Shown here: positions 1 through 64,000 of the stretch, in pieces
How positions within the stretch are numbered: the stretch's first letter is position 1
How the letters are laid out: the number at the start of each line of letters is the position of its first letter
Source of the DNA: Candidatus Colwellbacteria bacterium
GTDB lineage: Bacteria > Patescibacteriota > Minisyncoccia > UBA6257 > Colwellbacteraceae
DNA length: 64,000 nucleotides
Direction: 5' to 3'
Assembly (NCBI GenBank): GCA_028710275.1
Contig: JAQTUL010000004.1
Span: 11,646-75,645, forward strand
Made by a program: the position numbers and the translations under genes
The notes under the pieces: model-generated
Told to the model about the DNA's origin: nothing
Database searches by the model: none
What the model saw: the letters and a program-made list of their open reading frames with translations, nothing else

Positions 1-5
1 GATGT

Positions 6-2165
6 ATGGAGATTATCGGATCTACATTGCGTGATATTAAATTAAGATCTATTATTTTATGTACATCATGCCGATACAGATTTACATTGGATATCAACGA
101 TAAAACATTGGATAAGTACGGTATATTTTATAATCCGATAATTGAAGAACGAGAGAATCTTAAATGTGTGAAACCTTTCTATTGTAAAGAAGAAAGATCG
201 AAACTAGATCGGTGGGGAGTTGATCTTATTCCGGTTGATAAATGGAGAGAATTCTTTCAAAAAGATATCATATTTGGGAACTCTGTTTACAAGAAAAAAA
301 GAAGAGAATGTAATATTACTGATGAAAGTTTCGAAAAGAGTAAAAAGTCGAATATGAAAATGAAGGAATTTATAGCCCCTAATGGTCGAATATTTAATGT
401 TGATGGATATGAATCAAATGTTCTAAAACATCTTGTAAATTATATATCAGAAGAGAATATCATAACCGATTCAAGATGTATCCCAGTAATATCATACAAA
501 TATTTTGATGGTGAAAGAAAGTATTTCCCTGACTTTTACATACCGGAATATAATCTTCTAATTGAAGTTAAGAGCTTGAGAACATATTACGATAATTCAG
601 ATAAAAATATAATGAAGATGTTGTATTCGTTTTATACAGGATACAATGTCGAATTGTGGATAGTATCTAAAAAATACACATATATTTTATTCTTGTCTCA
701 CACACCTTCAGGTATGAATTTATACTATAAAATTATATTGAATAACAACGAAGATGAATATCTTTTTATGGTCGATGTGTGTAAGGGATATTTAGACAAC
801 AAATACTATATCAATAAAAAAGGATTGAAAGTATTGGTTATTTCAGAATGGATAGAATATAAAAGAATTAGAAGTGTGGTTAATGACATCTTTAAACCAC
901 ACGAAAACATTCATACTCTTAATGATCGCTGTAAAAAGTTGGAATCTAAAACAAAGACTAAATTGATTGAGATTGTTATCGAAAGTGATGTCGAAGAAGA
1001 AAAGGAAGAGAAAGTATCCGAATTGGTTGAGATCATTATGGAGAGTGAATCAGACGACGATATATCATTTGAATCTGTTGGAAAATATAATACAGATGAT
1101 GAAATAATCGTGCCAGATCTTTCTTCTTATTTTGAAGCTAAGACTTTTCACATACCTAGAGAGATAACAACCGATATTATGATGTCAGTAATGAAAGATG
1201 GTCGTCGATTCGATAAAATAGTCGATGTAATCATGAAACATTTAGAGAAATATCCATCATTCATATCATGTAGAAAATGGATTACCGATGAAGAATTATT
1301 CAAACGATACGATACAGGTATTATGAAAAGTGTCACTGTTGATGAGAATGATGTGTTGATAAGTAATACAAAATTTGTAGGATTTCTAAACTATTTTGTC
1401 ATGGACGAGATATTAAAAGTAAAAACAGGGTCTAGAAAACGTAACATTCACGATACATGGGATGATCATCAAACTCGTCGTAAATTAGTAGAAGACACTT
1501 TTAAGAACAAAGATTTGAAAGTGTTTACACCTATGTCCATTGAATCGAAATATTCTTATAGGGAATCTAGGGCGTACAATTTTCCTGTAAATATAGCATG
1601 TCATTTATACAATAAATATGGAGGAGAGAGAGTACTAGATTTTAGTTCTGGCTTTGGAGGAAGATTGATCGGATTTTGGAAATCCAACGCGAAAGAATAT
1701 GTTGGAATAGATCCTAATAAAAATATCGATTATAATAGTATACTCAAATGGGTGGGAGAAAATGATCCACAAAATAAAAAGGTCTCTATAATTAGAAAAC
1801 CTGCTGAAGATGTGGATTTTTCAACCTTGGGTAAATTTAACTTTGTATTCACATCGCCTCCTTATTACGATCTGGAGGTATATTCATCTGATGAATCTCA
1901 AAGTGTTTCGCGATATAAAACGTATAGTATATGGTTAGATAAATTTTTAAAGGTTGTAATAGATAAATCTATACATGTTTTGGAAATAGGGGGGTATCTC
2001 GCGATAAATATTCAAAATATCAAAAAATACAATATAGCAGATGATATGTGTAGATATTTAGATGATCGAAAAGAGTTAATTAGAAAAGAGGATATAGTAT
2101 ATAAAAAATCAACAAAGACAAAGAAGAATTTAGAACGAATCTATCTGTATCATAAATTAACTTAA
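6..2165 (+). CDS. Fusion protein: N-terminal PD-(D/E)xK restriction-endonuclease-like domain, acidic linker, C-terminal SAM-dependent gamma-class (HemK/N6-adenine-type) methyltransferase
   Basis: Nuclease motif '...YFPDFYIPEYNLLIEVKS' (PD...EVK). Methyltransferase motif I 'VLDFSSGFGGRLIG' followed about 70 aa later by motif IV 'FVFTSPPYY'. Long uninterrupted ORF. Confidence 0.55.
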   Translation: MEIIGSTLRDIKLRSIILCTSCRYRFTLDINDKTLDKYGIFYNPIIEERENLKCVKPFYCKEERSKLDRWGVDLIPVDKWREFFQKDIIFGNSVYKKKRRECNITDESFEKSKKSNMKMKEFIAPNGRIFNVDGYESNVLKHLVNYISEENIITDSRCIPVISYKYFDGERKYFPDFYIPEYNLLIEVKSLRTYYDNSDKNIMKMLYSFYTGYNVELWIVSKKYTYILFLSHTPSGMNLYYKIILNNNEDEYLFMVDVCKGYLDNKYYINKKGLKVLVISEWIEYKRIRSVVNDIFKPHENIHTLNDRCKKLESKTKTKLIEIVIESDVEEEKEEKVSELVEIIMESESDDDISFESVGKYNTDDEIIVPDLSSYFEAKTFHIPREITTDIMMSVMKDGRRFDKIVDVIMKHLEKYPSFISCRKWITDEELFKRYDTGIMKSVTVDENDVLISNTKFVGFLNYFVMDEILKVKTGSRKRNIHDTWDDHQTRRKLVEDTFKNKDLKVFTPMSIESKYSYRESRAYNFPVNIACHLYNKYGGERVLDFSSGFGGRLIGFWKSNAKEYVGIDPNKNIDYNSILKWVGENDPQNKKVSIIRKPAEDVDFSTLGKFNFVFTSPPYYDLEVYSSDESQSVSRYKTYSIWLDKFLKVVIDKSIHVLEIGGYLAINIQNIKKYNIADDMCRYLDDRKELIRKEDIVYKKSTKTKKNLERIYLYHKLT

Positions 2166-2188
2166 ACCTCTCATCATTAAATTAACAC

Positions 2189-2776
2189 ATGCCGTTCCAG
2201 ATCGGATCACCAGAACACTATAAATTCCATGGCGTCGCTTTCATATCAGATGATGTGGATGATGTCAAGGAGATTTCTCTTTACGACTTTCAGACATCAA
2301 CCTATCGAAAGTGTCGGATCGTTGATCAGATGCCTTACGATCTAGTCGAGATCCAGTTCGACGATGATAAGACATGTACTGTCACATGTAGAGATTCCTA
2401 CAGACTTGCAAAAGATGAGAGAGAATTCCGGTCGACCGAAGAGATGATGAGAGAGGATGCATGGAGAATGAAGGTTGTAGAAGATGAGGGTGAATTCGAT
2501 TTCTACGACGAAGATGAAGATGATGAATGGATTAAGGCGGAGGTCGGAGGATTAGTTGATGATCTAGTCTCCGGTGTAATCGACGTTCGTTATCGGAAAT
2601 CTAGCGGATATTGGGGTTATCTTCATTACGAGAGTAGAAGAATAGCTGAATATCAAACAAAGACTCCGGTGTTGACTGAAGAGGATCTTCTGGAGGAGGA
2701 GACAGAACAGAGACGTCAAGAGGATATGGAACAGAAAGATGACGCAATCCTTGATGAGATGTGTAAAATTCAGTAA
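2189..2776 (+). CDS. hypothetical acidic protein
   Basis: 195-aa ORF with a D/E-rich C-terminal half and compact spacing from the upstream gene. Confidence 0.4.
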   Translation: MPFQIGSPEHYKFHGVAFISDDVDDVKEISLYDFQTSTYRKCRIVDQMPYDLVEIQFDDDKTCTVTCRDSYRLAKDEREFRSTEEMMREDAWRMKVVEDEGEFDFYDEDEDDEWIKAEVGGLVDDLVSGVIDVRYRKSSGYWGYLHYESRRIAEYQTKTPVLTEEDLLEEETEQRRQEDMEQKDDAILDEMCKIQ

Positions 2777-2811
2777 AGTCAGTATAAAGTCTTCAAGTAT
2801 AGATTAACTAA

Positions 2812-3033
2812 ATGGGAGCGACGGAAAGTAAAAGTGTAATCAAGAATGAACCCAAACGTGTAATCAAGAGTGAAAGCCTTTTTTGGGGTGCATGGTACGA
2901 TAAAACAGGAGATTATTCGGTAGGACCGGCAGTGACACTCTATAATGATCAGTCACTAAACGATTACAATCGTAAGATGACATTGTATGTTCTCGCTAAA
3001 CACAGACGTAAAGATGGGAAATATCACTTATGA
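2812..3033 (+). CDS. hypothetical small protein
   Basis: 73-aa ORF in an otherwise gene-free interval. Confidence 0.25.
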   Translation: MGATESKSVIKNEPKRVIKSESLFWGAWYDKTGDYSVGPAVTLYNDQSLNDYNRKMTLYVLAKHRRKDGKYHL

Positions 3034-3070
3034 AAGTTTTAAATTATAGTTATTCAACTATAATTTAAGT

Positions 3071-3382
3071 TTATACTCTACAATCACCTATTGAAGACTC
3101 ACTCACTCTCGCATATGAATATTTTCTTCTCATGTAGAGAATAAGAACATTCTGAAGAAAGGAGATAGAACTACCGGTGATATAGACGTAATCAATTCTC
3201 AATGCTCCATAGAGAATTGCGAGAATATATGAAAGCTGTTGTATAACAATCATAGCAATCGAGATATCATCCCCTTTCTTAGTCTTGTACAGTTGGTAGA
3301 TCTGAGGGAATCGATAGATCATCGATAGCAATGTCGCAGCATACCCGATCAGAAGAATTCCATACTCTGGAACAACAGTCAT
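3071..3382 (-). CDS. PQ-loop / SemiSWEET-like small membrane protein
   Basis: 103 aa with about 3 TM helices. 'FPQIYQLYKTKKGDDIS' matches the PQ-loop signature (PQ...K.K). Confidence 0.45.
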   Translation of the reverse strand: MTVVPEYGILLIGYAATLLSMIYRFPQIYQLYKTKKGDDISIAMIVIQQLSYILAILYGALRIDYVYITGSSISFLQNVLILYMRRKYSYARVSESSIGDCRV

Positions 3383-3417
3383 TTTGATATGTGATGATCT
3401 TTATTGAATAAAGATCA

Positions 3418-3675
3418 TCAATCATTTTTTGATATCATTGATTGATATATTCCAACTTTAAAAGCTGTATCAATCAACTTTAAAAATGATTGTAAGATAA
3501 ATATTATATAGATAAGAAAGATGCCGTCGACTTCAGTTCCTGTTACAGTTAAGATTGTCAAACCGATTACACCGGTAAAAAAGCCTGTGTATCCCGGACC
3601 TAAATGTAGATGATCAACAACAGCGTTTCGATTTATAAAAATGAATGTTCCATTTTTATAAGTACTTCTCATCAT
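3418..3675 (-). CDS. hypothetical small membrane protein
   Basis: 85-aa ORF with hydrophobic segments. The 13-bp-stem hairpin at 3393..3420 overlaps the first 3 nt of its 3' end, as expected for a mimivirus-type terminator. Confidence 0.3.
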   Translation of the reverse strand: MMRSTYKNGTFIFINRNAVVDHLHLGPGYTGFFTGVIGLTILTVTGTEVDGIFLIYIIFILQSFLKLIDTAFKVGIYQSMISKND

Positions 3676-3680
3676 CCATT

Positions 3681-5117
3681 ATGTCACAAGAAGCATCTCA
3701 ATCGATCCCTAAGGAGGATGTCGAGTTCTATGGTATCGACGAAGCCCATATGTTCTATGTCGAGGAGAAACAAGAGATCTATGATCTGTTTTGTGATATG
3801 TCGGAATTAGACGCAGATGTTAAGGTTCCGTTCGATGATGACGACATGAAACGATACAATAAGATCTGTAAGAGAGTAGACGAAATTAAGAATGAGATTG
3901 TATGGAATGAAAGACAAATTGTTGTTCATGCGGGAGAGGAACTGAATCCCGATAACATCTCATTTAAGGGATTGATTGAAGAACTCGACAGAGTTGAGAC
4001 TGAAATGGGGTCTATTTTCAGAAACAGATCAAACCCACAATATCATTTTGATATTGTCTTTTATCACAAGGGATGTCCGGATGGACAATGTGGCGCATGG
4101 ATTTATAAACGAAAGATGAAGGATCTCGGTATTCCAACTGATAAAGTTACATTCATTCCGATGATCGCAGGAAAGTATCCGAAAGAGACAAAAATCGATA
4201 AGAAGAGGGTTCTCATGATCGATGTCTGTCCGAAAAAAGAGGAGATTGAGGAGATTCTGACCAAATGCAGTGTGTTATATATTCTCGATCATCACGAGTC
4301 TGGAGAGACCGATACAAAGGATGTCAAATTGAGAGATTCAGAGTTTTCATCGGACTACAAACATAAGAATCTCCACGTGATTTTCGATATGAAGAGATGT
4401 GGCTCGCAGATTGCGTGGGACTACTTCTACCCACGCAATCATACACGAATTATTAAACGAGTGACCGAAGACCATCAGTTCAAAGAACTGCTATCTATTT
4501 CTGTATCGTTCTCAGACAAATTTGAGAGTAAAGACTCTTATATTACACTAGACTTTTTTGACACAGACAATCGACCATGGTTTATCGATGTTGTAGCAGA
4601 TAGAGATATCTGGAAATGGATGTACCCGTCATCGAAGGCGTTGGGAGCTTATCTCTTCTTCCATAAATACTGGTGGGATTCTTGTCTGGACTCAAACAAA
4701 CTCGACTATCTTATGACAGTACAATTACCAGAACTTCAGAAAATGAAAACTGATGGTGAACTTCTTCTTGAGATCGAAGAACGAGATGTTCAGGAAGCAG
4801 TACGATCATCATTTCTATGTGACTTTACCTCTCCATCAGGAACAGACTATAAAGTGCGTTTTGTAATTTGTAAACATACATTGGCTTCAGAGGTCGGTAA
4901 CAGATTGTCTTCAATGGACGACTGTAGTTTCGCTGCAATTGGAAGATATGATTATGATACAGATGAATGGTGGATCTCTTGTCGAGGAAAGGATAAGGTA
5001 AATTTATCGGTTCTGTGTCGAGAGTTTGGTGGAGGTGGGCATCCTAACGCGTCGGGATTCACAATGAAGAATGATGCAGGATCTCTTCAGAATGTGTTTC
5101 GAAAGATTAAAAACTGA
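3681..5117 (+). CDS. DHH-DHHA1 family phosphoesterase (RecJ/nanoRNase-like)
   Basis: 'ILDHHESGE' DHH motif, 'GGGHPNASGF' DHHA1 motif and a 'DxD'-type N-terminal motif. Start placed at the internal ATG (MSQEAS) to avoid overlap with the upstream gene. Confidence 0.75.
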   Translation: MSQEASQSIPKEDVEFYGIDEAHMFYVEEKQEIYDLFCDMSELDADVKVPFDDDDMKRYNKICKRVDEIKNEIVWNERQIVVHAGEELNPDNISFKGLIEELDRVETEMGSIFRNRSNPQYHFDIVFYHKGCPDGQCGAWIYKRKMKDLGIPTDKVTFIPMIAGKYPKETKIDKKRVLMIDVCPKKEEIEEILTKCSVLYILDHHESGETDTKDVKLRDSEFSSDYKHKNLHVIFDMKRCGSQIAWDYFYPRNHTRIIKRVTEDHQFKELLSISVSFSDKFESKDSYITLDFFDTDNRPWFIDVVADRDIWKWMYPSSKALGAYLFFHKYWWDSCLDSNKLDYLMTVQLPELQKMKTDGELLLEIEERDVQEAVRSSFLCDFTSPSGTDYKVRFVICKHTLASEVGNRLSSMDDCSFAAIGRYDYDTDEWWISCRGKDKVNLSVLCREFGGGGHPNASGFTMKNDAGSLQNVFRKIKN

Positions 5118-5176
5118 AACCGTACAAAAATGAATTAATACGGATTACCTTTTTATCAATCACACTTGATAAAAAG

Positions 5177-6295
5177 ATGAAGATCGTCAATTCCAAACGT
5201 TATTTTCTTACACCTATTAATCTGGATAAGTTGATTAAGAGAAGATCACACAAGAGTTACCAAGCAGAATGCAGAATCAATCTTTCACACCCTGAAAAGA
5301 TCGAAGAGGGATACCGTTATATTCTAAATTACAACTGTCTTCATAAGGAGATTTACAAAAAACTTATCTCTGATATCAAAAAGTCCAATACGATCGATCA
5401 GAAAAAGGTGAAGATGGCGAGTGATATCTTCTGGTCACTTTTCAGTGATTCATCTATTTCCGCTGTAAATTTGAAGGCAATCGGTATATTAACAGGAACA
5501 GAATCGACAGGATATAATGTGATGACCCAAACTACAGCAAACAGTACAGGTGAAGCATCACTAAATTTTAACTTCTGGTGTTCCTCTCCAGCACAATTTG
5601 CATTTCTAAATATTGTTATTATCACAACAGGTGAAATCGACAGTATCAAGTTCGATAGCAAAATTATTCATTGTAGTTCTGATATCTACAGTATGATAGC
5701 GAATAAGGAGATTTACACTCCATCAACCGAAAAGGATATGGTTATCTTTTGTTCTGGTGGAACACTAACCAAAATCCAAGCGTCTCACGCTCAAAAATAT
5801 TATAGTGAAATTGTGTGTTCGTTTTCAGTTCCTTATATTACTGATCCAAAATTGTGTAAAGTAAGAGTATGGGGTGAAGATAGACAGATCGATGATGCGA
5901 ATTTTCTCTTTCAAGAAGAAGGAGAGAGTTCTGATGATATATTCGGTGCGAGTGAGTACTGGAAAGAGTATATCTGTCTCGATAAGAATCGAGTTGATGA
6001 TATTAAGAAAGGGAGAAAAATTTCGATATTGGTCTCTCCAATGGAGTATAAACTACCTGAATATATCATATCAAAGTATGTTCAGATGTGTGATGATATC
6101 GCCGAGCAGAAATTATTGTGGATTTTGTGGAAAACAGGTCAATCTCTTCCAACCAATTCAAACAAGTCGATATTCTCTCTTGATAAAATTAAGAGAGCGG
6201 AGATTGATGGAGGATCAAATCTCAGTCACGAGATTATGACGTGTCATAGCGCCGAAGAAAGAGAGATCGCACCGAAAAATGATATTCCGGAGTGA
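5177..6295 (+). CDS. hypothetical protein
   Basis: 372-aa ORF with no recognisable motifs. Confidence 0.45.
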   Translation: MKIVNSKRYFLTPINLDKLIKRRSHKSYQAECRINLSHPEKIEEGYRYILNYNCLHKEIYKKLISDIKKSNTIDQKKVKMASDIFWSLFSDSSISAVNLKAIGILTGTESTGYNVMTQTTANSTGEASLNFNFWCSSPAQFAFLNIVIITTGEIDSIKFDSKIIHCSSDIYSMIANKEIYTPSTEKDMVIFCSGGTLTKIQASHAQKYYSEIVCSFSVPYITDPKLCKVRVWGEDRQIDDANFLFQEEGESSDDIFGASEYWKEYICLDKNRVDDIKKGRKISILVSPMEYKLPEYIISKYVQMCDDIAEQKLLWILWKTGQSLPTNSNKSIFSLDKIKRAEIDGGSNLSHEIMTCHSAEEREIAPKNDIPE

Positions 6296-6323
6296 ATGAT
6301 TATAAATCAGAATATCCACTACA

Positions 6324-6743
6324 ATGGTATTTTATATCGACAAACTTAGTGTTACCGGTACGATGATGGACGGAGAGACCAAAATTCTAACTACTGAAGT
6401 GTATGAAGACTACATGTCTGATGAGATCGATTTTTGGACAGGAGATATCAAGAATATCATGCGTCTCGATTTTGAGTATTTACATTCGGAAGAAGAAAAT
6501 GATGTATGGAGCTTTATCGAGAAGCATTCGAAGTATCTCATTAATCTCCAATCAATCTCTTTTGCACAGCCTCTCGGAAGTTGTCAAACTATCGATACAT
6601 TTCTCATGATGATTCAATCATTGTGTAACGTACAGATTGATCATATAGAGACAGGGATCGTTGTATATTCATCACATGAAAAATCCGATAAACCATATCT
6701 CGATCGATATTTTAATATCAAAACTATCACAAGCATTTATTGA
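6324..6743 (+). CDS. hypothetical protein
   Basis: 139-aa ORF. Confidence 0.4.
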   Translation: MVFYIDKLSVTGTMMDGETKILTTEVYEDYMSDEIDFWTGDIKNIMRLDFEYLHSEEENDVWSFIEKHSKYLINLQSISFAQPLGSCQTIDTFLMMIQSLCNVQIDHIETGIVVYSSHEKSDKPYLDRYFNIKTITSIY

Positions 6744-6809
6744 ATAAAAATGAATTATTTTAAAAGATACGGTATTGCACTACAAATTTGGAAGTAATCG
6801 CAAAACCAG

Positions 6810-7454
6810 ATGTCTTCCGATAAAACAGAACGCAAAGAGGTTCCCATTATTTTCGAGGATTCAGATGATGAGCAGGAGGTGATTCTGGAAGAAATTTCTT
6901 CCGACAGCCAGGAAGTTGAACTCGAAGAGGAGAAATCTCCCAAGGAAAAAGAGAAGGATGATGGAAGTATGTGGTTTCATGAAAAGGGAAAATTTACTCT
7001 CCACGGATTTACGATGTACGATGTTCTCATCACACAAGAACAATTCCAGTACGTGGAGTATTTCAAACGATCAGTGCTGAGAATAGATCTTCCCGAGGGA
7101 TTGAGTGAAAAGTGGAGACATCCACTCATCGGTTCCATGAGAGATAGAATTGAAAATGAATATGGGATGAAAGTGAAGGGGGTGTTTGGGAATCATTACG
7201 AAAAAGAAGGAAACGACTATGCACCGTACCACAAGGATTCATACGGAGATGGAAAAGGAGTATTTACTGTGTCTATCGGAGGAACCCGTATGTTCTACAC
7301 AAAAGATGACAAGACTGGTGTTGTAACTAAACATAAACTCGATGACGGGGATCTATTTTATTTCAACTCACAGTTTAACTCAAAGCACAAACATTCAATT
7401 CCCAAACTTAAATCCTACAAGGATCCTCGTATCAGCATTGTGTTTTTTGTGTAA
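6810..7454 (+). CDS. AlkB-like 2OG-Fe(II) dioxygenase (nucleic-acid demethylase family)
   Basis: 'APYHKDSYGDG' HxD iron ligand, a downstream His, and the C-terminal 'RISIVFF' that matches the AlkB 'R(I/L)S(L/I)TFR' motif. Confidence 0.6.
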   Translation: MSSDKTERKEVPIIFEDSDDEQEVILEEISSDSQEVELEEEKSPKEKEKDDGSMWFHEKGKFTLHGFTMYDVLITQEQFQYVEYFKRSVLRIDLPEGLSEKWRHPLIGSMRDRIENEYGMKVKGVFGNHYEKEGNDYAPYHKDSYGDGKGVFTVSIGGTRMFYTKDDKTGVVTKHKLDDGDLFYFNSQFNSKHKHSIPKLKSYKDPRISIVFFV

Positions 7455-7842
7455 TCTGTCTCAATACTTTGTTCGTGGAATTCTCAACAACAATGGAGAG
7501 ATTGTTTATGTGTTTACACATATCAAGCATTTGAATAAACATCTTATTATTCAAAGCTAAAATTGAACTCAGTTGTGAATTTACACGCCCACAATCTTTA
7601 CACCCTGAAAGCTGGTTGTTAGGTGGGATATTCTCTTGCATTGGTATCTCTTCATATAGAGAACTCTCTAGTTTATCTGATTTCTCTTTTGAAATAATTA
7701 ATTCTCTCATAATAGCATTGGTCCTTGTATCAATACATTTTTTAGTCCTCTGTTGATGAGCTTTGAGATTGCTTTTGCTTGAGTAGGTTTTGTGACAATA
7801 TTGACACGTGTTTGTGACATCCTCTTTTATTACAGTTGTCAT
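7432..7842 (-). CDS. C2H2-type zinc-finger protein
   Basis: 'CQYCHKTYSSKSNLKAHQQRTKKC' C2H2 motif. Paralogous to the N-terminus of 27299..28264. Confidence 0.5.
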   Translation of the reverse strand: MTTVIKEDVTNTCQYCHKTYSSKSNLKAHQQRTKKCIDTRTNAIMRELIISKEKSDKLESSLYEEIPMQENIPPNNQLSGCKDCGRVNSQLSSILALNNKMFIQMLDMCKHINNLSIVVENSTNKVLRQITQKTQC

Positions 7843-7962
7843 TGGTTAATTACGTAACTAATCATTTAGATTAATTTTTCCATATTCAGATACAGTATCT
7901 GTAAAACTGATTATTTTAAATACGATATAGCATAATTTACTCTACCACGAACTTCCTATAAG

Positions 7963-8652
7963 ATGGCTTCGTCGATTTCTTTTGCCAGATGGTTGTGTCA
8001 TTTCCTCTGTGTTTCGAGTGATCAGGAAATCGACCTTGCTCCCGGACTTGACTGTCTTCTGTCCGGAATTCCGGACTCGGATGTTTCCGATGGAACGCGC
8101 AGATTTTTGGAGAAGAGATTTCCGAATATTTCGGAAGACAAGGTTATCGATGTGATCGATACCCTAAACAAGATGAGACGGATCATTCCACTCAAGATAT
8201 CATCATCCAAAACCTCAATCGTATGTACACCTGTCGATACCAATGGAGCACAATTTGATGATGTTTCATCCACAAATGAAACTGAAATTATCTATGATGA
8301 GGTTATCTCCCCCACGGTTGTGTTGTCTTCGTCCAAGAAGTTCACTTTCGATATCCATGGTGATGTTGTTCCGCTCAAAAATCTCAAGAGAGTGAATCTG
8401 ATATACTCATCGATCGTTCACAACACAACACATCGTCTTCGATTGAAAGTCTCTCTTATTGCTGACCGGGAAGAGGTATCCGAGTGTGACGTATACATCG
8501 GTATGATTAGACGCCAACTTCGAAAGGATAACAATCTGAAGAATAAGATCGATATGATGATACTTCGTGATGAGTACGAGAAACTTCTGTCATCATGTAA
8601 CCTATCAGTCGACGATGAAACAAAGAAAAGTATTAACAATTTCATCGGTTAA
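7963..8652 (+). CDS. hypothetical protein
   Basis: 229-aa ORF. Its stop overlaps the TAAAGCTCCGG motif, and a hairpin lies downstream at 8712..8739. Confidence 0.45.
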   Translation: MASSISFARWLCHFLCVSSDQEIDLAPGLDCLLSGIPDSDVSDGTRRFLEKRFPNISEDKVIDVIDTLNKMRRIIPLKISSSKTSIVCTPVDTNGAQFDDVSSTNETEIIYDEVISPTVVLSSSKKFTFDIHGDVVPLKNLKRVNLIYSSIVHNTTHRLRLKVSLIADREEVSECDVYIGMIRRQLRKDNNLKNKIDMMILRDEYEKLLSSCNLSVDDETKKSINNFIG

Positions 8653-8753
8653 AGCTCCGGTTTGATAACGTCAAACTCGTTCAAACTTTGACTCCAAGAA
8701 TAAAAACGATTATAATGTCTGGAATGTTCCAGACATTATAACTCAGTCCAGAG

Positions 8754-9647
8754 ATGAATCATAAATTTCAGCAGTTCCTCAAAAACAGCGATTTACTACC
8801 GAAGATTAATCAATCTCAGGGACAATATAGATATATACTTGATCTTATAGGATGTAAATGTATTCGAGATAGAGAAGTATTCGAGATTGATGATGAATGC
8901 CCCCATTTTCACCTTGATTATCCAAACGATTGTCAATCTATGATTATGTCATATTTTCAATCTCTGAATACAGATCTATTGGTTAAAAATATTCCTTTAC
9001 GATACGGAAAAGTAAAGGGAGTTATTAGAGAGATAGAAGACGATGGATATAGATTATCTCTTTTAGGATCTGATTATGAGCAGAAGATGGACGTTGAGTC
9101 ACACCTTTTATCTACACATATCAAAGATGTCCATAAAAAAATTGTTAATGGATTCGATGTCATGTCCTCGAAAAAGAAGCGATGGGGTGGATGGTCTATA
9201 TTTCTTGAAGGAGGTATACTCTATGGAAAAATAGAAATGGAACGTTGTTCCGAAAGATCAACCGTATATCATATCAGTAGAGAGTTAGCTGAATGCGCTG
9301 TGATTGTTGTTAAAAGAGATGTAACGACAATGATTGTACCGACTTATAAATACTTTCATAAGTACAAAACACACAGTATCTATCGTATGTGGAGATATAT
9401 TCAAAATAGATTGAGAGATATGGATGATAATCGTAAAATTCTCGACGAGGATTGTGATATGTTTTCTGTATATAATTTCGAAAATAATGTGTTAACTCTT
9501 GAGAAGAAAAAAGTTGTTTCATTTTCAAAAGCTACGGTAGGATCGTATCCTACTTGCCTAAGCGGTTCCAACTTTTCAAAGAAGATCAGTATAACCGAAT
9601 TCTCTCCTTTTCTCTCTTTCTGTCTGTTCGTTGTAGAGAAGTACTAA
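8754..9647 (+). CDS. hypothetical protein
   Basis: 297-aa ORF followed by a hairpin at 9660..9689. Confidence 0.45.
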   Translation: MNHKFQQFLKNSDLLPKINQSQGQYRYILDLIGCKCIRDREVFEIDDECPHFHLDYPNDCQSMIMSYFQSLNTDLLVKNIPLRYGKVKGVIREIEDDGYRLSLLGSDYEQKMDVESHLLSTHIKDVHKKIVNGFDVMSSKKKRWGGWSIFLEGGILYGKIEMERCSERSTVYHISRELAECAVIVVKRDVTTMIVPTYKYFHKYKTHSIYRMWRYIQNRLRDMDDNRKILDEDCDMFSVYNFENNVLTLEKKKVVSFSKATVGSYPTCLSGSNFSKKISITEFSPFLSFCLFVVEKY

Positions 9648-9702
9648 AAATGAAATACCGATAAGTACTAACTGTGTTAGTACTTATCACCGACTCGAGG
9701 AA

Positions 9703-10143
9703 ATGGTTAAAGTTGTTGTGTTCGATGGTGTATGGAAAGAGGCAGAACCATTATTCGGACCAAAGACACTTTGGTTATATTCAGACAATGACACTAAGGA
9801 GGGTAAAATGGGACAGGATGTGATACGAGATCATCCGAACACATGTGGTATACCAACAAAAAAACTTCCAACAAAGAGTAAGTCGGCTCGATACGTAGAT
9901 GATGAATATGAAGAGAATAAGAAGAAAATTGTGACCGCGTTCAAGAGAGCGAGAATCATGATCAAAGTAAAGGGGTATGACACCGTAATCTTTCCTATAG
10001 CGGGATTTGGCAGAGATCTGAAGACGGCACCTCAGACATTACTACTACTCAATCAGGAGATGAGAAAATTTGTTGATGAGATGAACAAAGATGAGGTTGA
10101 GAAGAAAGAGAATACCGAGATCGAAGGATGGAATGTAGTGTAG
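9703..10143 (+). CDS. hypothetical protein
   Basis: 146-aa ORF. Confidence 0.4.
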   Translation: MVKVVVFDGVWKEAEPLFGPKTLWLYSDNDTKEGKMGQDVIRDHPNTCGIPTKKLPTKSKSARYVDDEYEENKKKIVTAFKRARIMIKVKGYDTVIFPIAGFGRDLKTAPQTLLLLNQEMRKFVDEMNKDEVEKKENTEIEGWNVV

Positions 10144-10145
10144 AC

Positions 10146-11150
10146 TTATTGAATATAATACATAGGGTCGAACGAATCTAATTTCTTCCCTTCATATGTA
10201 TAGTCTATCAATTTATAGATTGGGGTCGGACACATCTTTGATGCCCCAATCTTCGTTTGAATATCAGAGTATGCTTGTGTAGGATCAAGTTCATACCCCG
10301 AATAATCACAGTTTTTTATAAGTGTCAAAACCTTATCGGATCGATTTTCACTAGAGAGATCTCTTCCTAAAGCATAGATACTCTGAATGATAGAGTATGT
10401 ATCTGCTAGTTTATGGTCGAAGTAGATTGTATAGTTTTTAGAGATATCGTCATATCCCTTGGATTTTTTAGCGATTTCTTTGATAGCTGACGGTTCGTTC
10501 GCGACATTATCTTTTATAGTATGAAATATATCAGTCACACTACTGATATAACAACCACCTAGAGCAGACTTTACAATACTTTTTGCCTTCTTGGATATAT
10601 AGGGGGCCCCAAGAAAGAATTCTATATTATTCTTCGTTCCAATATCAATCTTGATATCACCGATAAAAGATTTTAGCTGATTACCTGTGTATGACGCATC
10701 CTCTGCTATAATACAAAGGGTTTTTTCAGTCTTTGCCAACTGTATCACATCTCTGATATCGGTCAATATGTGTGTAACTTTCTCTTGGAGAATTCCATAG
10801 TACAATAACCCAACCCATACCGGAGATTTTTTAATTGGTTCATTCCATGTCATACCGAGAATAAGAATAACAAAATTCTTAGGTTTATATACTGACACCA
10901 CAGTACGCACATCAGCCGATATTCGTTCTATCTTATCATAGAACTCAGAATACGGAACATATCTGGTGTATTTCCTGAGAAGATCGGCAAAAATTCTTTC
11001 AGACGAATCGTCATCTCCTTGACGGTTTATCCATGTAGTGAAATTATCATTATCCACAGGATGTCGTCCCGATTGTTTTATCGGAAGTTTTTCCTTATTC
11101 TCTTCATAAAAAAGATGAAATTTTTCAAGAGAGATCATTATATAATACAC
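10146..11150 (-). CDS. hypothetical protein with a phosphoribosyltransferase-like motif
   Basis: 'LCIIAEDASYTGNQL' resembles the PRT type I PRPP-binding motif (hhhhDD..TGgT). This is a weak call. Confidence 0.4.
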   Translation of the reverse strand: MYYIMISLEKFHLFYEENKEKLPIKQSGRHPVDNDNFTTWINRQGDDDSSERIFADLLRKYTRYVPYSEFYDKIERISADVRTVVSVYKPKNFVILILGMTWNEPIKKSPVWVGLLYYGILQEKVTHILTDIRDVIQLAKTEKTLCIIAEDASYTGNQLKSFIGDIKIDIGTKNNIEFFLGAPYISKKAKSIVKSALGGCYISSVTDIFHTIKDNVANEPSAIKEIAKKSKGYDDISKNYTIYFDHKLADTYSIIQSIYALGRDLSSENRSDKVLTLIKNCDYSGYELDPTQAYSDIQTKIGASKMCPTPIYKLIDYTYEGKKLDSFDPMYYIQ

Positions 11151-11184
11151 AAATATTAAAGTCTATTCATACACGAATTTCTAA

Positions 11185-11631
11185 ATGGGTGGACCAGCTT
11201 ATATCGATGGAGATGAGGAGAAGTCATTTGACAATTTCTACGTATGTAGATTTTCTTATGGTGGATACGAATGGACGAGTACCGAACATGCTTATCAGGC
11301 AATGAAGTTTATCGATAAGGAACATATTGAAAGAATTAGATCAGAGACTGATGTTGCCGTGGTATATTTTCTCGGTCAGGTGGAATACGTTACTCATACC
11401 GATGAATGGATTAAGGATCATGAAAATGAGAAGATTCGTCTTATGTATGAGATCAACAAGGCTAAGTTTTCACAAAATGATGTCTTGAAGAAGATTCTTC
11501 TCTTTCGTGTTGGAGAGATTGAGTTCAGAGGAAATAGATTTTGGGGAAAGAAGGGAAAGAGAGGTCTTAACTGGGGTGGTAGAATTTTGACCAGAATCCG
11601 AGAAGAACTTCTCTCTATACAAGAGGTGTAA
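11185..11631 (+). CDS. NADAR / YbiA-like (DUF1768) domain protein
   Basis: 'FDNFYVCRFSYGGYEWTSTEHAYQAMKF' matches the NADAR signature (fSNFy...y.s.EhyfQa.Kf). Confidence 0.65.
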   Translation: MGGPAYIDGDEEKSFDNFYVCRFSYGGYEWTSTEHAYQAMKFIDKEHIERIRSETDVAVVYFLGQVEYVTHTDEWIKDHENEKIRLMYEINKAKFSQNDVLKKILLFRVGEIEFRGNRFWGKKGKRGLNWGGRILTRIREELLSIQEV

Positions 11632-11726
11632 CACTTAAAAGAATAGAATACAAAATCTTTAAGGTTCTGTATTCTCCGAGTTTTAAATTTAACAGAAAAA
11701 AATATATGTTCAATCAATAATTGTGA

Positions 11727-12077
11727 ATGAAGAAGTACTACATCGCTATTGCTGTTTTAGTCGTTATTCTCGGATTGATGTATTTCCAATGTTCACCCGG
11801 AGGATCTATGGGAGGTTCCAAGGGTAACGTTGATGTTACCTACTATTTTAATCCCGGATGTCCTCATTGTAGAAACTTCATGCCCGCGTGGAAGGACTTC
11901 GTTTCATCGGGAGGAGCTAACTTTACCGAGATAAATTGTGCTACAAATCCCGAGAGATGTCAAGGTGTGAGAGGAGTTCCTTGGGTTGTTTTCTCTAAGT
12001 CGGGTGGAACTCCTGTTCCGTTTACTGGAAATCGTGATAAGGCGTCACTCCAGGGATTCCTTAACTCAATGAATTAA
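11727..12077 (+). CDS. thioredoxin-fold thiol-disulfide oxidoreductase with an N-terminal signal anchor
   Basis: N-terminal TM helix followed by 'NPGCPHCRNFMPAWKDF' (CxxC active site). A hairpin lies downstream at 12110..12143. Confidence 0.6.
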   Translation: MKKYYIAIAVLVVILGLMYFQCSPGGSMGGSKGNVDVTYYFNPGCPHCRNFMPAWKDFVSSGGANFTEINCATNPERCQGVRGVPWVVFSKSGGTPVPFTGNRDKASLQGFLNSMN

Positions 12078-12152
12078 ATCACACCAACAGTTGAAAACTG
12101 AATTTTACTGTTAGAATACAATTTGAGACACTCGTATTCTAACTCACCGTAA

Positions 12153-13301
12153 ATGGCGAACGTAGAACAAACCAAAAAGATCGACATGGATGTCGAGAAC
12201 GAAGAGGACTTCAAACAGAGGTATCTGGATCTGAAGAGAATTTATGATTCAGAGAAAAAGGTGTTTGAATCTTCTGTGATTGTTGATACGGGTACAGAGA
12301 TCTACGCACCGTCTATTTTCACTAAGAAACCGACCGTCCCTGCACAATCTCCACCCAAGACCATTACCATGCTTAGGTGGAACTACGAAGATGATGATGG
12401 AAGTTGGGCACCAGCAACGCAAAGCTGGAATGATATCGTCACGGCAAAGTATAATGTGAATGACAAGAATGTACAGAAATTTACTGTCACGGTTGGAAAA
12501 TTTAACTATGACATATCTATTTGTGATGACAAAGGATATCAAGTAAACACGCAGACAAACAAGAAGCGAATGATTGAGTGTGAGAGAAGAGAAAAAACAG
12601 AGACACCGACTCTTCCGGTTATCGCGATCAGTCCCACGTATAATGTGGGGATTCCCGGTATCGTGTACGATGAAACCATTTTGAAAGCTTTCAAAATGTC
12701 TGGAGGTCCACCATCGGTTATTCCCATCTCTCAGGGAACTGATGAGTACATGGAGATCGAAGGCCGATTTCTGTATATTGGATACAATAAAAATCCAAGT
12801 ATGATTTCTCGTGGAGCGAGAATTACAGGAATTGATCGAATTCTAAGCCCTAATGTTGCTAAGAAATATCTTCTATCAAAGTCACTCTTATCTAACAAGA
12901 ACGAACGTCTTCTTTTTCATGGATGTAAAGAACCGTCGGTGTTCCAGAGTATTTTTAATGAAGGTCTCGATTTTAGAGAGTCTTCAGTAGGACTTCTTGG
13001 ACAGGGAATCTATATGGGAGATTCCCCCTTTTATCCACACAATGGTGGATTCACAGGATACCCTGATAAGAACGGTGTACGAACGATGTTTGTTGTAGCA
13101 TGTCTTGTTGGGTCAGAACACGATGCAGGAGATGTCTATCATTCCGATTCTACTACTAGATACGCATTTCAGGCCAAGAAAAAACCGGGTTCCAAATTCA
13201 ACTCTATTCGTGCCCAGACAACTGATGAGAATTGTGGAATCTACTGTGTGTACGATAATTCACAGTGTTATGTAACTCACGCGGTCTCTTACATTTTGTA
13301 A
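12153..13301 (+). CDS. WWE domain plus poly/mono(ADP-ribose) polymerase catalytic domain protein
   Basis: WWE-like 'LRWNYEDDDGSWAPATQSWNDIV'. PARP signature 'RLLFHGCKEPSVFQSIFNEGLDFRE...GQGIYMGDSPFY' (compare LLWHGSR...GKGIYFAD). Confidence 0.7.
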   Translation: MANVEQTKKIDMDVENEEDFKQRYLDLKRIYDSEKKVFESSVIVDTGTEIYAPSIFTKKPTVPAQSPPKTITMLRWNYEDDDGSWAPATQSWNDIVTAKYNVNDKNVQKFTVTVGKFNYDISICDDKGYQVNTQTNKKRMIECERREKTETPTLPVIAISPTYNVGIPGIVYDETILKAFKMSGGPPSVIPISQGTDEYMEIEGRFLYIGYNKNPSMISRGARITGIDRILSPNVAKKYLLSKSLLSNKNERLLFHGCKEPSVFQSIFNEGLDFRESSVGLLGQGIYMGDSPFYPHNGGFTGYPDKNGVRTMFVVACLVGSEHDAGDVYHSDSTTRYAFQAKKKPGSKFNSIRAQTTDENCGIYCVYDNSQCYVTHAVSYIL

Positions 13302-13339
13302 TATCCATATGTTTTATATCTTTGTTAGATATAAAACTT

Positions 13340-14236
13340 CTAATTACTATCCTCTTCACTATCCTCTTCATTTATCCATTTACGACAATTGGGACATGCT
13401 TTCACTTTGAGATCTGATAAACAGGCTCTGTGGAATTTGTGTCCACATCGAAGGGTATAATAATTCTTTGTATTCTCCATACAGATTGTACAATATTCAC
13501 TATGTTTTCTGTTCAACATGAGAAGTTCATTGATAAGGCAGTTGTCACATCTATCGTGTTCTTCCGAATAAGAATCAAATTGACGTATAACACCACAATG
13601 TTTACAGAAGATATATTTGTTGATATAATCGAGTATCGTTGAAAAAGATAATTTCAGACTAGGACCTCCAGTCTGAAGAATGAATAATTCATCATTAGGT
13701 GAAGTAATCCCATCAATAGATTTACCGATATAGAATTCCAAAATATATTCTTTTACCTTTGGGTTGTAAATAATTTCATATCCATAGAATTCCAACCCAT
13801 GTATATTCTTTATTTTACAATTTGAAAGTCCATAAGTAGTCATTTCCGTTTTCCCTTCAAATTTTTTACTCCATTTCGTAACAAACAATTCGATGAGCAT
13901 CTCCTTATACTCTATTTCGGCATCAGAAAGACCATAAATCTCTTTGTGTAAAATATTCCCGGAGTCATTAAGTTCCTCATCACTAAGAATTTCAGATGTA
14001 GAGATTGACACTTTCAATTGACGACATATGTTTATATCTAAATTTGTTAATGGTGAAATAGATCCGTCGGGATTCTGTTTTCCAATAACGGTCTTATTCT
14101 CTTTAGAAAAGACAAGATGCGTTTCTAAATGTTCGTAATTACCAAATTCATTCTTCTTTAACATAATACTTGAAGACTCAGACATAGAGATGATACCGGT
14201 CGATTCGTGAAGATCACAAGACTTTTCAGAACTCAT
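13340..14236 (-). CDS. RING-finger protein (putative E3 ubiquitin ligase)
   Basis: C-terminal 'CTICMENTKNYYTLRCGHKFHRACLSDLKVKACPNCRK' RING motif. Confidence 0.65.
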   Translation of the reverse strand: MSSEKSCDLHESTGIISMSESSSIMLKKNEFGNYEHLETHLVFSKENKTVIGKQNPDGSISPLTNLDINICRQLKVSISTSEILSDEELNDSGNILHKEIYGLSDAEIEYKEMLIELFVTKWSKKFEGKTEMTTYGLSNCKIKNIHGLEFYGYEIIYNPKVKEYILEFYIGKSIDGITSPNDELFILQTGGPSLKLSFSTILDYINKYIFCKHCGVIRQFDSYSEEHDRCDNCLINELLMLNRKHSEYCTICMENTKNYYTLRCGHKFHRACLSDLKVKACPNCRKWINEEDSEEDSN

Positions 14237-14265
14237 ATATAGGTTATCTATTATCCAATTAAATA

Positions 14266-14979
14266 CTAATTGACATTTGAAATGTTAGTGAAGAGATTGG
14301 CTATATCGAGAAACAATGCGATAGATTCCAATGGGTAGTTTACATTATCGTTTGTAACATAATTAGACTTCTTTTTCAGTAGTTGAGTATCGTAGAGAAT
14401 AAATCCTGAAAACAGAACGATGGCTATACAACTGTAGATTTTAAATCGAGTGTTTAATCCGCTCACCGACGAATGAAAAATCATGTCACACACCTCCAGT
14501 ACGATAAGCGCGAACAGACCAAATAAGAGATATGACCCCCAAGATATAAAATCACAAGTTGAGAAGGTCGCGAATATGGATAATCCTATCGTCAACACAA
14601 GTGTCGTAACAATGGTACCGTTCAGTGTTCCCTTTTCCTCTGTTTTTTGATACATAGGATACAGTATAACTCCCATTGAGATAACAAAAACAAGCCAGAT
14701 AATATGTCTAGGAACGATATGTTTAAAATATTTTACACCAAACATTGATGCTAAACTTAGAATAAAGATCAAGAGAAGATGTGTACTTGTAAGTGTATAT
14801 TGATACTTGGCCAACTGTAGAACTGTAATACACGCTATAGCTATAGCTAATGAAACGTAGAGATATGTGTTTGATATATACAATGATGGAGTAATCTTTT
14901 TAGAAAGTGAAAAATAGAGATACCCTATAATAGATATTATCAATACAGATATCACTGTTTGTATCTTCGAGACATTCAT
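14266..14979 (-). CDS. multipass membrane protein
   Basis: 237 aa with about 7 hydrophobic helices. Confidence 0.5.
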   Translation of the reverse strand: MNVSKIQTVISVLIISIIGYLYFSLSKKITPSLYISNTYLYVSLAIAIACITVLQLAKYQYTLTSTHLLLIFILSLASMFGVKYFKHIVPRHIIWLVFVISMGVILYPMYQKTEEKGTLNGTIVTTLVLTIGLSIFATFSTCDFISWGSYLLFGLFALIVLEVCDMIFHSSVSGLNTRFKIYSCIAIVLFSGFILYDTQLLKKKSNYVTNDNVNYPLESIALFLDIANLFTNISNVN

Positions 14980-15016
14980 TCGATAATCTATAATAAAGAA
15001 AAAATTTCGTAGTATA

Positions 15017-15316
15017 ATGAGTGGGACGATAGATATTAGAACTGATTTGTGTATTTTAGAAGGAATTTCCGTAGCGACTCTTATAGATATCGATCATATT
15101 GTTATTGGTAACGGAAAGTATCATTTACGAGACGAGAGATTATGTTTTCTTTCATACACCAAAAATGTCACTAAGTTAAGTCTCTTTGATATTAAAGACG
15201 ATGAAATGAGAATGACCATCCCGTGTAACAATCTTTCGTCTGTTAGAATATCAGGTCTCTCTTCATCTGTCGTTACCGATTCTATGGGGAGTTATTTATT
15301 GTTCGATCAAAAATGA
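15017..15316 (+). CDS. hypothetical protein
   Basis: 99-aa ORF. Confidence 0.3.
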   Translation: MSGTIDIRTDLCILEGISVATLIDIDHIVIGNGKYHLRDERLCFLSYTKNVTKLSLFDIKDDEMRMTIPCNNLSSVRISGLSSSVVTDSMGSYLLFDQK

Positions 15317-15358
15317 GTTTGAGCAGAACAGATTAAATCATCACCACAACATTCACAA

Positions 15359-15730
15359 ATGTCGACTGAAAAGCCTACCACAATTGATGTTTACCGAATC
15401 GATACGTTCTCCGGAGAGAACAATGAACACGGAGTCGACCGTTCAGAGAGTTGGATATTGAGACGAGATAGTTTTCATGAGACACTCGAAGATGCAAAAG
15501 ACCATGTTAGAATAAAGAGTCGAATTTTTACTGATCTCCCTCTTTTTCTGGTTGATCTTAAGTCTGATGAAGAGAAGGAGTCTGCTGTTGATGAATTCTG
15601 TTTCACCGATAAGTATCTTAAGTATCAACGCTACTTTGTGATTGAGAAACCGACAGATATTAAGACTGTTGAGTCTAAGATTATCAAGGTTCTTCGATCA
15701 GAGGGTGTAAAGATTGGAAAGGCTCAGTAA
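15359..15730 (+). CDS. hypothetical protein
   Basis: 123-aa ORF with a hairpin downstream at 15747..15773. Confidence 0.4.
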   Translation: MSTEKPTTIDVYRIDTFSGENNEHGVDRSESWILRRDSFHETLEDAKDHVRIKSRIFTDLPLFLVDLKSDEEKESAVDEFCFTDKYLKYQRYFVIEKPTDIKTVESKIIKVLRSEGVKIGKAQ

Positions 15731-15778
15731 AAGTTCAGTCAAATTGTGTTTTATAACGAATAGTTATAAAACAAGGTA

Positions 15779-16399
15779 TTAAATACGCATAGATGTCGCG
15801 AGAGCAATGAAAATCCATCCCATAGTGAGAAGAGGAAGACCCATCGAGAACAATCTATTCTCACCACACTTTCCTTTAAAAATACGAGTTATACCCTTCT
15901 CTCGTTCAATATTGATTTTTGTTGTACTGATGATAATCAATGTGACACCTATAAGAGAGATCATTTTCCGCAGTTTAGAACTATCGGAATCAACAAATGT
16001 TATGTTCTCTGTATTACTCGATCTACTTATAGCATAGATGAAATAGAGCCATCCAACAATAAACATAGTTCCTCCACCGATAATGAGGGCTTTACTGTTC
16101 ATAGTTTCTGATGCTGATCGGCTAATGAGAATCATTGATCCCATGATCAGAGATGATGCGATGAGAGCATTTTTATTAGATCCCGGATTAAACTTTAGAA
16201 CACCTGATACAGGATCTCTTCGAAGGGATAGAGAATACATAAACACAATCCATCCGAAAACTAAAACCGTAGTTCCGATAATGTGCTGGGTTCCAACGTT
16301 CTCCATATGATGTTCCATGTAAACTGTTCCTGTTAGAATACAGGTAATACCAGCCATCGATAGAATGAATTTTCCACTATCTATACACGCGTCACTCAT
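15779..16399 (-). CDS. multipass membrane protein
   Basis: 206 aa with several TM helices, convergent with 15359..15730. Confidence 0.45.
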   Translation of the reverse strand: MSDACIDSGKFILSMAGITCILTGTVYMEHHMENVGTQHIIGTTVLVFGWIVFMYSLSLRRDPVSGVLKFNPGSNKNALIASSLIMGSMILISRSASETMNSKALIIGGGTMFIVGWLYFIYAISRSSNTENITFVDSDSSKLRKMISLIGVTLIIISTTKINIEREKGITRIFKGKCGENRLFSMGLPLLTMGWIFIALATSMRI

Positions 16400-16517
16400 T
16401 TATCAGAGAAAAGATAAAAAGGATTTTCAGAGTTTGAAGGTCAACCGTTTCCGAAACTTGAATCCTTTCAGCGGAGAAGACCCATTTATAATTTAAAGTT
16501 TAATTTTAAATTATAAA

Positions 16518-16907
16518 ATGCCCACATCTTTTATTATTAAGGATATTTCAAAAAATTATGATAAGCATACAACTATATCAATAAATAATAGAATTGTTTT
16601 TAGTATCGATTGTTCGGGGTCTATGTGTTGTAGTGAATCAACTCTTGGTGACCGAATAAATTTATCAACAGTCACTAAAATATTAAACTCTATTATTACT
16701 GATATAGAATACGAGGATGCATATTGTGCTGGTATGACATGGAAAATGCCTATTTATATTGTATTTGAAAAAAATGGATGGCAATTAAAATTAAATAAGA
16801 ACGGTGAAAAAATTACATATCTTATCTCTAAGGTCAAGTATAATAAAAGTATCAAACATACACATAAATTTCTTGTTAATGAACCAAACGTAGTAGAGTC
16901 TATTTAA
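16518..16907 (+). CDS. hypothetical protein
   Basis: 129-aa ORF in a very AT-rich stretch. Confidence 0.3.
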   Translation: MPTSFIIKDISKNYDKHTTISINNRIVFSIDCSGSMCCSESTLGDRINLSTVTKILNSIITDIEYEDAYCAGMTWKMPIYIVFEKNGWQLKLNKNGEKITYLISKVKYNKSIKHTHKFLVNEPNVVESI

Positions 16908-16946
16908 AATCGATATTTGATTTTAAATAATAGTTAATTATAAGAA

Positions 16947-17276
16947 ATGTCCTACGCTACGAGTATTATTTCGGGATTGGAACTTTTTGGTATGGCTTCC
17001 GGAGGCTATATTGGTTATAAGTACGGAAACAGAATAAAGGATATGTGTTGTAAAAAATACCCTATCGCTGAACGTTACAGAAAAGATTATATCGCCGATA
17101 AGTTTAAGAAATCTCAAATATCAGAAGCCACTATGTTCAATATGATCGGATCTTTTGTTGGGGTTTTTGGTGGGTATAAAGCATGGTTTATTGCGATACC
17201 TGTGTTAGCTTATCAGGTAACAGAAGAGTATCCGGAAGAGTATAAAAAGTTAAAAATGTTCTTATCCAAAAAATGA
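16947..17276 (+). CDS. hypothetical small membrane protein
   Basis: 109-aa ORF with Gly-rich hydrophobic segments. Confidence 0.35.
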   Translation: MSYATSIISGLELFGMASGGYIGYKYGNRIKDMCCKKYPIAERYRKDYIADKFKKSQISEATMFNMIGSFVGVFGGYKAWFIAIPVLAYQVTEEYPEEYKKLKMFLSKK

Positions 17277-17316
17277 TTCATGACAAGAATAAATTAATAA
17301 TACACTACAGAACATT

Positions 17317-17535
17317 ATGAGTTCATCGAACGAGTGTATTATCGAAAAGAATAGTGAGACTCTCACACAAACATGTCTAGAATTCTATAGACAGAGTTTA
17401 GTGGTACACTGTGAGGGAAAAACTCCTTGTATCACGAGTATTAAACAGTACGACAAGTGTGTGAGATTGGTTATTAATTGGACTTCACAACAAAAAACGT
17501 CAAAAACAAGGATAAGGACATCTAACACGAGCTAA
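17317..17535 (+). CDS. hypothetical Cys-containing small protein
   Basis: 72-aa ORF. Confidence 0.25.
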   Translation: MSSSNECIIEKNSETLTQTCLEFYRQSLVVHCEGKTPCITSIKQYDKCVRLVINWTSQQKTSKTRIRTSNTS

Positions 17536-17559
17536 ACAGTTAGAGATAAATTGTAAACT

Positions 17560-18561
17560 ATGAACATCGACTTTGTAGAGGAACCGGAGAACGAACTTGT
17601 GAGCAGAAAAAATCTATACATAAATCCCGATTCAGAACTCTCTCTTACTCTATCAAGAGTACAGGACGCTCTCGATTCTAACGGCTTTCCATTAGATCGA
17701 TCCAATTACAAATATGTCAAGGGAAAGCTCTGTAAGTTTCAGATAGAATTGATATCATCTCCAGATCTCGCGCTTCTTACCAAGCGCACTAATAGTCTTA
17801 AGAAGTTGAATATCAATATCAACAAAATGAAATGGGATTTCAGTGAGAGTGGTAGGTCATACTTTATGAAAATAGGAAAAATACAGGATAAAGATCTTCA
17901 TATTGTTGTTGCATCTTTTGAGTCGACACCGACAGAAGATGATCATGAAAAGGTTAAGGATATTCGAGATAAGGCAATCAGAAATGAGACCGACGATGTA
18001 TTGGATATAAATCAAGTTGAAGAGGATGAGGGAGAGATTCTTCTTCCTATGAAGTTGTTGAACGATGTCAATCCAATCCCGAAATCCGAAATCCCACAAC
18101 ATATCAAACCCATCAGACCCTCTATTCAGAGAATATCTCCGGTTGTTAAACCCCCACAACCTATTCGTCAACCACCTGTGCAACCTATTCGTCAACCACC
18201 TGTGCAGGAATCGACTGGTATTATATCGATGAATGATATTCAGACACAACACAATAGGGCAATAGGACGTGCTGGAGTAAGTAATTCGACAATTCGTCCT
18301 GTTGTAAGTGCCCAACAATACACTCAGAATGCGCAGTCAACAACTTCACGGACTATTCCCGCGAGACAAACCACGTTTCTCACCACTCAACCTCAGATAT
18401 CTCGTACTCTTCCCACAGAACGTCCACAATCACAGCGTATTGTAACTGACACAACTCCAGCAGCATCTATGCCGAAACCAAACATTGTCCTATACCAGAA
18501 TCGACAACTTCAAGCACTCTCCGGAAATAAGCCTATTACCTCTTTTAAGATTAGAGAATAA
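17560..18561 (+). CDS. hypothetical P/Q-rich repeat protein
   Basis: 333-aa ORF with 'PIRQPPVQPIRQPPVQ' repeats and an acidic central region. Confidence 0.45.
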   Translation: MNIDFVEEPENELVSRKNLYINPDSELSLTLSRVQDALDSNGFPLDRSNYKYVKGKLCKFQIELISSPDLALLTKRTNSLKKLNININKMKWDFSESGRSYFMKIGKIQDKDLHIVVASFESTPTEDDHEKVKDIRDKAIRNETDDVLDINQVEEDEGEILLPMKLLNDVNPIPKSEIPQHIKPIRPSIQRISPVVKPPQPIRQPPVQPIRQPPVQESTGIISMNDIQTQHNRAIGRAGVSNSTIRPVVSAQQYTQNAQSTTSRTIPARQTTFLTTQPQISRTLPTERPQSQRIVTDTTPAASMPKPNIVLYQNRQLQALSGNKPITSFKIRE

Positions 18562-18619
18562 ATTCTTTACTTTCAGATTTTATACTAATAAGTATAAAAT
18601 CTTTCTATTATTCAACTTC

Positions 18620-18907
18620 ATGTCTATCCCGGTAATTTACACCGATTCGGAGAAGTCTAAGTATTATAGCACAGACGATTATGTAACAATGTCAGATTAT
18701 CATAATTCTTTTCATACTGCTCAGCAGACCTCACAACTCAGAATGGTTATTGCTCCGGGAACAGTGAAATATTTTAATCAGTCTTTTACACCTCAAGCTA
18801 TTCAAGAAATTCAAAATCCAGTATACGCTACACAGGCTAAATTAACTCCTGTAGTGTCTAATGGAAGTGACGACTGTTATGACTATATGTCATACCCGAA
18901 AAAATAA
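18620..18907 (+). CDS. hypothetical small protein (APGxxKYF paralog family)
   Basis: Start taken at the internal ATG (MSIPVIY) because the 18485 start overlaps the previous gene. 'VIAPGTVKYFNQSF' is paralogous to 'SVAPGSDKYFSVAPSF' in 19040..19396. Confidence 0.35.
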   Translation: MSIPVIYTDSEKSKYYSTDDYVTMSDYHNSFHTAQQTSQLRMVIAPGTVKYFNQSFTPQAIQEIQNPVYATQAKLTPVVSNGSDDCYDYMSYPKK

Positions 18908-19039
18908 AGCTCCGATCCGATGAGTCGGACTTGTTCTCAACTTTAAAGCTCCGGTCTAATGAATTAGACTCGTTCTTCCTTTAAAGGTTCTGTGCAGTTT
19001 TTAATAAATTATTTAATTTTATTTTGATAGTGTAAACGG

Positions 19040-19396
19040 ATGTCTACATCAAACTATCAGGATTTTACTTCTTTTGTCAGTGGTAGTGGAAAAGCTGATG
19101 ACTATACGATGCTTCAAAACTACACTGCTACTGGTAACTCCCAGGCAGCGCCACTCCAGTCTGTACTGAAACTTTCAGTTGCTCCTGGTAGCGACAAGTA
19201 TTTCAGTGTCGCTCCGAGTTTCCAATCTCGTCTTGACAACTTTCGTATCGCTCCTCCGGCTATGACTCCTATCGGGCTTACCGATGGAAATGCGTCATCT
19301 TCAAATGCAACTATGCAATCGGTTGAAGGTGGAAACTTCGCTGCAAGCGGTGAGTATGCCCGTCTCGGACAGACCTATAAGCTCAATCCCAACTAA
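19040..19396 (+). CDS. hypothetical S/A-rich protein (APGxxKYF paralog family)
   Basis: 118-aa ORF sharing a motif with 18620..18907. Confidence 0.4.
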   Translation: MSTSNYQDFTSFVSGSGKADDYTMLQNYTATGNSQAAPLQSVLKLSVAPGSDKYFSVAPSFQSRLDNFRIAPPAMTPIGLTDGNASSSNATMQSVEGGNFAASGEYARLGQTYKLNPN

Positions 19397-19489
19397 GAAA
19401 ATTCGCTATTTATCAACCGTCAGTTTGATAAATAACTTTATAAATTCAATCAAACAAAAATCTAAAGAGCCTTATTTTTATACAATTCA

Positions 19490-21379
19490 ATGCCTCCATC
19501 CCGTTCACGTGACGATGATGATGTAGTCGATAACTACTACGATCTGGACGATAAGGATTCTCGTACGGTCGGGATAAAGGAACTCGATCTAAATACTCTA
19601 TATCCACAGCATCCTCTCGACTATAAAAATGGAAGTAAATACTGTATTATCGGCAAGCCTGGTTGCCATAAGAGAGGTACAAAAATTATCTTGTTCAATG
19701 GTGAAACTAAAAATGTCGAAGATATTCAATTGGATGATGTGTTAATGGGAGATGATTCTACCCCTAGACATGTTTTAGGTCTTGCAAGAGGAAGAGAAGA
19801 AATGTACGATATTATCCCTACAAAAGGTGATAAATATACCGTAAATAAAAGTCATATTTTAACTTTAAAATCATCAGGATTTGCAAATCATCCCAAAGGT
19901 GAAGTGATAGATATTTCAGTCAATGAACTTCTTAATAAACAGCAGATATGGAGAACAAGATTCAAAGGATTTAAAGTATCGATTGAATTCGAAGAGAAAA
20001 AATTAGATATTCATCCTTATCTCATGGGATATTGGTTGGGAGATGGAACATCAAATAACGCTGAAATCACGACTGCAGATCACGAAATTGTTACGAATTT
20101 CGATTCGTTATTATATGAATATGGACTAAAATTAAGTAAGAGTGGATGTTCTCCGTACAGATATGGAATTACTCTTATTCATCAAAAAAATAGAAAGGGT
20201 AAAAACCAGTTTATGAACTGTTTGCGAGATAATAATCTTGTTAATAACAAACATATCACTCATCAGTATAAATGTAATAGTCGACAGAATAGGTTGGAAC
20301 TTCTTGCTGGATTGTTAGATTCGGATGGATCGTATAACGTGAAAAGTAAATGTTACGATTTTATACAAAAATCAGAGAAATTATTTGACGATGTTTTATT
20401 TTTAGCCAGATCACTAGGATTTGCTTGTTACAAACAACCATGTAAAAAATCATGTATGTATAAAGGAGAGAAACGAGAGGGTAATTATTTTAGATGTGTA
20501 ATAAGTGGAGACATAGACCAAATTCCATGTAGAGTAGAACGAAAAAAAGCATCCCCTCGTACACAAATAAAAGATGTTTTGGTTACAGGATTGAAAATGG
20601 TTTCTGTAGGAATTGATGATTATTATGGATTTGAACTAGACGGTAATAACAGATATCTTATGGAGGATTTTACAGTTACACACAACACCGGTAAATCAAC
20701 TATTATAAAATCTATTCTATACGCTAAAAAGCATATCTTTTCAGTAGGAGCATTTTGGTCTGGAACAGAGGATAGTAATGGGTTTTTCAAATCGTTTACA
20801 CCAACTACATTTATTAGAGATGGAATGATTGATGCGTCGAGTGCAGCATCACTTAAACCGTTAGAAGATCTCAATAAACGACAGAAGATCGCAAGAAAAT
20901 ATTTAGAACCCAGAGGAGATAATCCATGGTGTGTTGAGGTATTAGATGATTGTACTGCTGATCCTAAGTTCTTAAAGAAAACCGTTCTTAAGGATACTTA
21001 TAAAAATGGACGACACAAGGCTAAGATGCATCTTCTCTCGTTACAGTTCTGTCTTGATATTCCTACCGATACGAGAGGATTGATCGATGGTACATTTATT
21101 TGTCGAGAAGGTAACTCTAAGAATAGACTAAGATTATTTGAAAATTTTGGAAGTGGAGTCGACAATATTCACGATTGGAATGATCTTATGGATGGTCTCA
21201 CCGACGATTACTGTTGTATGTTTGTTAATAACAAGGCTACTACTAACAATATAGAGGATTGTATTCAATACTACAGAGCGGATCCTGATAAGATTCCTAA
21301 GGATTGGAAGTTCGGGTGTAAAGATTATTGGGACTTCCACTATGATAGATATAACCCTAACTTTGTCGAGACATTCTAA
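19490..21379 (+). CDS. A32-like virion DNA packaging ATPase containing an intein in the Walker A motif
   Basis: Exteins give 'CIIGKPG|TGKSTIIKSILY' (Walker A) and 'VLDDCTADP' (Walker B). They total about 290 aa, which is typical of A32. Confidence 0.8.
   Translation: MPPSRSRDDDDVVDNYYDLDDKDSRTVGIKELDLNTLYPQHPLDYKNGSKYCIIGKPGCHKRGTKIILFNGETKNVEDIQLDDVLMGDDSTPRHVLGLARGREEMYDIIPTKGDKYTVNKSHILTLKSSGFANHPKGEVIDISVNELLNKQQIWRTRFKGFKVSIEFEEKKLDIHPYLMGYWLGDGTSNNAEITTADHEIVTNFDSLLYEYGLKLSKSGCSPYRYGITLIHQKNRKGKNQFMNCLRDNNLVNNKHITHQYKCNSRQNRLELLAGLLDSDGSYNVKSKCYDFIQKSEKLFDDVLFLARSLGFACYKQPCKKSCMYKGEKREGNYFRCVISGDIDQIPCRVERKKASPRTQIKDVLVTGLKMVSVGIDDYYGFELDGNNRYLMEDFTVTHNTGKSTIIKSILYAKKHIFSVGAFWSGTEDSNGFFKSFTPTTFIRDGMIDASSAASLKPLEDLNKRQKIARKYLEPRGDNPWCVEVLDDCTADPKFLKKTVLKDTYKNGRHKAKMHLLSLQFCLDIPTDTRGLIDGTFICREGNSKNRLRLFENFGSGVDNIHDWNDLMDGLTDDYCCMFVNNKATTNNIEDCIQYYRADPDKIPKDWKFGCKDYWDFHYDRYNPNFVETF
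19664..20686 (+). mobile_element. intein (341 aa) with LAGLIDADG homing endonuclease, inserted in the packaging ATPase P-loop
   Basis: Starts 'CHKRGTKIILFNGE', carries LAGLIDADG blocks 'LMGYWLGDGTS' and 'LLAGLLDSDGS', and ends 'FTVTHN|T'. Confidence 0.75.
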
Positions 21380-21427
21380 ATTTGGAGCGTCATTTGTGTA
21401 AAAAAAGTTAATATTTTGTGATTATAA

Positions 21428-22390
21428 ATGCCGAGAGTGAATAGATTCTCTGGACCTATAGAAGATATTGTTGGTAGTACTTGTCCCGGCGCATCATACT
21501 GCGCTATAGATCAATGTTATCGAAATGGTGGTGTGTGTGGAAATACTGGATCATGCTGTCTCACATCTGCGAATGTTAAGGATCTTGTCACTGCTCTCGG
21601 ATGTGGGGGTAGTACCAGTTTTTCAGCACAACGTAAATTTTCTACGCTTAGCGAGGATCCCACAGCTATGAATACCTGTATTACTCAGCTGGGTTTAACT
21701 GGGAGCGATGTAGACTACATGTGTACAAATCTCAGCGCAGATGATTGTTTTTCTGAAATTTGTGCGCTTGGATGCACAAATCACGCGTGTCCTTCTGTCG
21801 CGCCACCCAGTATAAATCTTCAGACTCAAGTGTGTCAAACTATTCAACAATATTGTGACGTGATTGACCCATCGCTTTTATCGGATCCTAATTATAGCGC
21901 TATGTGCTGTTCGATCGATCCTATAGCTGGAGTTCCCGATAGAACAGTATGTGGATGTCCAGGAAATCCATGCTCTTCTAATCCCGTAGTTATGCAAAAT
22001 GTTCAGGCCTTGAAAGCGAGTGCCGCACAGTATTGGAAAAATAATCCTGTTGTTTCTTCTCCCGTACTTCCTTCTTCAGTAAACGGACCGTCGCCTCCAG
22101 TTGTTCAACCAACTCCCGTTCCCGTTCAACCAACTCCCGTTCCCGTTCAACCAACTCCCGTTCCCGTTCAACCAACTCCCGTTCCCGTTCAACCAACTCC
22201 CGTTCCACCCCCAAAAGAAAGTGGAAGAATAAATATCAAAAGATATCTTATGTTTATAATTCTTCTATTACTTCTTGTAGGTGGCGGACTCTACTGGTAT
22301 TTCGTCTATAAAAAGAATTCGGGAGCTTCTGACTCTTCACATAGTTACTTATTTTCTCCGTCTGATCAACCCTTAGGAAACTATCTGTAA
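21428..22390 (+). CDS. Cys-rich, Pro/Thr-repeat, C-terminally membrane-anchored protein
   Basis: Cys-rich N-terminal half, (PTPVPVQ)x6 repeats and a C-terminal TM 'MFIILLLLLVGGGLYWYFVY'. Confidence 0.55.
   Translation: MPRVNRFSGPIEDIVGSTCPGASYCAIDQCYRNGGVCGNTGSCCLTSANVKDLVTALGCGGSTSFSAQRKFSTLSEDPTAMNTCITQLGLTGSDVDYMCTNLSADDCFSEICALGCTNHACPSVAPPSINLQTQVCQTIQQYCDVIDPSLLSDPNYSAMCCSIDPIAGVPDRTVCGCPGNPCSSNPVVMQNVQALKASAAQYWKNNPVVSSPVLPSSVNGPSPPVVQPTPVPVQPTPVPVQPTPVPVQPTPVPVQPTPVPPPKESGRINIKRYLMFIILLLLLVGGGLYWYFVYKKNSGASDSSHSYLFSPSDQPLGNYL
22104..22210 (+). repeat. 21-bp tandem repeat (about 5 copies) encoding PTPVPVQ
   Basis: 'caaccaactcccgttcccgtt' is repeated in tandem. Confidence 0.8.
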
Positions 22391-22428
22391 TGGATTAATT
22401 TATACTTGAGCAAGTATAAATTAATGAA

Positions 22429-23040
22429 TTAAAATATATAAGGGATAAGTGGTTTTTCAATTAAGTACATATAACCACTATCTGTTTTGATACTCTGAAG
22501 AATGTTGTTTGGTGTTCGGTCATCATGCTCATTGATAATGCTCGTTCCCTTTGTCAAAAATGTCTGTCCAGAAAGAAGAGGTTGTATTCTGAGATTTCGG
22601 TTGTAAAGTTCTACGGGTGAAAGAATATAATCTAACATATGAAAGTTGACTATATCTTTAGGGGTAAGAGCCGTGGATTGAACAATTGCAAAAAGATCCC
22701 TCATTTGACTATCTACAGGAACAAAAATAGTCGATGCTCTGTGTGAATCAATATACGGTTGTAGTTTATAAGCATCGATAAATTCTCTAAATCGAGAGGT
22801 TGTAATATTATTTTTGATCAATCCATAATTACCTCTACCTTGTACATATGCCCCATAAGCGGGAACTTCCATTGTCTTATGGTCATGTGAACTCGTATGA
22901 GAAGATTCCTCACTAAAATATAATGGGTTTGGAATTCCTGTTGAGAATTCAATGTCGTTCATTGAGAGATCGAGATACGATCTATACGATGCAATACCTT
23001 CATAACCGGACGATGTTCCACCTTGGAATGTTGACATCAA
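22429..23040 (-). CDS. fasciclin (FAS1)-like domain protein
   Basis: 'STIFVPVDSQMRDLF', 'LTPKDIVNFHML' and 'DSGYMYLIEKPLIP' resemble the FAS1 conserved blocks. Convergent with 21428..22390, with a hairpin at 22394..22425. Confidence 0.4.
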   Translation of the reverse strand: MMSTFQGGTSSGYEGIASYRSYLDLSMNDIEFSTGIPNPLYFSEESSHTSSHDHKTMEVPAYGAYVQGRGNYGLIKNNITTSRFREFIDAYKLQPYIDSHRASTIFVPVDSQMRDLFAIVQSTALTPKDIVNFHMLDYILSPVELYNRNLRIQPLLSGQTFLTKGTSIINEHDDRTPNNILQSIKTDSGYMYLIEKPLIPYIF

Positions 23041-23112
23041 TTAAGTATTAAAAATATAAAAAGTTGGAAGTGAGTTAAATCAAAATATTAGAATCAAGAT
23101 CTATAGTTAAAA

Positions 23113-23823
23113 ATGAATTATAACTCAATTGGAGATAATATTACATCTAAACATTGTACAATACAAATGGATGTTCTCAGTAGCGCAATCAAATTTTTTG
23201 TTAAAGGTGTCCTCGATGAGGCATCAAAAAGAGTGGCAAAACGTTTTGATGTGTCAATTGACGATGCCATGGATATTTGGAAAGATCTACATATCGATCT
23301 CGATACTATTCCATCTATCACGTTGAATGAAAAGACAATTAAAAAGCCCGTTCGTAAAACAGAAAAATCATCAGACGATGAAGACGAAGATAAACCTGAT
23401 GGATGTACACATATTCTGACTAGAGGACCTAACGAAGGTGGAGAATGCGGTAAAAAGATTTCCGCAAAATCTCAAACCGGAATTTATTGTTCAGTACATC
23501 TGAATCAAGAGAATAAGGTTAAGCCTACAAAGAAAGTGAAGGCCGAGAAAATTACAAAAGATACCAAAGATGATACTGTTAATATCAAAATTAGACTAGA
23601 TCCTGATTACGGAAGATATGTACAATCGGGTACTGGACTAGTATTTAAGTCTGCACAAGAAAAAATTGTTATTGGTGTTCAAGATGATCATGGTGATCTT
23701 CTCAAACTCACAAAAAAGGATGTCGATATATGTAAAAAGTATAGATTTGTTTATGATGAAAAGTGTGTTGAGAAATCTAACATCGAGATTGAGATTTCCG
23801 ACGATGAGATTTCCGAAGATTGA
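23113..23823 (+). CDS. hypothetical protein with C-terminal (DEISE) repeats
   Basis: 236-aa ORF with 15-bp repeats 'gagatttccgaagat' at its 3' end. Confidence 0.45.
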   Translation: MNYNSIGDNITSKHCTIQMDVLSSAIKFFVKGVLDEASKRVAKRFDVSIDDAMDIWKDLHIDLDTIPSITLNEKTIKKPVRKTEKSSDDEDEDKPDGCTHILTRGPNEGGECGKKISAKSQTGIYCSVHLNQENKVKPTKKVKAEKITKDTKDDTVNIKIRLDPDYGRYVQSGTGLVFKSAQEKIVIGVQDDHGDLLKLTKKDVDICKKYRFVYDEKCVEKSNIEIEISDDEISED

Positions 23824-23886
23824 GATTTCCGAAGATGAGATTTCCGATTAAAATTTTTTCTTCATTTAAACTCTTTGTAAAGTTAA

Positions 23887-24837
23887 ATGAAGAAAAAATT
23901 ATACTTATCAGTCTTTTTAATACTGATAATACTATTTTATCTTTTCTTTAGACGAATTTATTTTCGTATAAATTTCGATACATATAACACCCCAGAAATT
24001 TTAGGATGTTCAAATATAAAGTTGTGTAATGAAAAAGGTCTATTTCTCAATTCCAAAATTGTAATATGCGGATTGATAAGAAATAGTCAGGATGTTATTC
24101 CGTACCTAAAACAGAAAGTAGAGCAATTATCTCTATATTTTAAAGACTATACTGTATTGATTGTTGAAAATGATAGTACGGATAATTCTAGATCTATATT
24201 ATTAGAATGGGCACGAGATAATAATCGTATAAAAATACTCGGATGTGGTGTAAATAATGATTCTTGTAAACTAGACATAAGTGAAACAATAATTCATGAT
24301 GGTTCCTCATCGAGAATTGAGAAGATGGTGAATTTGAGAAATATTTATATGGATTATCTTCAACGCCCAGAATTTAATGATTATAAATTCTGTATAGTTA
24401 TGGATATGGATCTAGTTTCAAAATTATATAACGATGGAATATTAAGTACTGAAGAGCTATTTTATAATAATCCAACTCTAGACGCGGTTGTTTCGAACGG
24501 AATTGGATGTAAAACATACGGACCATTTCATATATTTATATACCATGATCCGTACGCGCATCTCGATTTGAACGGTAATATATCAACGAATAAAAAAATT
24601 CACGACCAGTATTCAATGTTAACAAGATTTTATTATTACGATTCTCCCGTCCAGACAGTAATATCTGCTTTTTCAGGATTTTCAATGTATAACTTTAAAA
24701 CTTTTAGATCTAAGAGATACGCGTTATCTCTGTTAGAAGATGGAACCGCTGAATGTGAACACGTGACATTTAACAAAAAATTAGAGACTATTGTTCTAAA
24801 CCCTAAAATGTTATTTATCGTATTTCAGAACAATTAA
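23887..24837 (+). CDS. type II membrane glycosyltransferase, Anp1/Mnn9/Van1-like (GT62-like)
   Basis: N-terminal signal anchor. 'ICGLIRNSQDVIPYLKQKVEQLSLYFKDYTVLIVENDSTDNSRSIL' resembles the Anp1-family block (pL.Na...l..yf..l..L.YP...l...v.dS.D.T). Confidence 0.45.
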   Translation: MKKKLYLSVFLILIILFYLFFRRIYFRINFDTYNTPEILGCSNIKLCNEKGLFLNSKIVICGLIRNSQDVIPYLKQKVEQLSLYFKDYTVLIVENDSTDNSRSILLEWARDNNRIKILGCGVNNDSCKLDISETIIHDGSSSRIEKMVNLRNIYMDYLQRPEFNDYKFCIVMDMDLVSKLYNDGILSTEELFYNNPTLDAVVSNGIGCKTYGPFHIFIYHDPYAHLDLNGNISTNKKIHDQYSMLTRFYYYDSPVQTVISAFSGFSMYNFKTFRSKRYALSLLEDGTAECEHVTFNKKLETIVLNPKMLFIVFQNN

Positions 24838-25625
24838 TATCTCTGCAGATAACACACTCTTTCCACTATTTTATACACTATAAATAATGATAGAAATAAT
24901 ATCACTAGTTTCCCTTTATAATACGGGTTGTAGTATATAAAAATTATTAATAAAACTAATATTACCTCCAGAATAGATTTACCATAGTATCCAATATATC
25001 TTCCGTAGTAATTATTTATAGATTGAAAAGCGTGGTGTGTAAATGAATTTTTCAATCCCATATAATCTTTATTACTAGCAATATCACTCTTACTGAGTCG
25101 TTGATTAAATATTGAAGGAAGAAATCCGTATGTGTGATGATTGATAGAATACACAACATCTATCTCCGAAATGAATTTCATATTTGCATATTTTTCCATA
25201 GCTTTTCTATTTATTACGTAGGCATGAGCATTAAGAAATCTAGACCTATAAATATGGGGATATGTAGTACTTTCCGTACCCTGTCCTATAAGAATATTTG
25301 ATCCTAAAAATAAAATTTCCCAATCAAAATTTGTATACATAAAAGATACACATTCCTTCATATTATCCGGTGTAAAATATGATGTGGGTGTCGCATCGTC
25401 TTCGAAAATGAGAACATTCTCCATACCTTTATTATAACAATCAGTAATAACATTAATATGAGATTCGAAACACCCCTGCATTCCATTTTTATGTTTTTCT
25501 GGTCGATAGAAAGTCACGGGAATATCTACACTATCAAATATCGTCTTCTGTTCGCTATATCTGTCGTCTCTAGTTGCAAGGCAGATACAGACTATTTGAT
25601 CGAAATTTTTCCAGATACTCATCAA
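24834..25625 (-). CDS. glycosyltransferase family 25-like (LPS/procollagen galactosyltransferase family)
   Basis: 'IVCICLATRDDRYS', 'GMQGCFESHINVI' and 'VLIFEDDATP' match GT25 blocks. C-terminal TM helix. Confidence 0.65.
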   Translation of the reverse strand: MMSIWKNFDQIVCICLATRDDRYSEQKTIFDSVDIPVTFYRPEKHKNGMQGCFESHINVITDCYNKGMENVLIFEDDATPTSYFTPDNMKECVSFMYTNFDWEILFLGSNILIGQGTESTTYPHIYRSRFLNAHAYVINRKAMEKYANMKFISEIDVVYSINHHTYGFLPSIFNQRLSKSDIASNKDYMGLKNSFTHHAFQSINNYYGRYIGYYGKSILEVILVLLIIFIYYNPYYKGKLVILFLSLFIVYKIVERVCYLQRY

Positions 25626-25668
25626 CTTTTAATAATAGAAATTATTAAAAGCTTCATTCTGAATAAGT

Positions 25669-26433
25669 CTATCCCTTGTGATACTTATAGAATTTAATGT
25701 AGAGATAGTAGATGATGATCAACAAAACTATTCCAATCATAATTTTTTTTGGATTGCATAAAAAGAAGTTGAAAACCTTTGTATCGTACGCAATCCATGA
25801 TGCACCTGGAAGAATACGCACTCTTGAGAATTTATCACTACATGGTTGTGGATCGCATATAGAACAAGGAAGTATAACTCTGTACGGAAGAACATTTATT
25901 GTGAAAGTAGCTTTTTTTGCAACACGATCTATCATTTGAGGACCGGTAGTTGACATAACCTCTAAATGCTTTCCAATGGCCCACCATTGTTTCGGTTTCA
26001 TAATCTCCAGAAGAACTTCAATCCAGAAAGGATTATCAGGAGAAGAAGCCATAAAGCTGTTTGTATAGTAATTAGTGCTGTTACTACTCGCCATCAGATA
26101 CACTCCCTGATTTGGAAAAAGATTTTCAAGATTGCCTAAAGGTTCAAGATCGAGATCACAATACACACCTCCATATATATTTAGTATACAGTATCTTATC
26201 GCATCTGCCCTTTGAATTCCATACGGAAGATTATCAAATGTTTTTAAGAACCAAGGGAATTTAGACTCAACAAAAGCTCTATTATCTTCATCTGTCCAGA
26301 GTTTATATTCCCATTCAGGATGATATTTTTTCCAAGAGTCTTGTGAAGCTTGCCAGTGGGGAGGAACTTTTTCCTCCCGCCATGTCTGATGAATTATCTT
26401 AGGTATCCCGCATGGCAAAGAAATGTTGGACAT
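25669..26433 (-). CDS. glycosyltransferase family 32 (Och1-like alpha-1,6-mannosyltransferase / Gly_transf_sug)
   Basis: 'IPKIIHQTWREEKVP...YKLWTDEDN...RADAIRYCILNIYGGVYCDLDLEPL' carries the GT32 signature and DxD motif. Confidence 0.75.
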   Translation of the reverse strand: MSNISLPCGIPKIIHQTWREEKVPPHWQASQDSWKKYHPEWEYKLWTDEDNRAFVESKFPWFLKTFDNLPYGIQRADAIRYCILNIYGGVYCDLDLEPLGNLENLFPNQGVYLMASSNSTNYYTNSFMASSPDNPFWIEVLLEIMKPKQWWAIGKHLEVMSTTGPQMIDRVAKKATFTINVLPYRVILPCSICDPQPCSDKFSRVRILPGASWIAYDTKVFNFFLCNPKKIMIGIVLLIIIYYLYIKFYKYHKG

Positions 26434-26743
26434 TTAAAATGAATAAATATTAAATAACTGTTAGTACGAATAAAATGTCCAAATACGTGACGTGTGTAGA
26501 TGTATGCTCAATTGTTCTTCTGAATTTGATGCGAGTTATAGGTTGTTCAAGACGATTGGTTCATTGATCTATTTACCCACACTGAGTTATAGAATGTGAT
26601 GAAAATCAACATCGCAACTATTCATGCGATAATAAAAGGACGATGGAGATATTTGAAGATTTAGGATCAAGACCGATGGTGATATAAGATTTAATCCTGA
26701 TATATTATAACACCGACTAAAGAGTGGGATATTAGAAAATTAT

Positions 26744-26869
26744 TTAAAAGATGCTATACTGGAAAATATCTACAATTCCATCAAAAGAATTGACAAGTGT
26801 ATCTGTATTATGATCAACAGTCTGATGAATTATCTTAGGTATCCCACATGGGACTATTATTTGACTCAT
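26744..26869 (-). pseudogene. truncated duplicate of the 5' end of the GT32 gene
   Basis: Minus strand encodes 'MSQIIVPCGIPKIIHQT' then unrelated residues and a stop. 33 nt (26820..26852) are near-identical to 26384..26416 at the start of the intact gene. Confidence 0.55.
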
Positions 26870-26920
26870 GAGAGTATTTACTGGTCAGTATTATAACCAG
26901 TAAATATAATAAACAGGAAA

Positions 26921-27170
26921 GATTTTCCGAAATACTTCGGAGATCACAACTGTTTCCGAACTTGAGAAGTTTTTCGGCGGAGAGGTCGCCTCTCTCACAA
27001 ATATTGAGAGAGTTTGATATACTTTTTTCAATTTCAAATAGTTTTAGAAACGGGAATCCCTTTGATCTCCGAAAGTCAAAGTGTGAAAACGGTCTCCTTT
27101 CAACTTTAATTCTAAATTATGACTTTCGGAGATTTTTGTCCTTTCTCCGAAAGTCCGAACTCTGAAATTT
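26921..27170. ncRNA. structured non-coding element rich in TCCGAAAG motifs and nested inverted repeats (function unknown)
   Basis: Relatively GC-rich 250-nt intergenic block with multiple hairpins. The largest is 'ctccgaaagtca' (27068..27079) paired with 'tgactttcggag' (27120..27131). It shares about 33 nt with 16447..16479. Confidence 0.3.
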
Positions 27171-27174
27171 GTGT

Positions 27175-27234
27175 AACATTCTCTAACAAACTTTAACATT
27201 CTCTAACATTCTCTAACATTCTCTAACATTCTCT
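27175..27234. repeat. 10-bp minisatellite (aacattctct)x5 with one variant unit
   Basis: Direct tandem copies immediately upstream of 27299..28264. Confidence 0.8.
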
Positions 27235-27298
27235 AACAAACAAATGTAAAGAAAGTTAAACATGCATTATTATAGATCATGGATCACATTACATCGCT

Positions 27299-28264
27299 AT
27301 GTTTAAGTGTGAATTTTGTGATAAAGAGTTAACATCAAAATCGATTCTTAAAACGCATCAATCGAAAACAAAATACTGTTTAGAGCGACAAAAACAATTT
27401 AATATTGATGCACCTATAAATAGTGTAGTACTAATATGTCAGTATTGTAATAAAAATTTTAGTCATAAACATAGGAGAGATTCTCATCAATTAACTTGTA
27501 TAGAAAAAGACAAAAAGGAAATGTTCGGACGTTACGAAGGTGAATTAGAGATTCAGAGAAAACGTTACGAAGGTGAATTAGAGATTCAGAGAAAACGTTA
27601 CGACGATGCTCTTTTAATTATTTCTGATAAAGAATGTGAATTAGAGATTCAGAGAAAACGTTACGACGATGCTCTTTTAATTATTTCTGATAAAGATAAG
27701 CAAATTTCAGATCTTAAAGACGAAAAAATCAATATATACTCCGGATTATTTAATAAGGATCATGAATTTATTCTCTCTCAGAATTCAAAATTTGCTGAAC
27801 GACAATCAATTACAAATACGACAATCAAAGCGAAAAATATAACTATGAACTCTCTTAATCTCTCCCAAGAGAGACTCGAATCTATAAAGGACACCTACAC
27901 TATAAAACATTACGAAAGAGGTGGAATTGGACAAGCTGACTGGGTAGTTGATAATGTACTCAGAGATGAATCGGGAAACCTAATCTACAAATGTACAGAT
28001 AAGAATAGAAAGAATTTCATTTACCACGACAATAAAGGAAATATAGTTGCTGACATACAGGCTAAGAAACTAAAAGAAGCCATACTTCCTATTATGAATA
28101 CTAAATTGAAGGAGTTCAAGAAGATCAAATGTGCTGAATTAGCAGAAATCAGTGACGATGAGAGTGAATTGTTAGAACAGTATAGTAATCTATACAATGA
28201 GAACAAATCCATGGGTAACGAATTTGATAAGAGATTAGTTGAAAAAACTTATGATAGAAGTTAG
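27299..28264 (+). CDS. C2H2 zinc-finger / coiled-coil protein with internal repeats
   Basis: 'CEFCDKELTSKSILKTHQSKTKYC' and 'CQYCNKNFSHKHRRDSHQLTC'. Repeated 'RYEGELEIQRKRY' and 'DDALLIISDK' units. Confidence 0.5.
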   Translation: MFKCEFCDKELTSKSILKTHQSKTKYCLERQKQFNIDAPINSVVLICQYCNKNFSHKHRRDSHQLTCIEKDKKEMFGRYEGELEIQRKRYEGELEIQRKRYDDALLIISDKECELEIQRKRYDDALLIISDKDKQISDLKDEKINIYSGLFNKDHEFILSQNSKFAERQSITNTTIKAKNITMNSLNLSQERLESIKDTYTIKHYERGGIGQADWVVDNVLRDESGNLIYKCTDKNRKNFIYHDNKGNIVADIQAKKLKEAILPIMNTKLKEFKKIKCAELAEISDDESELLEQYSNLYNENKSMGNEFDKRLVEKTYDRS

Positions 28265-28442
28265 AGTATTTTGTAATGGATAGATTGCATTCTGAAAATT
28301 TGTGAAAACCTACAAAAATACAAATTACCTTGTATATAAGTGGATGAAAAATTTATAGAGTATGATAATATATTTAGAAAAACTTATGTTTAAGAGTTTA
28401 TTATATAAGGATCTTAAAGTTAGTACTGGATATTAAGGGTCG

Positions 28443-28802
28443 ATGGCTTCAAAAACAGTTGCAGATTTGAAAGAATTGAAAAGCATTACTGCTGAGATCA
28501 AGCGTCTCAACGCGGAGGCTAAAGTTCTTCGTCTGAAGAAGAAAGAGATTGAGGATCGTATTACCGAATACCTTAGAGAGGAAAATCAACCGGGTGTGAA
28601 ATACGGTGATATTGTTGTGCTCTCTAAAGAGAGTGTGCGTCGTAAGCGTCTGAAGAAGAAGGAGAAGGAGGAGAAGGCGGTTGCTGTTCTTGAGGAGATG
28701 GGTATTCTCGATGCAAAACAGGCTCTATCAACCATATTGGATTCTATGAAGGGAGAGGAGTACATCTTAGAATCGCTTCAGATTAAGGAGACTAAGATGT
28801 AG
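28443..28802 (+). CDS. hypothetical coiled-coil protein
   Basis: 119-aa K/E-rich ORF with a hairpin downstream at 28834..28861. Confidence 0.4.
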   Translation: MASKTVADLKELKSITAEIKRLNAEAKVLRLKKKEIEDRITEYLREENQPGVKYGDIVVLSKESVRRKRLKKKEKEEKAVAVLEEMGILDAKQALSTILDSMKGEEYILESLQIKETKM

Positions 28803-28890
28803 GTGATGTACCGTGGAATTTAGACCGTATCGTTTAATAAAGATATTTTTATCTTTATTAATATCTAAAACGTAATCGTTTAATAAAACT

Positions 28891-29151
28891 ATGTCGTTAA
28901 AAATCAGACCGACTCACGAACGTATCTTTAATTCTGTTCAGACCGTTGGCGCTGAACAACCTCAGGATGATCTTGTCGAAGAGACTGTGTTTCTTGTGGA
29001 CGAAGAGACTGGAGAGATTGTAGAGGAACGTCAGATGGTTCCTCGGGATCCTTCTACTGCACCACCGGCTCCTGTTCATCAACAACCACCAAAGGATAAC
29101 AAGTTCATTGGTCTTGCTATGAGAAAGAAGAGTAAGGTGAGCTTCATGTAA
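28891..29151 (+). CDS. hypothetical protein
   Basis: 86-aa ORF. Confidence 0.3.
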   Translation: MSLKIRPTHERIFNSVQTVGAEQPQDDLVEETVFLVDEETGEIVEERQMVPRDPSTAPPAPVHQQPPKDNKFIGLAMRKKSKVSFM

Positions 29152-29194
29152 AGCCCGATTATTTTTACCTTGTTAACGAAGTAAAAATGAGTCT

Positions 29195-29584
29195 TTGAAC
29201 GATAATCGAACAATAAGTATTCGGGTTCAAACACTGAGAATGTCCAACTTTCGACTTCGTGTCTGGTTCAAGGACATTGATGGTAGTCACGATGGATACT
29301 GTTCGGATGCAGAAAATCCAACTTATACAACTGAGTATTCGGATGAGATCGTAGACATTCCTAACGATCTTTCTCCAGAGACAGTAGACGAAGATGGTAC
29401 TCTCAACAATCTGGATTGTCTCATCTCTCTAGAGTATAGAGAGTATCATGGAAGTGGATATTGCGGTGTGTACAGTACCCGAAAGGTGATTAAGGCAAAG
29501 ATCATCGATACGACCACAGCAATAAAGGCAAAATGGATGAGAGCCTTATCTCTTGATGAGAGTGACGAAGAAGTGGATGACTAG
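29195..29584 (+). CDS. hypothetical acidic protein
   Basis: 129-aa ORF. Confidence 0.35.
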   Translation: MNDNRTISIRVQTLRMSNFRLRVWFKDIDGSHDGYCSDAENPTYTTEYSDEIVDIPNDLSPETVDEDGTLNNLDCLISLEYREYHGSGYCGVYSTRKVIKAKIIDTTTAIKAKWMRALSLDESDEEVDD

Positions 29585-29642
29585 AGTGATTAACAAAAAA
29601 TGAGTTAATAGAACGAAAGTAGATAGATACTACCACATCTCG

Positions 29643-30329
29643 ATGAGTTCCCTCGCTAAAGTTCTCATTGTTGAGGAGATTGATCTTCCGGGAGCAGAGG
29701 TCTACTATATCCGTAATGTAGTAGACAACCCTAAAGAGATCTACGAGAAGTTGGTGGAAGAGGTTCCGTGGAAACAAGAAGAGATTTTTGCGTACGGTAA
29801 GTATCATAATCAACCGCGTCTGTCCTGTTTTCTCGGACAGGTTGATAAACCCTATAGTTATTCGGGAATAGTTCGAATTCCTGAGCCGATGGGTGAGACA
29901 ATCACTATGCTCACTGGTATAGTACAACATGTGGTGGATATTGTGAAACCGGGTCACCTCAAATACACCTCGACTCTTGGAAATCGATATAGAAATGGAA
30001 ATGATTATATTGCTCAGCATTCCGACTCAGAGGATGATATGGTTGCGAACACAATGATCGCTTCGTTGTCTCTTAATCAGGAGAGATTCTTTGATTTTCA
30101 TGACAAGGAGACAGGAAAGAAGGTGTTGAGACTGGAGTTGGAGAGTGGATCCCTTTTGCTTATGGGAGAGGGATCTCAGAGTCTGTACACCCACGGAGTT
30201 CCGAAACAGCTCACCAAGAATAAGGAGAGATTAAACTTTACATGGAGAGTTATGAAGGAGAACAACAAGTCGAAGATTAAACTCGACAAACAGAAGCTCA
30301 TTGATAAACTGATCGACGAGAGTAAGTAA
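29643..30329 (+). CDS. AlkB-like 2OG-Fe(II) dioxygenase (second paralog)
   Basis: 'AQHSDSEDDM' (HxD), 'LYTHGVP' (His) and 'RLNFTWRV' (RxNxTxR) are AlkB catalytic motifs. Confidence 0.6.
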   Translation: MSSLAKVLIVEEIDLPGAEVYYIRNVVDNPKEIYEKLVEEVPWKQEEIFAYGKYHNQPRLSCFLGQVDKPYSYSGIVRIPEPMGETITMLTGIVQHVVDIVKPGHLKYTSTLGNRYRNGNDYIAQHSDSEDDMVANTMIASLSLNQERFFDFHDKETGKKVLRLELESGSLLLMGEGSQSLYTHGVPKQLTKNKERLNFTWRVMKENNKSKIKLDKQKLIDKLIDESK

Positions 30330-30440
30330 GAAACGAATATAGATACATTAATTACCAGTCAGAATGTACTCTTATAGTATAAACTCCTTGATACAAAGAA
30401 AGACGAATATATTTCTCAGTTGAGAAATATATTCAAAAGA

Positions 30441-33400
30441 TTAAGTCCTAGAAATGTGGTCTGTATCGCATGTTGCAGTATTTCCTGCACAACATAAGCG
30501 TGTGAAATTGGAAGTATAGGGTGTTGCAACGTTACATCCATTCGCCATCATTCCGAAACCCACGGTACAATAAGGAATAATCATCGATTGGTTATATTTT
30601 ATATTTGATGATGTAATAGAATTCATAATATAATCCTGATTATAGAATACCGATGTATCTGTTGTACATTTCAGAGAATCAGATGTACATTTTGTAGGAT
30701 CAGTAGTATTGTTACAACAGAATTGACGATATTTGCTTGAGTTAATCGGATTGGTTGAGCATTTATCCGTTATCAACTGTTGTCCCGTAGTACAATAATT
30801 TGTTACAGTATTGACATTAGATTTTACAGCATTGATAGTCATATTCGTCATGTTATAATCTGCCGATGAGAAATTAGAACCGTTTATGATACATCTCAAC
30901 GATGACGGATTGCATGTTGCAGTATTTCCGTTACAACATAATCTTGTGAAATTCGCAGTATAAGGAGAGATAGAATTGCACCCATTAGATATTAAATCAT
31001 ATCCGAGGTTACAATAATTAGTAACAACTGCTTGATTAGATACAACAGCTGAAGTAGTCATATTGGTCATGTTATAATCCTGATTCATAAATAGAGATGA
31101 ATTTAATGTGCAAGTAAGAGCACTCTCTGTACATTTTGTAGGATCACTTGTGTTGTTACAACAGAATTTATTAAACTGAGAGGAGTTGGTTGGTCTAGAC
31201 ATTTTACATCCATTGGTTATCAATCTCTGTCCTGCATGACAGTAATCAGCGATTGTACCGGTATTAGAGGAAATAGAATCGATTGTCATATTAGTCATGT
31301 TGTAATCCTGATTCGCAAATCTACTTGTATCTAGTGTACACTGAAGAGCTGTATCTGTACAGCTACTCGGACTTGTATCAGTGTTACAACATAAAGAGCG
31401 AAACTGTGAAGAATTTGTTGGATAACTTAATTTACATCCGTTGGATATTAGAGATTGCCCTGAATGGCAATAGTTAGAGACTGTTCCTGTGTTGGAAGAT
31501 ACAGCGGCTATTGTCATGTTAGACATATTGTAATCGGTATTGAGGAACGAAGACGTGTCAAGAGTACACTGAAGAGCGGTATCGGTACAGCTAGTCGTAT
31601 TAGTATCAGTGTTACAACACATTGTTCGATATTGATTGGAATTTATAGGAAATGTTTGTGCACATTTTTTATCTATAATTTGATGACCTAATGTACAATA
31701 ATCGGTTACAGTCTTAATATTTGCGGTTCCATCGATTGATGATATACTCATACCAGTCATACCATAATCCATAGATGAAAATGAACTTGAGTTTATAACA
31801 CAATCTATCGAATCAGAGTTGCACAGAGCGGGATCTGTACTTCCATTACAACAGAAGTTTCTAAACACATCCGAATTTATCGGATGTGTCTGATTACATC
31901 CTTTTGTCATGAGAGAGATTCCAATATCACACATATTTTTAACTGCTGTCACATTCGATGATATGGATTGAAGAGACATACCACTCATTCCGTAAACAAT
32001 ATTATCAAATTTACTTGAGTCTAGTAGACATCCAATTGAATCATCGTTACATTTTGAAGTATCTGTACGTCCGTTACAACAAAGTGATCGAAAATTTGGG
32101 GAATTGATCGGTTTAACTGTCTCGCATCCATCAACTATAATCTCTATTCCGTTCGTACAGTAATTAGAGATAGTTCCCGAGTTTGATAATGCTGAAGAAA
32201 CTGTCATAGAATTCATATTGTAGTCGTCATTCACAAATACACTTCCTTTGAGAGTGCACGCAAAGGAATCAGAATTACATTCTGAGGGGGTACTCGAATT
32301 ATTACAACAAAATTGTCTGAATTTCTCAGACTCAATTGGCGATAACTGTGTACAACCAGATGTCAATAGTGTTTCACCCATTTGACAATATTTAGAAATA
32401 TAGTCTACATTAGAACCTACAGACGAGAATTGCATATTCTGTAGACCCCAGTCCATATCAGAGAAATCGCTAGAATTAAATATACAATCTGTACCCTTAG
32501 TACAATCTTCAGGATTTGAGGAATTGTTACAACACAGTTGTTTGAATTTAGAAGAATCAGTAGGTGTAATCTGAGAGCACCCTTTTTCATGAAGAGAATT
32601 TCCCATATCACAATAAGACGTAATAGCTGGTTTGTTTGCTTTCACAGCTATAATCTCCATATTCTGCATACCATAATCGTTTGTACTGAATGCACTACTA
32701 TCGATCGCACATTCAATCTTGTCACTAGAACAACCTGTTTTAGAGTTATTACAACACAGAGATACAAATGTTTCAGAATTCGTAGGATCATATACTTTAC
32801 AACTATTCTCTTGAAGTTTATATCCGAGACTACAATACTGAAAAATTTTATCTTTGTTAGAAACCCATGATGAGATCGCCATATCCTTCATATTATAATC
32901 TTCGATGAGAAATGATGACGTATCAAATGTACACTGAAGAGAATTAGGGCCGCATCCCGTAGAACTGTTATTACAACATAACTCCAGGAATTTATCATCA
33001 GATACAGGAGACTTCATAGTACATCCTCTATCCATAATAGACTGTCCGGATTCACAGAATACCTTAACAGCCTCAGAATTACTACCAACAGACTGAAGAG
33101 AGAGATTTTGAAAGTTATAGAGTTTATTGGAATAGTCACTGGAATCTATAGCGCATTCGATAGAACTCTGACTACATTTTTGAGGATCGCTGGAGTTATT
33201 ACAACAGTATTTTCTAAAGGCCGGAGACTTCATGGGTGAATACTCATCATCTACACATCCATTAGAGAGAATAGAATTTCCAACACTACAGAATGTCATC
33301 ACAGCTGCTTCATTCGCTGTCAGTGAAGAATCGTTAAAATTCTCAAAAGAATTCTTCATATCACTAAAACGGGATTTATCCAATATACATTGCGATCCTT

Positions 33401-33914
33401 TTGTTCCACAAGTAGTTGGATCTCCATTACAACAGAACGAAAGATATGTTTTATCTTTTGTAGGATCGAATACATCGTTCACACACCCACCATCTCTAAA
33501 TTTCTGACCGAGATTACAGAAATTATTTAGGACATTGGTATTTCCCTGTGACGAATTGATACTAGGAATACTCATATTATCTATACTTGATGCTAAATTA
33601 TTATACACTGTTGCAATAAGACTGCATGAAAAATTATTTATTGACCCTTTATAACTTGAAGGTATATGCGAGCCATCCGACCCCGAAGGAGATATGGGTT
33701 CATCACCGATAGGTGAGACAATAGACTTAATAACGGGAAATGTATCACTACCAGACGCCATTTTTAGATACGGGGTAAAAAAGAGAGATGCCCATCTAGG
33801 TATCGGTTTCCCTTCTTCATTTATCTTCTTAACATACACGATCGCAGAGATCGTGTAGATCGCGAGAACAGCGGATATTACGGCAAATACAACGAATGCC
33901 ATTATAAAGAACAA
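30441..33914 (-). CDS. giant secreted/membrane-anchored Cys-rich tandem-repeat glycoprotein (candidate virion fibre/surface protein)
   Basis: N-terminal TM/signal followed by about 15 tandem repeats of about 75 aa. Each repeat has 6 Cys ('YC..G..LI.NGC....P.NS..F..LCCN...T...C....L.C..D.S.F.N.DYNMTNMT') and is packed with N-x-S/T sequons. Confidence 0.7.
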   Translation of the reverse strand: MFFIMAFVVFAVISAVLAIYTISAIVYVKKINEEGKPIPRWASLFFTPYLKMASGSDTFPVIKSIVSPIGDEPISPSGSDGSHIPSSYKGSINNFSCSLIATVYNNLASSIDNMSIPSINSSQGNTNVLNNFCNLGQKFRDGGCVNDVFDPTKDKTYLSFCCNGDPTTCGTKGSQCILDKSRFSDMKNSFENFNDSSLTANEAAVMTFCSVGNSILSNGCVDDEYSPMKSPAFRKYCCNNSSDPQKCSQSSIECAIDSSDYSNKLYNFQNLSLQSVGSNSEAVKVFCESGQSIMDRGCTMKSPVSDDKFLELCCNNSSTGCGPNSLQCTFDTSSFLIEDYNMKDMAISSWVSNKDKIFQYCSLGYKLQENSCKVYDPTNSETFVSLCCNNSKTGCSSDKIECAIDSSAFSTNDYGMQNMEIIAVKANKPAITSYCDMGNSLHEKGCSQITPTDSSKFKQLCCNNSSNPEDCTKGTDCIFNSSDFSDMDWGLQNMQFSSVGSNVDYISKYCQMGETLLTSGCTQLSPIESEKFRQFCCNNSSTPSECNSDSFACTLKGSVFVNDDYNMNSMTVSSALSNSGTISNYCTNGIEIIVDGCETVKPINSPNFRSLCCNGRTDTSKCNDDSIGCLLDSSKFDNIVYGMSGMSLQSISSNVTAVKNMCDIGISLMTKGCNQTHPINSDVFRNFCCNGSTDPALCNSDSIDCVINSSSFSSMDYGMTGMSISSIDGTANIKTVTDYCTLGHQIIDKKCAQTFPINSNQYRTMCCNTDTNTTSCTDTALQCTLDTSSFLNTDYNMSNMTIAAVSSNTGTVSNYCHSGQSLISNGCKLSYPTNSSQFRSLCCNTDTSPSSCTDTALQCTLDTSRFANQDYNMTNMTIDSISSNTGTIADYCHAGQRLITNGCKMSRPTNSSQFNKFCCNNTSDPTKCTESALTCTLNSSLFMNQDYNMTNMTTSAVVSNQAVVTNYCNLGYDLISNGCNSISPYTANFTRLCCNGNTATCNPSSLRCIINGSNFSSADYNMTNMTINAVKSNVNTVTNYCTTGQQLITDKCSTNPINSSKYRQFCCNNTTDPTKCTSDSLKCTTDTSVFYNQDYIMNSITSSNIKYNQSMIIPYCTVGFGMMANGCNVATPYTSNFTRLCCAGNTATCDTDHISRT
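30600..33200 (-). repeat. in-gene tandem repeat array (about 225-nt units, about 15 copies)
   Basis: Periodic recurrence of the CCNN/DYNMTNMT-encoding units through the ORF. Confidence 0.7.
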
Positions 33915-34025
33915 ATATTAAAAGTTGATCTAAGATCAACCACAATCTACAATCTCCATATTTATTTGAAAAGTTGGAACAAGGTTGGATTCACCAACCC
34001 GAAGTTTTTCAAATAATACAATCAA

Positions 34026-35393
34026 TTACTTTCCCTGCCGAATCTTTTTCATATTCTCCATCTTTTTCTGAAGTTTCTGTTTATTATTTTCTGGACGAGT
34101 CTGTGGTTGAGGAGAAGGTGACACTATTGTGTTTGAAGGATCGACACCATTTTTTAACGAATCGACCAACACATCCCGTTCTTTCTTATCAGGAATATAT
34201 TTCTCCAGAATCTTGATATCTTCACTCTTCTTTTCTGCTGTAATTGCTTTACAGCATGAGTACTTTCCGATATTCATCTCTTTTGCATCAAATCCAACAA
34301 GACTCATAAGATTCCATCGTAGATAGTCATAGATACGACGATCTACAAAGAGAATTGCACTTTCGGGATATTTAAGTTCACAACATCGTTTAAGATTCAT
34401 ATAACTGATCTCAATGCATTTTTCTCGATAATATTCAGAAATTCTATAAAGAGGTTCAGCGCGGGGTACATCAAACATTTTTGCGGAATATTCGTACGCT
34501 TTATGATACCACATAAAAGATTCTTCCCAATTATGTTTAAGAACCCTTGATATCTCTCCACATCGATAGTACGCGTGATATCTCTCTTCCGTAAATCCCT
34601 CCAATTCAGATCTCTCTCTGTATAGACGATATGCCTTTTCGTTTTTACCTAAACACATACATGTCTGCCCATAATAGAAAACTGTTCTCGAATCCTGTTT
34701 TAGAATTTTACCGTCTTTTACGAGTTTAATATTATCTTGATATTCAGCTTCTAATACCTCTTCATCTCGAGCAAATCTTTTGAATGATTTATCATCATCC
34801 ATCGTACGATCTTGATAGAGAGTAAAACCAAACACCCGACTAACCATCTCATCTGTTTTAATTTTATTCACGTCATTGTCACATATAGGGTTGGAGATAT
34901 ATTCGTGAATCGCTCCTTTATATCTCCATCCATTTTTCGCCTTGAGTAATCTGATATTATAATACTTATCAAGAGATATCCCATTCCACCATTCTTGGCA
35001 TATATGAAAGGCTGTCGATCGTCCTTCATACGAATCGACGAATCGACGAATATTGGGTCCGTCTTTCAATTCGTCATTACAATCAAGAAGTAGGAGAAAT
35101 TCAGCCTTATCGTCAGCGAAATCAAGAACAACATTTCGCGCATTAGAATAGTGAAATGGTGGGGGGAAAGACTTCTCGAGAAGATGAAGTTCTATTTTAT
35201 TCTTATCACAATAGGTTTTTATAATCTCAACCGTGTTATCCTCACTCCCAGTATCCATAATAACGAATTTATCAACAATTCCTTTTACCGAATCGAGACT
35301 GACAACAATACGTTTATTTTCGTTTTTCACCATCATGACCAGAGCAAGACTTGCATGTTTCACAGGCTTATTTTCCGCTGTTGCAGAACTCAT
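34026..35393 (-). CDS. glycosyltransferase family 2-like domain plus TPR-like repeats
   Basis: 'LVMMVKNENKRIVVSLDSVKGIVDKFVIMDTGSEDNTVEII' (GT2 block) and 'LLLDCNDEL' (DxD-like). The C-terminal half has TPR-like helices. Confidence 0.55.
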   Translation of the reverse strand: MSSATAENKPVKHASLALVMMVKNENKRIVVSLDSVKGIVDKFVIMDTGSEDNTVEIIKTYCDKNKIELHLLEKSFPPPFHYSNARNVVLDFADDKAEFLLLLDCNDELKDGPNIRRFVDSYEGRSTAFHICQEWWNGISLDKYYNIRLLKAKNGWRYKGAIHEYISNPICDNDVNKIKTDEMVSRVFGFTLYQDRTMDDDKSFKRFARDEEVLEAEYQDNIKLVKDGKILKQDSRTVFYYGQTCMCLGKNEKAYRLYRERSELEGFTEERYHAYYRCGEISRVLKHNWEESFMWYHKAYEYSAKMFDVPRAEPLYRISEYYREKCIEISYMNLKRCCELKYPESAILFVDRRIYDYLRWNLMSLVGFDAKEMNIGKYSCCKAITAEKKSEDIKILEKYIPDKKERDVLVDSLKNGVDPSNTIVSPSPQPQTRPENNKQKLQKKMENMKKIRQGK

Positions 35394-35497
35394 CTTGAGA
35401 TAACACTCATATATTTATATCTGATATCCAATGATATGAAAAATGACAGATAAAGTTGATTTACAATATATAAGAGAGAGAATCACCAACCATCACA

Positions 35498-36220
35498 ATG
35501 TCTACAGCGATGAAAAAGAGATCAGTGGCTAGTAAAGCTGATGTTCAGATATTTAAGAACGGAAAAAATCTTGTTTTATACCCTATATTTTTAGAATGTA
35601 GTAAATACACAACAGATGAGTTCTGGAAGAATATGTTTGAGTTTATGAGCTACGGAAAGTGTCCCAGTTGCATCTATATATCAAATAATACGATATACTC
35701 GTCGAATAAAAAGAAATCGTTCTCTTTTATTATACCGTCTGAAAAGCCTGCTGGTGAAGTATTCTCCGAATTAAAAGATCTCTTGATGAAGAATACATCT
35801 CTATGTTCTGTTGCAGACACCAAAGCAAAGAGAGAGACGATCAGAACAAAAGTCAACAAAGATGAGATTACGGATGAAACTACATGGACTGAGATTCGTA
35901 AGAAAAATCTGAAGGAGATTTTCATCATCAAATTCGTTATCCGAATGAAATCTAAACATAAACTCACGTGGGATGCTGCAAGAGAACTCTATAGTATTAT
36001 TCAGGTCGGACTTCTGACTAAAACACAAACATCAAAGGATGTGAATTTCTCATCAAAGAGGATACAGAGTATAGATGGAATAGAGTATGACGGGGAGAGT
36101 CGGTTTATCAATGAGTACGTAGACAATGATGTCCCGAAAGAGAATGACGATTCGGATGAAAATAACTATTTGTACTACTACTGGGATAAATACGTATCTC
36201 ATGCAGCAAAACTCGCGTAA
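35498..36220 (+). CDS. hypothetical protein
   Basis: 240-aa ORF. Confidence 0.45.
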   Translation: MSTAMKKRSVASKADVQIFKNGKNLVLYPIFLECSKYTTDEFWKNMFEFMSYGKCPSCIYISNNTIYSSNKKKSFSFIIPSEKPAGEVFSELKDLLMKNTSLCSVADTKAKRETIRTKVNKDEITDETTWTEIRKKNLKEIFIIKFVIRMKSKHKLTWDAARELYSIIQVGLLTKTQTSKDVNFSSKRIQSIDGIEYDGESRFINEYVDNDVPKENDDSDENNYLYYYWDKYVSHAAKLA

Positions 36221-36240
36221 TCGGGAAATTATTCTTATAG

Positions 36241-39200
36241 ATGACCAGGAAAACTGATTTCCTCTATAAGAAGAAGCAAAATATCACACCTGTTCTTGTC
36301 TTCTCGCCAAGAATGTCTAAAGCTATCATTATCGAGTACGATTCGGAAGAGGAGATCCAGACACCGGATGAGAATTCGGATGTGGAAATTCTGGAGGAGG
36401 GAGAAGAGATCTTCGATGAGGATCAGGAGGAGACTAAGGAATCGGAACGGATTCCGGAAATGAAATCCCTGAAAATCTCCGGAGAAAAGAAGAGGAAACT
36501 TACGGAGGAGGAGATGTACGAGATTACGGACTTTCTTCAAGTTGATCCTGATAAAGACTGGGAAACATCGATGGCAGTTATGGATGAGAATCGAAACGAT
36601 CTCTTTGAGCAGTTGAAGAATATCGAGATCTATCCGAGTCAGATTCCTAAACTGAAGATGGGAATCAAAAACGATTATGAAACATCAAAGATTGAACCGG
36701 GTACCGCAATCGGGTGTGATAGTTCTCTCGCGATTGGTGAGCCGACGACACAAATGTCGCAGCCAAAGACGACTAAGGTCGTCTTGCGACAGGGTAACAA
36801 AACAATCAATACAACGATGGGGGAGTTCATCGACTCGGAGATTGAGAAGGCGTGGATGATCGTATCAGAGGACAATGGATCAGAGATTGTTCCAGACGGC
36901 GTATTCAAAGTGACAGAGATCATGACTGTTTCTAAAGACGAAAAGGTAAGTTGGAATAAGATTACCGAACTCTCTCGACACCCTGTGAATGGAGATCTTG
37001 TGAGAATCAAGACTGATAGCGGGCGAGAGACCGTTTGTACTCTCTCACATTCACTTCTCACTCGAAACCTTAATGGTGTGGTTCCTATTCTTGGAAGTGA
37101 TATTCAAGTTGGTCATCGAGTACCGGTGTTCTTTCGAACACCCGAAGTAGATAATCCTATCTCAGAGATCGAGTTGTGGAAAGATACTACGGTTGATCTC
37201 ACATCATCGTTCGGTGAGTTTATCGGAATCTACATCGCGGAGGGAAGTACTTGTAAGAGTAGTAATTCTGTTGTCGTTACCACTAATCAGGAATACTATA
37301 AAAATGTATCATACGAATTCTTTTCAGAAATGGGAAAAAACGCTAAAACAAGAGAAAAACCTCTTCATAAAATTCAGGGAAGTAAAAAGGAATATAAAAG
37401 CACGGATCACATAATCTCTCACAAGCTTCTGTCACAATGGCTTCGAACGAATATCGGTACCTACTCTCACAACAAGGAGATTCCTGGATTTATCTATGGA
37501 TGTAAGAGAGAGTTCATCGCGGGTGTTCTTCGTGGAATGTTTGATGGTGATGGTAACTTTCATGGATCGAGAAAAAGTATCAAGTATCACACAACATCGA
37601 GTGAACTCATCCAACAAGTTGCATTCCTTCTCTCGTATTTCGGTATCTTCTCAACATATCAGATCGAGAAGGAGGCTTGTGATGAACACAGAGCGTTGTG
37701 GGTTCTGTTGATCTTCGGACCCAAGTTCGGAAAGATTTTCTCCGAACAGATCGGAACTAACAACGAGAAGAATAAAAGAGAGCTTGATTCATACATCAAT
37801 GATAAGGATGGAAGAAATTTCATTGATCAGGTTCCCAACTGCGCTGAACTTGTTAGTAAGATTGGTAGAGGACTGAAACTTCCCGGCGCATCAAGAAACT
37901 ATGGTCGATGGGTGAAAAAGGAGTCTGAAGGATCTTGTATCGGTAAGAATACTCTGATCGAGTATGTGAAGCTTTTCACCGAAAAGAATGAAGAGAAAGA
38001 TGCAGGGTTCGAAGATGATATCTCTCTGCTTCAACAGGCGATCGACGCTGATGTGATCTGGGATAGAGTTGTTGAGGTTGAGATTATCAAGGCTGACCCT
38101 GACGAGAAGGTGTATGATTTCTCAGTAGCAATCAATGAAACTTTCGCTACTCAATCGGGTATCTTAGTACACAACACCTTGAATTCAATCGATTACAAAG
38201 AGCATATCGTGGTCAAAAACGGTACATCTGTAACATGCCCAAAGATTGGCGACTTTGTGGATAAAATAGTCATTGATAATAAGAAAGATGTCAAGGTTTA
38301 TGATGAGGTTACCGAATACGTAGACATCAATTTCATGAACCTGGAGACACCATGTGTCGATGAAAATGGAAAAATGCATTGGAAAAAAATAGAAGCTGTC
38401 ACCAGACATCCACCTCCGGGAGGTAATAAACTTTTGGAGGTGAAAACTCAAACGGGACGTCGAACAACTGCAACAAAAGCTAAATCTTTTTTGCTGCGAA
38501 GAGATAACAAAGTGGTCGGGGTAAATGGATCCGAATTGACAGTTGGAGATAGACTTCCGGTCACTGTTAAGTTTCCGAGACCTCTTGAAAATGACCGATT
38601 GAAAACCATCAATCTAAGTAGATATCTCAGTAAAGAGAAATTCGTATTTGGAACTGATCTCTGGAAAGCAAGAGAGATTAAGGAGAGATACAATAAAGGT
38701 GGAAGAAAAGAATGGAAAGACGAAATTAGAGAGGAATATACATATGGAGGAAGAAATACCAGATGGTGGTCTGATAATTTCGGAATCGATTTCACTCTCC
38801 CGTATCATAGATGTGATGCAGCAATGGATGCGCTCGAAGGAAAGAAGAAGGAGTATATCGGAAATGAGATTATCAAGAAAGGAATGGTGTACACAACAAG
38901 ACGATCTGTTGGAGAAGTGAATGAAATCCCAGAAGAGTTTGAACTGGATAACGATTTCGGATTTGTTGTTGGTGCTTACATTGCTGAGGGACATTGTGCA
39001 AATACCGGAACACAATGTATCATCAGTAACAATGATGAAAAGTTTCGAAAGAGAATTGAGACGTGGTGTGATAAACATAAACTCGGATATCATGTTCAGG
39101 TACAACACGATAAGAATTTTAAGGGAGCAACCAGTACAGATCTCCGAATTCACTCAACGCTAATGGTTGAATGGTTTACCAACATGTGTGGTAACTATTC

Positions 39201-48252: not shown

Positions 48253-48681
48253 ATGCCGCCAAAGAAAGTCAATTCGTGCAAGCAGTATCTGGAGAAATCC
48301 GGTTTTACTGTCGCTGGAAAGTTCTCCAAGAAATCCCGCAAGTCTCGCAAGAGCCGTTCTCGCAAGAGCCGCAAGTCTCGTAAGAGCCGTTCTCGCAAGG
48401 GACGCAAGTCGCGTAAGAGCCGCAAGTCGCGTAAGAGCCGCAAGTCGCGTAAGAGCCGCAAGAGCCGTTCTCGCAAGTCTCGTAAGAGCCGCAAGTCTCG
48501 TAAGAGCCGCAAGAGCCGTTCTCGCAAGTCTCGTAAGAGCCGCAAGTCTCGTAAGAGCCGCAAGTCTCGTAAGAGCCGCAAGTCTCGTAAGAGCCGCAAG
48601 TCTCGTAAGAGCCGTAAGTCTCGCAAGTCTCGTTCTCGCAAGGGCCGTAAGGGAAAGAAGGCTGCCACGGATGAAGAGTAA
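48253..48681 (+). CDS. ultra-basic KSR/SRK-repeat protein (protamine/linker-histone-like candidate)
   Basis: 'MPPKK...' followed by about 25 tandem (KSRKSR/SRKSRK) units encoded by an 18-nt tandem repeat. Strand chosen by start context and composition. Confidence 0.5.
   Translation: MPPKKVNSCKQYLEKSGFTVAGKFSKKSRKSRKSRSRKSRKSRKSRSRKGRKSRKSRKSRKSRKSRKSRKSRSRKSRKSRKSRKSRKSRSRKSRKSRKSRKSRKSRKSRKSRKSRKSRKSRKSRKSRSRKGRKGKKAATDEE
48330..48650 (+). repeat. 18-nt tandem repeat (cgcaagtctcgtaagagc variants)
   Basis: Direct repeats seen in the sequence, giving long ORFs in three frames on both strands. Confidence 0.85.
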
Positions 48682-48960
48682 ATTGATTATTCAACCATAT
48701 ATTTTATGTTCTGTGAACATAAAATACTATTTCCTTTTACAATCTAATAACTCGTCTATCGTCCGAAATTTAAACTCTATTCGAACAGGAAGATATGACG
48801 CGAATAAAGGAAGCATAGACTCCAACATATCTGGATGTATGGGATTGTTAAACCAGAACGCAAGTGGTATTGATATAGTCGGTTGTATAATGTGATTCTT
48901 TTCCATTTTTATAACTTCCTGAAGTTATAAAATATGATACTCTTTTTAGAGGTATTATAC

Positions 48961-49536
48961 TCATGCATGATATGAACTTTTACCCGAAAAATAAGGTGGA
49001 TGAGTAGGTGGTAACGATCCCCACCACAAAGAAGATGTAGACTGAACTGGAATTATAGGTTCGATCAATTCATATTTAGAATTGTATCTGAAATCGAAGA
49101 TGTATTCGTCACTCTTTTCGGAGAGTGAATGACCAAATACCGTTTTAGTTACAGAAGAATTTTTTGTTGAATATCTTACAACTCCCGTAAAAAACACAGG
49201 AACGTACGTGTACATACGAAATTGCATACCGTTGGAAACTTCTGGTTCGCAGTTTAACCCTGTAATAGACTGAGACAAAATAGAGATCACCTCGTTATAA
49301 TGACTTGAGAAATTTGATTCTGTTGATTTTTTTGGAATCAAAACAGCTTTACTGATAAGAATATCTAATTGATACACAGATCCTGTCTTGTCATCGATAA
49401 GTGTTCTATTTCCCGGGAAATAGATGGGTGGGGTGTAAGATATAGATTTCATTATCTTATCCCATTTACTATTATGTAATACAGTAGAATTTGTCACAAC
49501 TGTCAAATTATCAGCTATGGTGGTATTCAAATTCAT
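48961..49536 (-). CDS. hypothetical protein
   Basis: 191-aa ORF. Confidence 0.4.
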   Translation of the reverse strand: MNLNTTIADNLTVVTNSTVLHNSKWDKIMKSISYTPPIYFPGNRTLIDDKTGSVYQLDILISKAVLIPKKSTESNFSSHYNEVISILSQSITGLNCEPEVSNGMQFRMYTYVPVFFTGVVRYSTKNSSVTKTVFGHSLSEKSDEYIFDFRYNSKYELIEPIIPVQSTSSLWWGSLPPTHPPYFSGKSSYHA

Positions 49537-49556
49537 TGGTCAATCTATACATTATT

Positions 49557-49811
49557 CTACTTCTTTAAAAGTTGTTTACTCTCATCACATGACAACAAAT
49601 TGTGAACAAACCAACCTGTAATATAGTATTTCATATCTTTCTCTTCCAGTAGAGATTTAGACGTTCTCCCCGTTTTTTCCAATTCGTTCAATAAAAAGAG
49701 ATCGGCCAACGATTTTGTCATCTCATCTGACAGATTATCGTTTCTGACTCTATTAGTCAATTCGGAAAGAAATTCTTCCAATTTTAGACTCATCGCAAAT
49801 ATATGTAACAA
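49557..49811 (-). CDS. hypothetical small protein
   Basis: 84-aa ORF. Confidence 0.3.
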   Translation of the reverse strand: MLHIFAMSLKLEEFLSELTNRVRNDNLSDEMTKSLADLFLLNELEKTGRTSKSLLEEKDMKYYITGWFVHNLLSCDESKQLLKK

Positions 49812-49866
49812 AGATCGATTTAAGTGACAAAAAATTTAAATAAATTATCTTGTAAAGTATTAACCT

Positions 49867-50394
49867 ATGTCGCTAATCACCTCAAACGCAACGCTGTCTC
49901 AGTCGAATTTCAGTGTCCGCACTCCTATTCCTCCTTATGTACCCAATCGTTCTCCCCCTATGCACTCTGGTGTTGCTGTAAAGGATGATCTGGGTGCAAC
50001 CAGTACAGCTGTTCCAGCATCAGCTGTACTTGGACATACTATCGTAGTGTCTCCTACCACTGCGGGACAAGTCTACACTCTTCCTACGGCGGCATCTCTT
50101 CTGTATGAGTTTGGTCGTTCGATTGATACTGGAGTCCCGAAGACTGCTGTCGGAAATATGATTGTATTCAACGTCGTGAATCGCGGAACTCTTCCTGCTT
50201 ATATCGCGTGTAACCCGACCGGAGGCGATGGTACGGCTATCGTCGCTTACAATGGAGGTATCATAAACGCGACGGGACCTTCTTACACCGGAGCTGTTGT
50301 TCCCAAGGGAAAGATCACTCCAGTGTATATGGAGTGGCTACAAGTGGCTGGAGGAGTAAATGGATCTACGGGTCAGTACACTCTTTACAATTAA
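49867..50394 (+). CDS. hypothetical G/T/A-rich protein (possible structural protein)
   Basis: 175-aa ORF, locally GC-richer, with a hairpin downstream near 50412..50440. Confidence 0.4.
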   Translation: MSLITSNATLSQSNFSVRTPIPPYVPNRSPPMHSGVAVKDDLGATSTAVPASAVLGHTIVVSPTTAGQVYTLPTAASLLYEFGRSIDTGVPKTAVGNMIVFNVVNRGTLPAYIACNPTGGDGTAIVAYNGGIINATGPSYTGAVVPKGKITPVYMEWLQVAGGVNGSTGQYTLYN

Positions 50395-50573
50395 AGACTC
50401 TTACAACCAAATTTTATTGTAACAAACAATAAAATTTAATTTAGCTGTACACAAGATTATTCTTTGATCGTATAATCCATTCGTGATTGTCTTATCACTC
50501 CATCAAAATTGATAATGATACATGACATTCAAGAATTAACACTCAATAAAGTATTTAGCTTATATATCAAACG

Positions 50574-51419
50574 ATGATGATCACCCCACAAGCAGATTCT
50601 GAAGAGTTGTCTGATGATATCTTTGACCATGAAATAATATATTGTGTTACCAAAGTGACAATAGAGCCATTTGTCACTTGTATTTTTGACAAGGAGAAAT
50701 ATGAGGCGGGTAATGATTATGAGATATCATATATTGAATCGACAACTAATAGATATCTCTGTATAGCGTTCGGAGAGGAATTGACACCGAGCCAATCAGA
50801 AAATATTATTGTTAAAGGAACTCATCACTTAATGGGAACTGTATTAATTGCTGGGCATAAAGGTGGATCCATCCACCTTAACAATCCATTAACTAACATC
50901 TCAACAATGTATTACTCGTATATCAATTCATTGAATGAATGTCCTTCGTTTAAGAAAGTCGATCTTATTCCTGAAAATGAGAGACATTCAACCGAATCTC
51001 AAAAAGATAAAATCTATATATCTAGCACGGATACCATTTTTCATAAATTATCTGAGAGTACAATCGAAAGAGTACCGATAGGAAGTTGGTTTTCAACACG
51101 TGAGACCTATCCTAAACGGGTTCTGATAAAGGGATGGGGTGTGCAAGATGTTAAAACAAAAATAGACGATCATGAATTTATGACAAGTTCTCTTCCAGCA
51201 ATCAATGAGGATGAAGAGATCGTGGAGGTTATTGTTCACAGTACAACACCGATACCGATAGTTGAACCGCCTCCAGATGAACAAGAGGATCCAGTACATT
51301 GTTGTTGTGTCAAATATTTTCTTATTCCTCTGTACAATTGGTTTGTAACTAAATTAAAATCTCTGAAATCGAAACCCCATCAATCAGACCAATCGTTTAT
51401 CGATATCGAACTACCATGA
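50574..51419 (+). CDS. hypothetical protein
   Basis: 281-aa ORF. Confidence 0.45.
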   Translation: MMITPQADSEELSDDIFDHEIIYCVTKVTIEPFVTCIFDKEKYEAGNDYEISYIESTTNRYLCIAFGEELTPSQSENIIVKGTHHLMGTVLIAGHKGGSIHLNNPLTNISTMYYSYINSLNECPSFKKVDLIPENERHSTESQKDKIYISSTDTIFHKLSESTIERVPIGSWFSTRETYPKRVLIKGWGVQDVKTKIDDHEFMTSSLPAINEDEEIVEVIVHSTTPIPIVEPPPDEQEDPVHCCCVKYFLIPLYNWFVTKLKSLKSKPHQSDQSFIDIELP

Positions 51420-51499
51420 AAGATATAACGATCACTTTATATTAAAGACTGATATAAAGTGAACTTAAACACTCAAGAATATAGTTATAAGCCTCTAAC

Positions 51500-52852
51500 A
51501 TGTCGTGTATCGCTGATCTCGAACTCTTATCAGAGGAGAGTAGAAAGAAAATCTCTTCTGATTTGGAGGTATCACCTAAAGAGACTAGATACGGGAAAAA
51601 AGAGTCTGTTCTCTGTTTTGATACATTTATTACCGATGAAGGGACTGACGATGAAAAAAACTACGTGAGTCTTCCATTTGCGTATGTATATCAGAATATG
51701 AAAAAGGAGTTAAATATTCTGTTTCCAAACGGAGACATAGTATATCCGCGAGCTTCGGGATACACATTCGATGGGTCGTTGAATTCTATTCAGACCGAAG
51801 TTAAACCGGAGGCTTACGAGATTCTGAATAGAACGAGAAGTATTTTAATCTCTCTTGCATGCGGAATGGGTAAAACTATATTCTCCATCTTTTTATGTTC
51901 TATACTTCAGTATAAGGCATGCGTCTTGTGTCACAGAATCAATATCATCGATCAATGGGAATATTCAATTCATAAAGTCTGTCCTGAAGCGTTAGTACAA
52001 GTTCTTCAGGGAAATACACCAATAGATCCTGAAGCTGATTTTTATATTATGAACGTCTCCAATGTCAGTAAGAGAGGTATCGACGATTTCAATCACGTAG
52101 GAATTCTAATTGTCGATGAAGCACATACTATCTGTACAGAGAATATGTCTAGAGCACTATTCTATTTCAAACCTAAGTATCTTATCGGTCTTACAGCTAC
52201 ACCAGATAGAACTGATGGAATGGGAAAGATTTTAGATCTGTACTTTGGAACAGAGAGAATTGTACGTAAACTTCGACGTCCGTTCAACGCGTATGTATAT
52301 AACACAGGATTTAAACCCAAATCGCAACAGAATGCTCAGGGAAGATTAGATTGGAATTCTGTACTCGAAAGTCAAGCTCTCGAAGAGAAACGCAACTGTG
52401 AGATCGTCGATACCATTCGATACTTTAAAACGAGAACATTTCTCATTCTCTGCAAACGTATTGATCAGACAAATATTCTTCTCAAGAAACTAAAAGCTGC
52501 GGGGGAGGATGCGGATGTCTTTGTTGGGACAAAAAGAACATTCAATTATGAAAGTCGAATCCTTCTCTCTACTTACTCTAAAACCGGTGTCGGATTTGAT
52601 CATCCAAGACTAGACGCCCTTATTGTCGCGAGTGATGTTGAAGAGGGTATTGAACAGTATGTGGGACGCGTGTTTCGTCGAGAAGATGTAGTACCTATTG
52701 TTTTTGATTTTCTGGATAAGATGCATACTCTATTCAAACATTTTCTCACGCGACGTTCACTATATCTCTCTATCGGAGGGGATGTGAAACAGTTTGATGA
52801 GTCGTTTCCGGAGTTTGTTAAATGGCGAAAGATGTATAGAGTTGAAGAATAA
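51500..52852 (+). CDS. superfamily 2 DEAH-box helicase
   Basis: 'SLACGMGKT' (Walker A), 'ILIVDEAH' (DEAH) and 'IGLTATPDR' (motif III). A hairpin lies downstream at 52863..52890. Confidence 0.7.
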   Translation: MSCIADLELLSEESRKKISSDLEVSPKETRYGKKESVLCFDTFITDEGTDDEKNYVSLPFAYVYQNMKKELNILFPNGDIVYPRASGYTFDGSLNSIQTEVKPEAYEILNRTRSILISLACGMGKTIFSIFLCSILQYKACVLCHRINIIDQWEYSIHKVCPEALVQVLQGNTPIDPEADFYIMNVSNVSKRGIDDFNHVGILIVDEAHTICTENMSRALFYFKPKYLIGLTATPDRTDGMGKILDLYFGTERIVRKLRRPFNAYVYNTGFKPKSQQNAQGRLDWNSVLESQALEEKRNCEIVDTIRYFKTRTFLILCKRIDQTNILLKKLKAAGEDADVFVGTKRTFNYESRILLSTYSKTGVGFDHPRLDALIVASDVEEGIEQYVGRVFRREDVVPIVFDFLDKMHTLFKHFLTRRSLYLSIGGDVKQFDESFPEFVKWRKMYRVEE

Positions 52853-52952
52853 ATAACCCATAAAATAGATTCTAAAATTAGAATCTATTTTGATAAATAA
52901 AACTGAAATTTGAGAATAAGATAATTACTATCGTAACATACTATCACACATC

Positions 52953-54785
52953 ATGTCTACGAGTAAAAAACATATTGTCGGGATGGACATCGGAACAACT
53001 TATTCTTGCGTAGCTATTATGCGTAACGGAAAAGTTGAGGTGATCAGTAATGATCAGGGGAATCGTACCACCCCTTCGTATGTGGCATTTGCGGATGACG
53101 AACGACTGATCGGGGAATCCGCAAAGAATCAGGCTGCAATGAACCCCGCGAACACAGTATTCGATGCTAAGCGTTTGATCGGAAGAAATTTTGGAGATCG
53201 TACAGTTCAAGAGGATATGAAGCTCTGGCCTTTTAATGTTATCGATATCGGAGGAAAGCCTGTGATCGAGGTTCAGTATAAGGGAGAGAAGAAGAGATTC
53301 CGTCCCGAGGAGATTTCGTCGATGGTCATCACAAAAATGAGAGAGACGGCCGAGGCGTTTATCGGTGAACCGGTCAACAACGCGGTTATCACGGTTCCCG
53401 CATATTTTAACGATGCTCAAAGAAATGCTACAAAGGATGCGGGAACTATTGCAGGTCTAGTCGTGGATCGTATTATCAACGAGCCGACAGCCGCTGCTAT
53501 GGCGTACGGTTTCGACCATATTTCAAGTGGTGACGGAGAGAAGAATATTCTCGTTTTCGATCTCGGAGGAGGAACTTTTGACGTTTCCCTGTTGACTATC
53601 GAAGAAGGGGTCTTTGAAGTAAAAGCCACAGGAGGAGATGTCCATCTCGGTGGAGAGGATTTCGATAATCGAATGGTTAAGTTCTTTATCGACGAGTTTA
53701 AGAAGAAACATAAGAAGGATATCTCGTCGTCTGATCGAGCTCTACGTCGTCTACGCACAGCTTGCGAAAGAGCGAAGAGAACTCTCTCAGCTCAACTCAC
53801 AGCTGAGGTAGAGATTGATGCATTGTACGAGGGTATTGATTTCGTCTCAACAATTTCTCGAGCTCGTTTCGAAGATCTCTGTGCTGATTATTTCAATTCC
53901 ACAATGAAACCAGTGGAGAGTGTGTTGGCTGATGCTAAGATGTCAAAAGGTGATATTCATGAAATTGTTCTGGTTGGTGGTTCAACTCGTATTCCCAAGG
54001 TTAGAGAACTTCTCTCAAAGTTCTTCAACGGAAAGGAACTCTCTACCAAGATCAATCCTGATGAAGCAGTTGCTTATGGAGCAGCTATTCAGGCATCTAT
54101 TCTTAACGGAGATAAACATCAACAGGCTGGACTTGTTATTGACGTGACACCTCTTTCTCTCGGAATCGAAACCGCAGGAACTGATATGACAAATATTATC
54201 GAACGAGGGTCAACTATTCCATGTAAGAAGTCTAAGAAGTTCACAACTCATTCTCATAACCAATCAATGGTTAAGATTGTTATCTTTGAGGGAGAACGTC
54301 CTCTTACAAAGGATAATAATAGGATCGGACAGTTTGAGCTATCGGGTATTCCACCGGCTCAACCAGGTGTTCCGAAGATTGAAGTCGTGTTTGATATTGA
54401 CGCCAACGGAATTCTCGAGGTTTCAGCAACGGAGGAAACTGGAGGAAAGACGAACAAGATCAAAATTACGAACGATTCAGGACGTCTCACAAAAGCTCAG
54501 ATCGATCAAATGATTAAGGATGCTGAGATATTCAGAGATGAGGATAAGAAGTCTGTTGAGACAAGTACAGCTCGTAATCGTCTACAAACATATATATCAT
54601 CTCTGGAACCAGATGCAGAGACAAAGGGATATAAATCGAATCTTGACGAGTGTATCGAGTGGATGAAGAGTGAGAGAAGTGCTCAGGAGTACACTGATAA
54701 GTTTAACGAACTCTCAAGTACAGTATCCGGAAGCTCTTCAGAAGATCAGTCACAAGATGGTCCTCGAGTTGAGGATATTGATTGA
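52953..54785 (+). CDS. HSP70: Hsp70/DnaK-type molecular chaperone
   Basis: '[13 protein letters not shown]', '[10 protein letters not shown]', '[13 protein letters not shown]' and '[10 protein letters not shown]' are canonical Hsp70 motifs across 610 aa. Confidence 0.9.
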
Positions 54786-54851
54786 AAAGTGAATTTTAAG
54801 AATATAAAGTGGTTATAGATCACTTCTGTTTTACCACATTACAATTACCAA

Positions 54852-55172
54852 ATGTCTGATTACGAAGATGAAGATGATTATTCCTCGATGGAAACAGATG
54901 AGTTTGTATACTCTGACGTCGAAGAGTCGGTCGTGTCACATCTCTCTGTAACTATTAAGAGAAATCAGACAACAAGGGATATTCCAGTCTACATTAAATA
55001 CTACGACCGTAGTGATGCGGTTCAAGCTGAACTTGATGGATACCGATACAATATGTATCTTATCGCGAATCACATAGACCGTCTATATCCCGGATGGTCG
55101 ATCTTCAGAGTTCAATCGGAGGGTTATTCTGATAATTCATATTTTGATCTGGACGCATCTGAAAATGAGTAA
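54852..55172 (+). CDS. hypothetical acidic protein
   Basis: 106-aa ORF. Confidence 0.35.
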   Translation: MSDYEDEDDYSSMETDEFVYSDVEESVVSHLSVTIKRNQTTRDIPVYIKYYDRSDAVQAELDGYRYNMYLIANHIDRLYPGWSIFRVQSEGYSDNSYFDLDASENE

Positions 55173-55274
55173 GTATACATGTTTTTGAATATAATATTCA
55201 AAAACAAGATCTTTTAAAAGTGATTTAAATATTATCGATGCTAGAGATAACACAAACCTATCGGTTACCCCCAG

Positions 55275-56379
55275 ATGTCTGCTCCTCCATCACACGAATC
55301 TCTACTCCGTCTTTCCCAGTATCGGGGAGACGCAACCAGCTGTATCAGTCTTCTGATCGGATCAAACTCGGATCCATCATCCACTTCTAAACTCCTTATC
55401 AAGGAGAACAGTGCAGCATCCAACATCAAGGATCGCGCAAATCGTAAGCATGTGACTACCGCTCTCAAGTCTTGTTCTGAAAAGCTCAAGACGTACAAGA
55501 GCATTCCTGATAACGGACTCGCTATTTTCGCCGGGTATTGTGTTTGACGAAACTGGGAAAGAATCGTATATTTGTGAAGCGATCACACCACCTCTTCCTA
55601 TTAAGATGGGATTGTATCGATGTGATAAGATGTTCTACACGGATTATGTTCTCTCACTTTACAAAAACTTTGATAAGTTCGGATTAGTTCTTATTGCAGG
55701 TGAAGAGGTTACGATGTATTCTCATTGTGGAACAAAAATCGACTTGATCGATAAGTTCACCGTTCACCGTCAGAAGAGTATGAAGATGGGTGGTCAGTCT
55801 GCTCAGAGATTTGGTCGGATAAGAGAGAATCAGATTGGTGAGTATGTAAAGAAGATCTGTGAACGATTGGAGAAGAACTATGTCGACTTTACGGTTGGAA
55901 GTCCATCTGTAAAGGGGCTGTTTATCGGTGGAGTAGGAGATATTAAGGACAAGGTCATCATGTCTCCGTTTCTCAACTCTCTTGTCTCTTCAAACATCAG
56001 AAAGGTTATCACTATGTCGGAGATCAGTTTGGATAAACTCATGGAATCATGTGGAGATCTCACATCGTATTCAGAGGAGGAGAAGGAATCTTTAGACGAG
56101 ATTGAGCTCTACACATCACGAGACCTGTCGAGAACAGTCTACGGGTATGATCTACTCCTTAAGAATATCAAAGATGGTGGATTAGAGAAGATCTACATCC
56201 ACTCGATGGTTGAGGAGAAGTTCGGTAAGGAGAACTTCGAACTAGCCAAGACGATGGGATGTAAGATTATACTACTTCAAGGAAAGTCAGCCAAGTCTAT
56301 CTCATTTGTTAATTCGTATGGAGGTGTACTTGGAGTTACATGGTATGATATCGAAGACAATCTTGTCGATGAAGAGTAA
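55275..56379 (+). CDS. eRF1: eukaryotic peptide chain release factor subunit 1 (eRF1), needing a +1 ribosomal frameshift at 55542..55548 (GUU UGA C)
   Basis: Frame A (55275..55547) encodes eRF1 domain 1: 'TSCISLLIGS...AASNIKDRANR...NGLAIFAGYCV*'. The +1 frame (55540..56379) continues 'FDETGKESYICE...MGGQSAQRFGRIRE' with the GGQ motif. The junction matches eRF1 'VYCGTIVTDEGKEK'. Confidence 0.8.
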
Positions 56380-56504
56380 ACAATCTCTCCATCTAACGAA
56401 TAAGAAAATTTATAATGATTATCATTATAAATTCCACCAAAAAGTGATTTCCCCATTCAAGTAGTAGATTTCATCCACCGCATCCAAACACCTCATTTCA
56501 CCAA

Positions 56505-57098
56505 ATGACTATCGAAACTATCAAGGGTGTTGTCGGTGTTAAGATTGGTATGTTCGATCTGATTCGTCTCTTCATGAAGTATTCTCCTACAGGAGAGCTC
56601 ATCAAGAGCGTGAAGAAGACATGTAACGCGAGTGATGAGAAGCCGCTGGAAGAGATTCTGAACATGATGGAAGATGATGCTGAGTCTGATGAGTGGAGCG
56701 ACATTGTGGCTGATATCGGATCGGATATACAGTGGACACCTCAGTCGCATCAATGGGTTCCTCACACACTCCGTATCGAGAATACGGATCAAGACTATCA
56801 TTTCGAGCTGAGCGTCTACCGCATGTCACATGATCGTGACGAAAAGTGCGATTTTATCCTCGGAGAGGAGATCATGTCGATCAATACGCGCAACACACAC
56901 TTTGGATCTCTGGCTCAAGGCGATGATGATAAGAGATTGGAGCAGGTTCAGACGATGATGATCTCTTTTATGAAATCTACTGTTGATCACGACAAGATGA
57001 TGGATCGAAAGAAGGAGATGGATACGACTTTCACTGAACTAAAGGATAAGAAGATGGGTTATCATCTAGTTCAGAATGATTGCGATTGTTGTTCGTAA
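56505..57098 (+). CDS. hypothetical protein
   Basis: 197-aa ORF. Confidence 0.45.
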   Translation: MTIETIKGVVGVKIGMFDLIRLFMKYSPTGELIKSVKKTCNASDEKPLEEILNMMEDDAESDEWSDIVADIGSDIQWTPQSHQWVPHTLRIENTDQDYHFELSVYRMSHDRDEKCDFILGEEIMSINTRNTHFGSLAQGDDDKRLEQVQTMMISFMKSTVDHDKMMDRKKEMDTTFTELKDKKMGYHLVQNDCDCCS

Positions 57099-57198
57099 AC
57101 AGTCTATCGCTCAAAAGCTCCGGGTTGTATTCACCAACCTTGTTGTAACTTTTCAAGAATACTAATTTATAGAATCATTACTAAATATTAATTTAGTA

Positions 57199-57597
57199 AT
57201 GGAATCACCCAAAGAATATAGAGAGAGAATTGTTGGAGAGTTTGAGAAGAGTATCACGTCTGGTACCTCAGATATTGTGAAATGGCTTACAGATTCACTG
57301 GATAAGTGTGATCTGAGAGGAGAGATTACTGGTGAGATTGCAATCTCCAATATCGGAGAGTATCCGGAACAAACACTCTGGATGATGTACGCTATGAAGA
57401 GAATTTATGAGCAGAAAGGATGGGATGTGAGATTTATCTCGAGTAACAGCAATCCAGGAGACTCCACTTTTTATACTAGATGTAGAGATATTACGGATGC
57501 AGATATTCTGGATAGCACTTTTGATATCTATTTCTCTATTTCGGAACCACCAGTCGAACCAATCTCTAACGACCGAGAGCCGAAAAATGATTTGTGA
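57199..57597 (+). CDS. hypothetical protein
   Basis: 132-aa ORF. Confidence 0.4.
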   Translation: MESPKEYRERIVGEFEKSITSGTSDIVKWLTDSLDKCDLRGEITGEIAISNIGEYPEQTLWMMYAMKRIYEQKGWDVRFISSNSNPGDSTFYTRCRDITDADILDSTFDIYFSISEPPVEPISNDREPKNDL

Positions 57598-57606
57598 GGT
57601 TGAAAT

Positions 57607-58002
57607 ATGATTCGTATTACGAGAACGATAATGTTCGCTCAATTTACAACCTCCTCTTTCGAAAATATCTACGATGTTCTTCCTACATCTCTCGATGATG
57701 ATAAGATAAAACGTGTACGAGATTGTGTTTGTATATGGTTAGTAGTTTCAATTATATCAGCTGGACCTATTGCTGTTTCACTATACAGTATGTTCGTCAT
57801 CGATACTTTTCTATCGATTACAATCTTATCGATCCTGATTGTAATGTTTGGAACAATCTTTACATTTTCAGTGTATAATTTTGTCCTTACACAAAGATAT
57901 CTTCTTCAACTCTCAATTCTTAAGAGTCTTACCGAGGAGAAAGACTCTTTTCCAATGAGAAACACGGGGGTGACCGAACCCATTGGTGATGTTTCTCTCT
58001 AA
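57607..58002 (+). CDS. hypothetical membrane protein
   Basis: 131-aa ORF with 2-3 TM helices. Confidence 0.35.
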   Translation: MIRITRTIMFAQFTTSSFENIYDVLPTSLDDDKIKRVRDCVCIWLVVSIISAGPIAVSLYSMFVIDTFLSITILSILIVMFGTIFTFSVYNFVLTQRYLLQLSILKSLTEEKDSFPMRNTGVTEPIGDVSL

Positions 58003-58109
58003 AGCTTTGGTCCAATTGAATGGATTACTTAGTACTTTTAAAGGTATATGACGACTCAAGAATATTATTAACCTAGTTAATAATATTTATTCCTTATAAC
58101 AATACGCGG

Positions 58110-64000: not shown

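Follow-up and report, generated by a model that had tools for sequence, protein, structure and literature searches.

The forward strand of the window (the whole stretch of DNA analysed here, 64,000 nucleotides in length) opens with a frame of 719 codons plus a stop, at nt 6 to 2165, which an earlier annotation made without database searches (the sequence-only reading) had described as a single-chain nuclease-methyltransferase fusion. The frame itself is real, since 720 open codons at about 30% GC are non-random and six database proteins match it, five of them with the entire architecture and one with the nuclease domain only. Its 719 residues are all identical (100%) to those of MDD4930851.1 (P0001), a protein of 960 amino acids, and this match displaced the start that had been assigned to base 6: bases 3-8 (TGT ATG) encode Cys241-Met242 of the 960-aa protein, base 6 thus being an internal methionine and the gene being truncated by the window. 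In the source contig (L014) the gene runs from 5944 to 8826; its first 723 nt lie outside the window, together with a major capsid protein (MCP) gene located 98 nt farther upstream.

The locus holds a giant-virus gene for a modular 960-aa DNA enzyme. An N-terminal domain is followed by an array of three zinc ribbons, then by the DUF7487 PD-(D/E)xK core, by an acidic linker of variable make-up and finally by a methyltransferase module some 350 aa long (residues 612-960; Table 1). Since the window starts inside the gene, the nuclease core that had been described as N-terminal is not so; it occupies residues 345-470 of 960 and is central. A search of the window revealed no second copy of the nuclease or the methyltransferase domain, and the Mimivirus early-promoter motif AAAATTGA was not enriched in it (4 matches versus 9.7 expected). 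No NCBIfam model matched the protein, PADLOC yielded only a weak MTase_II match, and in the literature searched we found no published description of the nuclease-methyltransferase fusion or of the methylase family.

Table 1. Features of the nuclease-methyltransferase gene, in nucleotide positions of the window
Feature	Position (nt)	Strand	Basis
3' three-quarters of the 960-codon nuclease-methyltransferase gene (codons 241-960 and stop)	1..2165	+	Database protein match, source contig
Third zinc-ribbon unit, second half only (Cys241 ... Cys260-x2-Cys263); truncated at the window edge	3..71	+	Cysteines invariant in alignment
DUF7487 PD-(D/E)xK nuclease core	315..692	+	PF24308, PHROG, residue conservation, AF2 secondary structure
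Putative catalytic residues Glu, Asp, Glu, Lys	411-413, 531-533, 564-566, 570-572	+	Conserved in alignment
Post-nuclease extension (beta hairpins and helices), kept only among close homologues	693..947	+	Alignment, AF2 model
Acidic linker, variable in length and sequence	948..1115	+	pI 4.05; lowest conservation and most gaps in the alignment
Helical domain that begins the autonomous methyltransferase module; candidate for DNA recognition or clamping	1116..1592	+	AF2 model, stand-alone relatives, structural matches
Motif X-like YNFP, at the end of the helical domain	1578-1586	+	
Rossmann-fold catalytic domain	1593..2162	+	Motifs, AF2 model, Foldseek, family profile
Motif I, DFSSGFGG	1638-1661	+	
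Motif II acidic residue	1710-1712	+	
Motif IV, TSPPY	1851-1865	+	

About 345 residues precede the nuclease: an N-terminal domain, which is conserved, and then three zinc-ribbon units of the CxxC...CxxC type, of which the window retains just the last half of the third. This third unit belongs to an N-terminal region that is basic (pI about 9) and probably binds DNA. The sequence-only reading had confined target recognition to a middle region of 350 aa, a restriction that is not necessary: candidates for this role are the upstream zinc ribbons, most of which the window lacks, and the helical domain (160 aa) of the methylase module.

The nuclease core matched Pfam DUF7487 (PF24308) with E = 1.8e-21 (77.6 bits versus a cut-off of 27) over profile positions 110-219 of 220, and it contains the 'PDF' (nt 528-536) and 'IEVK' (nt 561-572) segments from which a PD-(D/E)xK core had originally been recognised. 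The PHROG 'endonuclease' family phrog_15137 matched 10 of 11 family members, and HJ-resolvase and endonuclease PHROGs were also matched. The predicted nuclease is a DUF7487 domain with TnsA-like and Hjc-like affinities, a family that consists mostly of small stand-alone proteins. E377, D417, E428 and K430 vary little or not at all in the alignment; the E-D-ExK set is intact in the window protein and kept in 11 of the 13 aligned nuclease domains. In P0013 and P0016 the catalytic residues of the nuclease are gone and the methylase motifs are intact, an asymmetric decay. In the AF2 model, the secondary structure of the core follows an alpha-beta-beta-beta-alpha-beta order (pLDDT 80-90). Foldseek comparison of a model of the N-terminal 560 aa against the PDB gave nothing at E ≤ 1e-3 (best E = 0.07), and the nuclease-core profile matched no PDB sequence, so that the nuclease fold is assigned from sequence families and motif conservation only. 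Downstream, the acidic linker that had been noted between nuclease and methyltransferase was confirmed, with 19 of its 56 residues being D or E.

AF2 and Foldseek agreed with the earlier assignment of a SAM methyltransferase carrying motif I ahead of SPPY: the module was modelled with a pLDDT of 90.6 and groups with class I amino-methyltransferases. Its motifs run in the order X-I-II-III-IV-VIII, and the protein terminates 99 residues past motif IV, leaving no separate specificity domain after SPPY, as had been observed. Foldseek against the PDB gave HsdM, Trm11, TrmN, METTL5 and RsmD-like proteins similar scores and did not separate DNA from RNA methylases; the top match, the gamma-class HsdM of EcoKI, covers 298 columns and scored only marginally above many RNA methylases. 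Full-length viral structural matches to the module had TM values of 0.73-0.81.

In a Pfam scan at E ≤ 10, the window protein matched DUF7487 and, weakly, Bin3, with no match to N6_Mtase (PF02384) or Eco57I (PF07669). Neither the window protein nor full-length P0001 matched PF01555, both remaining below its gathering threshold; the same model matched 38 of 69 relatives (best 1e-19), always within profile positions 2-107 of 221. When the family profile was compared with PDB sequences, the best match was the rotifer DNA N4-cytosine methylase 8s9m (E = 1e-3), and both halves of 8s9m and of 2zie aligned to the profile in swapped order. The gamma motif order claimed previously is right as far as the order goes, which is gamma-like, although both halves of the catalytic domain resemble beta-class enzymes: by its sequence, the module appears to be a beta-class N4/N6 DNA methylase in circularly permuted form. 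It shares with these enzymes (PF01555; rotifer N4CMT, 8s9m; TTHA0409, 2zie) the SPPY motif IV, the V-VIII region and an 'FP...VLDxxxGxG' X-I region. The beta order, however, is IV-VIII, recognition domain, X-I-III, whereas here X-I-II-III precedes IV-VIII and the putative recognition region is N-terminal rather than between the halves. The sequence 'FTSPPY' conforms to the signature that PROSITE gives for N4-methylases. The module is likely to act on DNA, since its stand-alone relatives sit in DNA-modification islands, and the product is probably N4-methylcytosine.

The methyltransferase module is an autonomous, large viral family without a name, comprising 5,042 cluster representatives at E ≤ 1e-3, with (T/S)SPP(Y/F) invariant among the 150 best relatives. 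Stand-alone relatives of 360-430 aa cover the entire module and are the commonest form of the family. P0007 was considered as the closest 'stand-alone' methylase and rejected, because a scaffold gap splits its gene and the upstream ORF bears the nuclease. Stand-alone paralogues occur in tandem arrays of 2-5, interleaved with full-length PF01555 and D12 DNA methylases and neighboured by a thymidylate-synthase-like gene, a PP-loop enzyme and DnaB and PolB genes; such arrays suggest multiple sequence specificities. The N-terminal partners found in relatives include DUF7487, HNH_3 with NUMOD, LAGLIDADG_2, TnsA-like and AP2 domains, and also HTH. In fused relatives from different lineages the module is always C-terminal to PD-(D/E)xK, HNH or LAGLIDADG nucleases, nearly all of those examined have 0-24 residues left after it, and the nuclease types interleave across the methylase tree. 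The nearest relatives come without exception from viruses or metagenomes and have homing-endonuclease partners. In a sister subfamily whose motif I reads 'GWGD', the fusion partners are mRNA-capping or FtsJ enzymes, a hint that part of the family may act on RNA.

The 3' flank of the MCP gene is a hotspot for nuclease genes. Across the 32 fetched loci with at least 1 kb of sequence downstream of MCP, 13 DUF7487 ORFs were found downstream, in 11 loci, versus none in 125 kb upstream. The nuclease-methylase gene follows MCP in L014, L002/L003, L011 and L013, an HNH-type fusion does so in L010, and a virus with a 91%-identical MCP carries a different DUF7487 gene at the identical position. Related genomes differ in whether they carry such a gene, and it occurs in either orientation. 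In none of the fetched loci was MCP followed by a stand-alone methylase (an 'empty site'), so the methylase at this flank is seen only as a nuclease fusion. An alignment of the intergenic region contained only a hairpin-like element 3' of the MCP stop. Within the clade, MCP is 90-98% identical versus 36-80% for the nuclease-methylase gene; fast evolution or replacement of the gene was rejected as an explanation, since neighbouring genes diverge equally fast. The gene looks vertically inherited within its own clade.

To account for these properties, we tentatively favour (probability 0.42) a nuclease of homing-endonuclease-like kind to which a protective DNA methylase of its own is attached. 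The N-terminal two-thirds would constitute a site-specific nuclease of homing-endonuclease-like character, whose zinc ribbons would recognise the target and whose PD-(D/E)xK core would cut it. Within the viral genome, the sites of this nuclease would be marked by the methylase; unmarked copies in co-infecting relatives without the element, or possibly host DNA, would be cut, and as an outcome inheritance of the element would be favoured or competitors would be excluded. On this best reading, the protein would be a single-chain restriction-modification enzyme in logic and, by ancestry, a chimera of homing endonuclease and methylase; such a restriction-modification-like logic is plausible. We counted in its favour the intact motifs, the DNA-methylase ancestry and context, the varied nuclease partners, the MCP flank and the asymmetric decay. 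Counted against it were the score of the window protein under the PF01555 threshold, the blindness of Foldseek to DNA versus RNA, the GWGD fusions, the methylase-free DUF7487 genes at the MCP flank, the apparently vertical inheritance and the nuclease without a PDB fold match. Also weighed against it were SMRT data from amoeba-infecting Mimiviridae, which revealed no DNA methylation in viruses not known to carry this gene (PMC7253447).

Several known systems resemble this enzyme in part. Like the free-standing homing endonucleases (the phage T4 Seg/Mob enzymes of 'intronless homing' and the PD-(D/E)xK enzyme I-Ssp6803I), the gene lies beside a highly conserved gene, MCP; its presence is patchy and in either orientation, unrelated nuclease types share one spot, and the partners of its relatives are classic homing-endonuclease families. 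Known homing endonucleases, in contrast, spare their own genome through target disruption or sequence differences rather than with a methylase joined covalently to them. A role as weapons in the competition between viruses has been proposed for the homing endonucleases of giant viruses (PMC5871332), and chloroviruses and Marseilleviridae use nuclease-plus-methylase pairs, with m6A or m4C in their DNA (PMC7253447). Those two-gene restriction-modification systems of giant viruses have separate R and M genes of bacterial Type II ancestry, whereas the two activities are fused here and the nuclease is homing-endonuclease-like.

If the halves cooperate, restriction-modification logic would have been reinvented in eukaryotic giant viruses from homing-endonuclease-type nucleases and a permuted methylase, probably of the m4C type, and, if true, this would bridge homing endonucleases and restriction-modification, selfish DNA enzymes that are usually treated apart. 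A broader proposal, which we hold to be doubtful, is that a new class of selfish element exists in giant viruses, in which homing endonucleases have been 'immunised' by an attached permuted m4C-type methylase, with PD-(D/E)xK, HNH and LAGLIDADG nucleases exchanged between lineages. The methylase of such an element would shield its own genome at the nuclease target, probably at or near the capsid-gene flank, and cutting of unmethylated copies in co-infecting relatives would lead to spread of the element or exclusion of competitors. The hotspot 3' of MCP could account for the mosaicism around this gene, the giant-virus marker in widest use, and may bear on how co-infecting viruses compete. The methylase family, with about 5,000 cluster representatives and no single Pfam model spanning it whole, is a possible source, with its partners, of new sequence-specific nucleases and methylases.

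The alternative that survives best, although we judge it unlikely, is an accidental or convenient fusion, in which a homing-endonuclease gene of the MCP flank was joined in frame to an orphan DNA methylase and the halves work independently. The methylase might then guard the viral genome against nucleases of the host or of competitors, or mark DNA for some other purpose, and the nuclease would spare its own genome through target-site differences, as classical free-standing homing endonucleases do. Methylase-free DUF7487 genes at the MCP flank in 11 loci agree with this, and, as many nucleases there do without a methylase, tolerance of such a nuclease does not in general require methylation. 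Both the nuclease and the methylase families are mostly stand-alone, the acidic, variable linker resembles a former intergenic spacer, and in P0013 and P0016 the methylase persists beside a decayed nuclease. An accident accords less well with a module that is joined to at least three unrelated nuclease families in constant order and is alone at no MCP locus, or with the retention of the fusion and of both catalytic residue sets across 36-85% sequence divergence. If the halves are indeed independent, the gene would be a clear homing-endonuclease-like gene fused to a viral methylase, and of ordinary interest.

We consider it improbable that the zinc-ribbon and nuclease half serves as a DNA-binding platform that delivers the methylase, its cutting being weak, limited to nicking or lost; the purpose might be regulation, or the marking of DNA for replication or packaging near the late capsid gene. 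HsdM, the nearest fold match, needs a separate specificity subunit, the partners in relatives include the pure DNA-binding domains AP2, HTH and NUMOD, and dead-nuclease variants persist, all of which fit such delivery. The form seen most often, however, is the stand-alone module, which presumably needs no help in finding DNA, and the conservation of E-D-ExK in 11 of 13 nuclease domains argues that cleavage is under selection.

There is likewise little probability that the module methylates RNA (a cap, or an exocyclic amine of rRNA or tRNA, in the manner of Tgs, RsmD or Trm11), with the nuclease half as an unrelated passenger or as an RNA- or DNA-targeting domain. The window protein itself matched neither Cons_hypoth95 (PF03602) nor Methyltransf_15 (PF09445). 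Among relatives, weak Cons_hypoth95 (RsmD-type) matches over motifs I-IV and, in three, Methyltransf_15 (Tgs-type) matches point to RNA; for close relatives scanned individually with these two models, the best reached at most 22.8 bits versus a cut-off of 24, over motifs I-IV only. Two relatives are named RsmD by JGI, P0065 combines a capping enzyme and an N7 methylase with two modules, P0129 and P0141 join FtsJ to the module, RNA methylases are among the top fold matches, and a full-length structural homologue is present in a poxvirus. Yet the RsmD matches all fall under the Pfam threshold (and the PDB RsmD-like protein 2esr gave E = 0.06-0.35), the best matches of the family profile are DNA m4C methylases, over both halves, and the X-I motif 'NFPxxxAxxxY...VLDFxxGxGG' is as in DNA methylases. 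The DNA-methylase and replication islands and the tandem arrays of 2-5 paralogues also speak for DNA, and the fusions to RNA enzymes belong to the other, GWGD subfamily. A HemK/RsmC-type methylase without DNA-binding elements, the counter-case raised in the sequence-only reading, differs from what we found: RsmD-like matches are weak and sub-threshold, the strongest matches by sequence are to DNA N4-cytosine methylases, relatives reside in DNA-methylase islands, and the protein has zinc ribbons.

Type IIG/IIL enzymes combine a gamma-class N6_Mtase/Eco57I domain bearing NPP(Y/F/W) with a C-terminal target-recognition domain and a Mrr-type PD-(D/E)xK nuclease at the extreme N terminus. They cut in a SAM-dependent manner, a constant distance away from an asymmetric site, and their own methylation blocks the cut. 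The enzyme studied here, which had first been likened to them, shares with Eco57I, BpuSI and MmeI a single chain in which PD-(D/E)xK precedes an amino-methyltransferase whose motif I comes ahead of motif IV, and possibly also the logic of 'cut unmarked, mark self'; its top fold match, by a slight margin over many RNA methylases, is the gamma-class HsdM of EcoKI. It differs from them in having no detectable homology, in the roughly 345 aa of N-terminal domain and zinc ribbons before its nuclease, and in belonging to a giant virus of eukaryotes. Membership in this group, as a true Type IIG/IIL enzyme of the Eco57I/MmeI/BpuSI kind acquired from bacteria, is very improbable and largely refuted: neither the Pfam models N6_Mtase and Eco57I nor any NCBIfam model matched, TSPPY stands in place of NPP(Y/F/W), no C-terminal recognition domain follows, a DUF7487/TnsA-like nuclease lies behind zinc ribbons, both catalytic halves are beta-class-like, and the closest relatives are viral or metagenomic proteins with homing-endonuclease partners.

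The window begins inside the fusion gene, and the open frame that the sequence-only reading took for the whole of it is present but incomplete. All residues of this frame (719/719, 100%) were identical to P0001 (NCBI MDD4930851.1), a 960-aa nuclease-methyltransferase fusion recorded under locus tag PHG66_01695 in a MAG labelled 'Candidatus Colwellbacteria' bacterium. Its first Met is residue 242 of P0001, with '...HNCPGC' directly before it and TGT ATG at bases 3-8 of the window. Given the extent of the gene in L014, the source contig, the window holds only the C-terminal three-quarters of P0001. The DNA is that of a giant virus: the window encodes an intein-bearing Rpb1, Hsp70, a WWE-PARP and a ResIII helicase, and a gene for the NCLDV major capsid protein (MCP) lies just upstream. 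Since the capsid, Rpb1, Hsp70 and PARP genes fit a giant virus, the contig was probably mis-binned into the 'Candidatus Colwellbacteria bacterium' MAG. As summarized in the table, P0001 joins a nuclease to a methyltransferase in one chain, and this architecture is common to five full-length homologues (50-80% identity). The PDF and IEVK motifs, the acidic linker and the FxGxG-then-SPPY order reported from the sequence were all found in place.

Coordinates of P0001 features and of neighbouring or related elements
Feature	P0001 residues	Window (nt)	Other contig (nt)
NCLDV MCP gene			L014 4406-5845
MCP-fusion intergenic region, aligned with L002, L011 and L013			L014 5846-5943
Fusion gene			L014 5944-8826
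Open frame in window (+), 719 codons + stop		6-2165	
Conserved N-terminal domain	1-135	outside	
Three CxxC...CxxC zinc-ribbon units, basic, pI about 9	~90-265	only 3-71	
Pfam DUF7487 nuclease core, E = 1.8e-21	345-470	315-692	
Extension after nuclease	471-555	693-947	
Acidic linker, variable length, pI 4.05	556-611	948-1115	
Conserved methyltransferase module	612-960	1116-2162	
195-aa acidic protein (+)		2189-2776	
73-aa protein (+)		2812-3033	
629-aa ORF (+), Hint + LAGLIDADG/Hom_end domains		19490-21379	
Rpb1 ORF (+), intein splicing + LAGLIDADG_3 domains		36241-41190	
930-aa protein (+)		58110-60902	
MCP split by insertion			L010 3228-5791
Second HNH-methylase fusion			L010 from 13437 onward

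In the reading that we prefer, at a probability of about 0.42, P0001 would both cut and protect: the nuclease would cleave at specific sites, the methylase would modify DNA (m4C), and its attachment would protect self from the nuclease. Single-chain nuclease-methylases are already known. Our literature search found no description of this nuclease-methylase fusion, of the module family or of a nuclease hotspot at the MCP flank; restriction-modification systems of giant viruses have been described (PMC7253447).

The module always occupied the extreme C terminus of its fused relatives, with differing N-terminal partners: DUF7487 nucleases (P0008, P0009, P0011, P0014, P0029, and P0041), HNH_3 with NUMOD4/NUMOD1 (P0018, P0021, P0024, P0028, and P0037, with a weaker match in P0015), LAGLIDADG_2 (P0101, from precomputed Pfam annotation), and AP2, HTH and TnsA-like domains. 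P0106, P0116 and P0120 appear to group with P0101, because of a common LxGDG-type motif and their tree position. The nuclease types were interleaved when the module was placed on a rough NJ tree, which indicates repeated exchange of the nuclease partner. P0007, considered as the nearest stand-alone methylase, was rejected as an artefact of a scaffold gap.

In L014 the fusion gene lies ~100 nt 3' of the MCP gene, as it does at the P0003, P0005 and P0011 loci (MCP 98%, 97% and 90% identical), and on contig L010 (MCP 64% identical) this position is taken by an HNH-type fusion. Within its clade the fusion gene diverges no faster than its neighbours and thus looks vertically inherited. At the same spot, a virus with a 91% identical MCP carries a 788-aa zinc-ribbon and PD-(D/E)xK protein whose nuclease core is only 23-34% identical. 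We surveyed 44 metagenome loci with MCP homologues, 32 of which had at least 1 kb of downstream sequence; 13 DUF7487 ORFs lay just 3' of the MCP, in 11 of these 32, at 4-625 nt from its stop codon in 11 of the 13 cases and in both orientations, and none was found in 125 kb of upstream sequence from the surveyed loci. The 3' flank of the MCP gene is thus a hotspot for DUF7487 PD-(D/E)xK nuclease genes; related loci are L094, L096, L097, L101, L106, L113, L117, L127, L128, L132, and L137. Free-standing homing-endonuclease-like genes beside a highly conserved target gene would be expected to show this pattern, and a role for such elements as weapons in competition among giant viruses has been suggested (PMC5871332). 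P0001-type fusions could themselves be methylation-immunised homing endonucleases.

Coupling of nuclease and methylase is recurrent. The chief argument that it matters is twofold: at the MCP flank the methylase was seen solely as part of a nuclease fusion, and three unrelated nuclease families are joined to the module in the same order. None of the surveyed metagenome loci had a stand-alone methylase after the MCP. The main point against coupling is that many sister nucleases at the MCP flank do without a methylase, the module being absent from all 13 DUF7487 ORFs of the survey; an independent fusion of the two halves, with which this would agree, nevertheless seems rather unlikely.

An exhaustive profile search returned 5,042 cluster representatives of the module family at E ≤ 1e-3 (3,442 at E ≤ 1e-10), and D-x3-G-(W/F/Y)-G-(G/D) preceded an invariant (T/S)SPP(Y/F) in all of the 150 best relatives. 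No Pfam model spans the module; PF01555 (DNA methylase family N6_N4_Mtase) matched 38 of 69 relatives, over the motif IV-VIII half only, and RsmD-type Cons_hypoth95 matched relatives weakly over motifs I-IV. The best PDB sequence matches to the family profile were 2zie and the biochemically characterised rotifer DNA N4-cytosine methylase 8s9m/8s9n (E = 1e-3; PMC10406627). Since both halves align to these structures in swapped order, we interpret the module as a beta-class enzyme that has undergone circular permutation and so acquired a gamma-like motif order. Its AF2 model (pLDDT 90.6, pTM 0.88) has a ~160-aa helical domain followed by a Rossmann domain. The 'FTSPPY' motif of P0001, which fits the PROSITE N4-methylase signature, together with the N4CMT match, points to m4C as the likely product.

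A fold search against the PDB gave generic amino-methyltransferases only, HsdM of EcoKI at the top and then rRNA/tRNA methylases and METTL5, so that the modelled fold does not discriminate between a DNA and an RNA substrate; full-length matches in a viral structure library (TM 0.73-0.81) came from pithovirus-like MAGs, a klosneuvirus and salmon gill poxvirus. Genomic context favours DNA. Most of the relatives in IMG/VR stand alone, as proteins of 360-430 aa covering the whole module, and often form tandem arrays of 2-5 paralogues (contigs L016, L020, L021, L027, and L028). Full-length PF01555 methylases (E = 1e-40) and a D12 N6-adenine methylase are interspersed among the array genes. Adjoining genes encode a thymidylate-synthase-like protein, a PP-loop enzyme, DnaB, PolB, a clamp-loader-like AAA protein, an Asn-synthase/QueC-like protein and a PLP enzyme, and the arrays look like DNA-modification islands of large phage-like viruses. 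A sister subfamily with motif I 'GWGD' includes fusions to RNA enzymes: P0065 carries two modules along with a capping enzyme and an N7 methylase, and P0129 and P0141 each combine a module with FtsJ, GNAT and a tubulin-tyrosine-ligase-like domain, so RNA substrates are possible somewhere in the family. For P0001 itself we consider an RNA methylase improbable, and the protein quite probably acts on DNA.

The nuclease-core motifs (GYE377, PD417, E428-V-K430) are intact in P0001 and fully or almost fully conserved across 11 of 13 aligned homologues. Of 11 family members, 10 were matched by PHROG models for 'endonuclease' and 4 by one for 'Holliday junction resolvase', and some relatives also matched the TnsA-like N domain. 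The AF2 secondary structure is compatible with an alpha-beta-beta-beta-alpha-beta core; PDB searches gave no significantly similar solved structure for this part, which leaves sequence evidence as the basis for assigning the fold. That the nuclease half of P0001, with its motifs intact, acts as a targeting platform has little probability. In two fused homologues of alignment A6, P0013 and P0016, the nuclease catalytic residues are lost (GYE/PD/EVK to GHD/PS/DVK and QQL/PS/DIR) and the methylase motifs intact, an asymmetric decay resembling that of orphaned restriction-modification methylases.

The suggested kinship with Type IIG/IIL enzymes did not hold: P0001 has no N6_Mtase or Eco57I domain, no NPP(Y/F/W) motif and no C-terminal recognition domain, and, contrary to the proposed N-terminal nuclease, no N-terminal Mrr-type nuclease, so that three defining features of these enzymes are missing. 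What P0001 shares with them is architecture, and possibly logic, rather than ancestry, and a true Type IIG/IIL enzyme is very improbable.

Several smaller features were observed around the gene. Directly after the MCP stop, L014 and L002 have in common a hairpin-like GAAC...GTTC element, a possible terminator. Both also have an A/T-rich block ('TTTAAAACTG...') upstream of the fusion gene, present in shortened form in L011, which may serve as a promoter. On L010, an insertion with an opposite-strand 228-aa ORF splits the MCP gene in two, one ORF being Capsid_N and the other Capsid_NCLDV. The two ORFs directly 3' of the fusion gene had no match in Pfam; the P0003 relative has a 49-aa ORF in their place (59% identity to the 73-aa protein over 44 aa), so this side of the fusion gene varies as well. 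The 930-aa protein has an uncharacterised N-terminal 780 aa and a C-terminal class I methyltransferase domain (Methyltransf_23/11) unrelated to the module. The Rpb1 intein and the 629-aa Hint ORF count as additional mobile endonuclease elements within the window.

Follow-up and report, generated by a model that had tools for sequence, protein, structure and literature searches.

The DNA analysed here (the window; 64,000 nucleotides, positions 11,646 to 75,645 of contig JAQTUL010000004.1) is part of a giant-virus, Mimiviridae-like contig that was mis-binned in a MAG carrying the NCBI label 'Candidatus Colwellbacteria'. An Rpb1 with inteins, an Hsp70 and Hint/LAGLIDADG domains were encoded in the window, an NCLDV capsid gene was carried by a related contig and an RNA_pol_N gene was found in the relative L001, all of which provide a giant-virus context. 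The public record is corrected in this respect: the 84-kb 'Candidatus Colwellbacteria' contig is viral. In total, 62-63 ORFs were called in the window, about 50 of which were scanned for domains by Pfam hmmscan, with each call judged against its curated cut-off. The original prediction had described neighbouring genes for a NADAR protein, a thioredoxin-fold protein, a WWE-PARP and a RING protein; the four ORFs were found exactly where it placed them and all four domain calls scored above the Pfam curated cut-offs (Table 1).

Table 1. Genes, domains and transcription signals at the locus (window coordinates).
Feature	Position	Strand	Details
DUF7831 protein, 146 residues	9703..10143	+	Pfam DUF7831, E 1.7e-22
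Conserved 330-residue protein	10146..11138	-	PRTase-like loop LCIIAEDASYTGNQL
YbiA-type NADAR, 148 residues	11185..11631	+	Pfam NADAR PF08719; bare domain, Glu113 in last strand
Hairpin past NADAR stop codon	11645..11675	+	15-nt arms, 87% complementary
Thioredoxin-fold, PDI-like protein, 116 residues	11727..12077	+	Pfam Thioredoxin PF00085
Early-promoter-like element AAAACTGA	12094..12101	+	59 nt upstream of PARP start codon
Hairpin past thioredoxin stop codon	12110..12143	+	10-bp perfect arms
WWE-PARP protein, 382 residues	12153..13301	+	Pfam PARP and WWE, both above cut-off
WWE domain, residues 76-141	12378..12575	+	Pfam WWE PF02825
ART (PARP) catalytic domain, residues 218-379	12804..13289	+	Pfam PARP PF00644
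Triad codon H256	12918-12920	+
Triad codon Y287	13011-13013	+
Triad codon I363	13239-13241	+
Hairpin between convergent PARP and RING stop codons	13311..13337	.	11-bp perfect arms
RING-H2 protein, 298 residues	13340..14236	-
RING-H2 zinc-binding domain, residues 249-285	13382..13492	-	zf-RING_2 PF13639
Bax inhibitor-1 (TMBIM) family membrane protein	14266..14979	-	Pfam Bax1-I, E 3.5e-27

The WWE-PARP protein, which NCBI annotates as hypothetical (MDD4930866.1), matched profile positions 20-196 of 199 in the PARP family (E = 1.7e-10; 41.2 bits, cut-off 26.7). Alignment revealed an H-Y-I catalytic triad, as expected if the PARP assignment was correct. H256 (LLFHG) and Y287 (GQGIY) aligned with the FHG and GKGTY motifs of PARP15, and I363 aligned with the V or M of named PARP11-like and TIPARP-like proteins. 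All three residues were invariant in the orthologues compared (n = 4). Across 36 relatives the catalytic His and Tyr were at least 90% conserved, and the third triad position was occupied by I, V, M, T, A or L, and never by E, in all 36. A catalytic Glu at this third position is required for chain elongation by PARPs. A poly(ADP-ribose) polymerase proper, of the PARP1/2 or tankyrase type, was ruled out, since I363 replaces the catalytic Glu. The H-Y-I triad therefore points to a mono-ADP-ribosyltransferase of the PARP7/11/12/14/15 type and not a polymerase; the viral protein is predicted to belong to that clade and to have mono-transferase activity only.

The nearest solved structures were those of PARP15, PARP14 and PARP10, the catalytic domains of which were the best Foldseek matches (E of approximately 1e-6, target-normalised TM of approximately 0.6) to an AF2 model with pLDDT below 50 at residues 274-300 and 320-366. 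A profile of the viral PARP recovered named PARP11-like and TIPARP-like relatives; from 1.84 billion representative proteins there were 216 matches at E ≤ 0.001, of which three were at E ≤ 1e-30. At least two further PARP paralogues were encoded elsewhere in the same MAG, and the protein is one of at least three PARP paralogues in this virus.

The WWE-type motif (W76..E79-D80-D81-D82-G83.W85...W92) was present as originally described, and the domain was recovered by its Pfam profile (E = 2e-5; 25.3 bits, cut-off 21.1). The half-beta-barrel fold was supported by the model: pLDDT was 83-90 across residues 70-150 of the AF2 prediction, and Foldseek matched this domain to the WWE domain of TRIP12 (TM 0.70, E = 3.7e-4), in which Gln, Tyr, Arg, Asn and Thr residues contact the adenine and proximal phosphate (PMC11269756). 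Viral residues Y119, Q130, N132, T135 and R139 aligned with TRIP12 Tyr809, Gln818, Asn820, Thr823 and Arg827, and all five were invariant in four orthologues; the core ADP-ribose contact residues are kept. The WWE domain of RNF146 also has a basic pocket for the distal phosphate of iso-ADP-ribose (PMC11269756). In the viral protein Y78 occupies the Tyr107/Trp771 position and loop 78-85 (YEDDDGSW) is acidic. The original statement that WWE domains bind iso-ADP-ribose was too specific for this protein, in which the core contacts are conserved but the loop corresponding to the basic distal-phosphate pocket of RNF146 is acidic.

The NADAR protein matched both its Pfam profile (E = 1.3e-15; 58.5 bits, cut-off 35.1) and Escherichia coli YbiA (2b3w, E = 1.6e-10). 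E113 aligned with the 'VE' of YbiA, as did the EH..Q motif with its counterpart; a Glu in the last strand is the rule for the NADAR/YbiA family (PMC11125620). The protein is a YbiA-type enzyme and probably hydrolyses ADP-ribose linked to the bases of nucleic acids. Genes of the riboflavin pathway were not seen in the window. The thioredoxin protein (E = 1.1e-8; 35.4 bits, cut-off 23.5) carried a hydrophobic stretch at residues 5-20 as an N-terminal anchor, and its CxxC active site was C45-P-H-C48. Its top NCBIfam match, the PDI domain TIGR01126, was sub-threshold, and its NCBI name is 'protein disulfide isomerase family protein'. It is a membrane-anchored, PDI-like oxidoreductase with no link to ADP-ribose.

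The RING protein matched zf-RING_2 (E = 3.2e-7; 31 bits, cut-off 27.3), and its C3H2C3 zinc ligands, in cross-brace spacing (C249, C252, C264, H266, H269, C272, C281 and C284) were invariant in 12 homologues. Its N-terminal beta module (24-80) was joined by an acidic linker to an alpha/beta domain (105-205), after which came a zinc ribbon of the CxxC..CxxC type (C211, C214, C230 and C233) and then the RING. No WWE, macro or other recognisable ADP-ribose-reader domain was detected in the protein. An RNF146/Deltex-like, ADP-ribose-reading E3 was not supported as an identity for it, due to the absence of a WWE, macro or DTC domain. A second RING gene was located in the window at 41255-41773. The Bax1-I gene was situated in tandem directly upstream of the RING gene, separated by 29 nt, with the same layout in L001; no hairpin was found at its 3' end, and the two genes may be co-transcribed.

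To the left of NADAR, and divergent from it across 46 bp, was the 330-residue gene. Its start was taken as the ATG at 11138; the GTG at 11150 would give 334 residues. Orthologues of its product were 79-84% identical, which made it the second most conserved among the proteins compared, and it had no PDB sequence match. A PRPP-binding-like motif had been reported in this reading frame (10146-11150, minus strand). The loop exists, but the scores against PRTase-CE (PF24390; cut-off 27 bits) were only sub-threshold (the window protein gave E = 0.12-0.2, and the best of three orthologues reached 0.028). The adjoining DUF7831 gene had a AAAAATGA element 57 nt upstream.

Of the 62 genes, 18 had the element AAAANTGA between -35 and -85, compared to an expected 0.74. 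Among the NADAR, thioredoxin, PARP and RING genes only PARP carried it, and its conservation extended to the PARP orthologues of L001, L002 and L003; it was absent upstream of the NADAR, thioredoxin, RING, Bax1-I and 330-residue genes. The early promoter of Mimivirus is AAAATTGA. By analogy with that promoter, the presence of AAAANTGA upstream of the gene suggests that the viral PARP is made early. Perfect stems of at least 9 bp were found at 30 of 63 gene ends, compared to 1.7% of coding controls, and represent a genome-wide gene-end signal. A separate 3' hairpin followed each of NADAR, thioredoxin and PARP, whereas RING, which converges on PARP, shares the PARP hairpin. Neither the hairpins nor AAAANTGA provided evidence of a transcription unit or promoter element shared across the four genes. 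The separate 3' hairpins, and the location of AAAANTGA upstream of PARP alone, argue against the idea that the four genes are regulated together.

Every lineage available for comparison retained the order NADAR-thioredoxin-PARP...RING; these lineages are close, and three relatives were collinear far beyond the four genes. The gap between PARP and RING in three relatives contained a different, unrelated gene in each: RNA_pol_N, a 345-residue gene or a kinase. DUF7831, the 330-residue gene and NADAR had decayed as a block in L003-L006, with thioredoxin and PARP intact; in the L003 lineage NADAR was a frameshifted stump and the 330-residue gene was lost. In L002, tblastn gave no match to DUF7831 at the corresponding position. 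Members of the RING family in L007, L011, L014 and 36 IMG/VR loci had none of PARP, NADAR and thioredoxin beside them, and PARP paralogues or relatives in L052 and L054-L057 had no NADAR, thioredoxin or RING neighbours. When the three relatives and the distant RING and PARP loci were considered, no conservation of the neighbourhood was found beyond generally collinear relatives, in a test that had low power because there were only three related genomes.

PARP and NADAR were the only ADP-ribose-related genes among the approximately 50 window ORFs scanned, with one gene between them, and chance would be an unlikely cause of this proximity if each gene were single-copy. Set against the weight of the proximity were the additional PARP paralogues in the MAG (at least two), the second RING gene in the window and the post hoc choice of this cluster among many themes.

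These data are probably best explained by a collinear stretch of a Mimiviridae-like genome that contains separately transcribed accessory or host-interaction genes and no integrated ADP-ribose module, and we infer that the four genes function independently. The viral PARP would use NAD+ to place single ADP-ribose units onto host or viral targets, most likely proteins but possibly RNA ends or bases, as with human PARP10, PARP11 and PARP15. Its WWE domain may bind an ADP-ribose or adenine-nucleotide moiety and thereby direct or regulate the enzyme. The NADAR, thioredoxin and RING proteins most likely act on their own, the last as a putative E3 ligase that would bind substrates through virus-specific domains of its own. 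Two observations run counter to this explanation. PARP and NADAR are one gene apart and ART-NADAR pairs are genuine units in bacteria (PMC11125620), and the order of the four genes was kept in all of the (close) lineages examined.

In the module of the original prediction, the WWE-PARP would be the writer of ADP-ribose marks, the adjacent RING E3 would ubiquitinate the proteins that carry them, much as RNF146 or Deltex does, and NADAR would take the marks off or process them. The set would act together, either on proteins of the host or virus or to counter NAD-based defence. All of the domains are real, the genes lie inside 3 kb, their relative order is retained in three related viruses and two domains of the RING protein (N-terminal and middle) could in principle bind ADP-ribose. 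The separate hairpins, the restriction of AAAANTGA to PARP and the confinement of adjacency to collinear relatives argue against such a module, as do the decay of NADAR beside an intact PARP, the distant RING and PARP relatives that lack these neighbours, a RING protein without a recognisable reader domain, a thioredoxin without an ADP-ribose link and published assays in which NADARs left PARP15-made guanine-N1-ADP-ribose in place (bioRxiv 10.64898/2026.03.31.715305), and we consider it quite unlikely. The writer-reader-eraser module does not hold, and the locus should not be passed on as a system. It is more improbable still that the clade carries a self-contained ADP-ribosylation cassette with an early WWE-mono-ART writer, a NADAR eraser and a RING-H2 ligase that reads mono-ADP-ribose via its N-terminal or middle domain. 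Such a cassette, if real, would mean that NADAR chemistry also covers PARP-type products, and would provide a viral route to mono-ADP-ribose-dependent ubiquitination.

A narrower arrangement, with the RING and thioredoxin proteins as bystanders, would pair PARP and NADAR as writer and eraser, or in a toxin-antidote-like manner, on nucleic acids: the mono-ART would modify bases or ends of host RNA or DNA and NADAR would protect or reset viral nucleic acids. Such pairing has bacterial precedents in the DarT1-NADAR and YarT-YbiA functional units (PMC11125620), human H-Y-I/L PARPs modify RNA (PARP10 and PARP15, and PARP11 for RNA ends; bioRxiv 10.64898/2026.03.31.715305), and the viral genes are one gene apart, with the YbiA-type Glu and the aligned EH..Q motif in NADAR. 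However, a NADAR tested in vitro removed guanine-N2-ADP-ribose and spared the guanine-N1-ADP-ribose made by PARP15 (bioRxiv 10.64898/2026.03.31.715305). Furthermore, NADAR is a pseudogene in L003-L006 where PARP is intact, and in a toxin-antidote pair whose toxin acted on the virus itself such a loss would be lethal; the promoter contexts of the two genes differ, and further PARP paralogues in this virus lie away from any NADAR gene. This pairing is also distinctly improbable. The functional unit might instead lie to the left, as a small set for the processing of NAD, ADP-ribose or nucleotides that would be made up of DUF7831, the 330-residue gene with its PRTase-like loop, and NADAR, and that PARP merely adjoins. 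The divergent arrangement of NADAR and the 330-residue gene across only 46 bp, the joint decay of all three genes in the L003 lineage, the PRTase-like loop with sub-threshold PRTase-CE matches in all three orthologues, and the high conservation of the 330-residue protein are in agreement with this grouping. The PRTase assignment is nevertheless below threshold, a single deletion of contiguous DNA can account for the joint loss and L002 has no DUF7831 match at that position; we regard this set as unlikely.

RNF146 (Iduna), a PAR-dependent RING E3, is similar in that RING and WWE domains are encoded within one small genomic region, but it combines them in one polypeptide, whereas the viral WWE domain is in the PARP and the viral RING protein has none; at the site of its basic iso-ADP-ribose phosphate pocket the viral loop is acidic. 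The DarT1-NADAR and YarT-YbiA toxin-antitoxin pairs similarly have an ART gene near a YbiA-type NADAR gene with the family Glu in the last strand. In contrast to the viral eukaryote-type PARP with its WWE domain, their ARTs are DarT-type or HYD1-type DNA-targeting toxins encoded in operons; the viral NADAR and PARP genes are split by the thioredoxin gene, with a hairpin after each, and NADAR is dispensable in a sister lineage. E. coli YbiA (PDB 2b3w), a riboflavin-intermediate N-glycosidase and guanine-ADP-ribose hydrolase, aligned with the viral NADAR over its full length, and both are bare domains without extensions, but the viral protein scored 53 against TIGR02464, under the equivalog cut-off of 73.7.

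Human PARP11 and TIPARP (PARP7) have the same architecture as the viral PARP, in which the ART domain is C-terminal and a WWE domain precedes it, and share with PARP12, PARP14 and PARP15 the H-Y-hydrophobic triad of the mono-transferase type. The viral enzyme differs from the PARP11/TIPARP group in being virus-encoded and only ~25-30% identical, in its variable N-terminal extension (coiled-coil or acidic), which gives the orthologues total lengths of 382-540 residues, and in an extra, poorly modelled inter-strand segment of the catalytic domain (residues 320-360). WWE/PARP proteins have already been annotated in Megaviridae, Bodo saltans virus, AaV, ChoanoV1 and others; the UniProt/BFVD examples include A0A5J6VJB5 ('PARP catalytic domain-containing protein', Megaviridae environmental sample), the WWE and PARP proteins of Bodo saltans virus and IIV-6 100L. 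In the literature searched, no experimental characterisation of giant-virus WWE/PARP proteins was found. With at least three H-Y-I paralogues, one of which combines a well-preserved WWE domain with an early-type promoter, the clade is a reasonable candidate for testing how large protist-infecting DNA viruses turn mono-ADP-ribosylation against the host. The viral PARP resembles the giant-virus proteins in UniProt/BFVD in domain content and type of host genome, and its top BFVD match aligned over nearly the full length (E = 7.5e-10), although sequence identity was low (17%); the viral WWE-PARP is a further example of this already annotated type of giant-virus protein.

The proteins of the region had exact counterparts in NCBI (MDD4930862-66), on an 83,885-bp contig with locus tags PHG66_017xx and proteins MDD49308xx; the metagenome-assembled genome (MAG) to which it is assigned bears the name 'Candidatus Colwellbacteria bacterium'. 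The bacterial (CPR) origin implied by this label was rejected because the gene content matched a nucleocytoplasmic large DNA virus (NCLDV): the window encoded a eukaryote-type Rpb1 with inteins, Hsp70, a Hint/LAGLIDADG ORF, an eRF1-like protein, glycosyltransferases and a second RING protein. Since it carried these genes together with those for PARP, RING and Bax-inhibitor proteins, the contig is almost certainly that of a giant virus mis-binned under Candidatus Colwellbacteria. Related contigs bore an NCLDV major capsid gene, RNA_pol_N (L001, the locus of a related virus) or PolB with inteins.

The four clustered ORFs agreed exactly in position with those of the original prediction, and the NADAR, thioredoxin, WWE, PARP and RING assignments each exceeded the curated Pfam threshold.

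Coordinates of genes, domains and signals in the window and, where a locus is named, in related viral contigs
Feature	Position	Strand	Details
DUF7831 gene	9703-10143	+	adjoins cluster
330-residue gene	10146-11138	minus	loop LCIIAEDASYTGNQL, PRPP-loop-like
NADAR	11185-11631	+	Pfam, E 1.3e-15
Thioredoxin	11727-12077	+	Pfam, E 1.1e-8
WWE + PARP gene	12153-13301	+	WWE residues 76-141, E 2e-5; PARP catalytic domain residues 218-379, E 1.7e-10
RING-H2 gene	13340-14236	minus	RING-H2 finger residues 249-285, E 3.2e-7
RING N-terminal module	13997-14167	minus	residues 24-80
Bax-inhibitor-1 (TMBIM; Bax1-I) gene	14266-14979	minus	adjoins cluster
629-residue ORF	19490-21379	+	Hint + homing-endonuclease domains, separate from Rpb1
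Rpb1 gene	36241-41190	+	intein-splicing and LAGLIDADG matches, two stretches each
Second RING gene	41255-41773	+	172 residues, zf-RING_2 E 4.8e-9; AAAACTGA 57 nt upstream
eRF1 domain-2 / VLRF1-like protein	55606-56379	+	translation-release-factor-like
Gene-end hairpins (examples)	9660-9688, 11645-11675, 12110-12143, 13311-13337
AAAANTGA (examples)	5126, 6275, 6746, 7903, 9646, 12094, 15309, 29183, 29596, 35439, 41198, 46344(-), 52899
Decayed block, L003	846-1665		frameshifted fragments; same pattern in L004-L006
PARP genes, L052	3745-7362		two tandem H-Y-I PARP genes, 553 and 615 residues
PARP gene, L057	5153-6670		505 residues; orthologous locus in L003-lineage virus
PARP gene, L054/L055	10001-10591		stand-alone PARP domain, 196 residues
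PARG gene, L054/L055	about 16240-16780		microbial-type PARG catalytic domain

Two further signals, both genome-wide, are by analogy consistent with a Mimiviridae-like virus. A perfect hairpin of at least 9 bp was located no more than 70 nt from the stop codon at 30 of 63 gene ends, compared to 1.7% of coding controls, an arrangement that we liken to the 'hairpin rule' by which Mimivirus transcripts end. The octamer AAAANTGA, in which the fifth position was mostly A or C (mostly AAAAATGA or AAAACTGA), preceded the start codon by 35-85 nt in 18 of 62 genes, where 0.74 were expected. Presumably it corresponds to the Mimivirus early promoter AAAATTGA, the canonical form of which was not enriched in the window (4 seen, 9.7 expected); AAAANTGA is probably this virus's own form of the Mimiviridae early promoter. 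A scan for sigma-70 promoters and intrinsic terminators, features irrelevant to a eukaryotic virus, was uninformative.

The proposal that the four genes form one module, in which ADP-ribose marks are written, read by a ubiquitin ligase and processed, was examined through transcription signals, synteny, gene decay, distant RING relatives and other PARP genes. The NADAR, thioredoxin and PARP genes each had their own hairpin at the 3' end, the last of which was shared by the convergent PARP and RING genes. Within the cluster AAAANTGA preceded PARP only, at -59. Each of the three orthologous loci had kept it, at -61 to -72; the element upstream of thioredoxin was a different one, the conserved AAAAAATATATGTTCAA. 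The RING gene may be co-transcribed with Bax1-I, since the two were in tandem with a gap of 29 nt and no hairpin between them, an arrangement also found in L001.

Scans of IMG/VR and GTDB genomes for PARP relatives gave no matches and the JGI metagenome scan a single 1.2-kb fragment; the neighbourhood comparison was therefore built on exact-protein look-ups. Only three related viruses were found (PARP identity of 74%, 52% and 50%). Because they were collinear with the window over the entire 10-20 kb available, unrelated genes included, conserved gene order says little about function. The interval between PARP and RING differed in each relative, containing RNA_pol_N in L001, a gene of 345 residues in L002 and a kinase gene of ~500 residues in L003/L009, two contigs that overlap end to end. 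In the sister lineage L003-L006, represented by four independent samples, the block of DUF7831, 330-residue and NADAR genes had decayed while thioredoxin, PARP and the flanking genes were intact; short DUF7831 fragments and NADAR residues 69-142, in two reading frames, remained, and the 330-residue gene was gone.

No PARP, NADAR or thioredoxin gene was within reach of RING-family members of 42-44% identity (L007, L011-L014) or near the RING-domain matches in 36 IMG/VR loci, and the adjacency of RING and PARP is less significant given that RING genes were multi-copy in the window. The same MAG contained further PARP paralogues (P0006, which is MDD4931579.1, at locus L052) and a second PARP locus was also present in the sister lineage (L057), so this virus clade has a small PARP gene family. 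In another giant virus (L054/L055; PolB with inteins) the PARP gene was followed one gene downstream by a Fapy DNA glycosylase gene and 5.7 kb downstream by the PARG gene, which may be a different writer-eraser combination. NADAR, thioredoxin, RING, 330-residue and Bax1-I genes were absent from the vicinity of the PARP genes at L052, L054/L055 and L057.

The separate signals, the decay of NADAR and the absence of these neighbours from other RING and PARP loci argue against a single ADP-ribose module, and the full writer, reader-ligase and processing unit is improbable. A narrower functional pairing of PARP with NADAR has in its favor that only one gene lies between them, but it too is quite unlikely, as NADAR was lost in the sister lineage, the regulatory signals are separate and the published specificity of NADARs speaks against either form of the link. 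According to two reports, NADARs hydrolyse guanine-N2-ADP-ribose and also cytidine-ADP-ribose, and serve as the antitoxin partners of ARTs of the DarT1 and YarT types (PMC11125620; PMC12945103). In the single direct test found, guanine-N1-ADP-ribose made by PARP15 was removed by TARG1 and not by the tested NADAR (bioRxiv 10.64898/2026.03.31.715305); thus no known chemistry connects a PARP-type writer with a NADAR eraser.

The joint decay in L003-L006 and the divergent arrangement of the 330-residue gene and NADAR across 46 bp suggest a possible alternative unit, comprising DUF7831, the putative PRTase-like gene and NADAR. The region as a whole is best read as a stretch of a giant-virus genome whose accessory genes would be transcribed separately. 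The observation behind the original prediction was sound and its domains were correct; its joint interpretation was not upheld.

Over its full length the NADAR protein aligned with E. coli YbiA (2b3w, E 1.6e-10), and its Glu113 fell on the site diagnostic of the YbiA family (PMC11125620). Neither NADAR nor the 330-residue protein gave a match when scanned against IMG/VR. The latter was 79-84% identical to its two orthologues and had no match in the PDB by sequence; the PRPP-binding-like motif noted earlier was present as the loop LCIIAEDASYTGNQL, with PRTase-CE (PF24390) scoring sub-threshold in all three orthologues. DUF7831 had no similarity to NADAR and nothing meaningful in the PDB. The thioredoxin combined a hydrophobic N-terminal anchor with a CPHC site, matched PDI a-domains best and had no link to ADP-ribose. 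The N-terminal module of the RING protein (LKKNxFGNYEHxETxLVFSK..VIGKQ) was 51% identical to a segment of SAP-domain proteins (P0167-P0170) and is a mobile domain without a Pfam family. On an IMG/VR giant-virus contig (L031, 9153-13434) a Bax1-I-like gene adjoined a tandem array of RING paralogues; Bax1-I and RING may be associated.

The most interesting member of the region is, on our best reading, a predicted early-type, PARP11/TIPARP-like WWE mono-ADP-ribosyltransferase. Its closest solved structures by sequence were the mono-ADP-ribosyltransferases PARP15 and PARP14, in alignments spanning the NAD+-site His (LLFHG) and Tyr (GQGIY). Alignment revealed an H-Y-I catalytic triad (H256, Y287, I363) that was invariant among four orthologues. 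Among 36 relatives from an exhaustive HMMER search, 20 of which also had a WWE domain, the third position was occupied by I, V, M, T, A or L, without a single Glu, and it aligned with V or M of proteins named PARP11-like and TIPARP-like by NCBI; from these residues the protein is predicted to be of the H-Y-I mono-transferase type, not a polymerase. The family was small and divergent (216 of 1.84 billion representative proteins at E <= 0.001; 3 at E <= 1e-30). In the AF2 model the WWE domain had a pLDDT of 83-90 and parts of the catalytic domain were poor; with this partly poor model, Foldseek retrieved the PARP15, PARP14 and PARP10 catalytic domains and the TRIP12 WWE domain.

In the TRIP12 alignment Y119, Q130, N132, T135 and R139 occupied the adenine and proximal-phosphate contact positions of WWE domains (PMC11269756). 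Y78 was located at the position of RNF146 Tyr107, but loop 78-85 (YEDDDGSW) was acidic where RNF146 has a basic distal-phosphate pocket. Because the core contacts were kept, an ADP-ribose-type ligand is likely; because the loop is acidic, unlike that of RNF146, a specificity for iso-ADP-ribose cannot be claimed. No experimental study of giant-virus WWE/PARP proteins came up in literature searches. Such proteins had already been annotated in Megaviridae environmental sequences, Bodo saltans virus, Aureococcus anophagefferens virus, ChoanoV1, marseilleviruses and IIV-6, and the PARP described here is thus a further member of a kind known from giant viruses.

Follow-up and report, generated by a model that had tools for sequence, protein, structure and literature searches.

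The 64 kb of DNA analysed here (hereafter the window) belong to a contig deposited as part of a ‘Candidatus Colwellbacteria’ MAG. Three of its genes, coding for a packaging ATPase, a part of RPB1 and an SNF2-family helicase, are interrupted in their coding sequences. Whose genome is this, are the interruptions genuine inteins, and are they mobile? A preliminary description made from the DNA alone had listed four LAGLIDADG-bearing inteins in the three genes. All four lie where it had placed them, in frame, and each contains the splicing blocks of a Hint domain along with a pair of LAGLIDADG motifs. We consider it very likely that this is a giant-virus genome in which three essential enzymes each carry in-frame inteins in catalytic loops, with splicing and homing as proposed below. 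All positions refer to the window, and all features described are on the + strand.

A giant-virus contig with four inteins

The window derives from the genome of a giant virus (Nucleocytoviricota), and what is wrong with the deposit is its taxonomic label only. Genes for HSP70, PARP-WWE, RING, Bax-inhibitor and eRF1-domain proteins, together with conserved synteny, identify the contig as that of a eukaryotic giant virus. As a lineage marker, we searched for the mimivirid early-promoter octamer AAAATTGA, which was found four times for 9.7 occurrences expected. Since the octamer is not enriched, the virus is placed at the phylum level and no lower. The NCBI name of the contig, ‘Candidatus Colwellbacteria bacterium’, might suggest that the intein arrangement stems from faulty assembly or binning in a bacterial MAG. 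This is extremely improbable, as the proteins of the window recur when SRR22315508 is assembled independently (Logan), the gene order is common to syntenic relatives from other samples, with inteins present or absent, and the gene content is that of a eukaryotic virus.

Intein boundaries were read from the sequence, and all four inteins were confirmed by intein-free alleles in syntenic contigs (L002, L003, L004 and L005). These alleles join exactly at the predicted junctions, indicating precise in-frame insertion at conserved sites. Pfam searches identified Hint and LAGLIDADG domains in all four inteins, with E-values of 1e-7 to 1e-19. The N-terminal nucleophile and +1 residue are Cys1 and Thr in the A32-like ATPase and SNF2 inteins and Ser1 and Thr in both RPB1 inteins, and three of the four inteins harbour a Thr/Asn-x-x-His motif in block B. 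The double-motif LAGLIDADG assignment is backed by matches to PF14528 and PF05204, as well as by sequence alignment with PI-SceI and PI-PkoII. In these alignments, an acidic residue is kept in both motifs of all four inteins (GDG/DSDG in the A32 and SNF2 inteins, AEG/DGDG or SGDG in the RPB1 inteins), in agreement with the earlier view that the endonuclease blocks are apparently intact. Thus, the four inteins are genuine and belong to known intein kinds, RPB1 intein 2 having unusual catalytic residues.

The intein density had been described as high, and this holds beyond the window: in addition to the four inteins in 64 kb, at least two are found in another contig of the same MAG. A giant-virus sequence with at least six inteins thus resides in a public bacterial MAG under a wrong name. 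With all four inteins as queries, tblastn detected no further copies in the window. A 2018 survey counted 136 inteins over 98 intein-bearing eukaryotic viruses (PMC5784728).

Related inteins in two Walker A motifs

The ORF at 19490..21379 (629 aa) codes for a P-loop ATPase split by a 341-aa intein. The N-extein (19490..19663) ends with CIIGKPG, the first half of Walker A. The intein (19664..20686), of PI-SceI/VMA type, starts with Cys1, contains an N-K-S-H block B (19841..19861) and the LAGLIDADG motifs YLMGYWLGDGTS (20018..20053) and LLAGLLDSDGS (20300..20332), and ends with THN (20678..20686) before the +1 Thr. The C-extein (20687..21379, stop codon included) begins with TGKSTIIK and harbours the Walker B sequence VEVLDDC and an RH...Q motif. 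The intein-free allele L002 reads FIGKPG|TGKST, which fixes the junction. The intein matches PF05203 (1.1e-18; 68.6 bits for a cut-off of 32.1) and PF05204 (8.6e-5; 23.1 bits for a cut-off of 21.1), both above the curated cut-offs, as well as PF14528 (1.8e-7). The equivalents of PI-SceI D218 and D326 are kept in the alignment. The intein covers positions 1-80 of the 228 of the Hom_end_hint profile, and most of the DNA-recognition region appears to be absent, so that DNA binding by the endonuclease might be weak.

The earlier label of this protein as an A32 ATPase rests on its homologues. Walker A, Walker B and the RH...Q motif can be recognized in the spliced ATPase; its matches in Pfam and PHROGs are only generic P-loop ones, Pox_A32 not being among them. 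Pox_A32 is matched by nine of 29 intein-free homologues (best Pfam E-value 3.1e-7), and the family profile matches the STIV B204 packaging NTPase (4e-6). Its own Pfam search falling short, the protein is thus called A32-like by transitivity. A32 is a marker widely used for the detection and placement of giant viruses, and it is interrupted in most relatives of this lineage. Detection by HMM can break when an intein interrupts A32, as happened here with Pfam. In the searchable literature, we found no paper describing an intein in A32 or a packaging ATPase of giant viruses.

The SNF2 ORF begins at 61054 and continues past the end of the window; the start codon in NCBI is seven codons downstream, at 61075. 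The N-extein (61054..61488) ends with LSPGLGK (motif I/Walker A). It is followed at GK|T by a 455-aa intein of PI-SceI/VMA type (61489..62853), with Cys1, an N-S-E-H block B (61666..61686), LAGLIDADG motifs at 62203..62238 and 62476..62508, a C-terminal THN and a +1 Thr. The C-extein (62854..64000) runs off the window edge. PF00176 (SNF2-rel_dom) is matched across the intein (1.9e-24), and the complete helicase in NCBI (P0241; 1111 aa) also matches PF00271, which identifies the host gene as an SNF2-family helicase. The junction is fixed by the empty allele L003, SPGLGK|TAVF. The intein matches PF05203 (6.1e-18; 66.1 bits), PF05204 (7.6e-10; 39.3 bits) and PF14528 (1.7e-7), the first two above curated cut-offs. 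Relative to the A32 intein, it has an insert of ~115 aa after block B; it covers positions 1-143 of 228 of the Hom_end_hint profile, and the DNA-recognition region appears to be partly present. Both inteins had initially been assigned to the GK|T/S position. This is correct for the SNF2 intein (SPGLGK|TCVF), whereas the ATPase intein is inserted three residues upstream of GK|S (IIGKPG|TGKST).

The two inteins share the LGDGTS and LLAGL(L/I)DSDG blocks that had hinted at a common origin. Their kinship extends over their whole length, Hint and endonuclease alike, with 47% identity (E-value 2.6e-69). In a neighbour-joining tree with 100 bootstraps, each clusters with inteins that occupy its site in other genomes (bootstrap values of 66-100 and 92), and among 105 neighbours each is about the 50th closest to the other. 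Their common origin is thus old and at the family level, and the tree rejects recent copying between the two inteins inside this genome. By sequence similarity, both belong to a large PI-SceI-like family present in the Walker A motifs of many giant-virus NTPases. Of the SNF2-intein relatives, 115 of 130 are located directly after the Walker A ‘GK’ in SNF2, DEAD, AAA+, Lon, PIF1, SMC and other proteins. Among the best 120 A32 matches, the G|[TS]GK site is likewise occupied by an intein in 116.

PI-SceI, the VMA1 intein of Saccharomyces cerevisiae (VDE), is the best solved match of both inteins (3e-14). Common features are the Pfam pair Hom_end_hint (PF05203) and Hom_end (PF05204), Cys1, the N-x-x-H block B, both LAGLIDADG Asp residues and the C-terminal His-Asn. 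The viral inteins differ from it by their hosts and sites, namely the Walker A motifs of a packaging ATPase and an SNF2 helicase, by a +1 Thr in place of Cys, and by the DNA-recognition region, apparently mostly gone in the A32 intein and with a longer version in the SNF2 intein. The P-loop inteins TerL1-a/b of phage large terminases (PMC5050341) likewise reside in the Walker A of a genome-packaging ATPase, at two alternative sites a few residues apart, one of which is the classic Lys|Thr. However, the ATPase lineage is that of terminases there and FtsK/HerA-like A32 here, the intein families differ, and the viral sites described here are three residues apart and both filled simultaneously in some relatives. 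The cluster-1 P-loop inteins of Anaeramoeba (PMC10710043) also represent one family that has spread across the Walker A motifs of non-homologous proteins, as the giant-virus family has here; they are described as class 3, in contrast with the class 1, PI-SceI-like viral inteins with Cys1 and His-Asn.

Two neighbouring inteins in the RPB1 trigger loop

The ORF at 36241..41190 codes for the C-terminal part of RPB1, whose trigger loop is interrupted by two inteins with only three residues between them (TQM|TLN|TFH). The preliminary description had reported two inteins in RPB1; both are confirmed, but the gene proved to be only the C-terminal piece of a split RPB1. The spliced protein matches RNA_pol_Rpb1_5 (2.6e-49) and, weakly, domain 7 in Pfam, and domains 1-7 are not in one polypeptide. 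Two full-length viral RPB1 queries detected no N-terminal half (equivalent of residues 1-1036) in the window. The ORF is the domain 5-7 piece of a split gene.

The N-extein (36241..36756) ends with AIGEPTTQM in the trigger loop. Intein 1 (36757..38175; 473 aa) is inserted at TQM|T and is a canonical class 1 intein with Ser1, a T-L-S-H block B (37030..37059), LAGLIDADG motifs at 37219..37248 and 37513..37557, a C-terminal VHN and a +1 Thr. It matches PF14890 (1.8e-16) and PF14528 (1.5e-19), with PI-PkoII as its best solved match, and its junction is fixed by the empty allele L004, TTQM|TLN. An intein is found at this site alone in 63 of 120 matches. The archaeal RNA polymerase A'' inteins (Mja rPol A'' and Nph rPol A''; PMC1635734) occupy the same site, (G/S)EPxTQM|T. 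Homologues of intein 1 were detected in 80 archaeal RpoA'' loci, with 27-34% identity over query residues 1-488 and tblastn E-values down to 8e-73. The junction was identical in all 35 loci examined, a set that does not include the M. jannaschii sequence. As in archaea, the N- and C-terminal halves of the viral protein are encoded separately. Unlike the archaeal inteins, those described here have a eukaryotic giant virus as host, and a second intein is present 9 bp downstream, where the 35 archaeal loci have none.

Three extein codons, Thr-Leu-Asn (38176..38184), separate the two RPB1 inteins. Intein 2 (38185..39822; 546 aa), at TLN|T, is non-canonical. It begins with Ser1, and its T-K-A-K block B (38464..38493) carries Lys at the position of His B:10. 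The LAGLIDADG motifs span 38965..38994 and 39247..39291, and a block F with TRNF and a C-terminal Ala-Asp (39805..39822; LAD being the last residues) precede a +1 Thr. The C-extein (39823..41190, through the stop codon) starts with TFHLAGVS, and the empty allele L005, TLN|TFHLAG, fixes the junction. Alignment to PI-PkoII confirmed the His to Lys replacement at B:10, a position called the most conserved intein residue. His G:6 (the penultimate residue) and Asn G:7 are also missing, and Arg is found at F:13. The intein matches PF14890 (Intein_splicing; 5.5e-13) and PF14528 (1.4e-10). Its AlphaFold2 model (pLDDT 86, pTM 0.88) has PI-PkoII as the best Foldseek match, over the full length (1.5e-30), and the Tli VMA intein and PI-PfuI were also retrieved. 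Since the Hint fold and the Intein_splicing match are kept, we regard RPB1 intein 2 as a variant rather than a canonical class 1 member.

The unusual residues characterize a whole family. Inteins at this second site form 17 clusters with ~35-86% identity, in intact ORFs of an essential gene, and all members are viral within the sequences surveyed. In the family alignment, Ser is the first and Asp the last residue in 17 of 17 members. S1, T97, K98, A99, S101, Y-D-L-T of block F and D546 are invariant, K100 is shared by 15 of 17 members, and the penultimate residue is variable. This conservation inside an essential gene predicts that RPB1 intein 2 is competent for splicing. The opposite reading is that it does not splice, in which case the RPB1 fragment would be a pseudogene or would function with 546 additional residues in its trigger loop. 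The absence of His B:10, His G:6 and Asn G:7 and the presence of Arg F:13 could be taken in that sense, and a single working intein without His B:10 is listed in PMC4031507. Nevertheless, we consider this very unlikely, given the conservation of the odd residues in 17 clusters of intact ORFs, the complete predicted fold, and the ability of C-terminal Asp and Gln to cyclize (PMC4031507).

Each deviation has a precedent: Tko CDC21-1 is devoid of His B:10, and the CIV RNR and Pol II inteins have a cyclizable non-Asn terminus (PMC4031507). RPB1 intein 2 differs from these in that the two deviations occur together, along with Arg F:13 and a penultimate residue that varies. Furthermore, its conserved Lys residues (K98, invariant, and K100) are within block B, and not outside the motifs. 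Giant-virus inteins with atypical C-termini are mentioned in PMC10710043. Tentatively, RPB1 intein 2 might represent a distinct splicing variant, restricted to viruses so far and defined by the lack of the block B and penultimate His, by Asp for Asn and by Arg F:13. It perhaps arose when a trigger-loop intein of archaeal type moved by 9 bp, onto the Thr codon that follows. The sequence ACCTT comes after both RPB1 sites. The paired G|TGK|T sites in the Walker A of A32, D5-like and other NTPases might be a second case of such hopping between neighbouring sites. The Asp-terminated, His-less family offers a natural test of which canonical catalytic residues are dispensable.

Predicted splicing and homing, and site occupancy

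The domains, the precise junctions, the retained catalytic residues, the kinship within families and the differing occupancy among relatives are observations; splicing and DNA cleavage are predicted. According to established intein chemistry (PMC4031507), the precursor would be translated whole, and the Hint domain would then excise itself, beginning with an acyl shift at Cys1 or Ser1 and transesterification onto the +1 Thr. The C-terminal Asn would next cyclize, and a final rearrangement would yield the peptide bond. RPB1 intein 2 would follow a variant route, with Asp cyclizing instead of Asn and Lys replacing the absent block B His. The P-loop or trigger loop would be rebuilt only upon excision, and enzyme activity would thus require splicing. 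In this one giant-virus genome, enzymes of packaging, transcription and a helicase may all rely on protein splicing. In a co-infection, the LAGLIDADG endonuclease would cleave the empty allele of a related virus, into which recombinational repair would then copy the intein.

Recent or ongoing mobility, as suggested earlier, is in line with site occupancy, which differs among the closest syntenic relatives at all four sites. The A32 site is empty in the nearest representative (P0361; 84% identity), as is the SNF2 site in the nearest extein (P0244; 86%). RPB1 intein 1 is absent from P0125 (92% extein identity) and intein 2 from P0128 (82%). Among the nearest 76 A32 representatives (50%-identity clusters), 53 have one intein, 22 have none and one has two. 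As each site lacks its intein in some of the closest relatives, recent gain or loss is supported.

This patchiness might also reflect vertical descent with occasional precise deletion of fixed relics that still splice but whose endonucleases no longer home. Intein and extein identities indeed co-vary, with 75% for the RPB1 extein, 74% for intein 1 and 82% for intein 2 in P0122, and 68, 59 and 57%, respectively, in P0124. Every intein clusters with its own site, LAGLIDADG motifs are lost beyond recognition in 24 of 116 A32-site inteins, P0242 and P0130 have shortened inteins, and the RNA polymerase inteins of BsV have been described as endonuclease-less and fixed (PMC5871332). That intein identity mostly tracks extein identity agrees equally well with active homing and with long vertical inheritance, interrupted by occasional precise loss. 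Nevertheless, we regard the relic status of the window inteins as rather unlikely. All four retain both LAGLIDADG motifs with their acidic residues, and inteins are closer than exteins in some pairs, such as intein 2 in P0122 and intein 1 in P0129 (79% versus 75% for the extein). In addition, GC3 is lower in the inteins than in their exteins. Synonymous differences also cluster near the junctions, weakly (per-gene empirical p of 0.02-0.05), a suggestive lead that fits co-conversion or target-site resistance.

Alternatively, the inteins might be retained by selection, with packaging and transcription enzymes being switched on conditionally by splicing, or with endonucleases harming intein-free competitors in co-infections. 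Their location in catalytic loops, which implies that the enzymes are inactive before splicing, and the occupancy of ~70% of the nearest A32 clusters are compatible with this idea. A competition model has been put forward for BsV (PMC5871332), and functional retention has been argued for P-loop inteins (PMC4760082). However, for each intein there are closest relatives that lack it, and placement at conserved sites is equally expected of a purely selfish element, which makes retention by selection improbable. We favour the reading in which the inteins splice and home. At the paired RPB1 sites, 9 bp apart, all four occupancy states were observed, providing a natural test of mutual homing interference by neighbouring inteins (PMC10643990).

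Insertion sites and boundaries of the four inteins

The ORF of the A32-like ATPase (19490..21379, forward strand, 629 residues) reads ...CIIGKPG-CHKRGT...FTVTHN-TGKSTIIK..., and removal of residues 59-399 (nt 19664..20686, 341 aa) leaves a protein of 288 aa in which the Walker A motif is intact (IIGKPGTGKST). The SNF2 intein occupies 61489..62853, at SPGLGK|TCVF. Our reading of the ORFs gave exactly the coordinates of the preliminary description for these two inteins. That description had also placed both at the GK|T/S position of Walker A, but this holds for SNF2 only, with its classic Lys|Thr site; the ATPase intein separates Gly from Thr (GKPG|TGKS) and sits three residues upstream of that position. 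In a syntenic relative (L002, 84% protein identity), the intein-free allele has the sequence FIGKPG|TGKST and therefore fixes the ATPase boundary, and the SNF2 junction was confirmed by another empty allele (L003, SPGLGK|TAVF).

For RPB1, we derived the boundaries of intein 1 (36757..38175) and intein 2 (38185..39822) in this analysis. Excision of both with retention of the three-codon spacer restores the conserved trigger-loop sequence GEPTTQM-TLN-TFHLAGV. The junction of site 1 was confirmed by locus L004 (TTQM|TLN), in which intein 2 is present, and that of site 2 by locus L005 (...VHN-TLN|TFHLAG), in which intein 1 is present. The window and the contigs with intein-free alleles share the gene order glycosyltransferase, ~240-aa ORF, RPB1-C and RING protein.

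In Pfam searches, the ATPase and SNF2 inserts matched Hom_end_hint, Hom_end and LAGLIDADG_3, while each of the RPB1 inserts matched Intein_splicing and LAGLIDADG_3. These matches all exceed the curated cut-offs, and all four inteins are LAGLIDADG-bearing, as proposed. No additional copies of them were detected by tblastn in the 64-kb window. Their density is indeed high, with four in 64 kb and at least two more on another contig of the same MAG (L007, 1..1694 / 10001..14971). There, the 1656-aa protein P0255 carries a related PI-SceI-like P-loop intein at RVGLGK|C...HN|TLIV, and a PIF1 helicase carries a further one with Intein_splicing and LAGLIDADG domains.

The finding is real and its initial interpretation largely right; these kinds of inteins are already known, and the members are new. 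Inteins of giant-virus RNA polymerase subunits and helicases have been catalogued (PMC5784728, PMC5871332, PMC10710043), the Lys|Thr P-loop site has been termed 'classic', and P-loop inteins of phage terminases have been described (PMC5050341). In our literature search, no publication reported inteins of the giant-virus A32 ATPase, although such inteins abound in metagenomic data.

P-loop inteins of the ATPase and SNF2 genes

The ATPase and SNF2 inteins share 47% identity spanning their Hint and endonuclease parts (E 2.6e-69), the SNF2 intein being longer by ~115 residues after block B. PI-SceI is the best solved match of both, and its catalytic LAGLIDADG Asp positions, D218 and D326, are kept in both. 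The matches of the SNF2 precursor were mostly the same intein family inside other proteins, including SNF2, DEAD/DExH, two-ring CDC48, Lon, other AAA+, PIF1, SMC and D5-like primase-helicases, and 115 of the 130 resolved inteins directly follow the Walker A 'GK'. Similarly, one intein family has spread among P-loops of unrelated proteins in Anaeramoeba (PMC10710043). With the ATPase precursor as query, the G|[TS]GK site was occupied by an intein in 116 of the best 120 matches, ~10 of which have a second intein at GK|T (GKPG|a|TGK|b|T). When 50%-identity representatives were searched with the extein alone, 53 of the 76 nearest ATPase relatives had one intein, 22 had none and one had two; the nearest representative overall (P0361, 84%) is intein-free.

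A common origin of the two inteins had been suggested. In a neighbour-joining tree of 106 family members, the ATPase intein falls within a clade made up of inteins at its own A32 site (bootstrap 66, and 100 for its subclade), the SNF2 intein clusters with same-site inteins of SNF2 relatives (bootstrap 92), and the two rank only ~50th of 105 as mutual neighbours. Common origin therefore stands at the level of the family, in line with the 47% identity, whereas a recent transfer between the two genes of the window is rejected.

In some relatives, unlike in the window, a single Walker A motif houses a pair of inteins at a distance of three residues (G|a|[TS]GK|b|[TS]), a spacing equal to that of the RPB1 pair of the window (P0008, P0010, P0012, P0019, P0024, P0058, P0098, P0100, P0103, P0120, P0250, P0258, P0263, P0290). 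Such pairs were found in A32, a D5-like primase-helicase and other NTPases. In the relatives' proteins P0251, P0312 and P0353, the C-terminal HN or RN of one intein abuts Cys1 of the next with no extein residue between them; these inteins are either tandem or nested.

Tandem inteins of the RPB1 trigger loop

The two RPB1 inteins are mutually homologous (29-34% identity, E 1e-16 and 1e-14), and both resemble PI-PkoII. Intein 1 is canonical (Ser1, T-L-S-H, VHN|T), and site 1 is the sole occupied site in 63 of the best 120 RPB1 matches. When one genome of each prokaryotic species was scanned, full-length homologues of intein 1 (27-34% identity) were found at 80 archaeal loci, from DPANN lineages, Methanosarcinales, Thermoplasmatales and a Heimdallarchaeote. 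Their insertion site in RpoA'' is that of intein 1 at all 35 loci examined, none of which has a site-2 intein. RNA polymerase A'' inteins have long been known (PMC1635734).

The most unusual item is intein 2, which is Asp-terminated, lacks the block B His and is located three residues from a canonical intein. All 17 members found of its family start with Ser and end with Asp, and the residue before this Asp varies. Block B is T-K-A-K, with Lys at the His position in 15/17 members and the preceding Lys invariant; block F is TRNF. According to a review, no other residue of inteins is conserved as strongly as His B:10, a single working intein is listed without it, and Asp or Gln C-termini are able to cyclise (PMC4031507). 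The predicted structure of intein 2 is confident (pLDDT 86, pTM 0.88), and the model gave a full-length Foldseek match to PI-PkoII (1.5e-30).

The spacer TLN would serve as C-extein for intein 1 and as N-extein for intein 2, and each occupied site would disrupt the target DNA of the other intein's endonuclease, as has been studied with MCM inteins (PMC10643990). ACCTT follows both sites; speculatively, this shared sequence may have permitted a 9-bp site shift.

Occupancy, mobility and genomic context

Presence or absence differs among close relatives at the A32 site, both RPB1 sites and the SNF2 site, as the survey proposed in the preliminary description was meant to reveal. Every occupancy state of the RPB1 sites was seen: P0125 (extein 92% identical) has only site 2 full, P0128 (82%) only site 1, and P0122-P0124 both. 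Among SNF2 relatives, the nearest extein (P0244, 86%) contains no intein, and the intein of P0242 (84%) is shortened to 320 aa. Third-position GC is lower in inteins than in exteins, at 0.22 versus 0.31-0.38 for A32, 0.29 versus 0.39-0.43 for SNF2, and 0.33 and 0.43 versus 0.48-0.52 for RPB1.

Based on established intein biology and the intact motifs, a splicing and homing scheme is most likely. Interruption of the P-loop or trigger loop would render the precursors inactive, Hint-catalysed splicing would restore the enzymes, and the LAGLIDADG endonucleases would convert empty alleles during co-infection. Comparison of occupied with empty alleles shows synonymous differences clustered within six codons of the junctions (flanks 19634..19663 / 20687..20716; 61459..61488 / 62854..62883; 36727..36756 / 38176..38184), with counts of 10/11, 8/11 and 8/11 compared with background values of 0.53, 0.43 and 0.33 (empirical window p = 0.023, 0.053, 0.023). 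This clustering, which is statistically weak, may hint at co-conversion tracts or endonuclease-resistant empty sites. Nevertheless, intein and extein identities mostly co-vary, which counts against active homing and makes vertical descent with loss possible.

As for the host genes, the spliced RPB1 fragment matches Rpb1 domain 5 (2.6e-49) and the SNF2 ORF, from 61054, matches SNF2-rel_dom (1.9e-24). The RPB1 ORF (36241..41190) begins ~170 residues before the trigger loop and comprises domains 5-7 only. Since domains 1-4 are missing from it and the N-terminal ~1000 residues are absent from the window, the gene is split, as in its closest relatives; the break resembles the A'/A'' division of archaeal RNA polymerase. 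Its C-extein harbours a Lys/Asp/Glu low-complexity insert (approx. 40240..40340, KKKSGKRGKKDDDEKKKKKKKKGEEDDDEDEQ). The spliced ATPase alone has no match to Pfam Pox_A32. This family is matched by 9 of 29 intein-free homologues, and the profile of the ATPase family matches B204, the packaging NTPase of STIV (4e-6); we accept the 'A32-like' label by transitivity through these sequences.

The window also encodes HSP70, PARP-WWE, RING fingers, a Bax inhibitor, glycosyltransferases, an AlkB-like oxygenase, an eRF1-domain protein (55540..56379, eRF1 domain 2, 6e-15, GTG start) and a kinase-methyltransferase fusion (58110..60902, 930 aa, with a weak match to protein kinases and, C-terminally, a methyltransferase domain). 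This gene content is typical for a giant virus infecting eukaryotes, and so is the synteny. NCBI lists the exact proteins (MDD4930878, MDD4930893, MDD4930920) under a MAG named 'Candidatus Colwellbacteria bacterium'; their contig (83,885 nt), judging from its genes and synteny, is viral and mis-binned into a public bacterial genome. Counted over both strands of the window, the octamer of mimivirid early promoters, AAAATTGA, shows no enrichment (4 found, 9.7 expected), and the virus is therefore not obviously close to Mimivirus.

An 18-nt tandem repeat (48336..48627, ~17 copies, 78% matches, unit CCGCAAGTCTCGTAAGAG) occupies a region devoid of ORFs of ≥150 aa. Directly downstream of the ATPase gene, a Cys-rich ORF (21428..22390) contains five perfect 21-nt repeats (22103..22206) coding for (VQPTPVP)5. 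C-terminally it encodes a hydrophobic stretch, FIILLLLLVGGGLYWYF, as putative membrane anchor, and its product looks like a mucin-like surface protein.

Follow-up and report, generated by a model that had tools for sequence, protein, structure and literature searches.

Recoded class-I release factors have been described from two giant viruses, Mimivirus (R726) and Megavirus (mg280) (Jeudy et al., 2012; PMC3521657), in which the published shift sites are CUU UAG C and CUU UAA C, respectively. For R726, the +1 frameshift at CUU UAG C was shown by expression in E. coli, rather than in the natural host, and by mass spectrometry of the full-length product (PMC3521657). Interrupted eRF1 genes have also been reported from BsV, Edafosvirus, Terrestrivirus, Klosneuvirus, Hokovirus, Catovirus, and Tupanvirus (Zinoviev et al., 2019; PMC6582330), in a study that likewise described the viral eRF1 C-domain as being without the mini-domain of the cellular protein. 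The giant-virus eRF1 case is mentioned in a 2016 recoding review, and the consensus quoted in the literature is CUUUAG.

The gene analyzed here lies in a stretch of 64,000 nucleotides, referred to throughout as the window. The initial annotation of this DNA regarded recoding in the release factors of Mimiviridae as already described and the case, hence, as not new, and the literature confirms this (PMC3521657; PMC6582330): the recoded giant-virus eRF1 is a known phenomenon, and the window gene is a further, unannotated example of it, with the site GUU UGA C and a frameshift as its only recoding event. The features of the gene are as follows:

55275..55547, plus strand: ORF1, in the zero frame, 90 codons and a UGA; GenBank MDD4930914.1, 'hypothetical protein'.
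55456..55547, plus strand: overlap in which the zero and +1 frames are both open; the preceding +1-frame stop is TGA 55453-55455.
55539..55548, plus strand: recoding cassette UGU GUU UGA C, read directly from the sequence.
55546..56379, plus strand: ORF2, in the +1 frame, from GAC (Asp91) to TAA 56377-56379; GenBank MDD4930915.1, 'Vms1/Ankzf1 family peptidyl-tRNA hydrolase'.
55575..55577, plus strand: next zero-frame stop, TGA, ten codons past the first.

ORF1 starts at ATG 55275 and runs into the site ...GCC GGG TAT TGT GTT TGA CGA AAC TGG..., its 3' end reading ...GCC GGG TAT TGT GTT TGA C. The cassette is laid out with UGU (55539-55541) as the E-site codon, GUU (55542-55544) as the P-site shift codon, UGA (55545-55547) in the A site, and C55548 in the +4 position, and the base skipped in a +1 slip is U55545. 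The product of ORF1 corresponds to the first two thirds of the eRF1 N-domain and includes the NIKS-type motif NIKD (55422..55433), while ORF2 encodes the remainder of the N-domain (with the YxCxxxF motif as YRCDKMF, 55615..55635), then the M-domain, in which GGQ lies at 55789..55797, and a C-domain that lacks the mini-domain. Joining V90 to D91 yields a protein of 367 aa. Both frames are open solely at 55456..55547, and so a +1 shift giving the full product is possible only there; within this overlap, homology restricts the shift to the last codon.

The initial annotation had ORF1 ending at GUU UGA C and the rest of eRF1 continuing in the +1 frame from 55546, and the frames, the Pfam matches, and an ungapped alignment all agree with these coordinates and this context. 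The junction peptide that it gave, ...AGYCV-FDETGK, has to be corrected: a +1 slip gives ...AGYCV-DETGK, and the extra residue is not supported by the ungapped alignment to solved eRF1. The diagnostic tryptic peptide expected from the +1 slip is SIPDNGLAIFAGYCVDETGK. Across both strands of the 64 kb, this is the one NUU-stop-Y preceded by at least 80 open codons and followed by at least 200 open codons in the +1 frame, and the combination of NUU-stop-Y with long open frames in the eRF1 gene is more than chance. The same geometry recurs at a single other stop, at 46289 on the minus strand (TCC TAA G), which has neither an NUU codon nor a homology argument and was treated as chance.

In Pfam comparisons, ORF1 matches eRF1_1 (profile positions 7-80), and ORF2 matches eRF1_2 and, weakly, eRF1_3. 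Fusion at V90/D91 lifts the eRF1_1 score from 33.1 to 46.9 bits, with a match that crosses the junction (residues 15-123) and reaches profile position 117. Aligned with solved eukaryotic eRF1 (8ip8, 4crn), the fusion gives E ~1e-43 and no gap over residues 13-216. An AlphaFold model of the 367-aa fusion, built on 34 homologues, has a mean pLDDT of 86 and forms one N-domain, in which the junction is the tip of a beta-hairpin: strand 82-90 ends at the last residue of ORF1, and its partner strand, 96-103, comes from ORF2. The 123-position domain-1 profile (Pfam eRF1_1) is interrupted by the UGA near position 80; the earlier reading that domain 1 ends at an in-frame UGA at 55545..55547 was thus right about the stop and wrong about the domain end, the stop being inside domain 1, at the hairpin tip. 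The mini-domain of cellular eRF1 is missing from the fusion (query residues 309-325 stand opposite 8ip8 residues 324-384, a deletion of ~45 residues; 367 aa vs. 437). With the hallmarks NIKD, YRCDKMF, and GGQ, and with N, M, and C domains, the fusion is, as judged from these comparisons, a genuine eRF1/aRF1 homologue and a predicted class-I release factor.

Relatives were gathered by protein searches and by scans of viral and metagenome collections. Nineteen distinct homologues, including that of Klosneuvirus KNV1, are interrupted at the same hairpin, with the remainder in the +1 frame, and all 19 frameshifted genes carry NTT-T(GA/AG)-Y at the break, with the TT of the shift codon invariant. 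The first base of this codon is free (G in 8, C in 5, A in 4, and T in 2), TGA stops outnumber TAG stops (11 to 8), and the +4 pyrimidine is more often C (13) than T (6). The codon before the shift codon is TGT, TAT, TGG, or CAT, with UAU or UGU in 15 of the 19; the codon before CUU in E. coli prfB is UAU. An NTT synonym is used in all 16 non-redundant sequences, for which the joint chance is ~1e-6 given the amino acid, and CTT serves as the shift codon even where it is 1 of 20-24 Leu codons. Such a constrained synonymous choice, as seen in these alignments, is a signature of a slippery N-UUU site and not of protein conservation.

One of these loci (L065, the same as L073 and L074) is Klosneuvirus KNV1 itself (KY684108.1), which has TAT GTT TAG C at the same position, and a GUU shift codon was therefore already present in a published Mimiviridae genome. 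Judging from the sequences compared, the published CUU consensus is too narrow, and any NUU can serve as the shift codon; with these sequences, the shift-site rule broadens from CUUUAG to NUU-U(GA/AG/AA)-Y, with UAU or UGU preferred before it. A rough neighbour-joining tree places the window with L002, beside L004 and L005, and KNV1 on the other of its two main branches; neighbouring branches differ in the first base of the shift codon and in the identity of the stop, and NUU-U is kept. One locus, L070, was discarded because its apparent shift into another frame is due to Ns in the assembly. The proposal in the initial annotation that this eRF1 gene cannot do without a +1 shift at GUU UGA C is borne out by this site being common to the homologues, with the GUU UAG C of KNV1 at the same position, and by the mechanism described in earlier work (PMC3521657; PMC6582330).

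From these results, it is very probable that the full-length 367-aa viral eRF1 needs programmed +1 ribosomal frameshifting at GUU UGA C. What is observed here, and forms the basis of this conclusion, is the anatomy of the gene, selection on both of its frames, and the conservation of the cassette. In the proposed mechanism, a ribosome would hold peptidyl-tRNA-Val on GUU in the P site with UGA-C, a poor termination context, in the A site. Where release is slow, the tRNA would re-pair one base forward on UUU, with two of its three pairs kept, after which GAC (Asp) would be read and translation would proceed through the remainder of the N-domain and the M- and C-domains; where release is fast, the product would be a 90-aa fragment without the YxCxxxF motif and two core beta-strands. 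We infer the geometry of P-site slippage at GUU, and there is an argument against it, in that the slipped tRNA-Val would have a C-U mismatch in the first position of the codon, whereas CUU permits a G-U wobble there.

The slip would compete with recognition of the stop codon by eRF1 itself, whether host or viral, so that less full-length viral eRF1 should be made when release-factor activity is higher. By analogy with RF2, this would constitute negative feedback (autoregulation) of the viral eRF1. The stops found at the shift site in relatives are UGA, UAG, and (in Megavirus) UAA, and some relatives swap the frameshift for an in-frame stop (L007 and L068); this variety fits a general 'stop sensor', without proving one.

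A different account of the same anatomy is that of a split gene, with ORF1 and ORF2 translated separately as two polypeptides, or with ORF2 alone functional. Gene callers do annotate two proteins, and the GGQ M-domain is kept in ORF2 alone, but the break lies inside the beta-sheet of the N-domain and not between domains. Furthermore, the earliest in-frame ATG of ORF2 is at 55606, and a start there would delete strand 96-103. The overlap also always ends in a slippery NUU-stop, which would be a purposeless constraint for a split gene, and the same region is one ORF in the relatives L012 and L042. Taken with the annotated proteins and the intact M-domain on the other side, these points make a split gene improbable.

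The conserved element bears on whether polymerase slippage or RNA editing, and not the ribosome, might instead restore the frame. It takes in the stop codon and its +4 pyrimidine, which are relevant to a ribosome and not to a polymerase, and its homopolymer consists of just three T (55543-55545), where known slippage sites need longer runs (reviewed in PMC5009743). Restoration in the RNA is compatible with the DNA sequence alone, and giant-virus transcription is poorly known, yet R726 frameshifts from a plasmid in E. coli, and we consider this explanation very unlikely. By analogy with the Mimivirus R726 experiments, it would be the ribosome, and not the polymerase, that makes the shift in the window gene.

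The window comes from a metagenome-assembled genome, and the Logan contig L001, which is identical to it, may derive from the same reads, both of which would be compatible with a sequencing or assembly indel in what is really one ORF, or with a decaying, dead gene. A diverged strain from another sequencing run (L071; run ERR12387309, a 15-kb contig seen in three samples) nevertheless has the identical sequence GGG TAT TGT GTT TGA CGA. This strain differs from the window by ~10% of nucleotides and conserves the gene order Hsp70 / small ORF / eRF1, and its codon differences from the window are mainly synonymous in both reading frames (synonymous to non-synonymous, 30:4 in ORF1 and 67:19 in ORF2), and both ORF1 and ORF2 are under purifying selection. 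The 19 distinct homologues, from many samples and including a published Klosneuvirus genome, also share the position of the break and its NUU-stop-Y. An indel error or pseudogene is thereby effectively refuted, and the locus, on this comparative evidence, is neither a sequencing error nor a pseudogene; the indel that the initial annotation had named as a possible refutation was not borne out, given the identical site in L071.

The window itself provides a view of how UGA is used in this genome. Among 57 crude genes, the stops are TAA in 40, TGA in 10, and TAG in 7, and UGA closes the Hsp70 gene where the protein naturally ends; the codon does terminate translation in this genome. None of the 57 genes ends in TGA-C, and C follows only 1 of the 57 stops, compared with ~10 expected (binomial P = 1.7e-4 at 17-18% C). 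Genuine gene ends thus avoid UGA-C, and the same argument from an avoided stop context was made for Mimivirus by Jeudy et al. (PMC3521657). The gene ends of the window show a preference for TAA-A and TAA-T. That UGA is decoded as sense or read through in the host, with no need of a frameshift, would accord with the in-frame UGA at this position in L007 and L068 and with the separate upstream UGA-C readthrough stop of many relatives, but it is refuted for the window gene by the reading frames, as readthrough of UGA 55545-55547 cannot restore the protein because the zero frame closes again at 55575-55577 with no eRF1 homology in between, all homology continues in the +1 frame, and UGA is the terminator of those 10 genes.

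No stimulatory RNA structure was detected in the 100 nt downstream of the site, where the window sequence and those of seven homologues fold no better than shuffles (z-scores -0.8 to +1.5), and the 100 nt upstream of the window site likewise fold no better than shuffled sequence. A Shine-Dalgarno-like stimulator was considered and rejected: the sole G-rich element upstream, CCGGG (55532-55536), is separated from the shift codon by 5 nt, which is the wrong spacing, and its GGG (55534-55536) is the codon of the invariant Gly87.

In Mimivirus, Megavirus, KNV1, and 11 compared loci, the frameshift is accompanied by an upstream UGA-C readthrough stop. In the window, this stop is absent, with sense codons (...SNSDPSS...) in its place, and it is also absent from L071, L002/L003, L006, L064, and L069; the readthrough stop is therefore a feature of only part of the family. 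The sequence at the place of the upstream stop is ATT TGA CTN in L004, L005, L007, and L010, and ATG TGA ATC in L009. The arrangements found in this gene are as follows:

+1 frameshift only: the window, L071, L002/L003, L006, and L064.
Frameshift together with a readthrough stop: Mimivirus, KNV1, L004, and others.
A readthrough stop alone: L042.
UGA in frame where the relatives shift: L007 and L068.
Uninterrupted gene: L012.

The homologue at L007 (2500..3610 of IMGVR_UViG_2974536336_000001, a 1.47-Mb viral genome) occupies a single frame with three in-frame TGA-C stops, one of which (AGT TGA C) sits at the frameshift position of the relatives, and L068 shows the same at two positions. These two genes would require several readthrough events, unless the host gives UGA another meaning.

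Considering the arrangements together, it is possible, if rather doubtful, that the early stop in the viral eRF1 family is a modular 'termination sensor' whose form turns over freely while selection keeps only the need for a stop to be bypassed, and that the window represents a previously undescribed, frameshift-only and UGA-only subclade of a deep NCLDV lineage that has been filed as a CPR bacterium. The stop-recognition motif NIKS is NIKD in every viral homologue (window 55422..55433, and alignments A1 and A2), and, by analogy with Tetrahymena eRF1, the stop-codon specificity of the viral protein may be altered. NIKD is part of KATNIKD in Tetrahymena eRF1, a motif reported as important for UGA-only specificity in one chimera study, whereas a second found it insufficient (PMC3632111). 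Should NIKD bias the viral eRF1 towards UGA, then the loop in a UGA-only subclade would be specific to one stop, as is that of RF2, in a case of functional convergence.

In GenBank, ORF1, ORF2, and the Hsp70 gene (MDD4930914.1, MDD4930915.1, and MDD4930912.1, the last as DnaK) are on an 83,885-bp contig of a MAG named 'Candidatus Colwellbacteria bacterium'. The window, however, clearly belongs to a nucleocytoplasmic large DNA virus (NCLDV), with genes for RPB1 domain 5 with two inteins, a eukaryote-type Hsp70, PARP/WWE and RING proteins, glycosyltransferases, and many ORFans, and the contig looks like that of a giant virus mis-binned into a CPR bacterial genome. The initial annotation had called the recoding site a strong taxonomic marker, which it may be; the gene content places the window among the NCLDV, and a search with the C-terminal 500 aa of RPB1, which matched only metagenomic relatives and archaeal A'' subunits, gave no placement in a named family.

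The RPB1 gene is an ORF of 1649 aa (36241..41190, plus strand) that matches Rpb1 domain 5 only and is interrupted by two intein/LAGLIDADG insertions. The proteins most similar to it (P0012-P0021) have ~500 aa and consist of domain 5 by itself, and RPB1 may therefore be split in this viral lineage. Another intein is found in an ORF of 629 aa (19490..21379, plus strand), with Hint and LAGLIDADG homing-endonuclease domains. Eukaryote-like signalling domains occur in a protein with PARP catalytic and WWE domains (12153..13301, plus strand) and in a RING-finger protein (41255..41773, plus strand). Outside the window, archaeal aRF1 genes labelled as Woesearchaeota or DPANN (L046-L061; P0172, P0182, P0183, and P0200) have an in-frame insertion of ~130 to 430 aa directly after GGQ, which carries Intein_splicing/Hint Pfam domains and is an intein in the active-site loop of a release factor.

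With regard to transcription, the motif AAAAGTGA occurs on the plus strand at 54785..54792, 55216..55223, and 56440..56447, in each case 59-67 nt upstream of the ATG of one of three consecutive genes (54852, 55275, which is that of eRF1, and 56505), and may be a local promoter element; no enrichment of AAAAGTGA was found across the whole window. The Mimivirus early motif AAAATTGA has 4 matches in the window, compared with ~10 expected, and is not enriched, and a promoter k-mer scan of the window returned AT-rich words only. No tRNA genes were found in the window.

These results call for a correction of the annotation, in which MDD4930914.1 and MDD4930915.1 become one recoded eRF1 on a giant-virus contig, and the presence of a NUU-stop-Y cassette within an eRF1 gene could serve as a cheap flag for mis-binned viral contigs. 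As the window gene has a single recoding event, compared with two in R726, it would also offer a simpler construct for probing the autoregulation of eRF1 through frameshifting that has so far been inferred.

Among published genes, that of KNV1 (KY684108.1; PMC6582330, Fig. S3E) is homologous to the window gene, is split at the same hairpin, and uses the same GUU shift codon. It differs in having a protein ~25% identical to that of the window, a UAG stop in place of UGA, and an upstream readthrough stop. In common with R726 and mg280, the window gene encodes a giant-virus protein of eRF1 type, with an early stop within the N-domain, the remainder in the +1 frame, and a site of the form NUU-stop-C; the stop context is avoided at genuine gene ends in both cases, and for both a feedback like that of RF2 has been proposed. 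By comparison with their published descriptions, the window differs from these genes in its shift codon (GUU, not CUU) and its stop (UGA, in place of UAG in Mimivirus and UAA in Megavirus), and in lacking a second recoding event, the upstream UGA-C readthrough stop.

The bacterial prfB gene (CUU UGA C) is, like the window gene, a release-factor gene interrupted by a stop that its own product helps to decode, and in both the P-site tRNA would slip by +1 from NUU to UUU, before a UGA that is followed by C. The likeness to prfB drawn in the initial annotation therefore stands for the NUU UGA C cassette and does not go beyond it. prfB encodes RF2, whereas the window protein has Pfam matches to eRF1 families only, and the P-site codon of the window is GUU. 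The Shine-Dalgarno-like stimulator of prfB, 3 nt upstream of the shift codon, has no counterpart in the window, and eukaryotic ribosomes have no anti-Shine-Dalgarno sequence. The position of the stop differs as well, at codon 91 and inside a domain in the window compared with about codon 26 in prfB.

Stop-dependent +1 shifts are also known from eukaryotes, in antizyme (UCC UGA U) and at the 'shifty stops' of Euplotes (AAA UAA/UAG); the antizyme shift uses a 3' pseudoknot and polyamines and serves as a sensor. The window site resembles these in combining a +1 shift at a slowly decoded stop with a translation system of eukaryote type. Its P-site codon is different from theirs, and, in contrast to the pseudoknot of antizyme, no 3' structure is detectable in the 100 nt downstream of it. 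The quantity sensed would also differ from that of antizyme, being, for the viral eRF1 site, release-factor activity. To the known cases, the present comparison adds a shift codon that can be any NUU, a subclade without the upstream UGA-C stop, and a contig misfiled under a CPR bacterium.
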